Below the pieces are notes generated by a model that was given only the letters and a program-made list of their open reading frames with translations, made no database searches and was not told the DNA's origin. This document shows, piece by piece, positions 1 to 64,000 of a DNA stretch of 64,000 nucleotides (within the stretch, counting starts at the first letter, position 1; each line of letters begins with the position of its first letter). The stretch spans positions 25,234,001-25,298,000 of the forward strand of contig NC_043018.1 of assembly GCF_006345805.1 (NCBI RefSeq), written 5' to 3'. Made by a program: the position numbers and the translations under genes. This stretch comes from Octopus sinensis (Eukaryota).

Positions 1-584
1 TCACCCTCTCTCTCTCTCTCTCTACAAAATACGTCTTTTTGCTATTGCTAATTTTGATCCTTTTTAACACCAGCCAACCAAAAAATTATTGATCATTAAA
101 TACATCCCAACTTTCCATCATGTCAGTTAATATGGAATAATTTATATTTCTTTAACAGAAGATATCAGTAAGAACAAAAATAAAAGTGACTTTGGAATTC
201 ACTGCACCTCTATAATTTTGTAAATAATGGTACTTGTTAAGAAATAGAATTAACATGCTAGAGTACAAACAAATGAACGGACAGGGTTACAATCCTGCCG
301 TGAACCCTTGTGTTGTACTCTTAGGGCAATACATGTTAACCATGTTTCTTTCAGTCGGTTTTCAGTATAACAGCTTTGTATACTTCAAGAAAACTAGTCA
401 TGGCTTGTGTCATCTGAAATTCTGTCAGTTTGTGAAATTTTGCAAGTTTGTCTACCATGGGAAGAGTGAGTTCCAGCTCTGTGACTAAGGGCCTTGCCCA
501 AAATATTAAGAATTCTTATCTTTGCACATGGTACATGGACTTATCCAAATTTCGCAAGCTGTATTCACAGGCAAATTATTAACT

Positions 585-815
585 TTAATCCTTTAGCATT
601 CAAACTGGCCACATCAGACCAAAATATTCAACCTGTTTTATATTGAAACTGGCCAAATCCGGCCTCTTACACAACCCCCTACAATGCCATTCTAAAACTA
701 AACAAGCTGATCGTCGAAATCCTCAAGCTATGAGATAATGTATGATTAATTTAAAAACAATATGAATAAATAAGCATTGAATTTAACAGAATAACCTTGA
801 ATGCTAAATGGTTAG
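585..815. mobile_element. piggyBac-type MITE family D (TTAA-CCCTTTAGCATT TIR)
   Basis: About 230 bp. Other copies at 9655-9883, ~38845-39445 (split by a SINE), ~59750-59970 and ~60100-60325. Confidence 0.65.
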
Positions 816-1689
816 AGGAAATTGGCGTTGACATTTTCCACGGGCTAAACCATTCTTTTTGTGTCGAGACAGAGAGAACATAAGATGAAATTAACTTCTT
901 TCGTTGAAGTTTGACAAAAGAATTATTAGCAGGCAACATTAACTATCATGTTAATCCTTATCATCTTTTATTACACCTGAACTTACCTGTTGTTATCAAC
1001 TTACCTGTTGTTATCAACACTAGCTGACTGATTTCCTTTCTCAATTGTTTTGTTTCAACAATCATTCTGTTAATTTATTTGTAAATATGTATTGGTGCAT
1101 AGAAAGAAAAAAAACAAATATAATATATATACATATGTGTGTGTGTGTATATATAATATAATATATATATGTAACATAATATATATATATTATAATTATT
1201 GTATATTATATAATTATTATATAATATATTTGGCACTACTCGTCTCTTCATTGATATATCAATCTCAGAACAAAGTTTGCCTTTCAATAAACATCATCAT
1301 TAAAGTACATTTTAAACATTCATATTCAGTCTTTACTACCACTCAAAAATGACCAATATAGAGCATATTATTATTATTATTATTGGCAGTATTGTTAACG
1401 CATCAGTCAATACTTTAGAGTATTTAGTGTTATGCTTCTTTTTTTTTTTCTTTTCTTTTAACATTTTGTATTCAAATCTTGTTGTGGTTAACTTTGCCTT
1501 TCCCCTTGATCAAATGAAGTACCACTCAAGTACTGAGGCTGATGATATCGACTAACCCCGACCCCCACCATCCCTTTGATCTTGCTGGCATTGTGTCTAA
1601 ATTAGAAAAATAATAATCTTCATCATGATCATCATCATCATTATTATTAATATTATTATAGCCTGTTCTGCCATGAAGTTTTCTGTTTT

Positions 1690-1930
1690 AGAAAGTTTCT
1701 GATTGTCTTGTTTGAATAATATCAAGATAATCCGTGCCAGATTAACCATTCTCCACGTTGCTGCTATTTCTAGTCTGTTCCGTACCATAAACATTTGCGG
1801 TCACAGTCCAGCGCATCTTTGCAGTGGAGCTTCTGGTGCCCACATCTAATGATGTGAATACCTACCAGCTTGCCATAGAAGATATTTCCATCAAGTCTCT
1901 GTTAAACAACCAACACCCAAGCCTTTTTCC
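1690..1930 (-). mobile_element. Degenerate RTE-type LINE 3' fragment
   Basis: RLDGNIFYGKLVG..GHQKLHCKDAL resembles the RTE C-terminal IFYGEL..GRQKLRYKD motif. Confidence 0.45.
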
Positions 1931-1950
1931 AACAGAGACAATATGGTAAC

Positions 1951-2109
1951 ATAGGAGTGGCTGTGTGGTAAGTAGCTTGCTAACCAACCACATGGTTCCG
2001 GGTTCAGTCCCACTGCGTGGCATCTTGGGCAAGTGTCTTCTGCTATAGCCCCGGGCCGACCAATGCCTTGTGAGTGGATTTGGTAGACGGAAACTGAAAG
2101 AAACCTGTC

Positions 2110-2175
<66 letters not shown>

Positions 2176-2367
2176 TTGTGCCCCTAGCATTGCTTGACAA
2201 CCGATGCTGGTGTGTTTACGTCCCCGTCACTTAGCAGTTCGGCAAAAGAGACCGATAGAATAAGTACTCGGCTTACAAAGAATAAATCCTGGGGTCGATT
2301 TGCTCGACTAAAGGCAGTGCTCCAGCATGGCCGCAGTCAAATGACTGAAACAAGTAAAAGAGTAAAC
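1951..2367 (+). mobile_element. SINE family A (tRNA-derived head, CORE-like ccttgggcaagt, internal (TA)n(TG)n, tail ...ctccagcatggccgcagtcaaatgactgaaacaagtaaaag)
   Basis: A box tggctgtgtggt, B box ggttcagtccc. About 20 copies in the window. Resembles described octopus OR-type SINEs (recalled). Confidence 0.85.
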
Positions 2368-3145
2368 GGGAATAGCTCTGGAACTCTAGTTTTTGTTATG
2401 TTGAGAAGCATTTAATTTAGTGGAACTGACATAAGATATATATATCTGGAGCTTGAGTTTCGTCATGCATTTTTCTTTGCAATGAGATTAAGCATGTTGT
2501 CTGCGGTACTCTGAGGTAAGATAGATTTCAGTGTTACCGTGTTTATACATTCTCCCACACACACACATACACACACTCTTTCTCTTTATATTCTTGATGC
2601 AGTATACAAAGATCATACGCAGTTTGAATGAGATGGAGAGATTCTGGTTGTGTGTAACCTTCCAAATAGCAACAGCTTCCGTGTTTATCAGTGAATGCAT
2701 CAATCTCCCCATCAAGAACTACCATCTTCTGTAGCTGCTGACAAGAGAAACATGCAGTATGACACGAGCCATGTGTTATTCTGGGCCACAACAACAAAGT
2801 TTTATCAAAGCTTATCATATATATTCCAAATTCTGGGTAAATTTATATATAAATACTTGTCTGCTGGTTGCAGTTTCTCTTCTGACTGCACCTTTGTGTG
2901 AAGTAGGAAGAGACTTAAAACAGCCTGGCATCACACTATGGAAACAGCATGCCAGGTGTGTCAGTATAAACACACACACACACACACACTTCGTAAGACT
3001 ACAGCATTCATGTTGTACTTCATCTCGTTAACCAGGAAGCACCATTCTTACTGTATCTAAAATTACGCATAAAATATGTAGGTATAATCATTACCATCAT
3101 TGGAGTTATTTGTGCTGGAATATTCTCTTTTTTTTTTTTCTTTTC

Positions 3146-3550
3146 TTTTTTGCTTGTTTCAGTCATTTGACTGCGGCCATGCTGGAGCACCGCCTTTAGT
3201 CGAGCAAATCGACCCTGGGACTTATTCTTTGTAAGCCCAGTACTTATTCTATCGGTCTCTTTTGCCGAACCGCTAAGTGACGGGGACATAAACACACCAG
3301 CATCGGTTGTCAGGCAAATGCTAGCGGGACAAGCACAGACACACAAACATATACACACACATACATACACATATATACATATATATATATACGACAGGCT
3401 TCTTTCAGTTTCTGTCTACCAAATCCACTCACAAGGCTTTGGTCGGCCCGAGGCTATAGTAGAAGACACTTGCCCAAGATGCCACGCAGTGGGACTGAAC
3501 CCGGAACCATGTGGTTGATTAGCAAGCTACTTACCACACAGCCACTCCTG
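3146..3550 (-). mobile_element. SINE family A full copy
   Basis: Reverse complement of the 1951 copy. Confidence 0.85.
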
Positions 3551-4219
3551 TGCAAGAATTTTTCCAATGTTTCCAGCCAGATCCACTATAAAACCATATT
3601 TGTGCTGTCATGCTCATACTTCTGTAATAAAAATTATTTATATATTTGTAGATATATCTGTACATAAACACACAGATGTGTATGTATGTTTATACATTTA
3701 TGTTGATATATAGATGCAGGCATGTCATAGTTTTGTCAGTTCTTCCTATCAACAAATCATATGCATTCAAAGCCATGTAAAATGAATAATCCCTTACTTT
3801 AAAAACAAGGGTTAATATTGGGGAGGCCATCCAGCTGTGTAAATCAATGCCTTAAATTTGTCCATCCCATGCAAGCTTGAAAAAAAATTTTATATCAAAT
3901 AAGCAAAGGAATAAATATGTGTATGTGAAACACACACACACATACATTGTGAGCTAGAGGTGGAAAGAATTATTATTGGGGTAATAGAATGGCTAAATCG
4001 TTATTATAATGGGACAAAATGCCTTATAATTATTATTACCACTACTACTTTTAATATTCGAATCAAGGATATTAGATTGAAGGATAAGTGTTAGACAAAA
4101 TGACTTGAAATATTTAGTTTTATTCCACAGATCAATATAATGACCATCACCCCAAATATGTGTGGATTTGTGCCTGTGCCCAAAATGATAATAATAATTA
4201 TTATTATTATTATTGTTAT

Positions 4220-5290
4220 TAAAGCGGTGAGCTGGTAGAATAATTAGCATACCAGACAAAATGCTTACTAGCTTTTCATCCGTCTTGGTGTTCTGAGTTC
4301 AAATCCCACCAAGGTTGACTTTGCCTTTCATCCTTTTGGGGTCCGTGAAATAAGTACCAGTCAATCACTGGGGTCAATGCAATTGACTACCTCCCTTCTC
4401 CTTAAGTTTTAGGACTCATGTCTATAGTAGAAAGGATTATTGTTAGGGTGATAGCAGAATCATTATAGTGTCAGTAAAAAAAAAAGCAAAAAATGCCTTG
4501 TAGTATTCCTTTCCACCCTTTACTTTCTGAGTTCGAATTATACCAACGTCAACTTTGCCTTTTCATCCTTTTAGGATCAATAAAATAACCAACTAACCAC
4601 CTCCCTTCAAAATTGCTAGAGTTGTGCCTGACTTAGAAATTATGATTATTATTAACATCATCATCATCATCATCATCGTCATAATAATGAAGAACAAAAT
4701 TTCAACAACCAGTTTTGCATGCAAACAAACAACCACAACAACAACTATTCATTTTCTGTTTTAAAGGTTTCCTTGTTTTTCTACAAAGAAATTGCTAAAA
4801 TTCATTAAAATGGCCCCATGTATCATTATTATTATTATTATTATTTGGCAGTGAGCTGGCAGAATCGTTAGCACACCGGGCAAATTACTTAGTGGTACTT
4901 TGCCTCAAATTCCGCCAAGGTCGACTTTGCCTTTCATCCTTTCAGGGGTCAATAAATTAAGTACCAGTGAAACACTGGGGTCGATGTAATCAACTAGTCC
5001 CCTCCCTCAAAATTTCTGGCCTTGTGCCTTTAGCAGAAAGGATTATTATTATTATTATTATTATCGTTATCATTTAGCGGAGAGCTGGCAGAATCATTAG
5101 GATGCCAGGCAAAAGGCTTAGAAGCATTTTGCCCGTCTTTACGTTCTGAGTTCAAATTCCAGCAAGGTTGAATTTACTTTTCATCCTTTCAGGGTCAATA
5201 AAATAAGTACCAGTTGAGCACTGGGGGTCAATGTAATTGTAATCGACTCATCCCCTCTCCCCAAATTGCTGGCCTTGTGCTAAAATTTAA
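4220..5290 (+). mobile_element. Cluster of four head-to-tail SINE family C copies (gagctggcagaatcgttag..gagttcaaattcc..gactttgcctttcatcctttcgggg; Meta-domain-like)
   Basis: tRNA-like head with B box, (TTA)n tails. The MetaSINE-like call is from recall. Confidence 0.75.
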
Positions 5291-6003
5291 AACCATTAAT
5301 ATTATCATTTTTTTTTTTTTTTTTGGAAAGCTTGTCATTTTGTTGAAAAGAAAAAAAACACTCAAAAAAGTAATTTTTTAGAGGACTACCTTGCTTTTCC
5401 AAGTGCCACATATAACCAATTCTACCCTCCAACGCTCCTGATTCTAAAGACATATAAAAGAAGCAGTTAGACATTGCCATGCTCCGTTTTGTTTTGTTTG
5501 TTTGTTTGTTTTTTTTTCTGTTGTTGTTTTATAATTATATATGTCCTTTATCAGATCATTAATAAACAGAAAGAGAAAAAAATATACTCTGCTCATTATT
5601 TACTCATGTCTTGGTGTTTTTTCCTTTAATATTTTGTATTGTGATCTTTCAGTTACACAATGATTCATCATCATCATCGTCGTCATCATTTAACGTCTGT
5701 TATCCATGCTGGCATGGGTTGGACAGTTTGACCAAAGTTGGTAAGCTTAAGGGCTGCACCAGATTCCAGTCTAATTTGGCATGGTCCCTACAGCTGGATG
5801 CCCTTTCTAATGCCAACCAGTTTAATTTTAATTTTAAATTAAAATGTATATGCAAGAAGCTCATGCTGGATTGGCCTTGTGTTTGTATGTTTAATCTTGG
5901 CATACCTGTTGATGAAGAAAGACTTCACCTAGCAAATTATTTTATTCTATTTGCTAAAATAAGTCAGAAACCATGGTCCAGGAAATAGCGGGTAGTAAAG
6001 AAA

Positions 6004-6624
6004 GGATCTTTTCCTTTTGAACGGCAGATGTCAACACAATTTCTAGTTGACTAAACACTTTTAAACTTCATATACGGGTAGAATGTGTTTATAAAACATC
6101 ATTTTCTCTTGGTTTTATTGAGAAAATTCTATAGTTTGTAAGATACTTTGTCTGAAAATCTGAGCATTTCGGCAATTTTAACCAATCAATTACCTCCATT
6201 CGACTAAAATCATTTGCTGCGTCTAAAACTGAGACATCCTGTAACTAACCCTAAACCTTCCCCCTAACCCTAACCCTAAATTTTTTTTTCTTAATTGTTA
6301 AATTAATTTAATTCCATTGCTTTAGTTTTTTTTACACGCATAACAATTAAATTAATTTAACAAATTTAGGGTTAAGGTTAGGGGGGAGGTTTAGGGTTAG
6401 TTACAGGATGTTGTCTCAGTTTTAGACGCAGCAAATGATTTTAGCTCAAAAGAGAGCATAGGATTGGTTAAAATTCGAAAAGTTAAACTACGTTTAACAA
6501 ATTACAATTTTCTCAAGAAAGCCAAGTGAAAAAAATGTTTTATTTTGACACATTCTACCAGTATACGAAGTTTTAAAGTGTTTAGTTAACTAGAAATTGT
6601 CTGCCGTTCAAAAGGAAAAGATCC
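6004..6624. mobile_element. Foldback MITE (621 bp) with long TIRs GGATCTTTTCC... and 8-bp TSD TAAAGAAA
   Basis: TSD at 5996-6003 and 6625-6632. The arms are reverse complements over about 280 bp and carry internal CCCTAA/TTAGGG repeats. GG termini with an 8-bp TSD suggest Merlin-like or MULE/hAT-like. Confidence 0.85.
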
Positions 6625-7589
6625 TAAAGAAATAGGTATTTCGTCTGCCATTACGTTCCGAGTTCATATTCCACTGAGGTCGACTTGGCTTTCATCCTTT
6701 CGGGGGGTTCATTAAATAAGGACCAGTTACGCACTGAGATCGATGTGATCGACTTAATCCCTTTTTCTGTCCTTGTTTGTCCTCTCTATGTTTGGCCCCT
6801 TGTGGGCATTAAAGAAATAAATATTAGTAATTCAAGGAGTCAGCCATGACAGTGTCACAATTGGGCATGTCCGGAAATTACATTAAAGTTTAAAATGCCT
6901 GTGGAATATTCCACAGCTTAAACTACGATCCAATGAATATGTAGCGTCATTTAATACTCGTCAAAGTTCGTGAAGGAAGCGGTGACATAAAGTGTGTGTA
7001 CGTGGACACGTGTGAGTGTGTGTGTGGCTATGGTTGTACGTCTGTGCGTGTACGTATGTGTGTGTGTGGTACGCGCATGCGATTGTGTGTATGCATGTGT
7101 ATATGTGTGCGTACGCGCACGTATGTGTACACACGTATGCGTGTGTGTGTGTGTGTGTATATATATTTACACACACATATTTATATATGTACGTATGCAT
7201 ATACAAGCACAGACAGACACGTATGTTTAAAATACGCATTTTGAATGTTAATTATTTTACATGCAAAACCATTAAAGTACACAACACTCGAAGAAATTAC
7301 ACACAGTCTGATATATATATACGTGTGTGAGTGTGTGTGTGAGAGAGAGACAGAGTGTGTGTATGTGTGTGTATACAAAACAATTAGCTCAGGCATTTCA
7401 TCATCTTAATGACCATTCCACTTCAGATGAAGAAACCTTTTATATATCCGCAACAGTTAAACAGTCAGGTTATAAAAACTGTTCGTCTCGTTACAGCTTA
7501 TGTTTCACATATAATTGCAGATTAACAGAACACTTTAAAAACACAAGACTTGTAACGTACAACCTAAACACTGTCGCTAATGAATTACA

Positions 7590-7629
<40 letters not shown>

Positions 7630-8011
7630 CGCATACACATATGCATGTGTGTGTGTGTGTGTGTGTATATTCATGCATGTATGTATAGTGTTCATTAACG
7701 AAGTACTTAAGATGTACACATATACACACATATATACATAGTATATTTAATCTTTGTGTACTAATGAATAATTAAACGTTACACAAACAAGTCGACTATA
7801 ATTTCTTCCTGTGTGTGTGTGTAATAGCTAATTATATTTTCTAGATATATATATTTATAACTATATAAACGAAGTGTTTAACATTGTCTTAAGAAGGAAT
7901 GTGTGTACATACTGGAAACACACACACACACACACATATCTATAAGACTGTGAGTCTAAGTGTATGCATGCATGAATCTATAGAAATTTGAACAATGTGC
8001 TCACACGCATA

Positions 8012-8082
<71 letters not shown>

Positions 8083-8126
8083 TATATATATATATGTGTG
8101 TGTGTGTATGTATGTGTATATATGTA

Positions 8127-8167
<41 letters not shown>

Positions 8168-8510
8168 GTGGGTGTATATGCATGTATATTTACACACACA
8201 CACACACAACTATGTATGTGATTAAGGTTAATTAAGGTTGTGCATACCACACAATTCTCTTTAAAAATTATCCTTTATATACATACAGGCACAGGTGTGG
8301 CTGTGTGGTAAGAAGCTTTGAAATACAGGTATAACAGAAACAGGAAGAAAGAGTGAGAGAAAGTTGTGGTGAAAGTGTGTGTGTGTGTTTGTCCCCCCAA
8401 CATCACTTGACAACCGATGCTGGTGTGTTTACGTCCCCGTAACTTAGCGGTTCGGCAAAAGAGATCACTAGAATAAGTACTAGGGGTTGATTTGCTCGAC
8501 TAAAGGAGGT

Positions 8511-8798
8511 CATCATCATCATCATTGTTCGACCGTGCTACGCCAGACTTCACGGTCCATCAGCATTACGGAGGTCCTGTTGCTGGATGCCTGTATCCCT
8601 GGAGATTACATCAGGGTAGGAGAGTGTGCGCCCTCTGGTATTGCGAGTAGATGGCTTCCAGAAGAGAAGAGTAGAAATTACTTCTTTTTCAGCTCTACAA
8701 CAATGTCCAGCAAACTGGACTCTCCTACCTTTCACAAGAGATGACACAGGTGGTAGTTTCCCATATATTTGCATTTTGGTTGGATGGCGCTTCCACGA
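8511..8798 (-). mobile_element. 5'-truncated RTE-type LINE 3' end with (GAT)n tail, nested in a SINE, TSD GAGGT
   Basis: SWKRHPTKMQIYGKLPPVSSLVKGRRVQFAGHCCR..RGRTLSYPDVISRD..DREVWR. TSD at 8506-8510 and 8799-8803. Confidence 0.85.
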
Positions 8799-9654
8799 GA
8801 GGTACTCCAGCATGGCCACAGTCAAACAACTGAAACAAATAAAAAAAATAAAAGAATACCTTTATAAGTTGTGCAAATAATGTTTAGACTGACTTTGCTG
8901 GTGAGCATTAGTAAGAAAATATAAGAAAATAAGATTATACCTTAAATATAAGTTATAATTTCACACCTTATGTTATCCTTTACAAAATAGCTCTGCTTAC
9001 CATAGTTAGTTTCTTTGGTGGAACTACAGTCTTGGGTCCAGCAAAGCCAAAACTGGGCATCAGGCAACAGGAATGTTGTCAAACATTTACAGCCTCCTTC
9101 CAGTTGAGCAATGGAGGCAGAGTAAAGCATCATATTTAGCTTTCTGCAAAGGACTGAGTGAAGATTAACTACAACAACATTCTCAGGAAAACTCTGGGAA
9201 TGAACGAGTCACCTGGCTGGTCTGTTCCAGATGACTTTCAAACTGGAGACTGAAATCTCGGCCTGGAATTTCTGCTGGAGAGTATTCATAGCCAATTTGA
9301 GATAAAATCTTGAGGCTGTTTATATGTTGTAAAACACTTGACATTAGGAAAGGCATCCAACCATTCAAACAATACTTAGGTAGACACGGAAGCATGATGG
9401 AGCTCTTAGACCGATTGGATCCTCTCAAGCCATTTAACCCATGTCAGCATGCAACGCGGATGTTGGATGATGATAATGATGATTAGAGCATTGGAGAGAA
9501 TGCTTTGTGATATGTTTTCTTTAACTCTGTGCTCTGTGTTCAAATCTTACTGAGATCAACTTTGCTTTTTACATCCTCTAAGTGCAAGTGGACTACGATT
9601 TTTGTGACAACACTGGTTCCAAACTGTGCTGGCGCTAAAATGGCAGCCTTTTTC

Positions 9655-9883
9655 TTAACCCTTTAGCATTCAGATTATTCTGTCAAATGTAATGCTTATG
9701 TAATCAAATTGTTTTTAATTAATCATGCAAAGACATCGTAGTATAGAAATTTTGAGGATGTAATTGCTTATTCTTAGAATGACATTGTAGGATAAGTATG
9801 CAAAGCCAGATCCTGCTAGTTTGAACATAGAACAAGTAGAATATTTGGGCCGGATATGGCCGGTTTAAATGCTAATGGGTTAA
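9655..9883. mobile_element. piggyBac-type MITE family D copy
   Basis: ttaaccctttagcatt...aatgctaatgggttaa. Confidence 0.7.
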
Positions 9884-10051
9884 ACAGCATCAGTGGCAAA
9901 CAAAGAGGAGGTTTGCATGCACAGGCAACTATCAGTTGTCTACAAAAAAAAAAAAAAAAAATACCCCAGTTTGTCTAAGTTTGTGTATACAAGTGCATAT
10001 AAGAGCCAACCCTGCTAGACTGAGGTGACAACTGGTTAAGTGCAAGATACC

Positions 10052-10270
10052 TATTTCTTTACTACCCACAAGGGGCTAAACACAGAGAGGACAAACGGAT
10101 TAAGTCGATTATATCGACACCAGTGCGTAACTGGTACTTATTTAATCGACCCCGAAAGAATGAAAGGCAAAGTTGACTTCGGTGGATTTTGAACTCAGAA
10201 GGTTGCGGCAGACGAAATACCGCTAAGCATTTTGCCCGACGTGCTAACGTTTCTGCCAGCTCGCCACCTT
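10052..10270 (-). mobile_element. SINE family C with 22-bp TSD
   Basis: aactggttaagtgcaagatacc (10030-10051) / aactggtcaagtgcaagatacc (10271-10292). Confidence 0.85.
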
Positions 10271-10739
10271 AACTGGTCAAGTGCAAGATACCATTAATGC
10301 ATTCTTTAGGAAGGAAGATTCTGGTAATTACGACTGCACAGAAAACATATCCTATAATCACTGAGGAGCAGATAGACTGGAGTTGTCCCAGTTTGAACAA
10401 GGGAATTGAGACATGCAGTCATGTAGTTTCATAGAAAGGGCAAGATGAAACAGTTTGGTGAGGAGAAGATCTTATGCATATGAATGCAGTGTTTGAGTGT
10501 TAAGTGAAGGGATAACCTCCAAGAACCTATTGCCTTACCGAGTTGAAAAAGAGAAAACTTATCGACTTTATCAGTTGCTAAGCTAAGGGTATGTGGGTAT
10601 ATTGGGTATGCAGCTATTCTGAAAATACCTCATGGAGTGACGATTATGACCTGTGTAGTTATGGGTTACCCTTTGGCAAGGCATAGCACAGGTTCAGCCA
10701 CCCTGCCAGGGGTACAGAAGTCATGGTATTGCAGTTTGG

Positions 10740-11250
10740 CAGACTGTGAAGAGGCAGTTGAAGAGCTCCACTGAGCCAACGGTGCTTCTTACATTGATGT
10801 TGAGAGGAAGAATCTTGGAAGATCAATGGTGAGGATGACAAAGCTCTGTCAAGAGAGTAACTGTAATGCATCAATTGGGGGTGGTGGCCATGGTTGTGTA
10901 ATCAGCTGATGAAAGACTCATTATAATTCAAGCTCCCAATTCAAATTCATTGTAGTGGAACTGATTGGTGAGGGAGAGTCGTGGGAACCCATGAAAGCAG
11001 CAGGGTGGATTGTGAAGAGGAAGCAAAAGGGCTCAACTGAGCCAACTGCGAGTCTTACATTGATGTTGAGTCGAGGAATCCTAGAAGATCAATGGTCAGG
11101 ATCACCAAGCTCTATCAGAAGAGTATCTGTATGCAGCCATTGGAGTGGTGGCCATGGTTGTGTAACCAGCTGATGAAAGATTCACTAAGACTCAAGCTCC
11201 CACTTCAAATTGATAATAATGGAATTGGATGGTGACCAAGACTCATGGAA
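10740..11250. repeat. Diverged ~265-bp tandem duplication; third homolog at ~44230-44335
   Basis: tgtgaagagg at 10745 and 11011; ggccatggttgtg at 10886 and 11150. Confidence 0.75.
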
Positions 11251-11791
11251 ATGTTCAAAAACAGCAGAAAAAAGGCAAAAAGCATTTTTACTTGGCAACT
11301 GATGAAGTTAGTTGGACTTGTGGAGAGTTTTGTGGTATGTGTATGTAAACAGTAGTGAAAAAGTAGTAAATGTGTAGTTACTCTCTGGTAACATTCACTC
11401 AGCTGTGAATAGGTACCATGTGGAGGTAGAATTCATTGTTCTAAGTAGGAGAGGAAGTGTTATATAATGGGAAAATTCTACTGTGCCATATCTACACAAC
11501 CACCACACAAAGCATGAGTCACAAAAAAAAAATTCTTCATCCCTGAACAATCAATGATGCTGTTACAAGGGATGTGTTTGCCCTACTCTGAAGAACTATC
11601 CAGGCCACCCACACATCTAGGATGATGCCTCCGATATGAATATTTTACTGGTATTCGGAGTCAGAACCACAAAGCCCAATTATCCTATCGTTACACGACT
11701 GTGCATACACACATCATTATGCACATGCATGCACACACGCACACGCGTACACACACTCACACACACACACATACACACACACACACACACA

Positions 11792-11825
<34 letters not shown>

Positions 11826-11901
11826 ACACACACAACAATGTGAAGTATTGACAGACATGGGTGCACGCACATTAATAAACACAGATGTGCTTACATCAAC
11901 A

Positions 11902-11963
<62 letters not shown>

Positions 11964-12965
11964 CGCATCTTTGTACAAATACACATCACCTGCATGCATA
12001 CATCTATGCATCTATATGCACGTTAACGTGCACGTCTACAACTCGCACCCCCACACCCCGCACACTTTCACTAATTCTATAATTTACAAGCCACTATTCA
12101 TTGGACATCATTATATTTACTCACAAACACAAAGCGACAGGAAGACTGACAGTCAGACAGACTGGACAGACACACAGACAGACACGTACACAATGTCCAG
12201 TTGTGGTGACTAACTAATTACATTCAAACCCATCAACTCACCCCGTTTCTTTCATACTCTCTGGTCGGTGAGGAAACCATTAAAAGAACACAGATTTTTT
12301 TGGCAGTCCCTCCTAAATTTGAACCATTCAACCGTTCCAAATTTCCAGTTAAGAAAAGGAAGTGTGGTGGGGAGGGAGAGAGAGTGGGAGTAAGACATGT
12401 GAAGTTTCCGGAATGGTGAAAAAAAAAAGGTGATTTCAAATTGCCCATCATACCAAACACACCCCATCAGCCTGAAGTCTATTGAGGTTTTTGTTATGCT
12501 TGATTGTGGATAGGATTTTTTTTTTCTTTTGAGCCAGGAAAGAGTCTTTGTATTTATTTATTTACTTCATTCTTTCATCTGGCTACCCCGAATCTACCTG
12601 CATCTTCACACACCTACCTTTTTTTTTGTTTTCAATATAGAAAGCCCTATAGAGGCCTTTTGTATATCTCAATTGCCATCTATCAATATATATATATATA
12701 TGTGTGTGCATACATACACACATATATATATACGCACATATATATATACACATATATATATACACATATATATATATATATATATACACATATATATATA
12801 CACACATATATATACACATACACACACACACATGCACACACACATACATAGATACACACATACACACATAAACAAGTGCACATATACAAAAATACGCACA
12901 CAACTACTTGTAATAAAACATTAATAACTTTGAAATCTGAAAAACTTGTGAGACTGTCTAATTCC

Positions 12966-12999
<34 letters not shown>

Positions 13000-13081
13000 A
13001 ATACACACACACACATGCACACATACAATTACACACAAAGCCATACATACAACCAAATACACACGTGCATATCTGAGTGCA

Positions 13082-13555
13082 ACACACACACACACACACA
13101 CACACATTTTACCCAGTATGTATGTATTGTGTGTGTATACGATTCTTTGATATTCATTAAATTTCTGTAAAATTGCAAGACATAACCGGAAATTTTAGAA
13201 CTGGTAATTGTGATGGTGTTAAAAGGGAGGAAGGGCGAAAGGTGGATTGTCTGCCATTGTGATATGCCTCTGATAATAGAACTATTGTTGATGCTGTTGG
13301 GTGGCCGCTTCTCCCTCTCAGACAGTGATGGTGGTGGAGACGGTGAGGGTGTGGTGGTGGTGGTGGTGGTGGTGGTGGAGGTGTTCCTGGCATCAGAGAT
13401 ATTATTTTCATTGTGATTGTTGATGATATAATTAACGTGGTGAATGTGGTGGTACAGTTAGTGATTGTGTTGTTGCTGCTGCTGTTGTTGAAGTAATTAC
13501 AATGGTATTTGACATCCATCATAAACAGATATATATATATATATGCATATATATA

Positions 13556-13610
<55 letters not shown>

Positions 13611-13825
13611 TAAATACCCTGGATGCTGTAGGGTGCTTGCCTACCTTGTCAGTCATAAGATAATTGTGTTCTCATGGTTGAATTGTTTTGACTCTTATTT
13701 CTAGCAATGCTGGTGCAAACTAGTAGTCTTAGTCCCTTTAGTGACATCTATAGTTCCGTCTTTTGTTTGTAAATTGTGAATAAGCCATCTTTATTATAAT
13801 TAATATATACATATACATATACACA

Positions 13826-13856
<31 letters not shown>

Positions 13857-14306
13857 TTTTACCCAGTATGTATGTATTGTGTGTGTATACGATTCTTTGA
13901 TATTCATTAAATTCTGTAAAATTGCAAGACATAACCGGAAATTTTAGAACTGGTAATTGTGATGGTGTTAAAAGGGAGGAAGGGCGAAAGGTGGATTGTC
14001 TGCCATTGTGATATGCCTCTGATAATAGAACTATTGTTGATGCTGTTGGGTGGCCGCTTCTCCCTCTCAGACAGTGATGGTGGTGGAGACGGTGAGGGTG
14101 GTGGTGGTGGTGGTGGTGGTGGTGGAGGTGTTCCTGGCATCAGAGATATTATTTTCATTGTGATTGTTGATGATATAATTAACGTGGTGAATGTGGTGGT
14201 ACAGTTAGTGATTGTGTTGTTGCTGCTGCTGTTGTTGAAGTAATTACAATGGTATTTGACATCCATCATAAACAGATATATATATATATATATGCATATA
14301 TATATA

Positions 14307-14366
<60 letters not shown>

Positions 14367-14567
14367 TAAATACCCTGGATGCTGTAGGGTGCTTGCCTAC
14401 CTTGTCAGTCATAAGATAATTGTGTTCTCATGGTTGAATGTTTGACTCTTATTTCTAGCAATGCTGGTGCAAACTAGTAGTCTTAGTCCTTTAGTGACAT
14501 CTATAGTTCCGTCTTTTGTTTGTAAATTGTGAATAAGCCATCTTTATTATAATTAATATATACATAT

Positions 14568-14608
<41 letters not shown>
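13082..14608. repeat. ~750-bp direct tandem duplication with junctions in (CA)n
   Basis: acccagtatg at 13111 and 13861. The copies differ mainly by 1-bp indels and microsatellite length. Confidence 0.95.
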
Positions 14609-14614
<6 letters not shown>

Positions 14615-14617
14615 CTG

Positions 14618-14770
14618 GTGTAGGAGTGGCTGTGTGGTAAGTAGCTTGCTTACCAACCACATGGTTCCGGGTTCAGTCCCACTGCGTGGTAGCTTGGACA
14701 ACGGTCTTCTACTATAGCCTTGGGCCAACCAAAGCCTTGTGAGTGGATTTGGTAGACCGAAGCTGAAAGA

Positions 14771-14802
<32 letters not shown>

Positions 14803-14997
14803 TTGTCCACCCCAACATCACTTGACAACTGATGCTGGTGTGCTTATGTCCCCCGTAACTTAGTGGTTTGGCAAAAGAGACTGATAGAATAAGTACTAGG
14901 CTTACAAAGAATAAGTCCTGGGGTCGATTTGCTCGACTAAAGGCAGTGCTCCAGCATGGCCACAGTCAAATGACTGAAACAAGTAAAAGAGTAAAGA
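14618..14997 (+). mobile_element. SINE family A full copy
   Basis: Head, internal microsatellite and tail present. Confidence 0.85.
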
Positions 14998-15124
14998 GGT
15001 CAGAGAAAACCTTTATGTAGATATGGGTCTGTAAACCCATTTACCGTTAACACATACTTCTAATACAAAGATGCACTAAGCACATTTATATCATTTTACA
15101 ATATAAATAAATGAAGACAATATG

Positions 15125-15495
15125 AACAAGAGCACTCAGAGAGTGCAAACCTCCACTGAGGCAATACCGACGTCCTCTCAATGATTAGCCAGAGATGATT
15201 TTTAAAATGAGAATATCTGAAAAAAACTTGACTGCTCTCACAAATGAGAATACTAAAAATGAACCCGACTGCTCTCAAAAATCAAGTAAAAAAAAAACAG
15301 CAAAAATAATCCTGAATCCTTGTCCAGTACTGGATTGATCCCAAAATCTAATCAGTTTGTGCCAGTCATGAGGCCAAACATCCCTGAAAATTTCATCCAA
15401 ATCCATCCTGCAGTTCTTGAGATATCTTCTCCATGGAGAAACAAACTAACATGACTGAAAATAATACCACCGCCTTGCTAAGGCAGAGATAATAA
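15125..15495 (+). mobile_element. Non-autonomous Helitron/Helentron-like (HINE-type) element
   Basis: 5' aacaagagcactcagagagtgcaaacctcc and 3' hairpin gccttgctaaggc plus taataa. Family call is from recalled architecture. Confidence 0.4.
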
Positions 15496-15693
15496 ATTTC
15501 ATATACATAGATACAATCATGGCTGTGTGGTAAGAAACTTGCTTCCCAACCAAATGCTTCTGAGTTCAGTCCCACTGTGTGACACCTTGAGCAAGTGTCT
15601 TCTACTATTGCCTTGTGAGAGGATTTGGTAGATGGAAACTGAAAGAAGCCCACTGTGTATTGCCACTTACAAGCACCCTGTCCACATTGTAAA

Positions 15694-16127
15694 GTGGTTG
15701 GTGTTTGGAAGGGCATCCAGCTGTAAAAACCTTACCAAAACTAACCTCACCTGTGCTTGTGCCACATAAAAAGCACTAAGTCCAATCTGTTGAGTGGTTG
15801 GTGTTAGGAAGGGCATCCAGCTGTAAAAACCTTACAAAACTAACCATCACCGTGCTTGTGCCACATAAAAAGCACTAAGTCCAATCTGTTGAGTGGTTGG
15901 TGTTAGGAAGGGCATCCAGCTGTAAAAACCTTACCAAAACTAACCTCACCTGTGCTTGTGCCACATAAAAAGCACTAAGTCCAATCTGTTGAGTGGTTGG
16001 TGTTAGGAAGGGCATCCAGCTGTAAAAACCTTACCAAAACTAACCTCACCTGTGCTTGTGCCACATAAAAAGCACTAAGTCCAATCTGTTGAGTGGTTGG
16101 TGTTAGGAAGGGCATCCAGCTGCAAAA
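15694..16127 (+). repeat. 100-bp tandem array (~4.3 copies) derived from SINE-B core
   Basis: gtggttggtg recurs at 15694, 15794, 15893, 15993 and 16093. Confidence 0.9.
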
Positions 16128-16359
16128 ATCCAGCCAAATCAATTACAGAAGTCTGGCGCACACTTCTGCCTGGCCGGCTCTTGTCAAACTAGCCCACCTT
16201 GAGAAAGAAAATAGGGTACACATATTTGAAAATAAGACAGGGTGGCCATGTTTGGAACGCCTTTGTACACATGGCATCTTGTACTACATTTTATTTCCCC
16301 ACTTCAACTAGTACAAAACTTTAAACACCACCATAGCAACACGACCATTATTATGACCA

Positions 16360-16545
<186 letters not shown>

Positions 16546-17129
16546 CTGTAACAACTCAAATACCATTCCCATCACAAATTACCACCGTTACAATCACCCC
16601 TGCAACCACAACCATCACCATCATTACTACTACTACCACTACCATCACCACTACAACGCCACCACCACATCCACTACCACCACCACTAACAGCGTGAGTG
16701 TATAAATCTACCCCTACCTCACCTTTGAGCAAACAGTGTACCCAATCATATAAATCGGATACACTGTAGTATTAGTTGTTGTCATCATCATCATTGTCGT
16801 AACAGTAATTAAAAACCATAATTAATTAACTGTTCCCTTTTGTTTAATTAGTTTGGTTTTCTTTTTATTTGTTTTCAATTTTGCTGTCCCCCAAACTGTA
16901 TTCCAATGTATTTGTTGTTGGTGCTTGTTTTAGTTTTTTTAATTTTATATATATATATATAATTCCGAAGGGAAAGCAAAACCCCACTCCATCCATTACC
17001 TTAGACATTGTTAAGTCAATGACAAAACACCCACCCACCCATACCACCACCAGCACCACCGCCACCAATCTCACTATTGTACAAGCAGATACACAGATCA
17101 AATGAGAATACTGACAACCATGACAATAT

Positions 17130-17183
<54 letters not shown>

Positions 17184-18146
17184 CAGTGATGGTGATAATG
17201 AAAGTTTAATATGTACTTCTGCCACTCGGATTGATGGTGCTTCAAGGACTGTGAGAAGAAGGGTAGAAATTGGTTGCGGAGCCAGAAAATGAAGAGTGCT
17301 ACCACCCAGCTACCCTCACCTGTCTCCTGTCTACCCTCACCAGATTAATGGATCGAGTTGGATGCCTGTTTATGAAGTCAAAAAATCCAAGAGAGAGAGA
17401 GAGAGAGAGAGAGTATGTGTATGTGTGTGTGTGTGAATGAGAGAGTGAGTGTGTGTATGTGTGTGTGTGTGTGTGTGAATGAGAGAGAGAGAGTGTGTGT
17501 GTGTGTGTCTGTGTGTGTGAATAAGAGAGTGAGTGTGTGTATGTGTGTGTGTGTGTGTGAATGAGAGAGAGAGAGAGAGAGAGTGTGTGTGTGTGTGAGT
17601 GCGTGTGCAAACGCACACTCACATGCACGTGTGCTCTCTATGATTTCTAACATAGCCAATTTACACAGAGCAAGATACAGAAGGGACAGTCTAAACAGTA
17701 TGGAACTCTGAAGATGACCATCTGCCCCTTGCTGGCTACTGCCACAAAACCACCACCACCACTACCACCACTACCACTACATCATCCATTACACATGCAT
17801 AAAAGAGAAGACTTCCACCACCACCACCGCCATCCATCCATCCATTACATAAAAAGCAGGAGAAGCAAAAACTGCCACCCTCGTCCACATCGTTATTATT
17901 CCAAGATAGCTTAATGACTCATTCTAATTGTATTTATGTAATGCCAATTGATAATCTGTGAGACTTTAAGCTAGTTCTACTACACATGATTTTAGCACTG
18001 CTCCATGGTACCTAGATTTAATTCTACTACAAATGAAGCACCATTGTACAATATTACCTGCTGAGATTTACCACATGCAGTTTTGCTATCACTAATAATA
18101 TTGTGACTATCTTTAACACAGTCTGTGACACTGTGACTAGCTTTAC

Positions 18147-18660
18147 TATCTCTCTATCCACTCAGTCGAAGTCGACTCTTGGTTACTTGTTGGATCAGTG
18201 TCCTCCAGTCAGTTCTATCCTGGGCCGCTTCTTTCAGATTGGCTATGTCCATGCCGGTATCACTCTTGATGGTGTCAAGCCAGCGGGTTCTTGGTCGGCC
18301 TCTTCCTCTCTTGCCACTGACCATTCAGAGCATGATGTCCTTCTCCAGGGATATTCTCCGCATAATATGACCGAAATATACTAATCTATGCTTGGTGATC
18401 CTAGCTTCTAGCAACATTTTCAGCCCTATCTGCTTAAGAATTTCTCCATTGGTGATCCTCGCTGTCCATGGAATCCGTAAAAGTCTTCTCCAACATCAAA
18501 GCTCGAATGCATTAATTCTCTTCTGGTCAGCTTTCTTTAGTGTCCAGGTCTTGCATCCATATGTTGCTATTGGGAAGACAATTGCATTCACCAATCTGAA
18601 TTTGATAGCGAGTCTGATGTCTCTACTCTTCCAGACCCTTTACTACAGCTTGTTAATTGG
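18147..18660 (-). mobile_element. 5'-truncated RTE (BovB-like) LINE with 12-bp TSD GACTAGCTTTAC
   Basis: Translation WKSRDIRLAIKFRLVNAIVFPIATYGC..WTL..CWRRLLRIPWTAR..YFGHIMRR..GKRGRGRPRTRWLD..DRTDWR. TSD at 18135-18146 and 18661-18672. Confidence 0.9.
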
Positions 18661-18894
18661 GACTAGCTTTACCATGGATGGTAAAGCCAGTCCTTTGGTA
18701 GCTTTGTTACAGCTAGTGGAAATGTAACTAGTTTTAGTATGACTTGTGGTCCCTTAACTTTATCCCAGTTGGTGATACTGTGACAAGACAATGACAAATG
18801 ACCAAGACTTTTGGAGATCTGCTGTGCTTTAGAAGATATGTCCAGCTAAGTGAACTCATACTCATGGTCAGCGCTGGTGATGTGTGCACCAATG

Positions 18895-19060
18895 CTGGTA
18901 ACATGTTAAGGGCACCTGTGCCAGTGATATGTTAAAGGTATCCCCACCAGCGGCATATTAATAGCATCCATACCAGTGACATGTTAAGGGCACCCATGCT
19001 GGTGATGCATTAAGGGTACTTGTGCCAGTGATGCATTAAGGGCACCCTTGCCAGTGACAA
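18895..19060. repeat. ~26-bp degenerate minisatellite (atgttaagggcacc..tgccagtga) from SINE-B interior
   Basis: About six diverged units. Related short arrays at 51410-51520 and 61810-61880 (30-bp unit). Confidence 0.6.
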
Positions 19061-19112
19061 TAAGTTCTATGCTATAAATGATATTGGAACAGGCATATTT
19101 ATAAAATATCCC

Positions 19113-19300
19113 ATGTATCTTAAAGCAATCTTTCAGGCTCCGTTTCTCAACAGGATTTGGAACAGCCATGACATATCGTCGATGTATATAAATAAGTCAG
19201 TGGTCTTCACAACATTGCTTTATGGTGCTGAATCTTGGACTCTGTACCAAAAGCACATCAACCAGCTTGACGCTTTTCATATGCGATGCTTGCAAACTAG
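19113..19300 (+). mobile_element. RTE-clade LINE ORF2 fragment
   Basis: RIWNSHDI..VVFTTLLYGAESWTLYQKHINQLDAFHMRCL, the post-RT RTE motif. Confidence 0.75.
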
Positions 19301-20219
19301 GTTTGTATGAATGATAAAGGACTATGTACTGAAGACTTATTTTTTCACTTGCTAGCATACACACACATGCACACACAGACGCACACACACACACACTCAC
19401 CTTTGTGAGTGCATACCTGCATGAATGTATGCCTACATACACACATCCTTATATATTAGACATGTTTACCCACGTGCATACATCTATTGTGTATATATAC
19501 ACATGCACACAATTTTATGTATATGCATACATACATAAAATGTGTGCGTGCATATATATATTTATATACACATGCATACATAGATATGTGTGTGTGTGTG
19601 TGTGTATACATATATATATATATATATTATATATATATATATATATATACATATAAATATACATATACACACATACACACACACATACAAACATAGGTAT
19701 ACATATACACATATATGTATATATATAAATACACACACACATAAAAGTTTTACACATAGGCATATGCCAACATTCATGTACTGATTATATATACAATCAC
19801 ACACACACACACACACATACAGCTACATTATCCTTCATCACTGCTTGAATGAGAGACAGGAAATAGCGACCATATTTACAATTCCTAGAGAACATCTGTT
19901 GGTTCATAGAAAGAAATATTCTATGAAAGAGGAACATAGAAGAGAAACATTCATTTCACAGACTGTGACTATATTCCACGCTTCATTTAATTCAGCTGAG
20001 AGGATATAGAAGGCTATTCAATGGACCCAGCCCAGACCCTCTATACATCCTCTTCTGCCTCCCCGCCTATCTTTACAATGCAATGGAATGGGTTAGGGTA
20101 GAGTTCACAGCTATTTAGAATACATTTGCACACTGAACATATTTTCAGGTATGTTTGGAAGATTATATATACATGCACAAAGAACGTATGTATATATGCG
20201 TGTGTGTGTGTTGGTATGA

Positions 20220-20262
<43 letters not shown>

Positions 20263-20573
20263 GACAGAGAGAGAGAGTAAAAGAAACAAAAGGAGAAACA
20301 AAAGTGCATTTATATGTATGTACCCATGCGTACATGTGTGTGTATATATATTATATATATATATATATACATAGACAGAGAGAGAGAGTAAAAGAAACAA
20401 AAGGAGAAACAAAAGTGCATTTATATGTATGTACCCATGCGTACATGTGTGTGTATATATATATATATATATATTTATATGTACAAACATACACATAGGT
20501 ATTTGCGTGTGGCAGTGTATATATATGTGTATATGTATATATATTTATGTATATGTATGTATTTGTGAGAGTA

Positions 20574-20621
<48 letters not shown>

Positions 20622-21169
20622 TGTATATATATGTATACACATACACATACACACAATATGCAAATGTGTGTGTGTGTGTGTTTGTAGACAGGAATATCTA
20701 TGTGGGCGTAGCTTTGTGGTTAGGAAGCTTGCTTTTCAACAATGTGGTTCCAGGTTCAAACAAACTAGCAGCATATTGGGCAAGAATCTTGATCAATACC
20801 TGAGGAGTGGAATTTGGTAGACAGAAACTTTGCAGAAGCCCATTGCTTTTCTATTTATATCTGTTTTTTATATTCATATATATAGATATGATGATGATGA
20901 TATATATTTCCATCTCCCAAATCCACTCACAAGGCTTTGGTCAGCCCAAGGCTATAGTAGAAGACACTTGCCCAAGGTGCCATACAGTAGGACTGAACCT
21001 GGAACCATGTGGTTGAGAAGCATGCTTCTAACCACACAGCCGCGCTTTGAGCGAAGTCATTGCCAGTGCAGGTAGCACATGAAAAACACCATTTGAGTGT
21101 GGTCATTGCCAGTACCGCCTGACTAGCCCTCGTGCCGGTGGCACGTAAAAGCACCCACTACACTCCAAG

Positions 21170-21870
21170 CATTTTATCCAGTGTGCTAACGTTTCTGCCA
21201 GCTCACTGCCTTGTGACAATACTTTCTACTATAAGGACAAGGCCTGAAATTTTAGGGGAAGTGACTAGTCAATAAAGAGCAACCCCAGTACTTGACTGCT
21301 ACATATTTTATTGCCCCCGAAAGGATAAAAGGCAAAGTCAACTTCAGCAGAATTTGAACACAATGTAAAGGCAGACAAACTCTGTTAACCATTTGTCCTG
21401 CATGCTAACTGTACTGCCTGCTCACCACCTTTCAGAAATCAATGATAATCTTTTCTATTATAGGCACAAGGCCTGAAACTTGGTGGCAAGGGGGTGGTTA
21501 GTCGATTATATTGACCCCAGTGCTTCACTTGTGCTCAATTTATCAACCCCGAAAGGATGAAAGGCAAAGTCGACCTCGGCAGAATTTGAACTTAGAACGT
21601 AAAGATGAGCATTTTGCCACCTCACCACCTTATCAATAATAATAATAATAATGGTTTCAAATTTTACCAGAAGCTCAGCAATTTGGGGGAGGGGATGAGT
21701 TGATTACATCGACCCCAGTCTTCAGCTGGTACTTATTTTATCAACCCCCAAAAGATGAAGGTAAAGCTGACTTCAGCAGAATTTGAACTCAGAACATAGT
21801 GACAGGCAAAATGCTTTGTGTGCTAATGATTCTGCCAGCTCTCCACCTTAATCAATAATAATAATAATAA
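21170..21870 (-). mobile_element. SINE family C cluster
   Basis: Three tandem degenerate copies. Similar clusters at 30400-31200 and 50865-51400. Confidence 0.7.
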
Positions 21871-22405
21871 TGTTATTGTTCAGATACGCATGGACACATA
21901 ACTTCTCTCCCCCCTCACATGCAAACACACATTCCTAAACATTCATAAACCCTCACCCTTTCACACTTAGACGACTTCCATACAAACCCAAATCTACTTC
22001 CTATCTTCTCCTGCTTCTCTCACACAACTGTTACGACTGTTATTCTTTCCTTTACCAAATCAATAAAAGCCAAAAGCTGCCCCACCTCATGGAAACCTGA
22101 CCAGTGGACCTTACTATAGATATTTTCGATACGGTCAGTGAACAGGACCCCCACCAATTCATTTTCCATTACAACACTTCAGTGATCAGTAACTGATCGA
22201 TAATTGATTAATTAATTGGTCTTCCCCCACCACTCACCAGTTCAACCTCCGTCTATTATCGTTCATTATAAACAGAGAATCTTTATTATAGTCCACAATG
22301 GAAGTTTATTCACACATATATACACTAGAAACATTGTGTGTGCACAGATGCATATGTTTAAATGTGTACATGTACATATGCACATGTCTATCCATATATA
22401 CATGT

Positions 22406-22437
<32 letters not shown>

Positions 22438-22502
22438 TACATAAAGAGATATACACCTTTATCATGTAGAAAGTTTATTTCTGTAATAACTATATATATG
22501 TA

Positions 22503-22655
<153 letters not shown>

Positions 22656-23299
22656 TATATATAGATAGATAGATAGATATATATAGATATACATATACAT
22701 ATATATATATAAATATATGTATGTATGTATGTATGTATGTATTTGTTAAACATTAGTTCATAATAGTGTAGTGTACACACAAGTACATATGCACAAAAAT
22801 AATATACAAACACACAACACATAAATGTATATATATACACGTGTACACACATAGTAGAGCCGCTGGAAAGAACTCTAACAAAACATACATTCTGCTAAAT
22901 CCGAGGCATAAGGGAGTTTCTGTTTTCTAATTAAAAGGATAATTTCAGTTAAAGCAGTGGTTTCCAATCTTTTTTGCATGAAAACTGGTTTCACAAGCAG
23001 AAGTACCCAGCATTGCCCAGGTTAAAGATAATGAGATTTCGTTCAAAAATTTGATAGACGTGTTTTTTTCTAAATAATTATTGTGGTTAGTGATTCTAAC
23101 ATTACTGGCAAAACAAATTCGGTGAGATCAACAACGGTAATATACTTGAGATAGAAAACACATAAAAAGCAAGTTATAATAAAACTTCTCCTGGCTTGCC
23201 AATCCTCAGTCAAACCATCCAACACATACCAGCATGGAAAGAGGACGTTAAACAATGATGATGATACAATATCATAATGAGTTTTTTCTAGTGGAGTAT

Positions 23300-23727
23300 A
23301 AATGAAAGGCACTTAAAAGGCACCATTTGAGCGTGATCGTTACCAGCGTCGCCTTAAAGAGCACCATCTGAGCGTGATCGTTGCCGGAGTGGCTATCCAG
23401 CCTCCATGCCGGTGGCACGTAAAAGACACCATTCGAGCGTGATCGTTACCAGCATTGCCTTACTGGCACCTGTGCCAGTAGCATGTGTAAAAGATTCGAG
23501 CGAGGCCGTTGCCAGTACCACCTGACTGGCCCCATGCCAGTGGCACATAAAAGCACCCACTACACTCTCGGAGTGGTTGGCGTTTGGAAGGGCATCCAGC
23601 TGTAGAAACTCTGCCAGATCAAGATTGAAGCCTGGTGCAGCCATCTGGTTCGCCGGCTCTCAGTCATTCGTCCAACCCATGCTAGCATGGAAAGCGGACG
23701 TTAAACGACGACAATGATGATGACGAT
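23300..23727 (+). mobile_element. SINE family B (internal minisatellite, aggaagggcatccagctgta core, aacccatgctagcatggaaagcggacgttaaa plus (GAT)n tail)
   Basis: Other fragments at ~5665, 9340, 35505, 40980, 41210, 42250, 49095, 52720, 53680-54085 and 59510. Confidence 0.75.
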
Positions 23728-24319
23728 CGTTTGAACTTCCATCATGTGAGCATCCATGAGGGAAGCAAGGCTCCTCTAATTGCAAACTGGTTACTGATAA
23801 TGTCTGTCCTTGCAATTTGTTGATGGACACTGTGAAATTCAGTCTAATTGGAAACGGTCCTCTTTGAAATTATACTGGTGAACCAGTAGGTATTAATGGA
23901 CTTCTAGCAATGAATACATTATCGCCTGGTCCACATCCAGAGAGAGTCCAGTAGCATCTATAACGTTTGGCATCATTTTCTTCACAATAAGTCTTATTCC
24001 ATTACACAATTTTGGAGGATCTAAATTTTTCAGAACCATTACAGGGGTTGCAGGTTTCAAGTCAAAGCTTATGAGGAGGTAAATTTGGTGGTTGCAGAGA
24101 GTTTAAAAACTCAACTGGATAATTTACTTTTTATGATTGGTCAACAACAGTGTCAACAGATCTGTATGATTGGCAATTTCCAAGAAGGCATATTAAGAGA
24201 TCAAAGTTTATTGCATTCACTGTTACATTTTTCGGGGCTAGAATTGCCCTTTCACTCAACCATTTGTGATGCTTATGTTGTGCACTGAGATTTGGGAAGA
24301 CTTTGTTAATAAATTCTTT
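23728..24319 (-). pseudogene. Decayed Helitron-type PIF1 helicase C-terminal fragment
   Basis: Translation with stops and frameshifts: KVFPNL..KWLSERAILAPKN..VNYPVEFLNSLQPPNLPPHKL..PVMVLKNLDPPKLCNGIRLIVK..NVF..FPIRLNFTVSINKLQGQTL..EPCFPHG. These are PIF1/RepHel helicase motifs. Confidence 0.85.
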
Positions 24320-24702
24320 GGATCTTTTCGGTTTGAATGGCAGTTTTTTCTAGCGGTGTCATATGAAATTGTCATCCATAATTATGACCCTAGTATCGAT
24401 CTATTGCATTTCAATCTGTTTTAGGGTTGGGGTGGGTATCTTTTTTTCTTCACAAAATGTAAATAAACCCAATCTGTTTCTTAAACGAGGGACATTCATA
24501 CGGCACAGAATGTTTTTTTTACCTCAATGGACGTCATTGATTGGTTGAAATTGCAGAAAAAAACAACAACAAATATCTTATAAACTATAGAATTTTCTCA
24601 ATAAAGTCAAGAGAAAACGATGTTTTATAAACACATTCTATCAGTATACGAAGTTTAAAATTTTTTAGTTACCTAGAATTATGTTAAAAACCGAAAAGAT
24701 CC
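24320..24702. mobile_element. Related MITE (383 bp), TIR GGATCTTTTCGGTTT, 8-bp TSD aattcttt/aatttttt
   Basis: The right ~150 bp matches the arm of the 6004 element. Inserted in the Helitron helicase remnant. Confidence 0.8.
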
Positions 24703-25650
24703 AATTTTTTCTCTAATTTCATCATTGGGCAAATATATATTATATATAGAGAGAATGTCCGATGTCGTTTGGCTACTATTTCTAGCAACGGCCCTGACCA
24801 TGTAGAAGTTTTTTTCAGTCCCTTCACATTAAGTCAATTAACGAACGAGAAAGGGGCGAACACACCCACTAACACTAACAACTACAACAGCATGTCACAC
24901 ACACATTCTGCATTAACTTCCATTTATTTTTCGAAAACAACCTAAACTAACGGTCGAATCAAATTTTCAGCAGACGACAGTGAGAGGTGATCCACATGAG
25001 TTGGACTTTTTCCTTTTTGACAGGGATTTTTCAAATTTTGTTTTACACTGTGACCTAGGAAATAATCTGGAACATCTTTTTAACAAACGTCTTCGAAAAA
25101 TAGTTTTTCTATCCCCACGCACCCCCATCTCTCCGGACCGATTTTGGTCGATTTTGTGGGAATTTCGCACGATGATTTTTTGGGGGGGCACTATGCACTT
25201 AAATAGGAGAATCGTTTTCGGTAACAAAAAGTAAATATTTTCAGACGAAAATGTGTGTGAGTAAAAGGAAATTTGGCTGTTGTTTCTAGCATGTCGCATG
25301 ACCGGTAAGGTTTAGGGTTAATAGTAATCATAAATTTTCAAACATTCCTTTTTTTTATTGTATATCGCTAACGTCCGCCAAATTTTCGTTTAATCAGGAC
25401 TACCTCCTGTTCCTTACAAGAATATTGTTCCAAATTTGAGGACAGCCTATACCTGAGTCTAAGAACCTTTCACGCCAAGTTTGAACACGATTAGTTTACT
25501 AGTTATTGGATACATTGGTAACAAACAGATTTTATATATACATTTTCTTTTATTAAAGCTGCAACAACATCCCAAAAAACTGCCTCAGACTTTCACGTTC
25601 TCAATTGTCAAACATATACATATATGACATATATATAATGTTAGAGAATA

Positions 25651-25682
<32 letters not shown>

Positions 25683-26430
25683 ATGTTAGAGAATATATAT
25701 GTATATATATATATATATATATTTCTTTACAACCCACAAGGGGCTAAACATAGAGGGTACAAACAAGAACAGACAAAGGGATTAAGTCGATTACATCGAC
25801 CCCAGTGTGAAACTGGTACTTTATTTATCGACCCCGAAAGATATATATGTATATATAATGCAAAAACATCCTAAAGACTGCGATAGTCAATACAATAGGA
25901 ATAAAATTTTATTTATTGTCTTTATTTGTGCAGACCGGTTTTGGTCCGCGACCCTGTAGTTAGGGGCCTCTGCTTTTTAATAGAAAGACGAGCCACTAAT
26001 TGCTTCGTTCGTGAAACTATTCTTCTTCTAAACTACACAACCTTTCTTTCGGTGATTTCCGTAACCTCACGTCTCACTCTAATCGCTTACCCCTTTCCCC
26101 TCATTCGACGTCTCCCATAACAACGCATTCTAAGCTTCGGTGTCCTTCGTAACCCTTCGTAACCTCCGCAATTAATTTCTCTTCTTTCGTTCCGCAAATA
26201 CCAGCTTAAACACCTTCGATATCCTCTCTAAATTACGCCACCTTCTCCTCTCCCGTCTTCTTACATGTATGTAATTAATCTTACCATTAATTATTAATCC
26301 TCAAAACCCAGTCTCCGATATAGAAAAGCTTCCTCAGTCTTGTCACTAGAGCTAGATAGCCATTAATACCACTGAGAATTGCTTGGACCCAACATCCATT
26401 TGTTGCCCTCACCTATAAACCCTCTATCTT

Positions 26431-26506
<76 letters not shown>

Positions 26507-26508
26507 AT

Positions 26509-26544
<36 letters not shown>

Positions 26545-26580
26545 AAGAGATCTTAGTTGGGTCGATAAAGGTGCAAAACT

Positions 26581-26586
26581 TATAAA
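26581..26586 (+). promoter_or_regulatory. Candidate TATA box of the CCDC172-like gene
   Basis: TATAAA about 125 nt upstream of the ATG, no ATG downstream of it before 26710, just after a (TA)n(GA)n tract. Sequence-only guess. Confidence 0.25.
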
Positions 26587-26709
26587 CTGTATCATTAGGA
26601 ACAAGACCAACACCTCGGCCCCTTTTACTCCCTTTCATCCACTAAGTAATCTTCTGTGTCAATTTCATTAAATCCTAACTTGTCTTCCCATTCTAAACAC
26701 ATATCTACA

Positions 26710-26794
26710 ATGGAACCATCATTTGACACACTTTTCAACCAAATTCTCGAAGCTGAACAAATTGCAGAGAAAATAAGGAACGATTCTCGAAAAG
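26710..26794 (+). CDS. CCDC172: CCDC172-like coiled-coil protein, exon 1 (MEPSFDTLFNQILEAEQIAEKIRNDSRK)
   Basis: ATG in strong context (ACAATGG) with an in-frame TAA upstream at 26647. Donor AG|GTAAAA, phase 1. N-terminus resembles recalled human CCDC172 (SLESLFQHIIFTEHQAE). The spliced product is 263 aa versus about 258 aa in human (recalled). Confidence 0.8.
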
Positions 26795-27204
26795 GTAAAA
26801 AGGAGGATTCTTTTTTTTTTGTGTGTGGAGAGAGGTGGTTTGTTTTGGCTAGAATTTTAAAGAATTTTATCAACAGTGGAGACTTTAATAATTGCTTTCT
26901 CTTAATATAAGTTACTCTAAGCTAATTACTAATCGAGTTTCTTTAGGCGTGACTCTGTGGCAAGACGTTTGTTCCCAGTTACATGCTTCCGAGTTCAGTT
27001 CCTCTGTGTGGGACCCTGGGCAAGTGTTTCCCATTGTAACCCCAGGCCGACCAAAGCCTTGTAAATGGATTTCATAAACAGAAACTGAAAGAAGCCCACC
27101 ATGTACGTGTGTATGTTCCCCACTGCCGTTTGACAACCGATGTCCTTGTAATTTAGCGGTTCAGCAAAACATTGATAGGATAAGTACCAGACCTTAATAA
27201 CAAT

Positions 27205-27425
27205 AATAATAATTCGTTCGTTTATTGGCCACAAGGGCTAACAAAAATCAATTAAAACATAAAGGGACAAAACACAGGACGAAAGTTGCAAAGGGTTATG
27301 TCCGTTTGAAAAAAGTCCGTGTACCAAAGCAGGATAATAACGAAATATAAGTAACAATTAAAACTCCCAATAGGGGGAGGCACTTCGAAAGGGTTACTCA
27401 TGGAAAAACCCATAAAAGCCTAACA
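27205..27425 (-). mobile_element. Probable LINE 3' end inserted in a degenerate SINE
   Basis: Ends ...gttagcccttgtggccaataaacgaacgaa plus (TTA)n on the minus strand and interrupts the SINE-A tail. Confidence 0.4.
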
Positions 27426-27594
27426 CAAGTAGTGGGGGTGGGTCAATTTATTCGACTAAACCCTTCAAGGTGGTGCTCTAGCATGGCCGCAATCCAGTGA
27501 CAGAAACAAAAGAAAGATTTTTAAAGAGGTCTTGAAGAAACAAAAGTCAGCGAGAGGGGTGGGGCGGCACCAAACCAATTATCACAAATCTATA

Positions 27595-27754
27595 GGCGCG
27601 GGAGTGGCTGTGTGGTAAGTAGTTTGTTTACCAACCACATGGTTCCGGGTTCAGTCCCACTGCGTGGCATCTTGGGCAAGTGTCTTCTACTGTAGCCTCG
27701 GGCCGACCAAAGCCTTGTGAGTGGATTTGGTAGACGGAAACTGAAAGAAGCCCG

Positions 27755-27797
<43 letters not shown>

Positions 27798-28025
27798 TGT
27801 GTGAGTTTGTGTGTCTGTGTTTGTCCCCCTAGCATTGCTTGACAACCGATGCTGGTGTGTTTATGTCCCCGTTACTTAGCGGTTCGGCAAAAGAAACCGA
27901 TAGAATAAGTACTGGGCTTAGAAAAGAATAAGTCACGGGGTCGAGTTGCTCGATTAAAGGCGGTGCTCCAGCATGGCCGCAGTCAAATGACTGAAACAAG
28001 TAAAAGAGTAAGAATAAAGAGAGTC
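27595..28025 (+). mobile_element. SINE family A near-consensus copy (intron 1)
   Basis: Head, internal microsatellite and tail present. Confidence 0.85.
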
Positions 28026-28487
28026 AATAATTTCATTGTTGAACACTTTGGAACTGGCATAATTCTTTCAAGTTGTGCAACTGAAATACAACGCCAGCAA
28101 TATTCCACTTAATTATGAACATCTTAGACTTAATTATTCTCGTCACTTTATTGGCTTCGTGACAGGTGTTTTGCGTTTCGTAGCGTTGAGATGTTCTGCC
28201 AGTTTTCAAAATAATCAGCGACCCAAGAATTATAAACGTGCTTGTTTTACACTTTCGCAAATTTATCATCTCTTTTAGTTTCCTGAACAAACACATGGTA
28301 ATAATCTTAATAATAATAATAATAATCCTTTCTACTACTGAACAAGACCCGAAATTTTGGAGAAAGGAGCTTGTTGGGCATACACCTCCACCCCCTTTCC
28401 CGCACGTGTTTGTTTTTTCATAACTTGCAGAAAAAAAATGGTATTTTTAAAGAAACTTTCAACAAATATGTTTTAAATGGTGTAGAT

Positions 28488-29570
<1,083 letters not shown>

Positions 29571-29884
29571 TATTTCTTTTATTTAGCCACTCAGGGCTCA
29601 ACATAGAGGAGGCATCACAAAGATGGACAAATTAACATACAGTGCGATGACAGAGAGATGATAAATATAATGAAATCGAATAAAAATTCCAACAAAATCG
29701 AGTAAATAATTAAGAATCAACTTTCTATCGCCATGTTGGTTCACCCATCGTCGTTATCCGGCGTATCCTTTTTCGTCGTAGGATGGCTGCACTTAGACAT
29801 TTCCATTTACTTGCAGCTTTCTTACCACGTTTGTCTATCTTAGGTTGGGAACAAATGGTATAGATTCTAATTATATCAATTTAT

Positions 29885-30325
29885 GACAAAAAAATTTTCC
29901 GTGGGTGGGGAGGAAGATTTCGGAAAATTCACACGAATTAGCTTTGGGTAGTTTTTTTTTTAATATAATTTTCAGTAAATACTTTTCGGAGTGTGTAGAT
30001 TACGATTATATCAGAATTTAATACGGGGAAAAAATTGATTAACTCGTATACACATATATACTGACACACGTCACATATATCCATAAAATGAAACTTGAAA
30101 TTTCAAAAGAAATTGTGACGTGTGTCGGTATATACGTGTACGACCCGACCGATTTTCGTTTTTGTACAAAATTCCTCTACAGTCGTAATCTACACACTCT
30201 GAAAAGTATTTGTTGAAAATTTCATTAAAAAAAGGTACACATTTCTCTGAAATTTACAAGGAAACAAAGCCGAATCGTGTTAAATTTTCGAAACTCGTCT
30301 CCCCACCCACAGAAAAAAAATTTCA
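29885..30325. mobile_element. Degenerate foldback element (~440 bp)
   Basis: Nested inverted blocks: aatacttttcggagtgtgtagattacga / tcgtaatctacacactctgaaaagtatt; gacacacgtcaca / tgtgacgtgtgtc; gtgggtggggag / ctccccacccac. Confidence 0.65.
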
Positions 30326-31984
30326 GAACAAAATGTACACTATCTGAAACGTATTTGTAAAAATAAAAATTCATTAAAAAATGATTGTTTTTCTGAAAGT
30401 TATCAGAAAACAAAATCGTGGTTTGAGGAATACACTCGATTACATCGACTCCAGTGTTCAATTGATATTTATTTTATCGACCCTGAGAGAATGAAAAACA
30501 AAGTCGACTTCGGTGAGATCTGAACTCAGGACGTAAAGATGGATGAAATGCCGCTAAACTTTTTGTCTGACGTGTTACAACGATTCTGCCAGCTCTCCGA
30601 ATTCCTCCTCGTTAAGGCAAAATGGCAGGCAATTTTGAGAGCAAGTCGATAACATCGACCCCAGTGTTCAACTGGTACGTATTTTATCGACCTCGAAAGG
30701 TTGCAAAGCAAATTAAGACTCAGAACGTAAAGAGACTCAATGCCACTGAGCATTTTTGTCCGATGCACTAACGATTCTCACCGCCTCAATAATAATAATG
30801 ATAATAATAATAATAATCCTTTCTACTATAGGCAGAAGGCCTGAATTTTTTTGGAGGTGGGGCGGTAGTTGATCACATCAACTATTCAGTTAGTACTTAT
30901 TTTATTAACCCCTAAAGGATGAAAAGCAAAGTCGACCGCGGCGGGATTTGAACTCAGAACGGAAAGACGAACGAAATACTGTTAAGCATTTCGCCCGGCA
31001 TGCTAACGATTCTGCCACGTCGCTGCCTTTTTGTTTGGCGAGGCACAAGGCCTGAAATTTGGTGGGGTAGGGTTAAGTCGATTACATCGACCCCCAGTTC
31101 TCAACTGGTACTTAATTTATCGACCCCGAAAGGATGAAAGGCAAAGTCGACCTAGGCGGGATTTGAACTCAGAACGGAAAGACGGACGAAATACATAATA
31201 CCGATTTTGCTTAGCGGAAATAATGTCAAACAAATGGTTTCGCGTACAGCAAGGTGAATTTTTTTTGCCAGTGTTCGACTCGTATTGTCTAATTTTTATA
31301 GCAGAAAATACGTTTATATTAAGGAACATCAAATTCATGAAATAAATAAACAATTACAAAACATAGTTTTTACGAATAGCGTAAAAGTTTGGGAGTAAAT
31401 TATCGCTGGAATATCTCCCGTAGTGAAAATTAAAACGGTACGCTATACTCCTTGATCGTCAAATGCTTTTATAAATACTGCTTGATGTTTTTCAAACATA
31501 GCCATAACATTACATAACTGTGATATATTATTATATCTCTAAACATATCGTTTTACAAAATAAATATTATGTCCTCCGAAGGTATTCAATAGTGAAAATA
31601 TGAAAGTTAGGATCGTAAAGCTCCCGTTTCAACTTGTCAAACCATTACGTCCACCGGCTGTTTATGTTACAAAGTTTTAACCCGTTTTGCATTGATGAAA
31701 AGAAGGGGTATATAAGAATGAAAGAAGGTCTGTTTGTGCTATGAACTTCTCAAAATTTTCGTGTGTGTGTGTGTAGGTATACCTACACAAGTGTACCCTC
31801 TCACCAACTTGCTTCCTCGTACCTTTAAGAAAAATGGGTATTTTTTAATGAAATATTCAACAAATCCCTCTCAGATTGTATCAGATTACGATTGGTGTCA
31901 ATTACGCACACATACACACTGATAAACAGCTCATAATTGTTTCAAAATTTCAAGTTGTCATGGATGATTTTGTATGCAGAACCA

Positions 31985-32258
31985 TGACTAATTTGCAGAG
32001 AATATACCAGAACCATCTCCAAGCTTGTTGAATTGGTGCAGATTGATGAGTGTCTTGTTCCATCTTCGTGCTTTACACTTGTCCAACCATTCTTTTAACT
32101 TGCCAATCCACTCATACACACTTCTACATGACAGAAGGCTATCCCCATACTGTATTGAAAGGCTGTGATGAATTTCAGCACCTGACACACCTTCAGACCA
32201 AGGAAATCAGATCACTGATCCTTATTCTTCCTTGGTGCACACTGTCGGTAGAGTAGCC
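31985..32258 (-). pseudogene. Mariner transposase N-terminal (HTH) fragment
   Basis: CTKEE*GSVI*FPWSEGVSGAEIHHSLSIQYGDSLLSCRSVYEWI, mariner DNA-binding domain, decayed. Confidence 0.8.
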
Positions 32259-32862
32259 ATGTTTAAACAAGAAAGAAAATTGGAGGAATCCTGCTCAGAT
32301 CTTAAAGCAGTGAGCTGGCATAAACGTTAGCATACCAGGTAAAATGCTTAGCAGTATTTCATCTGCCTTTACATTCTGAGTTCAAATTCCATCAAAGTCA
32401 ACTTTGCCTTTCATCCTTTTGGAGTCAAAAAATTAAGTACCAGTTGCGTAGTGGGGATCAATCTAATTAATTGGCCTCCTTCCCCAAAATTTCGGGCCTT
32501 GTGTCTAGAGCAGAAAAGAATCCAGCTCAGACCTTGCTTACGTAACCACAAAAGTGCTGAAAGCAGTACAACCACCTAAAGAAAGTTTTAGCAAAAGTGC
32601 AGATAATTTTTCACTTACTCTTGTGCATCATCATCATCATCGTTTAGCGTCCGTTTTCCATGCTAGCATGTGTATATATATATATATATAATGTAGCTAT
32701 TCCAATTTCGTATGTAGTTATATAGGCGTCTCTGTCTGAAGAATTTCTACTTGTAAATTTCTTACATGTTTATCTTACATGTACAATTTTGTAATTCCTG
32801 TTAGCAAATAAGACATGTGCAATGGTGAATAAATAATACCAAAACATTTTTCTAACTCCTTG

Positions 32863-32909
<47 letters not shown>

Positions 32910-33084
32910 TACAAGATCTAATATCTACTCTTATCAGTTTAAAAAATATGTATATATATACATACATAAGGAGTAATAAAATACCAACAGCGAAGTCTCT
33001 GGTTGCCAACACTAGAGTTATTGGCAGTGCACCAGATCTTTTCACTGTTTTGGCCATTTAAGTTCCATATGTCTCCATCTGAGC

Positions 33085-33509
33085 CAGGGCCGGATTAAGA
33101 CTCATCGAGGCCCTGGCACTTAAAATATATTGGTGCCTCCGTAAAAGACAATGTAATTCAAAATATAAACAATAACAAGCCATAAAATAAATTTTTATTT
33201 TTCAAAATGAAACTAAACAATAAGAGGGAAAATAATGTTTATTTTTGTATACTTCTACTTTATTTATATTTGAAAAATTTCCTCCTACTTTTTTGAATTG
33301 CAAAGTCTTTGATCAGATCCTCAACATTAATCTTTGGTAACACATCTGCATCTATACTTAGCAGAGATAAAGGCATCCTGAATATTATTTTAGCAAGTTT
33401 AAAGTGATTTCTTTTGTGCCATAAACCATCTACCATTTCTGTGGTACCCTCTCCTTCCCTTGATGCCCTAAGCCCATGCTTATTTTGCTTAATGGTTAAT
33501 CCAGCACTG
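33085..33509 (-). mobile_element. hAT internal-deletion derivative with 8-bp TSD ATCTGAGC
   Basis: TIRs cagggccggattaa / ttaatccagcactg. Perfect TSD at 33077-33084 and 33510-33517. Retains the hAT dimerisation-domain tail LSLLSIDADVLPKINVEDLIKDFAIQK. Confidence 0.85.
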
Positions 33510-34137
33510 ATCTGAGCTAATCAGTGCTGCTTCAGATACCCGGATCGGTACCTTTTCTAATATTTACTTGCCAATTTAGGCACTGTCCAACATAAACCAA
33601 CTTCCACTGCCACTCAACTCTCTCTCTCTCACTTTAAACAGAATGCAAGAACTGTTTGTGTTAGGCATGGCTGTGTGGTAAAAAGTTCACTTCCCAACCA
33701 CATGGCTCCAGGTTCAGTCCCATTGTGTGGCACTTTGAACAATATAGCTCCTGGGCCAACCAAAACCTTGTTAACGGATTTGGTCGACCCAAACTGAAAG
33801 AAGGCCGTCAAATATGTATATGTGTATATGCATGTCATTGTGTTTGTCCCCACTCCCACCACTTGACAACCAATGTTGGTTTATTTACATCCCCATGACT
33901 TAAAAGTTCAGTGAAAAGAGACCCATACAATAACTACTGGGGTCAATTTGTTCAACTAAACCTTTCAAGGCCATGCCCAGCGTTGTTGCAACCTAGTGAC
34001 TGATACAAGTAAAAGATAAGAGATATGCACCCGTTTTCTATTTGTGACTATTAAAAGGCTTTTTTTTCTTCTTAAGACAAAAAAAAATCTCTGAATATTT
34101 AAAACAAAATTGTATTGTATGTAGATATGTGTGTGTG

Positions 34138-34212
<75 letters not shown>

Positions 34213-34668
34213 CTTTGAATGTAAAATGTGACCCCTGTTTCAGAGTAATTATATATTTTATATGAGGGACATTACAAAGGTTTTTAGCTAATTGCATATT
34301 CTGTGTGGGAAATTTTACTGTCCTGTTTTTTGCCTCCAGAGTGATTGTGTACATGGGTTTGTTTATTTGTATGTATGTGTGTGTATATATATATATATTG
34401 TGTGTGTATGATGAACTCAATTCACCACCTCTTTTAAGACAATTATATAACAATATCTTTTGTTATGTGTCTATAATAACTAGACACCTTTGTATTTTTG
34501 TGTAGATGTTTGTAATGTATATGAGAGTGTGTATGCATTCAAACAAATACACTATACACATGTGTACATTTATGTGTATAATTATATAATATATATATAT
34601 AAGCTTGTATATGCATATGATTATATATAAGTATACATATACAAATGTACAGGCACATACAAATACCT

Positions 34669-34701
<33 letters not shown>

Positions 34702-34903
34702 CACTATTTTGTTTTTACTATCATTTTTCCTTGTTATCATGGGTTAGGTGAATATATTATTGAAGCACTGTTTTGCAGCCAGGTGCTTTTCATATCACTA
34801 ACACATCTTCAGAGAACAATTTGTTGAGAAAGAAAAAAATAACGTCACTATATGTAGCTCATGGTTTTGTTCAGAAAATTAGAGGTGTAAACACACACAC
34901 ACA

Positions 34904-34958
<55 letters not shown>

Positions 34959-34975
34959 TACATGCATGCATACAT

Positions 34976-35010
<35 letters not shown>

Positions 35011-35824
35011 TATGATGAGCTTCTTGCAGTTTCTATTTGCCAAATCTACTCATAAGGCTTTGATTGGCCCAATTTGCCATCCTGTGGAACTGAACCTGAA
35101 ACCTCATGGCTATGTGGTAAGAAGCCTGCTTCCCAGCCACATGGTTCTGGGTTCAGTCTCACTGCATTGCACCTTGGGCAAGTGTCTTCTACTATAGGCT
35201 TGGGCCAACCAGAACCTTGTAAATAGATTAGGTTGATGGAAACTGAAAGAAGCCCATTGTATACATATATATGTATGTATGTATCTTTGTGTTTATGTCT
35301 CCACATCACTGCTTGACAACCAGTGTCGGTGTGTTTACATCCCCATAACTTAGCAGTTCAGCAAAAGAGACCAATAGAATAAGTACTAGGCTTTAAAAAT
35401 AAGTCCTTGGGTCAATTTGTTCAACTAAAACCCTTCAAGGCAGTGCCCCAGCATGGCCTCAGTCAAATGACTGAAACAAAATAAAAGATATATATATATA
35501 TACATGCACCATCATCATTTAATGTCTGTTTTCCATCCTGGCATGGGTTGGACAGTTTGACAGGAGCTGGCAAGCCAGAGGGTTGCCCCAGGTTCTGGTC
35601 ATGTTTTGGTATGGTTTCCCTGGCTAGATACCCTTTCCAATGTTAACCCTTTTACAGAGTGTACTGGGTGCTTTTTTAACATGGTACCATCACAGGTGTT
35701 TCATTATGTGATGCTGTCACAGGTGCTTCTTATTGTGTACATGTATAATTCTCCATTTTATTTAAATTGTCTTACATTCTATCTCTATACATACACACTG
35801 TGTGTGTATATGTATACTCTTTTA

Positions 35825-36027
35825 TACTCCTTTACTTGTTTCAGTCATTTGACTGCAGCCATACTGGAGCACCGCCTTTAGTCGAGCAAATCGACCCCGG
35901 GTCTTATTCTTTGTAAGCCCAGTACTTATTCTATCGGTCTCTTTTGCTGAACCGCTAAGTGACGGGGACGTAAACACACCAGCATCGGTTGTCAAGCAAT
36001 GCTAGGGGTACAAACACAGACACACAA

Positions 36028-36062
<35 letters not shown>

Positions 36063-36232
36063 CATATATATGACAGGCTTCTTTCAGTTTCCGTCTACCA
36101 AATCCACTCACAAGGCATTGGTCGGCCTGGGGCTATAGCAGAAGACACTTGCCCAAGATGCCAGGCAGTGGGACTGAACACGGAACCATGTGGTTGGTTA
36201 GCAAGCTACTTACCTCACAGCCACTCCTGCGC

Positions 36233-36235
<3 letters not shown>
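35825..36235 (-). mobile_element. SINE family A near-consensus copy (intron 1)
   Basis: Inverted relative to the 35108-35490 and 27595 copies. Confidence 0.85.
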
Positions 36236-36326
<91 letters not shown>

Positions 36327-36797
36327 GCTAGTGTACCTGCACTACATTAATAAATTAGTCCATTCATTTAAAACAAAAAAAACAGACAAAAATGTGGGGA
36401 GGTCGAGAATACATAACAGCTCCTTACACTCTGATATTATCTTGACCTCCAGGTCACTGCTGAAGAATAAAAATATAAATTATAAAAGATTTCTTTTACT
36501 ATTATGTTGTAAATTATTATTGTTGTTGTTGTTGTTATTATCATCATCATCGTCGTCATTATTTCTCTCTTTGTTTGAAGACATAACCGAACTTCTAATT
36601 TCTGTGGCTGACAGCACAGGAACAACATCAGGGTGGCAGTTAATATGGGTGGGCGGACTGGACTGAGAGACGTAACTGGGGTACTAAGCAGAATTGTGTT
36701 GAGTTTTGTTGTATTGAAGGAGTTTAAAAGCATTCAGCTTTTGTCTGTTTATGCCACAATAGCTTAACTTCCTCCACCTCTGAATACCTTATAGACA

Positions 36798-36871
<74 letters not shown>

Positions 36872-37671
36872 GCCCCTACATACATAGAAGCCAACATCTA
36901 CATTGACCTTAAACTGTTGACAATGTATTTGGCATAGTCTGTACCCTCTTCCTTCTTTCCCTGCTTTTATGCTTCTATAACAGGTGTCTGGCATTTGGGT
37001 TTAAAGGAAGGAAATTTTGTTATTGTCTTCTTTTTTTGTTTTTAACATTCTATCAGGTGTGTGTGTGTAGTCTATGCAAAGGTATATGCATGTGTGTGAT
37101 TGAAAAGAAGTTACAGAAAAAAATGCTTTCAAACGTTTTTTGATCTTTCTAGATTAAGTATTATATAACATTATGCTATTTGTTTCATTTTGTTCATTCA
37201 TTCATTCATTTCACATCCAATGTATCATGCTAGCATGGGTTAGATGAATACATATTATGGTGTTGTTATTGCCAGATGCTCTTCCTGTCACTAACCTTTA
37301 CCTGTTTTCTATACATCTTTGAATGTATAAGAGCTAACAGATGATTTCTTTTGTTTTTGACAGGGAATAAAAACAAGCTTCACCATTTGTAGCTCTGCAC
37401 TTTTTCATGTAAAGCACAGAATGCAAACATTCATACACGAAACATACATACACACTTGTACATGCATGCATACATACACATGCAAAACTGTGTGTGTGGC
37501 TGTGTGGTAAGAAGTTTACTTCCCAACCATATGGTTTTGGGTTCAGTCCCACTGCACAACTCTCTCAACAAGTATCTTTTACTATATAGCCCCCTAGACA
37601 ATCAAAGCCTTGTGAATGAATTTGGTTGGCAGAGCCTAAAAGAAAACCATCATGAATGCATATATTTATGT

Positions 37672-38015
37672 GAAGGCATGTGGCTTAGTGGTTAGTGTCG
37701 GGCTCACAATCATGAGGTAGTGAGTTTGATTCCCAGATCGGGCTGTGTGTTGTGTTCTTGAGCAAGACACTTCATTTCATGTAACTCTAGTTCACTCATT
37801 TGTAGAAATGAGTTGTGACATCACTGGTAGCAAGCTATACCAGCCTTTGCCTTTTCCTTGGATAACATCGGTGGCATGGAGAGAGGAGGCTGGTATGCAT
37901 GGGCAACTGCTAGTCTTCCATAAACAACCTTACTCTGACTTGTGCCTTGTAGGGGAACTTTCTAGGTGCAATCTGATGGCCATTCATGTCCAAAAGGGTT
38001 TTTACCCTTTTACAC
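37672..38015 (+). mobile_element. SINE family E (tRNA head ggcatgtggcttagtggttag..gtttgattccc, ttgagcaagacactt core)
   Basis: Clear A and B boxes. Minus-strand copies at ~45510-45708 and 47495-47575. Confidence 0.7.
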
Positions 38016-38239
38016 AAAATTGGTCATACTATATGCAATGAGGTATGAGATGAAATTAATCTCAGTTTCTGAAACTACCTATGCACCAATTAACAAGCCA
38101 ATGAGGGTGCTTCTTCATGGTTATTCAACCTATAAGAAATAACAGCTAAATCTCATTCAAAAACATTGCTCCAATCCGTTTTTCACTTGTGGTACACTTA
38201 TATTCTTTTCAAAATTTGGCTGCACACCTGAACTAAAAA

Positions 38240-38465
38240 TACAGTAATCTCTCGACTATCACAGGTGTTACATTCCACCACCACCCCTGTGATAGATGAA
38301 AATCTGCGATGTAGAAACAGTACAGTATTGTATATTTTTTATTACTTTTATTATTTGTATACATTTTAAAAATTATAAATGTAAAACAACACTACGGAGG
38401 AATTGACGTAAGCTTAAATGATAAACCCCGATAGGTGACCCACAATATGGCAAGGGATTACTGTA
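38240..38465. mobile_element. pogo/Tigger-type MITE
   Basis: TA-CAGTAATCTCTCG ... CAAGGGATTACTG-TA terminal inverted repeats. Confidence 0.7.
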
Positions 38466-38641
38466 TAACTAAAAGTATAGGAAAAACAATTATAATCAGG
38501 TTACACAGCGGCACACAGCAGCATACCAGTTGCAGGGCACTGCTCTAAAACATAAAAAGGGGAACGGAAGGATATATTGGATTATGTTGTCCTAAATGTA
38601 CTCTGCCTGAATAGACAGAAAAAAGTTGCAGTTGAGACACT

Positions 38642-38845
38642 TTAACCCTTTTGTTACCAACCCGGCTGAAATTGGCTCTGGCTCTGAGTATAAATGTTTT
38701 CATAAGTTTTGAATTAAAATCTTACACCAAACCTTAGTCACAATTTATGTTGCTAACACTAGCTGAATGATAACTAAGTTGTTTTACAAAGTAATTGAAA
38801 GAAACACAGAGCATCTCAAAATAAATACAGTAACGAAAGGATTAA
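38642..38845. mobile_element. Second piggyBac-type MITE family
   Basis: ttaacccttttgttac...gtaacgaaaggattaa. Confidence 0.65.
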
Positions 38846-39114
38846 AACCCTTTAGCATTCAGATTATTCTGTTAAATGCAATGTTTATTCATTCACATTG
38901 TTTAGAATTAATCGTGTGTTATCTTGTAGCTTCAAGTGTTTGATGACATGGTAGTTTATTTTTAGAATGACAATGTAGGGTAGATGCGAGGGGTCAAATT
39001 TGACCAGTTTGAACATAAAGCAGGTGTAATATTTTGACAGAAACATTAGCACACCGGTGAAATGCTTCGCAGTATTTCATCTGTCTTTAAGTTTTAAGTT
39101 CAAATTTCGCCAAG

Positions 39115-39288
39115 AAACAGAAAAGAGATCTTCAAGAGAGATATAAGACCTACACAGTCTAATAACTGAAACATACAAAAGAAAAAAAAACCAGACACTC
39201 TTATTCTCACACAGGAACACCAAACCATTCCATGTAATCATTAAACAATTTGATCTTGTGCTTTCTGGAGAGTTCTTTATTTAAATTT
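39115..39288 (+). repeat. Chimeric local copy of exon 3 end (41694-41735) plus intron 3 (42435-42571) inside a SINE-C
   Basis: 38/42 identity to exon 3, about 4 differences over ~137 nt to intron 3, joined at CACA microhomology. Confidence 0.9.
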
Positions 39289-39757
39289 TCATCCTTTCGG
39301 GGTTGACAAATTAAGTTCCATTTGTGTACTGGGGTCGATCTAATCAACTGGCCCCTTCCCCCAAAATTTCAGACCTTGTGCCTAGGGTAGAAAAGAATAT
39401 TTTGGCTGGATGTAGAGGTGGTTTAAATACTGAAGGGTAAAGCATTGTCTGCTAGGTCAAGACTAACCTAGCATTAAACTCTAACTACAGACTGGGCAGT
39501 AGAGAACACGCCATAGGACCAGACTGTCACACTACAATCTCCAATCCTATGATAACCCACTTGTTGTGTGCCTGGGTGCAAAGTCTTGGTCTCTACTATG
39601 TGGAGCTGTATAGCAGGTGTACCTGGTGTGTGCATCGTACCTAGTCAATCACTAAATGATTGCTTGACTTGCTAGAAATAGCAACAGTCTACTTCAACTC
39701 ACACGCTACCATCTTAATGAATAAACAGCTATATTGGATAATGTAGTCTTAGATAGA

Positions 39758-39982
39758 TGCAAGGGGTTGCTGAAAAGTCCCTGGCTTTAAGAGTATTGCA
39801 AAAGGCCTGGTTGGAGGCCTAACCCTGCAAGTTCTTTTACAGGGCTTAGGAAAACTGAAACCCTGCTGTCAATAAGTGTGTGAGTCTGAGAAGGGGAATA
39901 TGTTGCATAAAACCATAATTAACTGAACCTCCTGTATTTTCTGTTATCCAAAGCCAGGAACTTTTCAGACACACTCCTCGTA
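39758..39982 (+). mobile_element. Mariner-derived MITE
   Basis: TIRs aggggttgctgaaaagtccctggctt / aagccaggaacttttcagacacactcctcgta. The interior retains the transposase C-terminus. Confidence 0.7.
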
Positions 39983-40156
39983 TACTGTGTCTGAATAAAA
40001 AGTACAGGATGGTCATGGTTGGAACATTTATGATCACATGTGGGGCTAAACAACAACACTGGATTATCTGTTTATGCATCAGGGATTCTCATGCTTGATT
40101 TAATCCAAGCTGGCTTAGGTACCATAAATTCTGCTACTGCTGCTGCTGCTACTACC

Positions 40157-40200
<44 letters not shown>

Positions 40201-40250
40201 CACCACCACTACTACTACTGTTACTACTACTACCACCACCACCGCTACCG

Positions 40251-40281
<31 letters not shown>

Positions 40282-40294
40282 CACTACCACCACC

Positions 40295-40327
<33 letters not shown>

Positions 40328-40344
40328 GGTTTTTGTCTCAACAG

Positions 40345-40421
40345 AAATAGAGATGTATGAGAAGCTGATCAACGAGCAGCACCAGGAAAATTCTTTACTT
40401 GAACTCAAAATATCTCAAATG
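40345..40421 (+). CDS. CCDC172: CCDC172-like exon 2 (E-IEMYEKLINEQHQENSLLELKISQM)
   Basis: Acceptor tttttgtctcaacag, donor ATG|GTAAGT, 77 nt, phase 1 to 0. Joins exon 1 in frame (G|AA = Glu). Confidence 0.85.
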
Positions 40422-41627
40422 GTAAGTGCTATTGTGGTTTTGAGACAGCTTCTTTGTGTGTGTGTGTGTGTGTGTAGATTTGAGGCTCGTTTGCTTTAAT
40501 CGTGTACATTTTAACCCTTTAACTGAGAAATTAAATTTCATGGTTATTATTCCAGAAATGTTATTAGATATCTACCAAATAAACAGAATTGGTATTTTCT
40601 GCAAAGCATATTACCAAAGTAAACTTGACAGATCTCAACAGGAAATTGTTTCAAACATGGCATTCCTCAACAAAAACAGATTGGTGTATTAAACTGCTTT
40701 CCTCAGTTAAGGGTAATGAAATTTTGAGGGGATATATCCAATTTCACACAGTAAAAGGGTTAATCTGTTTAAGTGACACGCATATTTTTGAGCCATGGCT
40801 GCTTGCTTTGCTGGAAATGCCAGCCAACTTTCACTCAAATCCTACCTTTGTGGCTTAACATTTTGACTGGGAAATTACATTTCATGATCATTCCAATAAG
40901 GATGTTAGATAGCTACCTAAAAATTAGAATTGGTATTTGCTGCAAATCATGTTGCTTCCAAAAACTTGATAGATATTCATCAATATCATTGTTTAATGTC
41001 CATTTTCCATTCTGGCATGAATTGGATGGTTGGACATGGAGCTGGCCATTGTCTGTTGTGGTATGGTTTTTGCAGCTGGATGCCCTTCCTAATGCCAACC
41101 ACTTAAGTGTGCTGGGTACTTTTACGTGCCACTATCATGAGTGCATTTACAGAGTGCCTGCATTGTATCCAGCTGTAAAAATCATGCCAAAGCAGACCCT
41201 GCCAATGCTGGTGCCACATAAAAAGCACCTAGGCCACTTTAGTAAAGTAATTGGCTTTAGGAAGGACTTCCAGCCATAACAACCATGCCAGAACAGACGG
41301 TGAAACCTGATGCAGTTTTCTGGTTTGCCAGCTCCTGTCAAACAGTCCAACCCATGCCAGCATGGAAAACTGACATTAAATGATGACTAATGATGATGAT
41401 TACAACAGTGATGATGATGATGATGATGATGATTACAGTTGATAATTAAAAAGGATATTATAGAATGAGATGACTATTAGTGTAGACCAACCAGTATGTT
41501 AGAAAAAGCAGTTTCTTGTTATTTATTGCTAATTCCCTAACCCTAACCCAATTAACCATTTGTTGTCATGTTTTATGGGTCTCTCTTTAGTGCGTTCATA
41601 ACCATTATTCATAATTTCTTCTTCCAG

Positions 41628-41744
41628 CAAGAGCAGCTGCAGGAAGAGACATTAGAGTCGAAATGCTGCCAGATTAGAACTGACACTTTGAATAAACAGA
41701 AAAAAGATCTGCAAGAGAGATACGAGACCTACACAAAAATACTG
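41628..41744 (+). CDS. CCDC172: CCDC172-like exon 3 (QEQLQEETLESKCCQIRTDTLNKQKKDLQERYETYTKIL)
   Basis: Acceptor tttcttcttccag, donor CTG|GTTTGT, 117 nt, phase 0 to 0, coiled-coil composition. Confidence 0.85.
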
Positions 41745-41984
41745 GTTTGTTTATTAAACTAGCTATATAAATTTGTGTGTGTGTGTGTGTAAAAGGCGAA
41801 TCAGATTGAGTCTGTTTTTTGCCAAAAGGTAACTTAGCTGTTTGATTGATAGAGGTCGATAAAATATATGCTAGGCTTCAGTAGATACTGGGTCAGATCT
41901 GATTGACTAAAATCCCTCAGGAGCAGTACCGTAGCACATGCCGGCAGTCATATGACTGAAACTAGTAAAAGAATTATATATATA

Positions 41985-42180
41985 TAACGGAGATTTACTT
42001 GCATAGCGAGTAACTTGATCTGAGATCATGTGCTGGAATGAAAACAATTGCAGCATGGAAGGTGTTTATAAGCCATTTAAGAAACACACAAAAACCATTA
42101 GATTCACGTCAACATTTAAATTTAATTTGTCAAAATATTTTCGTCGCTTTCAGACCGCGACCTGTTCACTGACAAAGCTT
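41985..42180 (-). mobile_element. Penelope-like element terminal remnant
   Basis: Abuts (TA)n and contains a hammerhead-like fold. PLE assignment is inferred from that association. Confidence 0.45.
42126..42176 (-). ncRNA. Minimal type-I hammerhead-like motif with G3-C8 swapped core
   Basis: Minus strand: stem I UUUGUCA/UGACAAA, core GUGAACA plus one extra G, stem II GUCGC/GCGAC, GAAA, palindromic AUAU, UU site. Confidence 0.5.
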
Positions 42181-42984
42181 CGTATCATATAAATAAATTA
42201 TTCATACATACATTTTCCTTCTTTCAATATATATATATATATATGATTCTGTCCAACCTATGTGAAGTGGTTGGTGTTAGGAAGGGCATCCATCCATAGA
42301 AACCATGCCAGACCAAACAATGGAGCCTGATGCATTCCCTGGCCTTACCAGCTCTGGTCAAATTGTCCAACTTATGCCAGCATGAAAAATGAGCGTTAAA
42401 TGATGATGATGATGATATATGCCCCCAGCATGGCCACAGTCTAATAACTGAAACATACAAAAGAAAAAAAAAACAGACACTCTTATTCTCACACATGAAC
42501 ACCAAACCATTCCATGTAATCATTAAACAATTTGATCTTGTGCTCTCTGGAGAGTTCTTTATTTATATTTTCTCTCTAGTTTATATTTAACTCCTTAACT
42601 ACCAAAGATAAGAAGTCTTAGATTTCAAAGAAATACGGTCGTCTGCTCCCAAAGAAATGCAGTCTTTTCTTTCTGTTGTTGGTTCTTTGTTAGCATTGAA
42701 TTCCTACAGATAACCCGTCCCGGACTTGGTTTCTCAGACAAAGTCGAAAGGTATTTTTATGTTGAGAATATAGGCAACCGTTTCTTTACCTTCTTGGAAT
42801 CTGGTTTGTGTATTTACGCCTGTGATAGTTTCACATGTGATGCATGCAGCCAATTTCTTTACACACACACACACACCATATTTGCCTTACACTAAGTCTA
42901 CTTTTTTTTTCTTTGCTCCTCTCTTTCTCCTCCTACTCTCTACACAGTGTAACAAATCATATATGACATATATATTCTTTACTC

Positions 42985-43385
42985 TCTTTTTACTCTTTAA
43001 CTTGTTTCAGTCATTTCACTGCGGCCATGCTGGAGCACCGCCTTTAATCGAGCAACTCGACCCCGGCACTTATTCTTTGTAAGCCCAGTACTTATTCTAT
43101 CGGTCTGTTTTGCCGAACCGCTAAGTGACGGGGACATAAACACACCAGCATCGGTTGTCAAGCAATGCTAGGGAGACAAACACACACACGCATATATATG
43201 TATATATATATATATACATATATACGACGGGCTTCTTTCAGTTTCCATCTACCAAATCCACTCACAAGGCTTTGGTCAGCCCGAGGCTATAGTAGAAGAC
43301 ACTTGCCCAAGGTGCCACGCAGTGGGACTGAACCCAGAACCATGTGGTGGGTAAACAAGCTACTTACCACACAGCCACTCCTGCA
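42985..43385 (-). mobile_element. SINE family A near-consensus copy (intron 3)
   Basis: Full length, minus strand. Confidence 0.85.
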
Positions 43386-43526
43386 CATATATACACACGT
43401 GTGTGTTTGTAATAAAATATAGATATATAAGTTCAGCAAAATTTAGATTCAAATGAATATGGTACTTAAGTTAGATGCACCAGAATTTTGTATGGTGTTA
43501 TCCATATAAATCCATGGGGTGATTAT

Positions 43527-43737
43527 AATCAAAATAAGCAACAAGAATATCTCCGGTAATTTGGTACGATCGTTTCATGCTACATCATTTTATTAAATAT
43601 TGTAAGTATTACAACAGTTTTAAAATGATTGCTCAACATTTTAAAACTGTTGTAATACTTACAATATTTAATAAAATGATGTAGTGTGAAACGATCGTAC
43701 CAAATTACCAGAGATATTCTTGTTGCTTATTTTGATT
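43527..43737. repeat. Near-perfect palindrome, 101-bp arms, 9-nt spacer
   Basis: Arms 43527-43627 and 43637-43737 differ at only three positions. Confidence 0.95.
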
Positions 43738-43738
43738 T

Positions 43739-43772
<34 letters not shown>

Positions 43773-44351
43773 ATATAATCATCGTCATTTCAATATATAT
43801 TGCACCATCATCATTTTGCAAGTGCAAAATTTATGTAACCACGATATTCTGTGGAAGGTTTGTAAAATGTACAATAGCACTATGTAATTTATGATGTATA
43901 CATCAGTGCAGACATGTAAAATAATTTATTAAAACACTAAAACAAATTTTGCATGATGTTGACTGCAAAACGGCTGTCATCCTATAGATATCAACTGGTG
44001 AAATATATTTATCTTATACCTCCTCACTTCTCTATATATATATGTTGTATGAGTTTGATATTTTCCAAAATTGGATTTGTTTCAATAAATTGATGTCTAT
44101 ATGTCAATTTCTCCATTTTCTCCTTTTCCTTATATATATATATATATATAAATTTGACATGGGTGATTCTCTCTTGTCTTGGGATTCACAGTCAAACAGC
44201 TGGGTGGAATTGCACAAAAAATTACACAGTTGTGTAATCAGCTAATGAAAAATTCACTATGACTCAAGCAACCAATTCAAATTGATAATAATGGAATTCG
44301 ACAGTGACAAGAGTCATAGGAATCCATAAAAGCAGCATATATATATAGTGA

Positions 44352-44547
44352 CCGCGTGTGTACCGTTGGCGATTTTTTTTCTTCCGTCTTCCCTTCTCTG
44401 GATCTTTCCTTCTCCTATGTTTTCGACGAAGAGCTCCGCTTGAAACCTTAAACCCTCCTTCTTCCCTTCCTTCCTGAGCGTCCAATAATACTATATTTGT
44501 TCCACATCCTCGCGTTATGTTTTCTCTTTGTGTTTTCATGTTTGGAT

Positions 44548-44550
<3 letters not shown>
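44352..44550 (+). mobile_element. Penelope-like element terminal remnant (decayed hammerhead-like motif 44419-44453)
   Basis: gttttcgacgaagagctccgcttgaaaccttaaac, flanked by (TA)n tracts. Confidence 0.4.
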
Positions 44551-44600
<50 letters not shown>

Positions 44601-45709
44601 GTTATATCCTTAAGCATGGGCCCCCAGCTCTGTTTGCCCTAGTTTGCCTTTGACAAACCTTCAATATTATCACTTGAACTATTTCAAACAACAGCCAAAT
44701 TTTCTTCAAAGAAGACCTTACTGTCTTAAAAGAAAAACATTAAAAACACATTGGATAATGGAATCCTAGATATATTATGTCTGAATGAAAGATATTTGCA
44801 ACTGGAACATCTTTTGATCAAAACCGGTTCTACTTCCTGTTTCACAGTTCGCTTGTTGCTCTGAGAAAAGATCTCCATTCAACTGTAAAAAACAACTACT
44901 GAAATAACTCAACCATCCCAGCCATGCAAGCATGGAAACAGTATGCAGGCAGTACCACCGGCAGAGACAGGCATCATCATCATCGTCATATATCCGCTTT
45001 TCCATGCTAGCATAGATCGGATGAGTTGCCTTAGCCGGAATCCTTTTTCAGAGTTACTATACTGCTATATCTATATCCAATATCCATACCTGTCTAACAG
45101 TCTGTAGATAGAGACAGAGATAGATAGATAGATAGATATCTTTTCATTTGTTTTAGTCATTAGACTGCGACCATACTGGAGCACTACCTCAAAGGTTTTT
45201 ATTTGAACAAATTGCCCCCTGTACTTCTGTTTTTTTTAAAAGTCTGGCACTTATTCTATTGGTGTCTCTTGCCGAACTGCTAAGTTACAGGTGATTGGTG
45301 GGGTATGGTAGACATGAAGATACACTGATAGATGCATACATACATATATACACATATATGTATATATATATATATACACATATAGATGTATGTATGTATA
45401 TTCTGGACTCTCCCATTGTTAAATGACGTATGAGGGTTCAGTAATTTCTTGCTGAACAACCTCACAGATGATTTGTTTACAGTTATGAAATGCTTGCATA
45501 TACATATGCTCACTCTCTCTCTGTCAAATCGACATTACCTGTACAGGTGCACCATGTGTCACATGTCACATGGTGAACTGATCACAGAGCAACATGAAAT
45601 GAAGTGCTTTGCTCAAAAACGCAATACAATGCCCGGTCTGGGAATGAAAACCACAATCTCACAATCGTGAGCGTGAGTGCAACACCTTAACCACTAAGCC
45701 ATACTCCTT

Positions 45710-45739
45710 TATATATGTTTATATATATATAAATATATG

Positions 45740-45771
<32 letters not shown>

Positions 45772-45787
45772 ATGTATATATATAATG

Positions 45788-45829
<42 letters not shown>

Positions 45830-45869
45830 TATATATATAATGTATATATATATAATGTATATATATATG

Positions 45870-45915
<46 letters not shown>

Positions 45916-45974
45916 ATATATATAATGTATATATATATATATATATAATGTATAATATATATATAATATATATG

Positions 45975-46009
<35 letters not shown>

Positions 46010-46552
46010 GTATATATATATGTATATATGTATATATATATATATGTAATATATTATATATAATGTATATATATATATATATATGTATATATATAATATA
46101 TATATATATGTAATATATATTATATATATATGTATATATATATATGTATATGTATATATATATATGTATATGTATATATATATATGTATATATATTATAT
46201 ATATATATGTTATATATATATATATGTGTATATATGTATATGTATATATGTATATGTATATATATATATATGTATATATATGTATATATATATATATATT
46301 ATATATATATAGTATATGTATATATATGTATAATGTATATATATATTATATGTATATATATGTATATGTATATATGTATATGTATATATAATATATATGT
46401 AATATATATATATATGTATATATATAGATATGTATATATATGTATGTATATATATGTATAGTATATATATATATGTATATATATGATATGTATATATATT
46501 ATATGTATATAGTATGTATATATATATATATGTATATATATATGTATATATG

Positions 46553-46585
<33 letters not shown>

Positions 46586-46615
46586 GTATATATTTATATA
46601 TATGTATATATAATA

Positions 46616-46660
<45 letters not shown>

Positions 46661-47039
46661 GTTATATATATGTGTTATATATGTGTATATATTGTGTATA
46701 TATATATGTATATGTGTATATATATATGTATATATATATGTATATATATGTATATATATGTGTATATATATGTATATATATGTGTATATATATGTATATA
46801 TATGTGTATATATATGTATATATATGTGTATATATATGTATATATATGTATATATATATGTGTATATATATGTATATATATGTGTATATATATGTATATA
46901 TATGTATATATATATGTAATATTATATGTTATATATATGTATATATATGTATATATATATGTATATATATATGTATATATATATGTAATATATATGTATA
47001 TATATATATATGTATATATATAATGTATATATATATGTA

Positions 47040-47078
<39 letters not shown>

Positions 47079-47197
47079 TATTATATATGATATATATATA
47101 TACATATATATATATGTGTGTATATATGTGTATGTATATGTGTGTATATATGTCTGTATATATATATATATGTATATATATAATATATATATATAAA
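45710..47197. repeat. ~1.5 kb compound (TA)n/(TATG)n microsatellite in intron 3
   Basis: Direct reading. Other large AT tracts at 22400-22740, 28545-28875 and 62290-62960. Confidence 0.95.
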
Positions 47198-47460
47198 TAC
47201 AAACTGGGACAAGAACGCATAACGTTTAGAAGACGATACAAAAAACATGGACGGGACATTCGAAGCCTTTAATCTTCAGTCAAGAACCGGATCATCCTCG
47301 CAATTTCGGCTGATTAATCTTGAGATTGCTCCGATCTGGCCAGTCACAAGGAAAAACTAAGCTAAGCGCATTAGATTCTTTGGAAAAAAGCTGCGAATGT
47401 ATACAAAAGAAGGATGGAAAATGGACGATGTTACACGAATATGAATACAAAAATAATACA
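47198..47460 (-). mobile_element. Probable Penelope-like terminal remnant at the end of the giant AT microsatellite
   Basis: CpG-rich non-SINE block abutting (TA)n, with CTGAAGA...CGAA motif on the minus strand. Confidence 0.3.
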
Positions 47461-47778
47461 TAAAAACAACAACAATAATAATAATAATAGTTGTGATGCT
47501 CAAGAACACGCCACCAGTCCAGGAGTCGAAACCAAATTCATATGATCATGAGTCGAATACCCTAACCACTAAGACAGACTTAGGTATATAACTGTCTGTC
47601 TATTTATCTACTTGTCTGTCTATCTTTCTATCCTTTTGTTTATTCCTGTGTCTATATGTTGTATTATTGTACCACTGTATCACTCTGTATTACCTGTACG
47701 CTACACTTGTACCATTGTAACACGTCACAACACTAGTTCGTACCACTGTACTCTACCTCTGTGTCTTTCTATCACTAG

Positions 47779-47944
47779 AACAACACCAAACAACAGTGGC
47801 GCCAGGAGTTTGTGGAGTTCTGTAATGAGGTGCCAATCTTCCTCAATACACATGGCCTGATGGCTTCTACCAGGAAAAATGGTAACGTTGCCATCAAGAG
47901 AGAAATGGAGAAACTTCTTGAAGAAGAAAAACTTTTGAAAACCA
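47779..47944 (+). CDS. CCDC172: CCDC172-like exon 4 (NNTKQQWRQEFVEFCNEVPIFLNTHGL...EKLLEEEKLLKT)
   Basis: Acceptor tctttctatcactag, donor CCA|GTAAGT, 166 nt, phase 0 to 1. Resembles recalled human EDKFIKEITDFNNDYEI region. Confidence 0.85.
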
Positions 47945-48009
47945 GTAAGTTTAACATAAGACTGTTTTAAATCCATTAAACTTGTCTGTATTTCTCATAA
48001 GATATTATG

Positions 48010-48440
48010 TACAAGGGGTGTTGAAAAGTTCCTGGGTTTAAGGATATCACACAAGGCCTGGTTGGAGGGCCATCCTTTCAAGTTCTTTTACAGGGCTTAG
48101 AAAAACTGAAGGACCACTGCAATAAGTGTGTGAATTTGGTGAGCTGGCAGAAATGTTAGCATGCTGGGCAAAATGCTTAGTAGTATTACATCTGCCTTTA
48201 CGTTCTGAGTTCAAATTCCACTGAGGTCGACTTTACCTTTCATACTTTCAGGACCAATGAATTAAGTGCCAGTTGCGTTCTGGGCTTGATCTTATTGACT
48301 GGCCCCCTCCCCCAAAATTTCGGGCCTTGTGTCTAGAGTAAAAAAGAATAAGTGTGTGAATCTGAGAAGGGAATATGTTAAATAAAATCATAATTAATTG
48401 ATCCTCCTGTATTTCTTTCACCCAAAGGCAAAAACTTTCC
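48010..48440 (+). mobile_element. Second mariner-derived MITE, interrupted by SINE-C (48136-48346, 15-bp TSD AATAAGTGTGTGAAT)
   Basis: Homologous to 39758-39982. TSD at 48121-48135 and 48347-48361. Confidence 0.75.
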
Positions 48441-49390
48441 CCTTCCCCACCGATATAATGTTACCATTTCCCCAATTCTAGCAGAACTGTTTGCGTGCCA
48501 AACAATATGCTTGGTGATATTTTATTTGTCTTTAACGTTCTGAGTTCAAATTCCACCATGGTCAACAGTCCCATCCATCCTTTTGGATTCGATGAAATAA
48601 GTACCAGCTGAGTACTGGGGTGGAGTGGAGTGGGTGTCAATGTAATTGACTCCCCTCCTTTCCCCAAATTTCAGGCTTTGTTCCTAGAGTAGAAAGAACT
48701 ATTTTCCCCTCCTGTATTATACTTTCCTTTTCTGTTTCAGTAAAGGGTTTTTTAATTGTTAACTGAATACTTTCTATATAAAGCTGATCCCTATTTATGT
48801 TGAAACCCTAGTTTGTTTTAACAGGAGGTCTACAACTGCCACCAACCAATGGACTGAGACTTAAAACAGAAAGTACACAGGCACAAGTGTGGCTGTGTGG
48901 TAAGAAGCTTGCTTCTCAGCCACATGGTTCTGGGTTCAGTCCCACTATGTGGCACCTTGGCTAAGTGTCTTCTATAGCCTTGGGTTGATCAAAGCCTTGT
49001 GAATGGATTTGGTAGACAGAAACTGAAAGAAGCTCATCATATGTGTGTGTGTGTGTGTATGTGTTTGTCTCCCACCACTTCCTGACGACCAGTGACATTT
49101 AATGTCCATTTTCCATGCTGGCATGGATTGGATGGCTTGACAGGAACTAGCAAGGCCAGGGGCCCACTCCAGGTTTCATAGTTTTTTGGCTTGGTTTCTA
49201 TGGATACTGGATGCCCTTCCTAATACCAACCACTCAACAGTATACAGGGTACTTTTTATGTGGTACCATCACCTGTGCTTTTTACTTGGTACCAACACCC
49301 ACACCAATCCCTCCATGAAATATGTCCCTCTTCTAAATCTTTCAATCTCCCTAAAAATCCATCACAATTTTTCTTTCTGTTATGTAAAAG

Positions 49391-49492
49391 AATTGAAGAA
49401 TTATGAAGATATTTCAGAGAAGTTGAAGGATTTAAATAACCAATACCAACAGCACCAACATCAACTTGAAGAACAAGACAAAGCATTTGATG
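49391..49492 (+). CDS. CCDC172: CCDC172-like exon 5 (K-LKNYEDISEKLKDLNNQYQQHQHQLEEQDKAFD)
   Basis: Acceptor ttttctttctgttatgtaaaag, donor ATG|GTAAGT, 102 nt, phase 1 to 1, open frame. Confidence 0.8.
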
Positions 49493-50628
49493 GTAAGTTC
49501 TACCTTTTTTGCTCACAACTTGCGTCATAGATACAGGTCACATGCTCAAAGACACATCCAAATACTCCTCATTTAATGTCCAATTTTCTGTGCTTACATT
49601 GGATCAGATGGAATTTGTTGAGGCAGATTTCTCTATAGCTGGATGCCCTTCCTGTTGCCAACCCTCATTCGTTTCCAAGCAACATTATTTGTATGATGGT
49701 GATGCTCCTTCATAATCATCATGTGATGTTAGGACAAGGGTACACATACTCACATATGCACTCACACATATATGACAAACTTGTTTCAGTTTCTGTCTGT
49801 CTATCTATCTGACTATTTGTCTGTCTGTCTAATCATTTGTTTAATCATCTATCTGTCTAATTATCAATCTGCCTAATCATCTATCTAATTATCTTATTTC
49901 TTTATTGCCCACAAAGGGCTAAACACAGAGGGGACAAACAAGGACAGACAAAGGGATTAAGCCGTAACTGGTACATATTTAATCGACCCCGAAAGGATGA
50001 AAGGCAAAGTTGACCTCAGAACATAGTAGCAGACGAAATACTGCTAAGCATTTCGCCTGGCGTGCTAACATTTCTGCCAGCTTACCACCTTTATATCTGT
50101 TTAATTATCTATCTGTCTAATCATCTGCCTGTCTATAATCATCTGTCTATTTATCTATATAAGCATGGCTGTGTGGTTAAGAAGCTTGCTTCCCACCCAT
50201 GTAGTCTTGGGTTCAGTCCCACTTGTGGCACCTTGGGCAAGTGTTTTCTGCTCTAGACCTTAGCTGGCCAAGTCTTTGTGCATTGATTTGATGGACAGAA
50301 ACTGAAACCAGCTTGGTGTGTGTGTGTGTGCAGGTATACCCTTGTCCTGAGATCACATTATAGTTATGAACAAGCATCACTATCATACAAATGGTGTTGT
50401 TTGGAAATGGGGGAGGGTTGGCAACAGGAAGAAAATCTGTCTCAACAAATAAATATAAGTTGTTTTTTTTTGTTTCCTACACCATAATACCAAAGAAAAG
50501 ATAAGCCAGTATTATACATGAGACAGTTTCCATATAACAGTCTGCTATGATATTCACCTAAAGTAGTAAATGCTAAGCTAAATTGATTAATAATTGGTTA
50601 TTGGGTGTTTTAATCTCATCAATTACAG

Positions 50629-50731
50629 AGCTGAAGCGGGAGAAGGAGATGTACACTGACAAGTTACAGAAGTTAACTAAAGAAAAACGTGAAGTTGACT
50701 GCAAACCCAAAACCGATCCCTACTTCCTTGG
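50629..50731 (+). CDS. CCDC172: CCDC172-like exon 6 (E-LKREKEMYTDKLQKLTKEKREVDCKPKTDPYFL)
   Basis: Acceptor ctcatcaattacag, donor TGG|GTAAGA, 103 nt, phase 1 to 2. KPKTDP resembles recalled human KPQND. Confidence 0.85.
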
Positions 50732-51909
50732 GTAAGATTGTAATTGTTATTTTCGCTGTCCCTTCTCAAATGTATCAACAGGTTTGGTTTAGAGTTAATT
50801 TTAAATTTCACTTTTCTTATAATTGTAGAACCATTTAGACATAATTTTTAATAATGATGATGATTATAATCCGTTCTGCTATAGGCATAAGGCCTGAAAT
50901 TTGGTGGGGAGAGGGTAAGTCAATCATATTAAACCCCCTACCGGTGGTCAACTGGCACTTATTTTATCGACCCCAAAAGGATGAAAGGCAAAGTCAATCT
51001 CGGCGGAATTTGAACTCGGAACATAAAGATGGACAAAATACCGCTAAGCATTTCGCCCAGCATGTTAACAATTCTGCTAGCTCGCCAATTCTTTCTACTG
51101 AGATTTTTGGAGGGTGAGCAAGTTGACTGCATCAACCCCAGTGCTCAACTGCTATTCATTTTATCGACCTTGGTGGAATTTGAACTCAGAAAAAAAATGC
51201 TGTCTGATGTGTTAATGATTCTGCCAGTTTCCCACCTGGCACAAAGTCCAAAATTTTGTGAGAAGGGGTCAGTTGATCACATTGACCCCAGTATATGACT
51301 GGTACCTATTTTATCGACATCGAGAGAATGGAAGGCAAAGTTGGCCTGGGGATGTGGGCTCAGTATGCCATGAGTCAAGAAATGCCTCTAAGCACTTTGT
51401 CCGACCTTTCAAGTGTTGGGCCTCACAGAGGCAAAGTGGCTGAAGTCCTTTTGAGTGTTGGGCCTCACAGAGGCAAAGTTCCTTTCTAGTGTTGGGCCTC
51501 AGGGAGGCAAAGTGGCTGAGTTCCTATTTGATTTCTGAATAGAAGCAAATAGGAAATAACACTTACTGACCAAAGACAAAATGAAAATTAAAATTTTGTT
51601 ATTAGTAATAATAATAATAATAATGGATTTATCCTGTACTACAAGATAAATTTTCCCTTTTCCTTTTCATCCTCATTATCTAGGACTGTGCTAAGACACG
51701 GGCACACTGCGCAAGTTACTCCGGTTCCCCTCTTTCCCTGGGTCTAAGGGAATTTTGATCTACATATACTGTGGCTTGCTGTCAATAAATATATACTACA
51801 GGGTCCAGTACGTTAATTTGCCTATAATGATCCTAAGAGGGTCCTATCATTTACCACCATCACCACCTTCATCGTCAACGCTATCATCATGTTCAATGTT
51901 GTATTTCAG

Positions 51910-52051
51910 ACTACATAGTGAGACTGTGAATCAACAGAGGGAGTATGACCACTTGAGGAAACAGTGGGAGCAGAAAATCTTGCAGTTGAAGCATCTTCAA
52001 CAAAAACACAGCAAAAACAAGTCTAAATTAGCCAAACCTACATTAAAATGA
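51910..52051 (+). CDS. CCDC172: CCDC172-like terminal exon 7 (G-LHSETVNQQREYDHLRKQWEQKILQLKHLQQKHSKNKSKLAKPTLK*)
   Basis: Acceptor gttgtatttcag, phase 2, TGA at 52049-52051. A short SINE-tail remnant (gcagtgctccagca..actgaaacaagtaaaag) follows immediately. Confidence 0.8.
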
Positions 52052-52141
52052 ATGCAGTGCTCCAGCAAATTACTGAAACAAGTAAAAGAATGAAAGAATA
52101 TCTAATTTATTTATTGTACTTCCTCTATATCTCATATATAG

Positions 52142-52173
<32 letters not shown>

Positions 52174-52186
52174 GTGTGTGTGTGTT

Positions 52187-52214
<28 letters not shown>

Positions 52215-52217
<3 letters not shown>

Positions 52218-52377
52218 GCTTTATTAAAAAGCAGCAAAAATATCCCAAAAACTGCTACTCAGTCTCATGTTCCTGTTGGTCGGACAGTTTTGATTCTAAA
52301 CAAAACTGTCCGATGAACGGGAACGTGAAACTCTAACAGTTTCTGTGATATTTTTTGCTGCTTTTTAATAAAGCATA
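52215..52377. mobile_element. Inverted pair of Penelope-like terminal fragments forming a ~160 bp palindrome
   Basis: Arms tatgctttattaaaaagcagc.../...gctgctttttaataaagcata. Central stem tcggacagttttg/caaaactgtccga with 8-nt loop. Adjacent to (TA)n. A related decayed arm lies at ~25545-25612. Confidence 0.6.
52303..52342 (+). ncRNA. Minimal type-I hammerhead-ribozyme-like motif (U4C variant) in a PLE-like remnant
   Basis: Stem I AAACUGU/ACAGUUU, core CCGAUGA, stem II ACG-GGAA-CGU, GAAA, CUC, UA cleavage site after 52335. Confidence 0.6.
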
Positions 52378-55067
52378 TTACTCTACCTCTGGTATTTAAG
52401 TAGTATTTTTCCCCACCTTGTTTCGCATTTATGTGCTTACTCTGGTATACATATATATAATATACCATACTTTTATTGACTTTTTGTTTCCTCCTCACAT
52501 AAGCCAAAAAACACTCTGGAAGACACACACCTTTAATGCAAGTCTGATGAAGTGCTACTCTAATGTCTAAAACCACAAATATTACGTAAATTTTCACTTT
52601 GAACTTTTGCATAAACTGACATTGAAAGCAGAGTTGGTACAGAAACAATTGTAATTAATTATTAAAGGTGTCTTCAAGTATTTCTTTGCCTTACTATTTG
52701 AATTATATCAGCCGTAAAAATCCAGCCAAAACAGTTACAGGAGTTTGGTGCAGGCTCCTGTCAAACTGTCCCACCCATGCCAGTATAGAAGGTGGACATT
52801 AAACGATGTTGATGACGATTACTGGAGTGTACCTATACCTCATCTATAATGGATAAATCAATAAATTAATCAATTGTTTTGGATATAATGTTAGGTGTTT
52901 GATTTAACTAATAATCTTTACAAACTATAGGCATAAAGCCTGAAATTTTGAGAGAAGGGGTCAGTCGATTATTTCAACCCTGGTACTCAACTGGTACCTA
53001 TTTCATCCACCCTAAGAGGATGAAATGCACAGTGGACCTTGGTGGAATTTGAACTTGATTTTACTAATAATGCTATGCTACAGAAATTAAGGCGAGTCTG
53101 AGTGGTAAGAAGTTTGCATCCCAACCACATGGTTCCAAGTTCAGTCCCACTGTGAAGTACTATGGACAAGTGACTTCCATAGCCCCAGGCCAAGCAAAGC
53201 CTTGTGAGTGAAGTTGTTAGACAGAAACTGGAAGAAGCTTGTCGTGAGAGTGTGTCCATAACTTAGTGATATGGTAAGAGAGATCAACAGAATTACTGGG
53301 TTCAATTTTTTTATTTTACTAACCACTTCAAAGAAGTGCCCCATCATGACCACAGTCTGATACAAGTGAAAGGTTAAACACATCATTCTGTTGCCCACAA
53401 ATCAATATTCCCTTTCTTGGCCACCAAGACCCAAAACGTTGGAGGATTCACAAAAATAAGAAGCATCAAATTTTGGTATCAGACCATTTGAGGGGAAGGG
53501 CAAGTCAATTACATCAACCCTCAGTACTTGACTGGTATTTATTTCATTCGCTGCAAAGGATTGATAGTCAAAATCAGCCACACTGGAATTTGAACTCCAA
53601 ATGTCACATTCTGGCCTTCAATCACCTCCAATGCCTCCTCCACTCTCAAAAGATCTTTGTCTTGCAAAATACTCGGTGACCCTACCAGTGCTGGTGCCAT
53701 TTAAAAAGTATCCAATCCACAGTGTAAAGTGGTTGGCATCTGGAAGGGTATTATCATCATCATTGTTTAATGTCCGTTTTCCATGCTAGCACGGGTTGGA
53801 TGGTTCGAGCGGGGTCTGGGAAGCCAGGAGGCTGCATCAAGCTCCAGTCTGATCTGGCAGTGTTTCTACAGCTGGATGCCCTAAAAAAAAAAAACAATGC
53901 CAAAACTGACCTTGCCTGTACTGGAGCACTGTAAAAATCACTGTCCACTCTGTGAAGTGGTTGGTGTGAGGAAGGGCACCCAGCCATAAAAAAAAACCAT
54001 GCCAAAACAGACAGTGAAGCCTGGTACAGTCAAACCGTCCAATCCATGCCAGCATGGAAAGTGGATGTTTAATGATGATGATGGATGTATCACAGAAGAT
54101 ATGCCACTAAGCATTTGTTTCTGATGTGTTAATGATTCTCTAAGCTCAGCGTATTAATAATAATAATAATAATAATTATTATTATTATCCTTTCAACTGT
54201 AGATGCAAGGTCTGAAATTTCGGGGGAGGGGTGGTAGATTACATTGACCCCAGTGGTTCTTATTTTATTGGCCTCAAAAAGCTGAAAGGCAAAGTTGACC
54301 CCAAGAGCATTTGAAACCGGACAGTAAGAAGAAAAACTAAGTATTTTTATCCCCTACGATGATAATAATAATAATGAGCCTAAGTTTGAAATATTGTGGA
54401 GTAGTGGTTCTCAACCGTTCCTACTTCACTTAACCTCCACGTAAAAAGAAAAATAAATCCTATTATATTTTTGGTAATTAGATATTATTAGGAATTTGCA
54501 TAAAAAGAAATTGCTAAAATATTTTGTCTATTGTAGATACATAACCAATTTATTGCTCGGATCCCAGTTGAGGACCTTGACTTTAGGATAAATTAAATCT
54601 GTTCAAGGGACACAACTGTTGTCGCTATCAAGGGAAGTAACTTATGCCTCAAGGGAGATAACATTGCTAGCTAAAAAAAAAAAAAAAAAATTGCTGAGCT
54701 GACATTTTCAAGTAACTAATCTTTCTTTTTCAAGTCCCAGGATTACATTCAATGTCTGCCTGTCTCCTATTTAACATATACAGGCTCTAGTGGCTCCAGA
54801 ACAGGGCAGTAAAAGATTATACGATATGAAGTATCAAAATTTTAAATATCGTTCACATTAAATTTTTATGGATCTCTTATTATTATTATGCTGAATAACT
54901 TTTACTTGTTTCAGCCATGCTTGAAATTTTTAGTGAAATAAATCGACACCAGTATTTATTTTTTTAAGCCTAACACTTATTCCACTGGTCTGTTTTGCTG
55001 AACTGCTAAGTTATGGGGATGTAAACACACTAACACCAGTTGTCAAGCAGTGGTTGGGGACATCTTT

Positions 55068-55580
55068 TTTTACTTGTTTCAGTCATTTGACTGTGGCCAT
55101 GCTGGAGCACCGCCTTTAGTCAAAGAAATTGAGCCCAGGACTTATTCTTTGTAAGCCCAGTACTTATCCTATTGGTCTCTTTTGCCGAATTGCTATACTC
55201 TTTTTCTATTTTACTTGTTTCAGTCTTTTGACTGCGGCCATGCTGGAGCACCGCCTTTAATCGAGCAACTCGACACCGGGACTTATTCTTTGTAAGCCCA
55301 GTACTTATTCTATCGGTCTCTTTTGCTGAACCGCTAAGTGACGGGGACGTAAACACACCAGCATCGGTTGTCAAGCAATGCTAGGGGGACAAACACAGAC
55401 ACACATACACAAATATGACGGGCTTCTTTCAGTTTCCGTCTACCAAATCCACTCACAAGGCTTTGGTCGGCCTGAGGCTAAAGTAGAAGACACTTGCCCA
55501 AGGTACCACGCAGTGGGACTGAACCCGGAACCATGTGGTTGGTAAACAAGCTACTTACCACACAGCCACTCCTGCGCCTA
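55068..55580 (-). mobile_element. SINE family A with a duplicated 3' tail
   Basis: Tail segment at 55068-55195 repeated before the full copy at 55200-55580. Confidence 0.8.
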
Positions 55581-55589
55581 TATGTTACT

Positions 55590-58381
55590 GAATGCTAAAG
55601 AGACAAAGAACAAACAAAAATGGAATTCAACAAACATAAAAATAAAATACATTACAAAAAAGTAAAACGATAAAAGAGAAAAACAGCAACTTGTAACAAA
55701 CCATGAAAAATGAGAGGGATAAAAAATCCAATGGAAGTGTAAACGGGTCATTTTTAGAGAAACTTTAATGCATCATTTTGAAACAGTAGCAGAAGATTAA
55801 CCTTTTTTTTTTTTTAATATTATATTTTTTTTTCAAAACAGACTACAGAAGCTACAATCCTCAGCTGTTGGGGTATCTTTAGCTTGGTTTTTGTAGTTTT
55901 TTTTAAAATTTTATTTATTGTCCTTTTTCTTTCCTTCCTTCCTTTCCTCTTCATCATCATCAATGATCATCATTTTAATTTTCATCTTCCTCTTTGTCCA
56001 ACACCAGTTCAATTCTCTCCATTGGCTGGGAGATGACAACAGTTTCAGAATGTGATATATTGTATTATGTAACACCTAAGTAACTAACCAACCCTGCCCC
56101 TCCCCGACAAATACTGCTCTCCTGCAGGTCTTGAGAACAGAGAAAGAGAAATATATTTAGAGAGGGAGAGAGAGCTTATTATTGTCATAGTAGCTATTTG
56201 AGGCTTTCTTTTTTGTACAAGAGACTTTAGGGATCAGGTGGCACCATGAAGCAGAGCAGTTTATAATCAAGGAACAAGCATTTAGTACCCAACATCCCTA
56301 ATTGGTTTACTCCTCAGACAGGAAAAAGGAGTAGGGAAGAGGGAGAGAAAGAGTTAGACAGACAGACGGGAAAAGGGGAGCAAAATGAAGAGAACAAGGG
56401 AAAAAAAACCAAAAAAGCGGCAAAAGAGATCAGGAGTGAAAAAACAAACATTGCGAGGTAGAACAAAAATGAAAACTAAGGAATTACCGGGGGTGGGATG
56501 GGGTGGGGGTTGAAGAATAAAGTTGATCAAAAACTAATTTGAAAAATGAGTCCAGCAAAGTAAGTGAAAAGCGTTTTCTCGTAAACAAGAAATGGAAATT
56601 TTTACTTTAAGGAAAAAAATCACAGAAAATAAAGAAAAATTGTTAAAATATGAGAAACAAAGAAAAGGATGAGAGGAGGAAAAAAAAAAGGGAATTGAAT
56701 CAAAGACTTAGAAAAAGGGATATTCTAACATAATAATAATAATGAGATTTTAAACTGCTGAAAGGCAAGAGAGAAAAATAGAAGCCCTTTGGAATTTGAT
56801 GATGTTGTGTAAAGATAATGATGTATGTTGGGTGCACACATATAAACCGTGTGTAGGGTGACATCATTCGATAGTCTAGTTGATACAGTGATATATGTGT
56901 GTGTGTGTATGTATACATATACAAGTACACACTGACTGTATGTGAGTATGTACATACAGAGAATGGTAATATCGATGTTTGTAGGTATACGTGAGATTGT
57001 CAGGTGAGAATGTCTGTCTGAATGGTCTCAGAGAAAAATCCGATTCCAAACTTTCCCCATGTTTTAATTTTATTAAAAAAATAAAACATCTCAAGACACA
57101 GAACAACAACAAACAAACAAAAAAAAAAAGGATTCCAACATTTTTACAAAATTGAGAGAAAGAGAAAAAAAAGAGAGAAAGGGGGTAGGAAAGTGAGGGA
57201 AGGAAGGAGAGGATGTGTAGCTAGAGTAATTAATATTTGTAACGAAGGAGGTTACAACCAAAGCAAGACAAAAATGTGCCAATTCTGGTCTCCCCGCCAT
57301 CAGCTAAGCCTTGAAGCGTACCCAGTGTGTCGTTCTGTCAGTCTCATCCAGCCACCCTGCCCAAAACAAGCCTCTTGTCTTTGAGTTCTTCTTCCGCTGT
57401 ACTCCTCCTCCCCGACATACAGGAATGCTGGTTTGGTGGTTTAGTAAGGGAGGGCCACCACCCCCAAACCCACCTCTGGGCAGGCACCCCCCATCCCCCG
57501 TTTGTTTCATTTATGTCACTTATCCTAATCACATCAGATGGACTAAACTTTTCTCGCAGCTTTTTCACTTTTCCTTCAATCCCCTGCCTGCCCACGCCCA
57601 CCGCCACCCAATTTGCAACAACAAACAGTAATGCCCCACAACTGGCTTGTTTTTTGCCCCCAACACCCAGAAACAACAACAATAACCACCACCACCACCA
57701 CCACCAATACAACCTACACCAACTCCCTAAAATATGGTCAAACGTGTTGCAGTTTACAAAAAGCAGCAGCTGTACTGAATGTTGCCTGTTATTTTTTTCT
57801 TCTTTTTTGTTATTTTTCTCCCTGTTCACAAAAAAAAAAAAAAAACCCAAACCCTCCCAACCCCCAAAACTGTCCAAAAGCATTCCTGCTGGACAAACAT
57901 TTACTATTCTCGACTATCTACCTATTCACAATCAACACCACACCTCCGGGCGCTCGGCTGGCCCAATTACACAGCCAGCCCACTCTTGTCCTGTCTGCCA
58001 AACATATTTAATACTGCCATTGTGATTTTTATTTCCTTCCAAAATTCTATGCCCTAAAAAACCCCTGAAAGGGATCCTTTTTTTTCCTCATTTGTTTCTT
58101 GTTTATTTTAATTCATATATTTACTCATTTTTTCCCTTTTTTTTTTGGTAATTCTTAAACATTATTTTTCATTGTCTTCATTTTATCAGCAGCATCCTCA
58201 TCATCAACATCATCATCATTAGCAGCAGAAGTAGATGTTATAGTAGTAGTAGTAGTCGTCATCATTGTAGTCAGAGCAGCTGCATAGAGATGTTTCCCTA
58301 GCAGTGTTGTTGTTGCTGTTGTTGTTGTTGCTGTAATTTAGTAGTGACAGAGACTGAGCTAGAGAAGTGACGAAGGAGGAT
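55590..58381 (-). other. Putative long 3'UTR of the convergent (-) gene (SINE-free island)
   Basis: About 2.8 kb without recognisable SINEs in an otherwise SINE-saturated window. AATAAA on the minus strand near 57070 and 55915. Low-complexity (CAA)n and (GAT)n runs follow the stop codon. Confidence 0.4.
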
Positions 58382-58496
58382 CTATGTGTAACTCATCATA
58401 TCAAGTGAAGCCGAGGAGGCCGGAGCTGTACTATTGCTGGGTGTTTTCAGACTGTCGTTAACATCTCTCCTGAACACTGACAGATTCTGAGTAAAT
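58382..58496 (-). CDS. Probable terminal coding exon of an unidentified convergent gene (x-FTQNLSVFRRDVNDSLKTPSNSTAPASSASLDMMSYT*)
   Basis: Strong acceptor ctgat...tttttggcttttttcgtgtcgtttcag. Phase 2 gives 37 codons to TAG; the other two frames stop after 12-16 codons. GC/CpG-richer than surroundings and followed by a long SINE-free region. Confidence 0.55.
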
Positions 58497-59114
58497 CTGA
58501 AACGACACGAAAAAAGCCAAAAATCTCAAAATGACATCAGGGTTATAAAGAAGAAAAAAAAAAAAAGAAAAAAAATTAAAAGGCCGTACAATAGATATCT
58601 ACAACAATAATACTCTTGTGATTTTCTCTGTCACAACATATGAATGAGAAAGGAAGGGGTGGTAGCGGGAGCGTTTCAACTCTGTGTGAGTACATGTGTG
58701 TGTGTATGTAAAAGTGAGGTGTGTGGAATGGAAGTGGGATGGTGAACATTCAACACTGAAAAAGAAAATCAAACAGCATTTCAACTTTGTGTGTGTGCGT
58801 GTACAAGGGAAGTATGTGAATGTTTGCAAATACTACAATTTGTGTATCTATGAAACGAACACCAAACAGAAATAAGTATTAGGAGTCATCATAACCATCC
58901 TCATCATCATCATTTAATGTCTGTTTTCCATGGTGGTAGGGGGCTAAATTAGTGTATCCCAACCTAATTCCCCACTGGGCCCCACTACAACTTTTGGAGA
59001 GAAAAAAAAAGAAATCTTTATTTTGAATATATTATCACAGTTACTTTAATACAAAAGAATCTACTGGTAATGCTTTGTTTTAAGTACTGAGTACAAAAAT
59101 ATACATTATTAGGT

Positions 59115-59465
59115 GCAGGCATAGTTGTGTAGTAAGAAGCTTGCTTCCTGACCACATGGTTCTGGGTTCAGTCCCACTGTGTGGCACCTCAGGCAAGTGT
59201 CTTCTACTATAGCCTCGGGCCAACCAAAGCCTTCTGAGTGAATTTGGTAGATGGAAAATGAAAGAAGCCCATCATATATATATATGTGTGTGTAACTTTG
59301 GTGCCCCCACCATCACCGTTTGACAACCACTGTTGGTGAGTTTACATCCCTGCAACTTAGTGGTTCGGCAATAAAGCATGATGGAATAAGTACCAGGCTT
59401 AAAAAAAAAAAAGTAGAGATCAATACATTCGACTGAAAAGTGGTGCCCCAGTATGGCCACAGTCA
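59115..59465 (+). mobile_element. SINE family A older copy
   Basis: Head, core and tail. Further copies at ~8287, 33665, 35108, 48890, 50163, 53095 and 63540. Confidence 0.75.
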
Positions 59466-62305
59466 AAGTGAATCATTTTAATGAGAACCTTGTGACAACC
59501 CCACCCCACCCCAATTTTCCCAGGCCCCATCAGTGGGAATCACTGGTCCCGGTGGCTTCACTGGAACTGGTAAACCAGAGAGTTGCACCAGGCTCCAGTC
59601 TGTTTTGGTCTGGGTTTCTACAGCTGGAGGCCCTTCCTAACACCAACCACTCCACAGGTCACTAGATGTATTTTATGTGTTGCTGGTACAGGTGCCTTTT
59701 ACGTGTCACCGCCTTTCAAAAGTGATAAATGAAAATGAGTGACTTAGCCCTTTGCCATTTAAACCAGCCCTGTCAGGCCCAAATATTCTACGTTTTATGT
59801 TCAAACAGGGAAGCTCTGACCCCTCACAACTACCCTGCAATGGCATTCTAAAAATACAATACCACATCACCATCAAACTCTTGAAGCGAGAAGATAATTC
59901 ATAATTAATTTTAAACAACGTGATTAAAAAAGCATTACATCTGATAAAGTAATCTGAATGCTAAAAGCGCTAAACTGCATTATGAAATGATGCCCCAGCA
60001 TGGCCACACTTCTATGAATGAAACTAATTAACAAATAATAATAGCTTTGATGATATCAGAGAATTCACTGTTGCTATATTAATGGTTGGTTTTAATTATA
60101 AGTCTTTAGCATTCAGATTATTAATCTGTCAAATGTAATGCTTGTTTATCCAGTGTTTTGAACTAATCATGCATTATCTCCATGTCTTTGAGATTTCAAT
60201 AATGTGACTATTTATTTTTAAGACATTGTAGGGTAAGCGCAAGAAGCTGGATCTGGCCAGTTTGAAAAATAACTAAAACAGGTAGAATGTTTGGGTACAA
60301 TGTGGTTGGTTTAAATGCTAAGGGTCTATGTACAAAAAAGCCAGCAATTTGAAGGGATGAGAGGTTAGGGTCAGTCAATGACATCGGCCACAGTACTTGA
60401 CCAGTATTTTAATTTCATCAACCCTTGAAGGATGAAAAGCAAAGTTGAACTCAGAACAGACTGAGCCAGAAGAAATGCTGCTAAGAGTTTTGTCCAAAAT
60501 ATTAATGATTCGACCAGCTTGCTGCCCTAACAATAATAATAATAATGGGTTGAAATTTTAGGGAAAGAGGGCAAGGGGTAAGTAGCTTACATTGATCCTT
60601 AGTGATCAACTGGTACTTATAAACACAATGTAAAGAGCCATAATTAAAAAAATAACTGCTTCCTAAAAATTTGTTTGGTGACCTGAAAAGGACTTTGATA
60701 TAAATTCCTCAAGTTAGCTCTCAGCATATTTAATACATGAGGGGAGAGACAGGTATATTTAAAAAAATTTATAAATGTAGGATAAATGTACAGCGAAATA
60801 TAAATAGAACATGAGCCATTGACTGAAGTTGTTCCCCACCCTCTTTTTGTCTTCTCCCCTACCACCCTACTTTTCCTAGTAAATATGTAAGACAGATAAC
60901 TCCAGACATGTTTCTCCTTGATTGAGCATCATCAGCAGAAGTGTATCAAAGTTGTAGCAAATAAATGGCCAAGTAAATATATATAGAGTGAATGCAGCTG
61001 AAAGAGTGAATTGTTTAGGAAAGTAGCTGACTATAAGATATTGTCAATCTGCCTTGTTTTGTGTTTGTTTGCCTGCACTTGATCATGTGTTTATGTTTGT
61101 CATAGCTTGATTGATTGATTGCATGAGTGTGTGTGCACTTGATTGCATGTGGACATTTGTCTTTGCATCACCGTGTGTGCCTACCAGTGCACACATGCAT
61201 GTGAGCACATAAGCACAAAGTGCTTGTGTCTCAACATCTGTACATTTGTGATTGTGCTTATACAGCTATGCACCAATGTGGGGTGCAGGTAGAGCCAAAG
61301 TTAAGCAGCTCAGTTCACAATCCTGAGGTTAACAGGTTCAATCCCATTATATAGCCTCTTGAGGAAAGTTCCTTCTACCATACTGAGTAAGAGAAAATAT
61401 TTAGCATAAAACCGAGTAGAGAGAAACTGAAAAATGTTCGCAGAGTTCAAAGGGTTTGTTGTGGCACACAAGGTCATGCAAAAGATTACATTAAGCGCAC
61501 ATGAGCCTGTGGAATACTCAAACCATTTGTTCTGTAGTACTGAGGCTTATGTTAAGGTCATATTTGTCTATGGAATACTCAAACCACTTGTACTGTTATA
61601 CGAGTAAGTAGTCCAAACTGACTGAACAACTAGAATGTGCATTGTTCAAATGACAAGATTCATCCTTGTCCGTGTGGATTGAGTACCTAACTTTCTACGG
61701 CATGTGTGGGTCTTGTTATATTTTTATAGAATCTGGAGAAAAATAAAACCCAACTGTGTTTGTGTATGGCAGAGTAGAGGAAGTGTGTTCGTGTGTGTGT
61801 GTGTATGTGTGCATGGTGAGGCAGAGAAAGGGTATCTGTTTGTGTATGGTGATGTAGAGAAAGGGTATCTGTTTGTGTATGGTGAGGTAGAGAAAGATTG
61901 GGTGCATGCCTATGAGGCGTTCGTAAAGTTCAGAGTCAAAATTTTACGTCACAACAGATCATTCTTAACTGTTGTTCCCTACAAAGGCAACAGACGTTAA
62001 ATAAATATATCTGAACCAAGACCAGTATTTTTATTCTCAAAATTGCCAAATGAAAATTAATTCACAATTCTAGAAACACCAAACTTTTCTGTTACTTTCT
62101 ACAACACACCAACCAACAGAGAAAGCTTTCACCATTTAAGCATCACTCCATCAACACACCACTGCACCCAAATTATATACATACATACATACATATACAT
62201 ACACCACACACACACACACATGTATAAAGGTATATATCATCATCGTCATCATTTAATGTCCACGTTCCATGCTGGCAGGGGTGCATATAAATATGATGAT
62301 ATATA

Positions 62306-62353
<48 letters not shown>

Positions 62354-62525
62354 CTATATATATATATATATCTATATATATATATATATATTATATATTA
62401 TATATATATATATATATATTATATATAATATATATATATATAATATATTTTATATACATATATTATATATATAATATATATATATATTTATATACATATA
62501 TTATATATATATATATATATATATT

Positions 62526-62576
<51 letters not shown>

Positions 62577-62666
62577 ATATATATATATATATATATATTT
62601 ATATACATATATTATTATATATATATATATTTATATATATATATATTTATATATATATATATATAT

Positions 62667-62707
<41 letters not shown>

Positions 62708-62725
62708 ATATATATATATATATTA

Positions 62726-62766
<41 letters not shown>

Positions 62767-62899
62767 AGTGTATGTATAGCTATGTCTATATACATATATA
62801 TTGTGTGTGAAGGTGCATATATACATATATTGTGTGTATGTATATATATTATAAGTGTATGTATAGCTATGTCTATATACGTATATACTGTGTGTGAAG

Positions 62900-62948
<49 letters not shown>

Positions 62949-64000
62949 GTGTGTGTGTGTAGGTATATATATGCATCTATGTATACACATACATAGCACC
63001 TGAAAATGAACAATGAAAACAAATTGGCAAAGGACATGTATAAACAAGCAAAGGTGAAAATATCAGAGTCAGAATTTTAGCATTCTAACGAATTCTATAT
63101 CTCAAACATTACAAAACACATTATATAAATATACATAATTTCACCGAAAATACATAAAACAAGGCAATGTTTAGTTAAAAATAATATATTCTTACAAATG
63201 ATTTTTACTTTAATACATTCAATATTTAAAAACAGACAAATTTTTTCAAAACAAATAATAATGAACAAGGCGAAGCAGGGAAGATACAATAAATAGTCAA
63301 ATAACAACAAGAGAATTGTCCATATTTTCCCTGTCTCACACGCTGTCCTCTTGGTTTTGTTTTCAATTAATATCATTAAATATTAATATTATTATTATAA
63401 ATGCAGTTTTAATCATGTTGTGATGAGTAAACAATGTTTTACTGTTAAAAAGACAGCAACGAAGAAGGGGAGGAAGGTAGTGTGTGGAAGGGAGGGAGGT
63501 AGGGAAGGAGGAAGAGTGAGAGAGAAAGGAATAGAGAGAACCACATGGCTGCAGGTTCAGTCCCACCATGGGCAAGTGTCTTCTGCTATAGCCTCAGGTC
63601 GACCAAGGCCATGAGTGGATTTGGTAGACGGAAACTGAAAGAAGCCTGTCATATATAGTTATGTATATATTTGTTTGTCTCCCACCACTGCTTGACAACC
63701 GGTGTTGGTGTGTTTACATCTCTGTAACTTAGCAACCGATAGAACAAGTGCCAGGCTTTAAAAAACTAAGTAAGTAGTGGGGTGGATTCACTAAAACCCA
63801 TCAAGGCAGTGCCCCAGCATGGCCACAATCTACTGACTGAAACAAATAAACGATAAAGATAAATGACCAAGATCATCCTTTTCCTGGGGTTTTGTTTGCT
63901 GAACCCTTTTTAGTACCAACCTACCCTAGACTGCTCCTGATCCGAATAAAAAATTCCCTTTAGAATTTTGTTAATCCATGTCCCAAATATCAGCTTAACA

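What the first reader, a model, noticed from the sequence alone, without database searches (positions are those of the whole stretch)
52215..52377. Sense-oriented hammerhead ribozyme motif in the CCDC172-like 3'UTR, masked by its own inverted copy
Seen: 52303-52342 (+) reads AAACUGU-CCGAUGA-ACG[GGAA]CGU-GAAA-CUC-UA^ACAGUUU. This is a complete minimal type-I hammerhead layout (7-bp stem I, GNRA-capped stem II, predicted cut after 52335) about 250 nt past the stop codon and just before AATAAA (52367). The upstream arm (52215-52292) is a decayed reverse complement that can pair with it in a ~78-bp hairpin, which would also sequester the AATAAA. Established: Penelope-like elements carry minimal hammerheads; U4C is tolerated in a natural viroid hammerhead; 3'UTR hammerheads exist in rodent Clec2 genes; coleoids edit dsRNA heavily. 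Inference: a possible switch in which hairpin pairing or ADAR editing gates mRNA self-cleavage or polyadenylation. Caveats: stem III is a non-palindromic CUC loop, so activity may be low, and an ATTAAA at 52223 could end the mRNA upstream.
Basis: partly seen in the sequence, partly recalled or inferred. Interest (0 to 1): 0.85.

Follow-up and report, generated by a model that had tools for sequence, protein, structure and literature searches.

The report
Hammerhead look-alike in octopus fold-back repeat
The hammerhead-like motif and its inverted partner are one old, damaged copy of a mobile repeat present in thousands of copies in this octopus genome, which happened to land in a gene's 3' untranslated region. 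Nothing shows that it is a self-cutting RNA switch.

Summary
A hammerhead-shaped motif lies at 52303-52342 (+), 252 nt after the stop codon. It forms one arm of a 163-nt hairpin (52215-52377, -92 kcal/mol).

The hairpin is not gene-specific. It is one ~85%-identical copy of a repeat family with at least 2,000 copies. Each copy sits in a (TA)n microsatellite as two inverted partial copies plus a ~70-nt tail on one side. That layout is described for Penelope-like retroelements (PLEs). Earlier notes of this scan reported the same kind of element elsewhere in this genome.

The motif, the AATAAA and the ATTAAA all come from the family consensus.
- The founders carry C4 (not U4) and A10.1-U11.1 (not G-C).
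- U4 copies occur at the rate expected from CpG decay.
- No Rfam hammerhead model matches, even for a copy with a canonical core.
- The window copy has also lost 4 nt of helix III.
- In the hairpin, the hammerhead fold costs about 36 kcal/mol.
- Motifs of this quality arise by chance about 0.04-0.2 times per window.

RNA contigs show the 3'UTR runs through the element to about 53150. No cleavage, editing or 3' ends could be seen. Verdict: an ordinary transposon insertion. The family motif may be a degenerate PLE-type hammerhead.

The parts
51909..52051 (+). Last coding exon of the host gene. It encodes a coiled-coil C-terminus and ends with stop codon TGA at 52049-52051.
   Evidence: The open frame from 51911 runs to the stop. 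RNA contigs of 1117, 823 and 194 nt begin to fit exactly at 51909 with no differences. The CCDC172 identity was not verified; only generic coiled-coil look-alikes were found.
52052..53148 (+). The 3'UTR (minimum extent), which contains the fold-back element and other high-copy repeats.
   Evidence: In one search, the X16 contig runs to at least 52125. Contigs at 52368-52443 and 52414-53148 differ from the window at only one position each, at depth 15-23. Intron bins have depth 0-7, and depth falls after about 53256. Contigs cannot show 3' ends.
52140..52214 (.). Compound (CT)n(TA)n(GT)n(TA)n microsatellite. This is the left part of the (TA)n insertion target.
   Evidence: In the fetched family copies (TA)n typically flanks the element, on both sides where the flank is visible.
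52215..52292 (-). Left arm: an inverted partial copy of the repeat unit. Its own hammerhead-like motif, on the minus strand, is destroyed.
   Evidence: Row L001:1534-1577:- of alignment A1 shows G8 changed to C, GAAA changed to GAGA, decayed stem II and a 2-nt deletion. My descriptor finds no hit on the minus strand.
52293..52302 (.). Turning point of the fold-back.
   Evidence: The turning point differs between family copies.
52303..52342 (+). Hammerhead-like three-way junction of the right arm. It has a C4 core and an A10.1-U11.1 pair, and helix III is reduced by a 4-nt deletion.
   Evidence: No Rfam hammerhead match.
52298..52377 (+). Right arm: the sense copy of the unit's 3' part, ending in the family's terminal TTTTTAATAAAG. 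This holds the AATAAA at 52367.
52378..52447 (+). One-sided ~70-nt tail of the family, present only on this side of the hairpin.
   Evidence: The tail is shared by all 24 fetched copies. RNA depth is very high there, with family-type differences at 52397-52405.
52448..52470 (.). TA-rich remnant of the target microsatellite on the right side.

Best explanation
Positions 52215-52447 are one old copy (about 15% diverged) of a short non-coding mobile element. The element inserts into (TA)n microsatellites as two inverted, 5'-truncated copies of a unit of about 150 nt, plus a tail on one side. This is the insertion style described for Penelope-like retroelements. This copy landed in the sense orientation in the 3'UTR of a coiled-coil protein gene.

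Each unit carries a three-helix junction shaped like a minimal type-I hammerhead, about 40 nt before its 3' end. I think the family motif is more likely than not (about 55%) a degenerate descendant of a PLE-type hammerhead. The alternatives are a reverse-transcriptase recognition fold or a chance resemblance.

The family founders carry C4 and A10.1-U11.1. The window copy has also lost most of helix III. In the mRNA the motif is locked in a hairpin of about 78 bp whose other strand is made first. So the window copy most likely does not cleave and is not a switch.

Its plausible effects on the host mRNA are the generic ones of a long 3'UTR hairpin: a double-stranded RNA target for editing, and extra poly(A) signals.

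Shown: family membership, architecture, core states, fold energetics and transcription through the element. Inferred: retro-origin through PLE machinery, hammerhead ancestry and lack of activity.
For: Family membership:
- One search gave 2191 first-look candidates. All 40 scored copies match the whole 163 nt at 80-87% identity.
- all 24 fetched copies share the tail on one side only, and the aligned copies sit between (TA)n runs (TA-rich consensus on both sides).
- the turning point varies between copies (L002, L017, L022, L051). There are single-arm copies (L053, L063) and single full units of 148 nt without a tail (L060, L072).

Literature match: Craig et al. 2021 (PMC8557442) describe for PLEs an inverted 5'-truncated copy, a tail at one end only and a (TA)n bias. 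They also report Naiads in Octopus spp. lacking canonical hammerheads.

The motif is a family property:
- The consensus of alignment A1 has all three helices, with helix III of 3 bp.
- In the genome, the exact 27-mer with C4 occurs 1185 times and with T4 108 times.
- Among 100 listed rows, position 4 is C 87 / T 10, while the neighbouring CpG at position 7 shows T in 8. The T4 copies therefore fit ordinary CpG decay.

Against activity:
- No Rfam hammerhead hit for the window copy or for the canonical-core copy L048.
- The same genome's true PLE hammerheads are found by Rfam and by my descriptor.
- Fold energetics: the isolated motif folds at -9 kcal/mol, the hairpin at -92. The hammerhead conformer has P of about 4e-26.
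- The 48 arms show no covariation (88.0% paired against 88.0% in shuffles), so the copies decay neutrally.

Positional parallel: the canonical PLE hammerhead family also has its motif about 50-60 nt before a (TA)n-adjacent 3' end. It also occurs as outward-facing inverted pairs (L028) and as tandems (L030/L031).

Transcription through the element.
Against: - No reverse transcriptase or autonomous partner was linked to the family.
- There is no significant sequence similarity to the canonical PLE-hammerhead family of this genome (p = 0.06).
- A palindromic DNA transposon with central deletions is not fully excluded.
- Activity was not measured. U4C reduces but does not abolish cleavage in a viroid (PMC3088659), and PLE minimal hammerheads act as dimers, so a weak family-level activity cannot be ruled out.
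- The RNA evidence is from assembled contigs only. It cannot show 3' ends, cleavage products or rare edited variants.
Confidence: 0.82

Rival explanations
1. The motif is a working, if weak, hammerhead in the mRNA. Its cleavage, or the use of AATAAA, is gated by pairing with the upstream arm or by ADAR editing of the hairpin.
For: The motif is on the sense strand of a transcribed 3'UTR. The isolated 46-nt segment does form stems I and II in its minimum-energy fold. U4C is tolerated in a viroid in vivo (PMC3088659).
Against: - All parts come from the repeat family.
- The core is non-canonical at two conserved places.
- Helix III was lost through a 4-nt deletion and has no palindrome for dimer rescue.
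- There is no second sense copy in the window to dimerise with.
- The hammerhead conformer is 36 kcal/mol worse than the hairpin, and the competing arm is transcribed first.
- There is no Rfam match.
- Depth downstream of the motif is similar to depth over the hairpin.
Confidence: 0.03
2. The family's three-way junction has no hammerhead ancestry. It is either the RNA fold that the mobilising reverse transcriptase recognises near the 3' end, or a chance resemblance. The window copy is then simply a dead transposon copy.
For: - All founders have C4 and A10.1-U11.1.
- G10.1-C11.1 is a hallmark of PLE minimal hammerheads (PMC4209133).
- The proportions are reversed: helix I is long (8 bp) and helix II short (3 bp), whereas PLE minimal hammerheads have a long helix II.
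- Unit-length RNAs (L060, L072) and the consensus arm do not adopt the junction as their minimum-energy fold.
- There is no Rfam hit even with U4.
- Naiad PLEs, which target (TA)n and occur in octopus, lack hammerheads (PMC8557442).
- An earlier scan note (s1-105584) proposes such a start-site junction for similar elements.
Against: A motif of consensus quality (at most 1 core mismatch, stem I at least 7 bp, stem III at least 3 bp) arose once in 52 Mb of random sequence. Here it sits in exactly the kind of element, position and outward orientation where PLE hammerheads occur. Helix III is a near-palindrome (ACTC-N-GAGT), as in dimer-forming PLE hammerheads.
Confidence: 0.4
3. The element is a palindromic DNA transposon (a MITE with TA target duplication), not a retroelement. 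The variable centres are later deletions.
For: The element is a near-perfect palindrome with a TA-rich target.
Against: - The ~70-nt tail on one side makes the ends asymmetric, so there are no terminal inverted repeats at the true boundaries.
- There are single-arm copies with variable 5' ends but a constant 3' end, and full single units of 148 nt.
- A poly(A) signal sits at the unit's 3' end.
Confidence: 0.08

Closest known systems
Minimal type-I hammerheads of Penelope-like elements (Cervera and de la Pena 2014, PMC4209133)
   Same: Both are type-I layouts with a short, near-palindromic helix III suited to dimers. Both are carried by a retroelement-like repeat, found as outward-facing inverted pairs and in thousands of dispersed copies. 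Activity as a single motif is low or absent.
   Different: The founders here have C4 instead of U4 and A10.1-U11.1 instead of the highly conserved G-C. Helix II is short (3 bp) and helix I long (8 bp), the reverse of PLE minimal hammerheads. No covariation between families was seen and there is no Rfam match. The window copy lacks helix III.
PLE insertion architecture (Craig et al. 2021, PMC8557442)
   Same: An inverted 5'-truncated copy forms a fold-back, an extension is present at one end only, and insertion goes into (TA)n so that target duplications are hidden. Naiads are present in Octopus spp. and lack canonical hammerheads.
   Different: The element is only about 150-250 bp, non-coding, and has no demonstrated link to a PLE reverse transcriptase. 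The tail is about 70 nt rather than 30-40 bp.
Metazoan non-LTR retrozymes (Cervera and de la Pena 2020, PMC7229834)
   Same: Both are small non-autonomous repeats of 150-400 nt with a type-I hammerhead-like motif.
   Different: Retrozymes are tandem, same-strand arrays that yield circular RNAs through active canonical hammerheads. Here the copies are dispersed, inverted and non-canonical.
Discontinuous hammerhead in rodent Clec2 3'UTRs (Martick et al. 2008; from my own knowledge, not read here)
   Same: Both are hammerhead-type sequences in the 3'UTR of a protein-coding mRNA.
   Different: The Clec2 ribozyme has a canonical core, is conserved between orthologues and is shown to cleave. None of that holds here.
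Transposon-derived long hairpins in 3'UTRs as double-stranded RNA substrates
   Same: A perfect-stem hairpin of about 78 bp made by an inverted repeat of a mobile element, inside a transcribed UTR.
   Different: Editing was not observable in the contig-only data.

Membership tests
Hammerhead ribozyme (type I) | Conserved core C3 U4 G5 A6 N7 G8 A9 | tested here: not met
   The window copy and the family consensus read C-C-G-A-N-G-A. C4 appears in 87 of 100 sampled arms.
Hammerhead ribozyme (type I) | G12 A13 A14, the A15.1-U16.1 pair, and H17 at the cleavage site | tested here: met
   GAAA ... TA is present in the window copy and in the consensus.
Hammerhead ribozyme (type I) | G10.1-C11.1 closing pair of helix II. 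It is the most conserved pair besides 15.1-16.1 (PMC3088659). | tested here: not met
   The pair is A-U in the window copy and in 39 of 45 distinct arms.
Hammerhead ribozyme (type I) | Three helices around the core | tested here: inconclusive
   Helix I (7 bp) and helix II (3 bp) form in the isolated segment. In the window copy helix III is one A-U pair over a 3-nt loop, while the consensus has 3 bp. In context the hairpin wins by 36 kcal/mol.
Hammerhead ribozyme (type I) | Match to a curated covariance model (Rfam RF00163 and relatives) | tested here: not met
   There is no hit at the gathering score. There is none at E<=10 for the window copy or for the canonical-core copy L048. The same model finds 8 sites over its cut-off elsewhere in the genome.
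Hammerhead ribozyme (type I) | Site-specific self-cleavage | not testable with these tools
   Only assembled contigs were available, so no RNA ends are visible.
PLE minimal hammerhead (Cervera 2014) | Palindromic 15.2-16.2 and loop 3, allowing a dimeric helix III | tested here: inconclusive
   The family consensus ACTC-N-GAGT is an interrupted palindrome, and cofolding predicts 4+4 bp in trans. The window copy has lost it.
PLE minimal hammerhead (Cervera 2014) | [quoted passage not shown] | tested here: not met
   In 48 arms, paired cells are 88.0% against 88.0% in shuffles, and the covariation score is 0.061 against 0.058. Subfamily founders share identical core and helix II. More distant families could not be fetched.
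PLE-type retroelement insertion | Inverted 5'-truncated copy with a variable junction, an extension at one end only, and a (TA)n target | tested here: met
   compared with the description in PMC8557442.
PLE-type retroelement insertion | Sequence link to a PLE reverse transcriptase / GIY-YIG element (shared 3' end) | not tested
There is no similarity to the canonical PLE-hammerhead family's 3' region.
MITE (DNA transposon derivative) | Terminal inverted repeats at the true element ends and a fixed target duplication | tested here: not met
   The ends are asymmetric because of the one-sided tail. Single-arm and 5'-variable copies exist. Target duplication is unreadable inside (TA)n.

The most novel reading that the evidence does not exclude
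The family's junction is a naturally attenuated hammerhead (C4, A10.1-U11.1) used in dimeric form by a (TA)n-targeting retroelement that depends on PLE machinery. CpG deamination of C4 then turns dead copies into canonical-core hammerheads. At least 108 arms in this genome carry CTGANGA with an intact helix II, and some lie inside mRNAs. Ordinary mutational decay would thus seed potentially active ribozymes across octopus transcripts. The window copy itself would still be inactive.
Probability: 0.12. Interest if true: 0.55.

Novelty: new member of a known kind. Interest (0 to 1): 0.22.

Why it matters
This is mainly a correction. A striking 'ribozyme switch in a 3'UTR' turns out to be a standard copy of an abundant octopus fold-back repeat. 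Similar motifs elsewhere in this genome should be judged at the family level, not one locus at a time.

The family itself has modest interest for two reasons.
- It puts thousands of near-perfect hairpins of about 80 bp, each with poly(A) signals at both ends, into octopus DNA and transcripts. That is relevant to the double-stranded RNA load that cephalopod editing acts on.
- Its junction may be a degenerate Penelope-type hammerhead whose C4 sits in a CpG, which is an unusual route to canonical cores.

Tried and rejected
- Rfam at the gathering score on the whole window, and at E<=10 on 52100-52500 and on the canonical-core copy L048. These gave only sub-threshold generic hairpin/miRNA matches (best 58 bits against 140 needed), so no miRNA claim is made.
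- SINE reading (tRNA-like head, (TA)n tail). I dropped it: there are no A/B boxes, (TA)n lies on both sides, and the 5' ends and fold-backs vary.
- A subfamily with U4 founders. T4-selected loci looked like distinct subfamilies. Unbiased tallies show T4 at the same rate as T at the neighbouring CpG. In the older CACAACTGT group, CTG 28 / CCA 18 / CCG 31, with T4 linked to T7, fits an old T7 subfamily with near-saturated CpG decay. No firm U4 founder was found.
- Sequence homology between this family's 3' part and the canonical PLE-hammerhead family. It is not significant.
- One pattern search had the wrong spacing and returned only chance hits.
More distant families could therefore not be aligned.
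- The gene name. A feature search with the 46-aa exon peptide gave only generic coiled-coil clusters below 0.9, so 'CCDC172-like' is unverified.
- Editing. No A>G differences were listed inside 52226-52396. Contigs drop rare variants, so this is no evidence of absence.
- The joints 51191>52924 and 52090>52924 in RNA contigs lack GT..AG ends and start in high-copy repeats. I read them as assembly chimeras, not splicing.

Full report
OBSERVATION

The reported letters are all present.
- Stem I is AAACTGT at 52303-52309 paired with ACAGTTT at 52336-52342.
- The core box reads CCGATGA.
- Helix II is ACG-GGAA-CGT, followed by GAAA, CTC and TA.
- AATAAA is at 52367 and ATTAAA at 52223.

The upstream arm 52215-52292 is the reverse complement of the downstream arm. 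The outer 26 nt are 100% complementary and the inner parts 83-86%. The whole stretch folds as a single hairpin of -92.1 kcal/mol, z = -19. The coding frame from 51911 ends with TGA at 52049-52051, so the motif starts 252 nt after the stop. A hammerhead descriptor that I wrote finds this site as the only hit in the window on either strand. The descriptor asks for core C-U-G-A-N-G-A, GAAA, U-H, at most one core mismatch, stem I of at least 5 bp, stem II of at least 3 bp and stem III of at least 1 bp.

IS IT MORE THAN CHANCE?

On its own, no.
- Dinucleotide-preserving shuffles of the window give 0.21 such hits per window, or 0.04 if stem I must be at least 7 bp.
- In 52 Mb of random sequence with the window's composition, the rates per Mb and strand are as follows:
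  - 2.1 for at most one core mismatch;
  - 0.31 if stem I is also at least 7 bp;
  - 0.02 if stem III is also at least 3 bp;
  - 0.06 for no core mismatch.
- A 2.7-Gb genome should therefore hold thousands of sites of the window copy's quality.
- No Rfam hammerhead family matches at the gathering score, or at E<=10 in a 401-nt search.

WHAT IT IS

The 163-nt hairpin is a repeat. A search of the window's own genome (2.72 Gb) gave 2191 first-look candidates. All 40 that were scored match the full length at 80-87% identity.

The 24 fetched copies share one architecture:
- a (TA)n run;
- a fold-back made of two inverted copies of the same sequence;
- a conserved tail of about 70 nt on one side only (window 52378-52447);
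- (TA)n again.

Other features of the family:
- The turning point of the fold-back differs between copies (L002, L017, L022 and L051).
- Some copies have a single arm with a variable 5' end and the constant 3' end (L053, L063).
- Two copies are single full units of 148 nt without a tail (L060, L072).

Notes from earlier agents of this scan (s1-105163, s1-105672, s1-110444, s1-107093) pointed me to Penelope-like elements (PLEs). I checked that lead against Craig et al. 2021 (PMC8557442). They describe, for PLEs, an inverted 5'-truncated copy next to the main copy, a short extension at one end only and a strong (TA)n insertion bias. They also report Naiad PLEs in Octopus spp. that lack canonical hammerheads. 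The family here fits that description.

The element's sense strand (right arm plus tail) is the window's + strand, the same as the host gene. The ATTAAA at 52223 and the AATAAA at 52367 are the two copies of the unit's terminal TTTTTAATAAAG.

THE HAMMERHEAD-LIKE MOTIF IS A FAMILY FEATURE

The consensus of 48 arms (alignment A1) has stem I of 8 bp, the box C-C-G-A-C-G-A, helix II of 3 bp with a GGAA loop, and GAAA. Its helix III is A-C-T / A-G-T around a 3-nt loop; the segment ACTC-N-GAGT is an interrupted palindrome. The cleavage-site TA follows.

The window's right arm has lost 4 nt of helix III (row L001:1588-1629:+ in A1). Its left arm is ruined on the minus strand: G8 is changed to C, GAAA to GAGA, helix II has decayed, and 2 nt are deleted.

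The founders carry C4.
- The exact 27-mer with C4 occurs 1185 times in the genome, and with T4 108 times.
- In 100 rows sampled with position 4 left free, it is C 87, T 10, A 2 and G 1. The neighbouring CpG at position 7 shows T in 8 rows.
- C4 lies in a CpG, so the T4 copies look like ordinary deamination products.
- Loci selected for T4 seemed at first to form subfamilies. In most of them only one arm has T4 and the other keeps C4.
- In the older CACAACTGT group the tally is CCG 31, CTG 28 and CCA 18, with T4 tightly linked to T7. That fits an old T7 subfamily with nearly saturated CpG decay. A U4 founder is neither shown nor fully excluded.
- The 10.1-11.1 pair is A-U in the window copy and in 39 of 45 distinct arms.

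According to Perreault et al. 2011 (PMC3088659), the core is exceptionally conserved. U4C lowers activity considerably in vitro, though a viroid carrying it stays infectious. The 10.1-11.1 pair is the most conserved pair after 15.1-16.1. Cervera and de la Pena 2014 (PMC4209133) list four marks of true PLE minimal hammerheads:
- a conserved G10.1-C11.1;
- palindromic 15.2-16.2 and loop 3;
- abundant covariation.

They also note that single motifs do not cleave in vitro.

Here only the palindrome criterion is partly met, and only at family level. Even a copy with a fully canonical box and all three helices (L048) gets no Rfam hammerhead hit at E<=10. The same genome does hold genuine PLE minimal hammerheads in another family. 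Rfam RF00163 finds 8 sites over its cut-off. My descriptor recovers them as a positive control.

The 48 arms show no covariation. Paired cells are 88.0% against 88.0% in shuffles, and the covariation score is 0.061 against 0.058. The copies decay neutrally.

COULD THE FAMILY MOTIF STILL DERIVE FROM A HAMMERHEAD?

I think this is slightly more likely than not.
- A consensus-quality motif is rare by chance (once in 52 Mb).
- It sits in the kind of element, position and orientation where PLE hammerheads are found.
- In the canonical family of this genome the hammerhead lies about 50-60 nt before a (TA)n-adjacent 3' end. It occurs as an outward-facing inverted pair (L028) and as tandems 431 nt apart (L030/L031).
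- Here the motif lies about 40 nt before the unit's 3' end and faces outward in both arms.

Against ancestry:
- There is no significant sequence similarity between the two families.
- The helix proportions are reversed (long helix I, short helix II).
- Unit-length RNAs do not adopt the junction as their minimum-energy fold.

An alternative raised in note s1-105584 is a three-helix fold that marks where the reverse transcriptase starts. I could not test that.

THE WINDOW COPY IN ITS mRNA

Runs X16 and X17 behave as RNA of the same species. Only assembled contigs were available.
- Contigs of 1117 and 823 nt begin to fit exactly at the splice acceptor 51909, with no differences.
- The X16 contig runs through the stop to at least 52125 and on into the microsatellite.
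- Further near-identical contigs cover 52368-52443 (depth about 20) and 52414-53148 (735 nt, depth 15; 624 nt in X17, depth 16).
- Intron bins have depth 0-7, and depth drops after about 53256.
- Bins over the hairpin have depth 22-33, with no listed differences.

So the 3'UTR is at least 1.1 kb long and runs through the element. Contigs cannot show 3' ends, cleavage ends or rare edited forms. No A>G change is listed inside the hairpin.

The drop from depth about 70 (coding contig) to about 20 could reflect any of three things: use of the element's ATTAAA, poor assembly across the microsatellite and hairpin, or contig averaging. I cannot tell which.

Energetically, the isolated 52300-52345 segment keeps stems I and II at -9.0 kcal/mol. 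In the full context, forcing those stems costs about 36 kcal/mol, giving an equilibrium share of about 4e-26. The competing arm is transcribed first. There is no second sense copy in the window to form a dimer. A switch driven by editing would have to overcome this energy, which a few I-U pairs cannot do.

VERDICT

The interpretation as a gene-specific self-cleavage or polyadenylation switch is not supported. What is there is an ordinary, old insertion of a fold-back retroelement of PLE style in a 3'UTR. It carries a degenerate, doubly non-canonical hammerhead-like junction inherited from its family.

The same kind of element was already noted by this scan on other DNA of this genome. The identity of the host gene as CCDC172-like remains unverified.

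Noticed in passing
L028 (G000:C5:30248804-30251849), about locus positions 776, 960, 1506 and 1690: One PLE-type fold-back carries two different canonical-core hammerhead motifs per arm. One is the common GTACCTGAAGAG... type. The second, about 184 nt further out, begins CCACCTGAAGATTG. They are arranged as an outward-facing inverted pair.
   Followed up: partly
L030/L031 (G000:C16:25146363-25146839): Two identical canonical PLE minimal hammerheads lie on the same strand 431 nt apart, flanked by (TA)n and (GA)n. This tandem arrangement would allow dimeric cleavage.
   Followed up: no
L060 and L072 (around locus positions 1400-1560, minus strand): Single, apparently full-length 148-nt units of the family sit between (TA)n runs, without an inverted partner and without the tail. 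They are useful for defining the unit's 5' end.
   Followed up: partly
window 52034-52127, 51000-51190, 53068-53255 and 53726-53800: These stretches have very high depth in the RNA-run contigs (up to about 700,000 in X7). Other high-copy repeats therefore lie in and around this 3'UTR, including directly after the stop codon. Several contig joints that start there look like assembly chimeras.
   Followed up: no
genome-wide: At least 108 arms of the family carry the canonical box CTGANGA with an intact helix II. About 28% of arms in an older CACAACTGT subfamily read CTG at core positions 3-5, mostly as CTGATGA. These arose by deamination of the CpG that holds C4.
   Followed up: partly
window 52140-52214: A compound (CT)n(TA)n(GT)n(TA)n microsatellite lies directly upstream of the element. 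RNA contigs break there.
   Followed up: no
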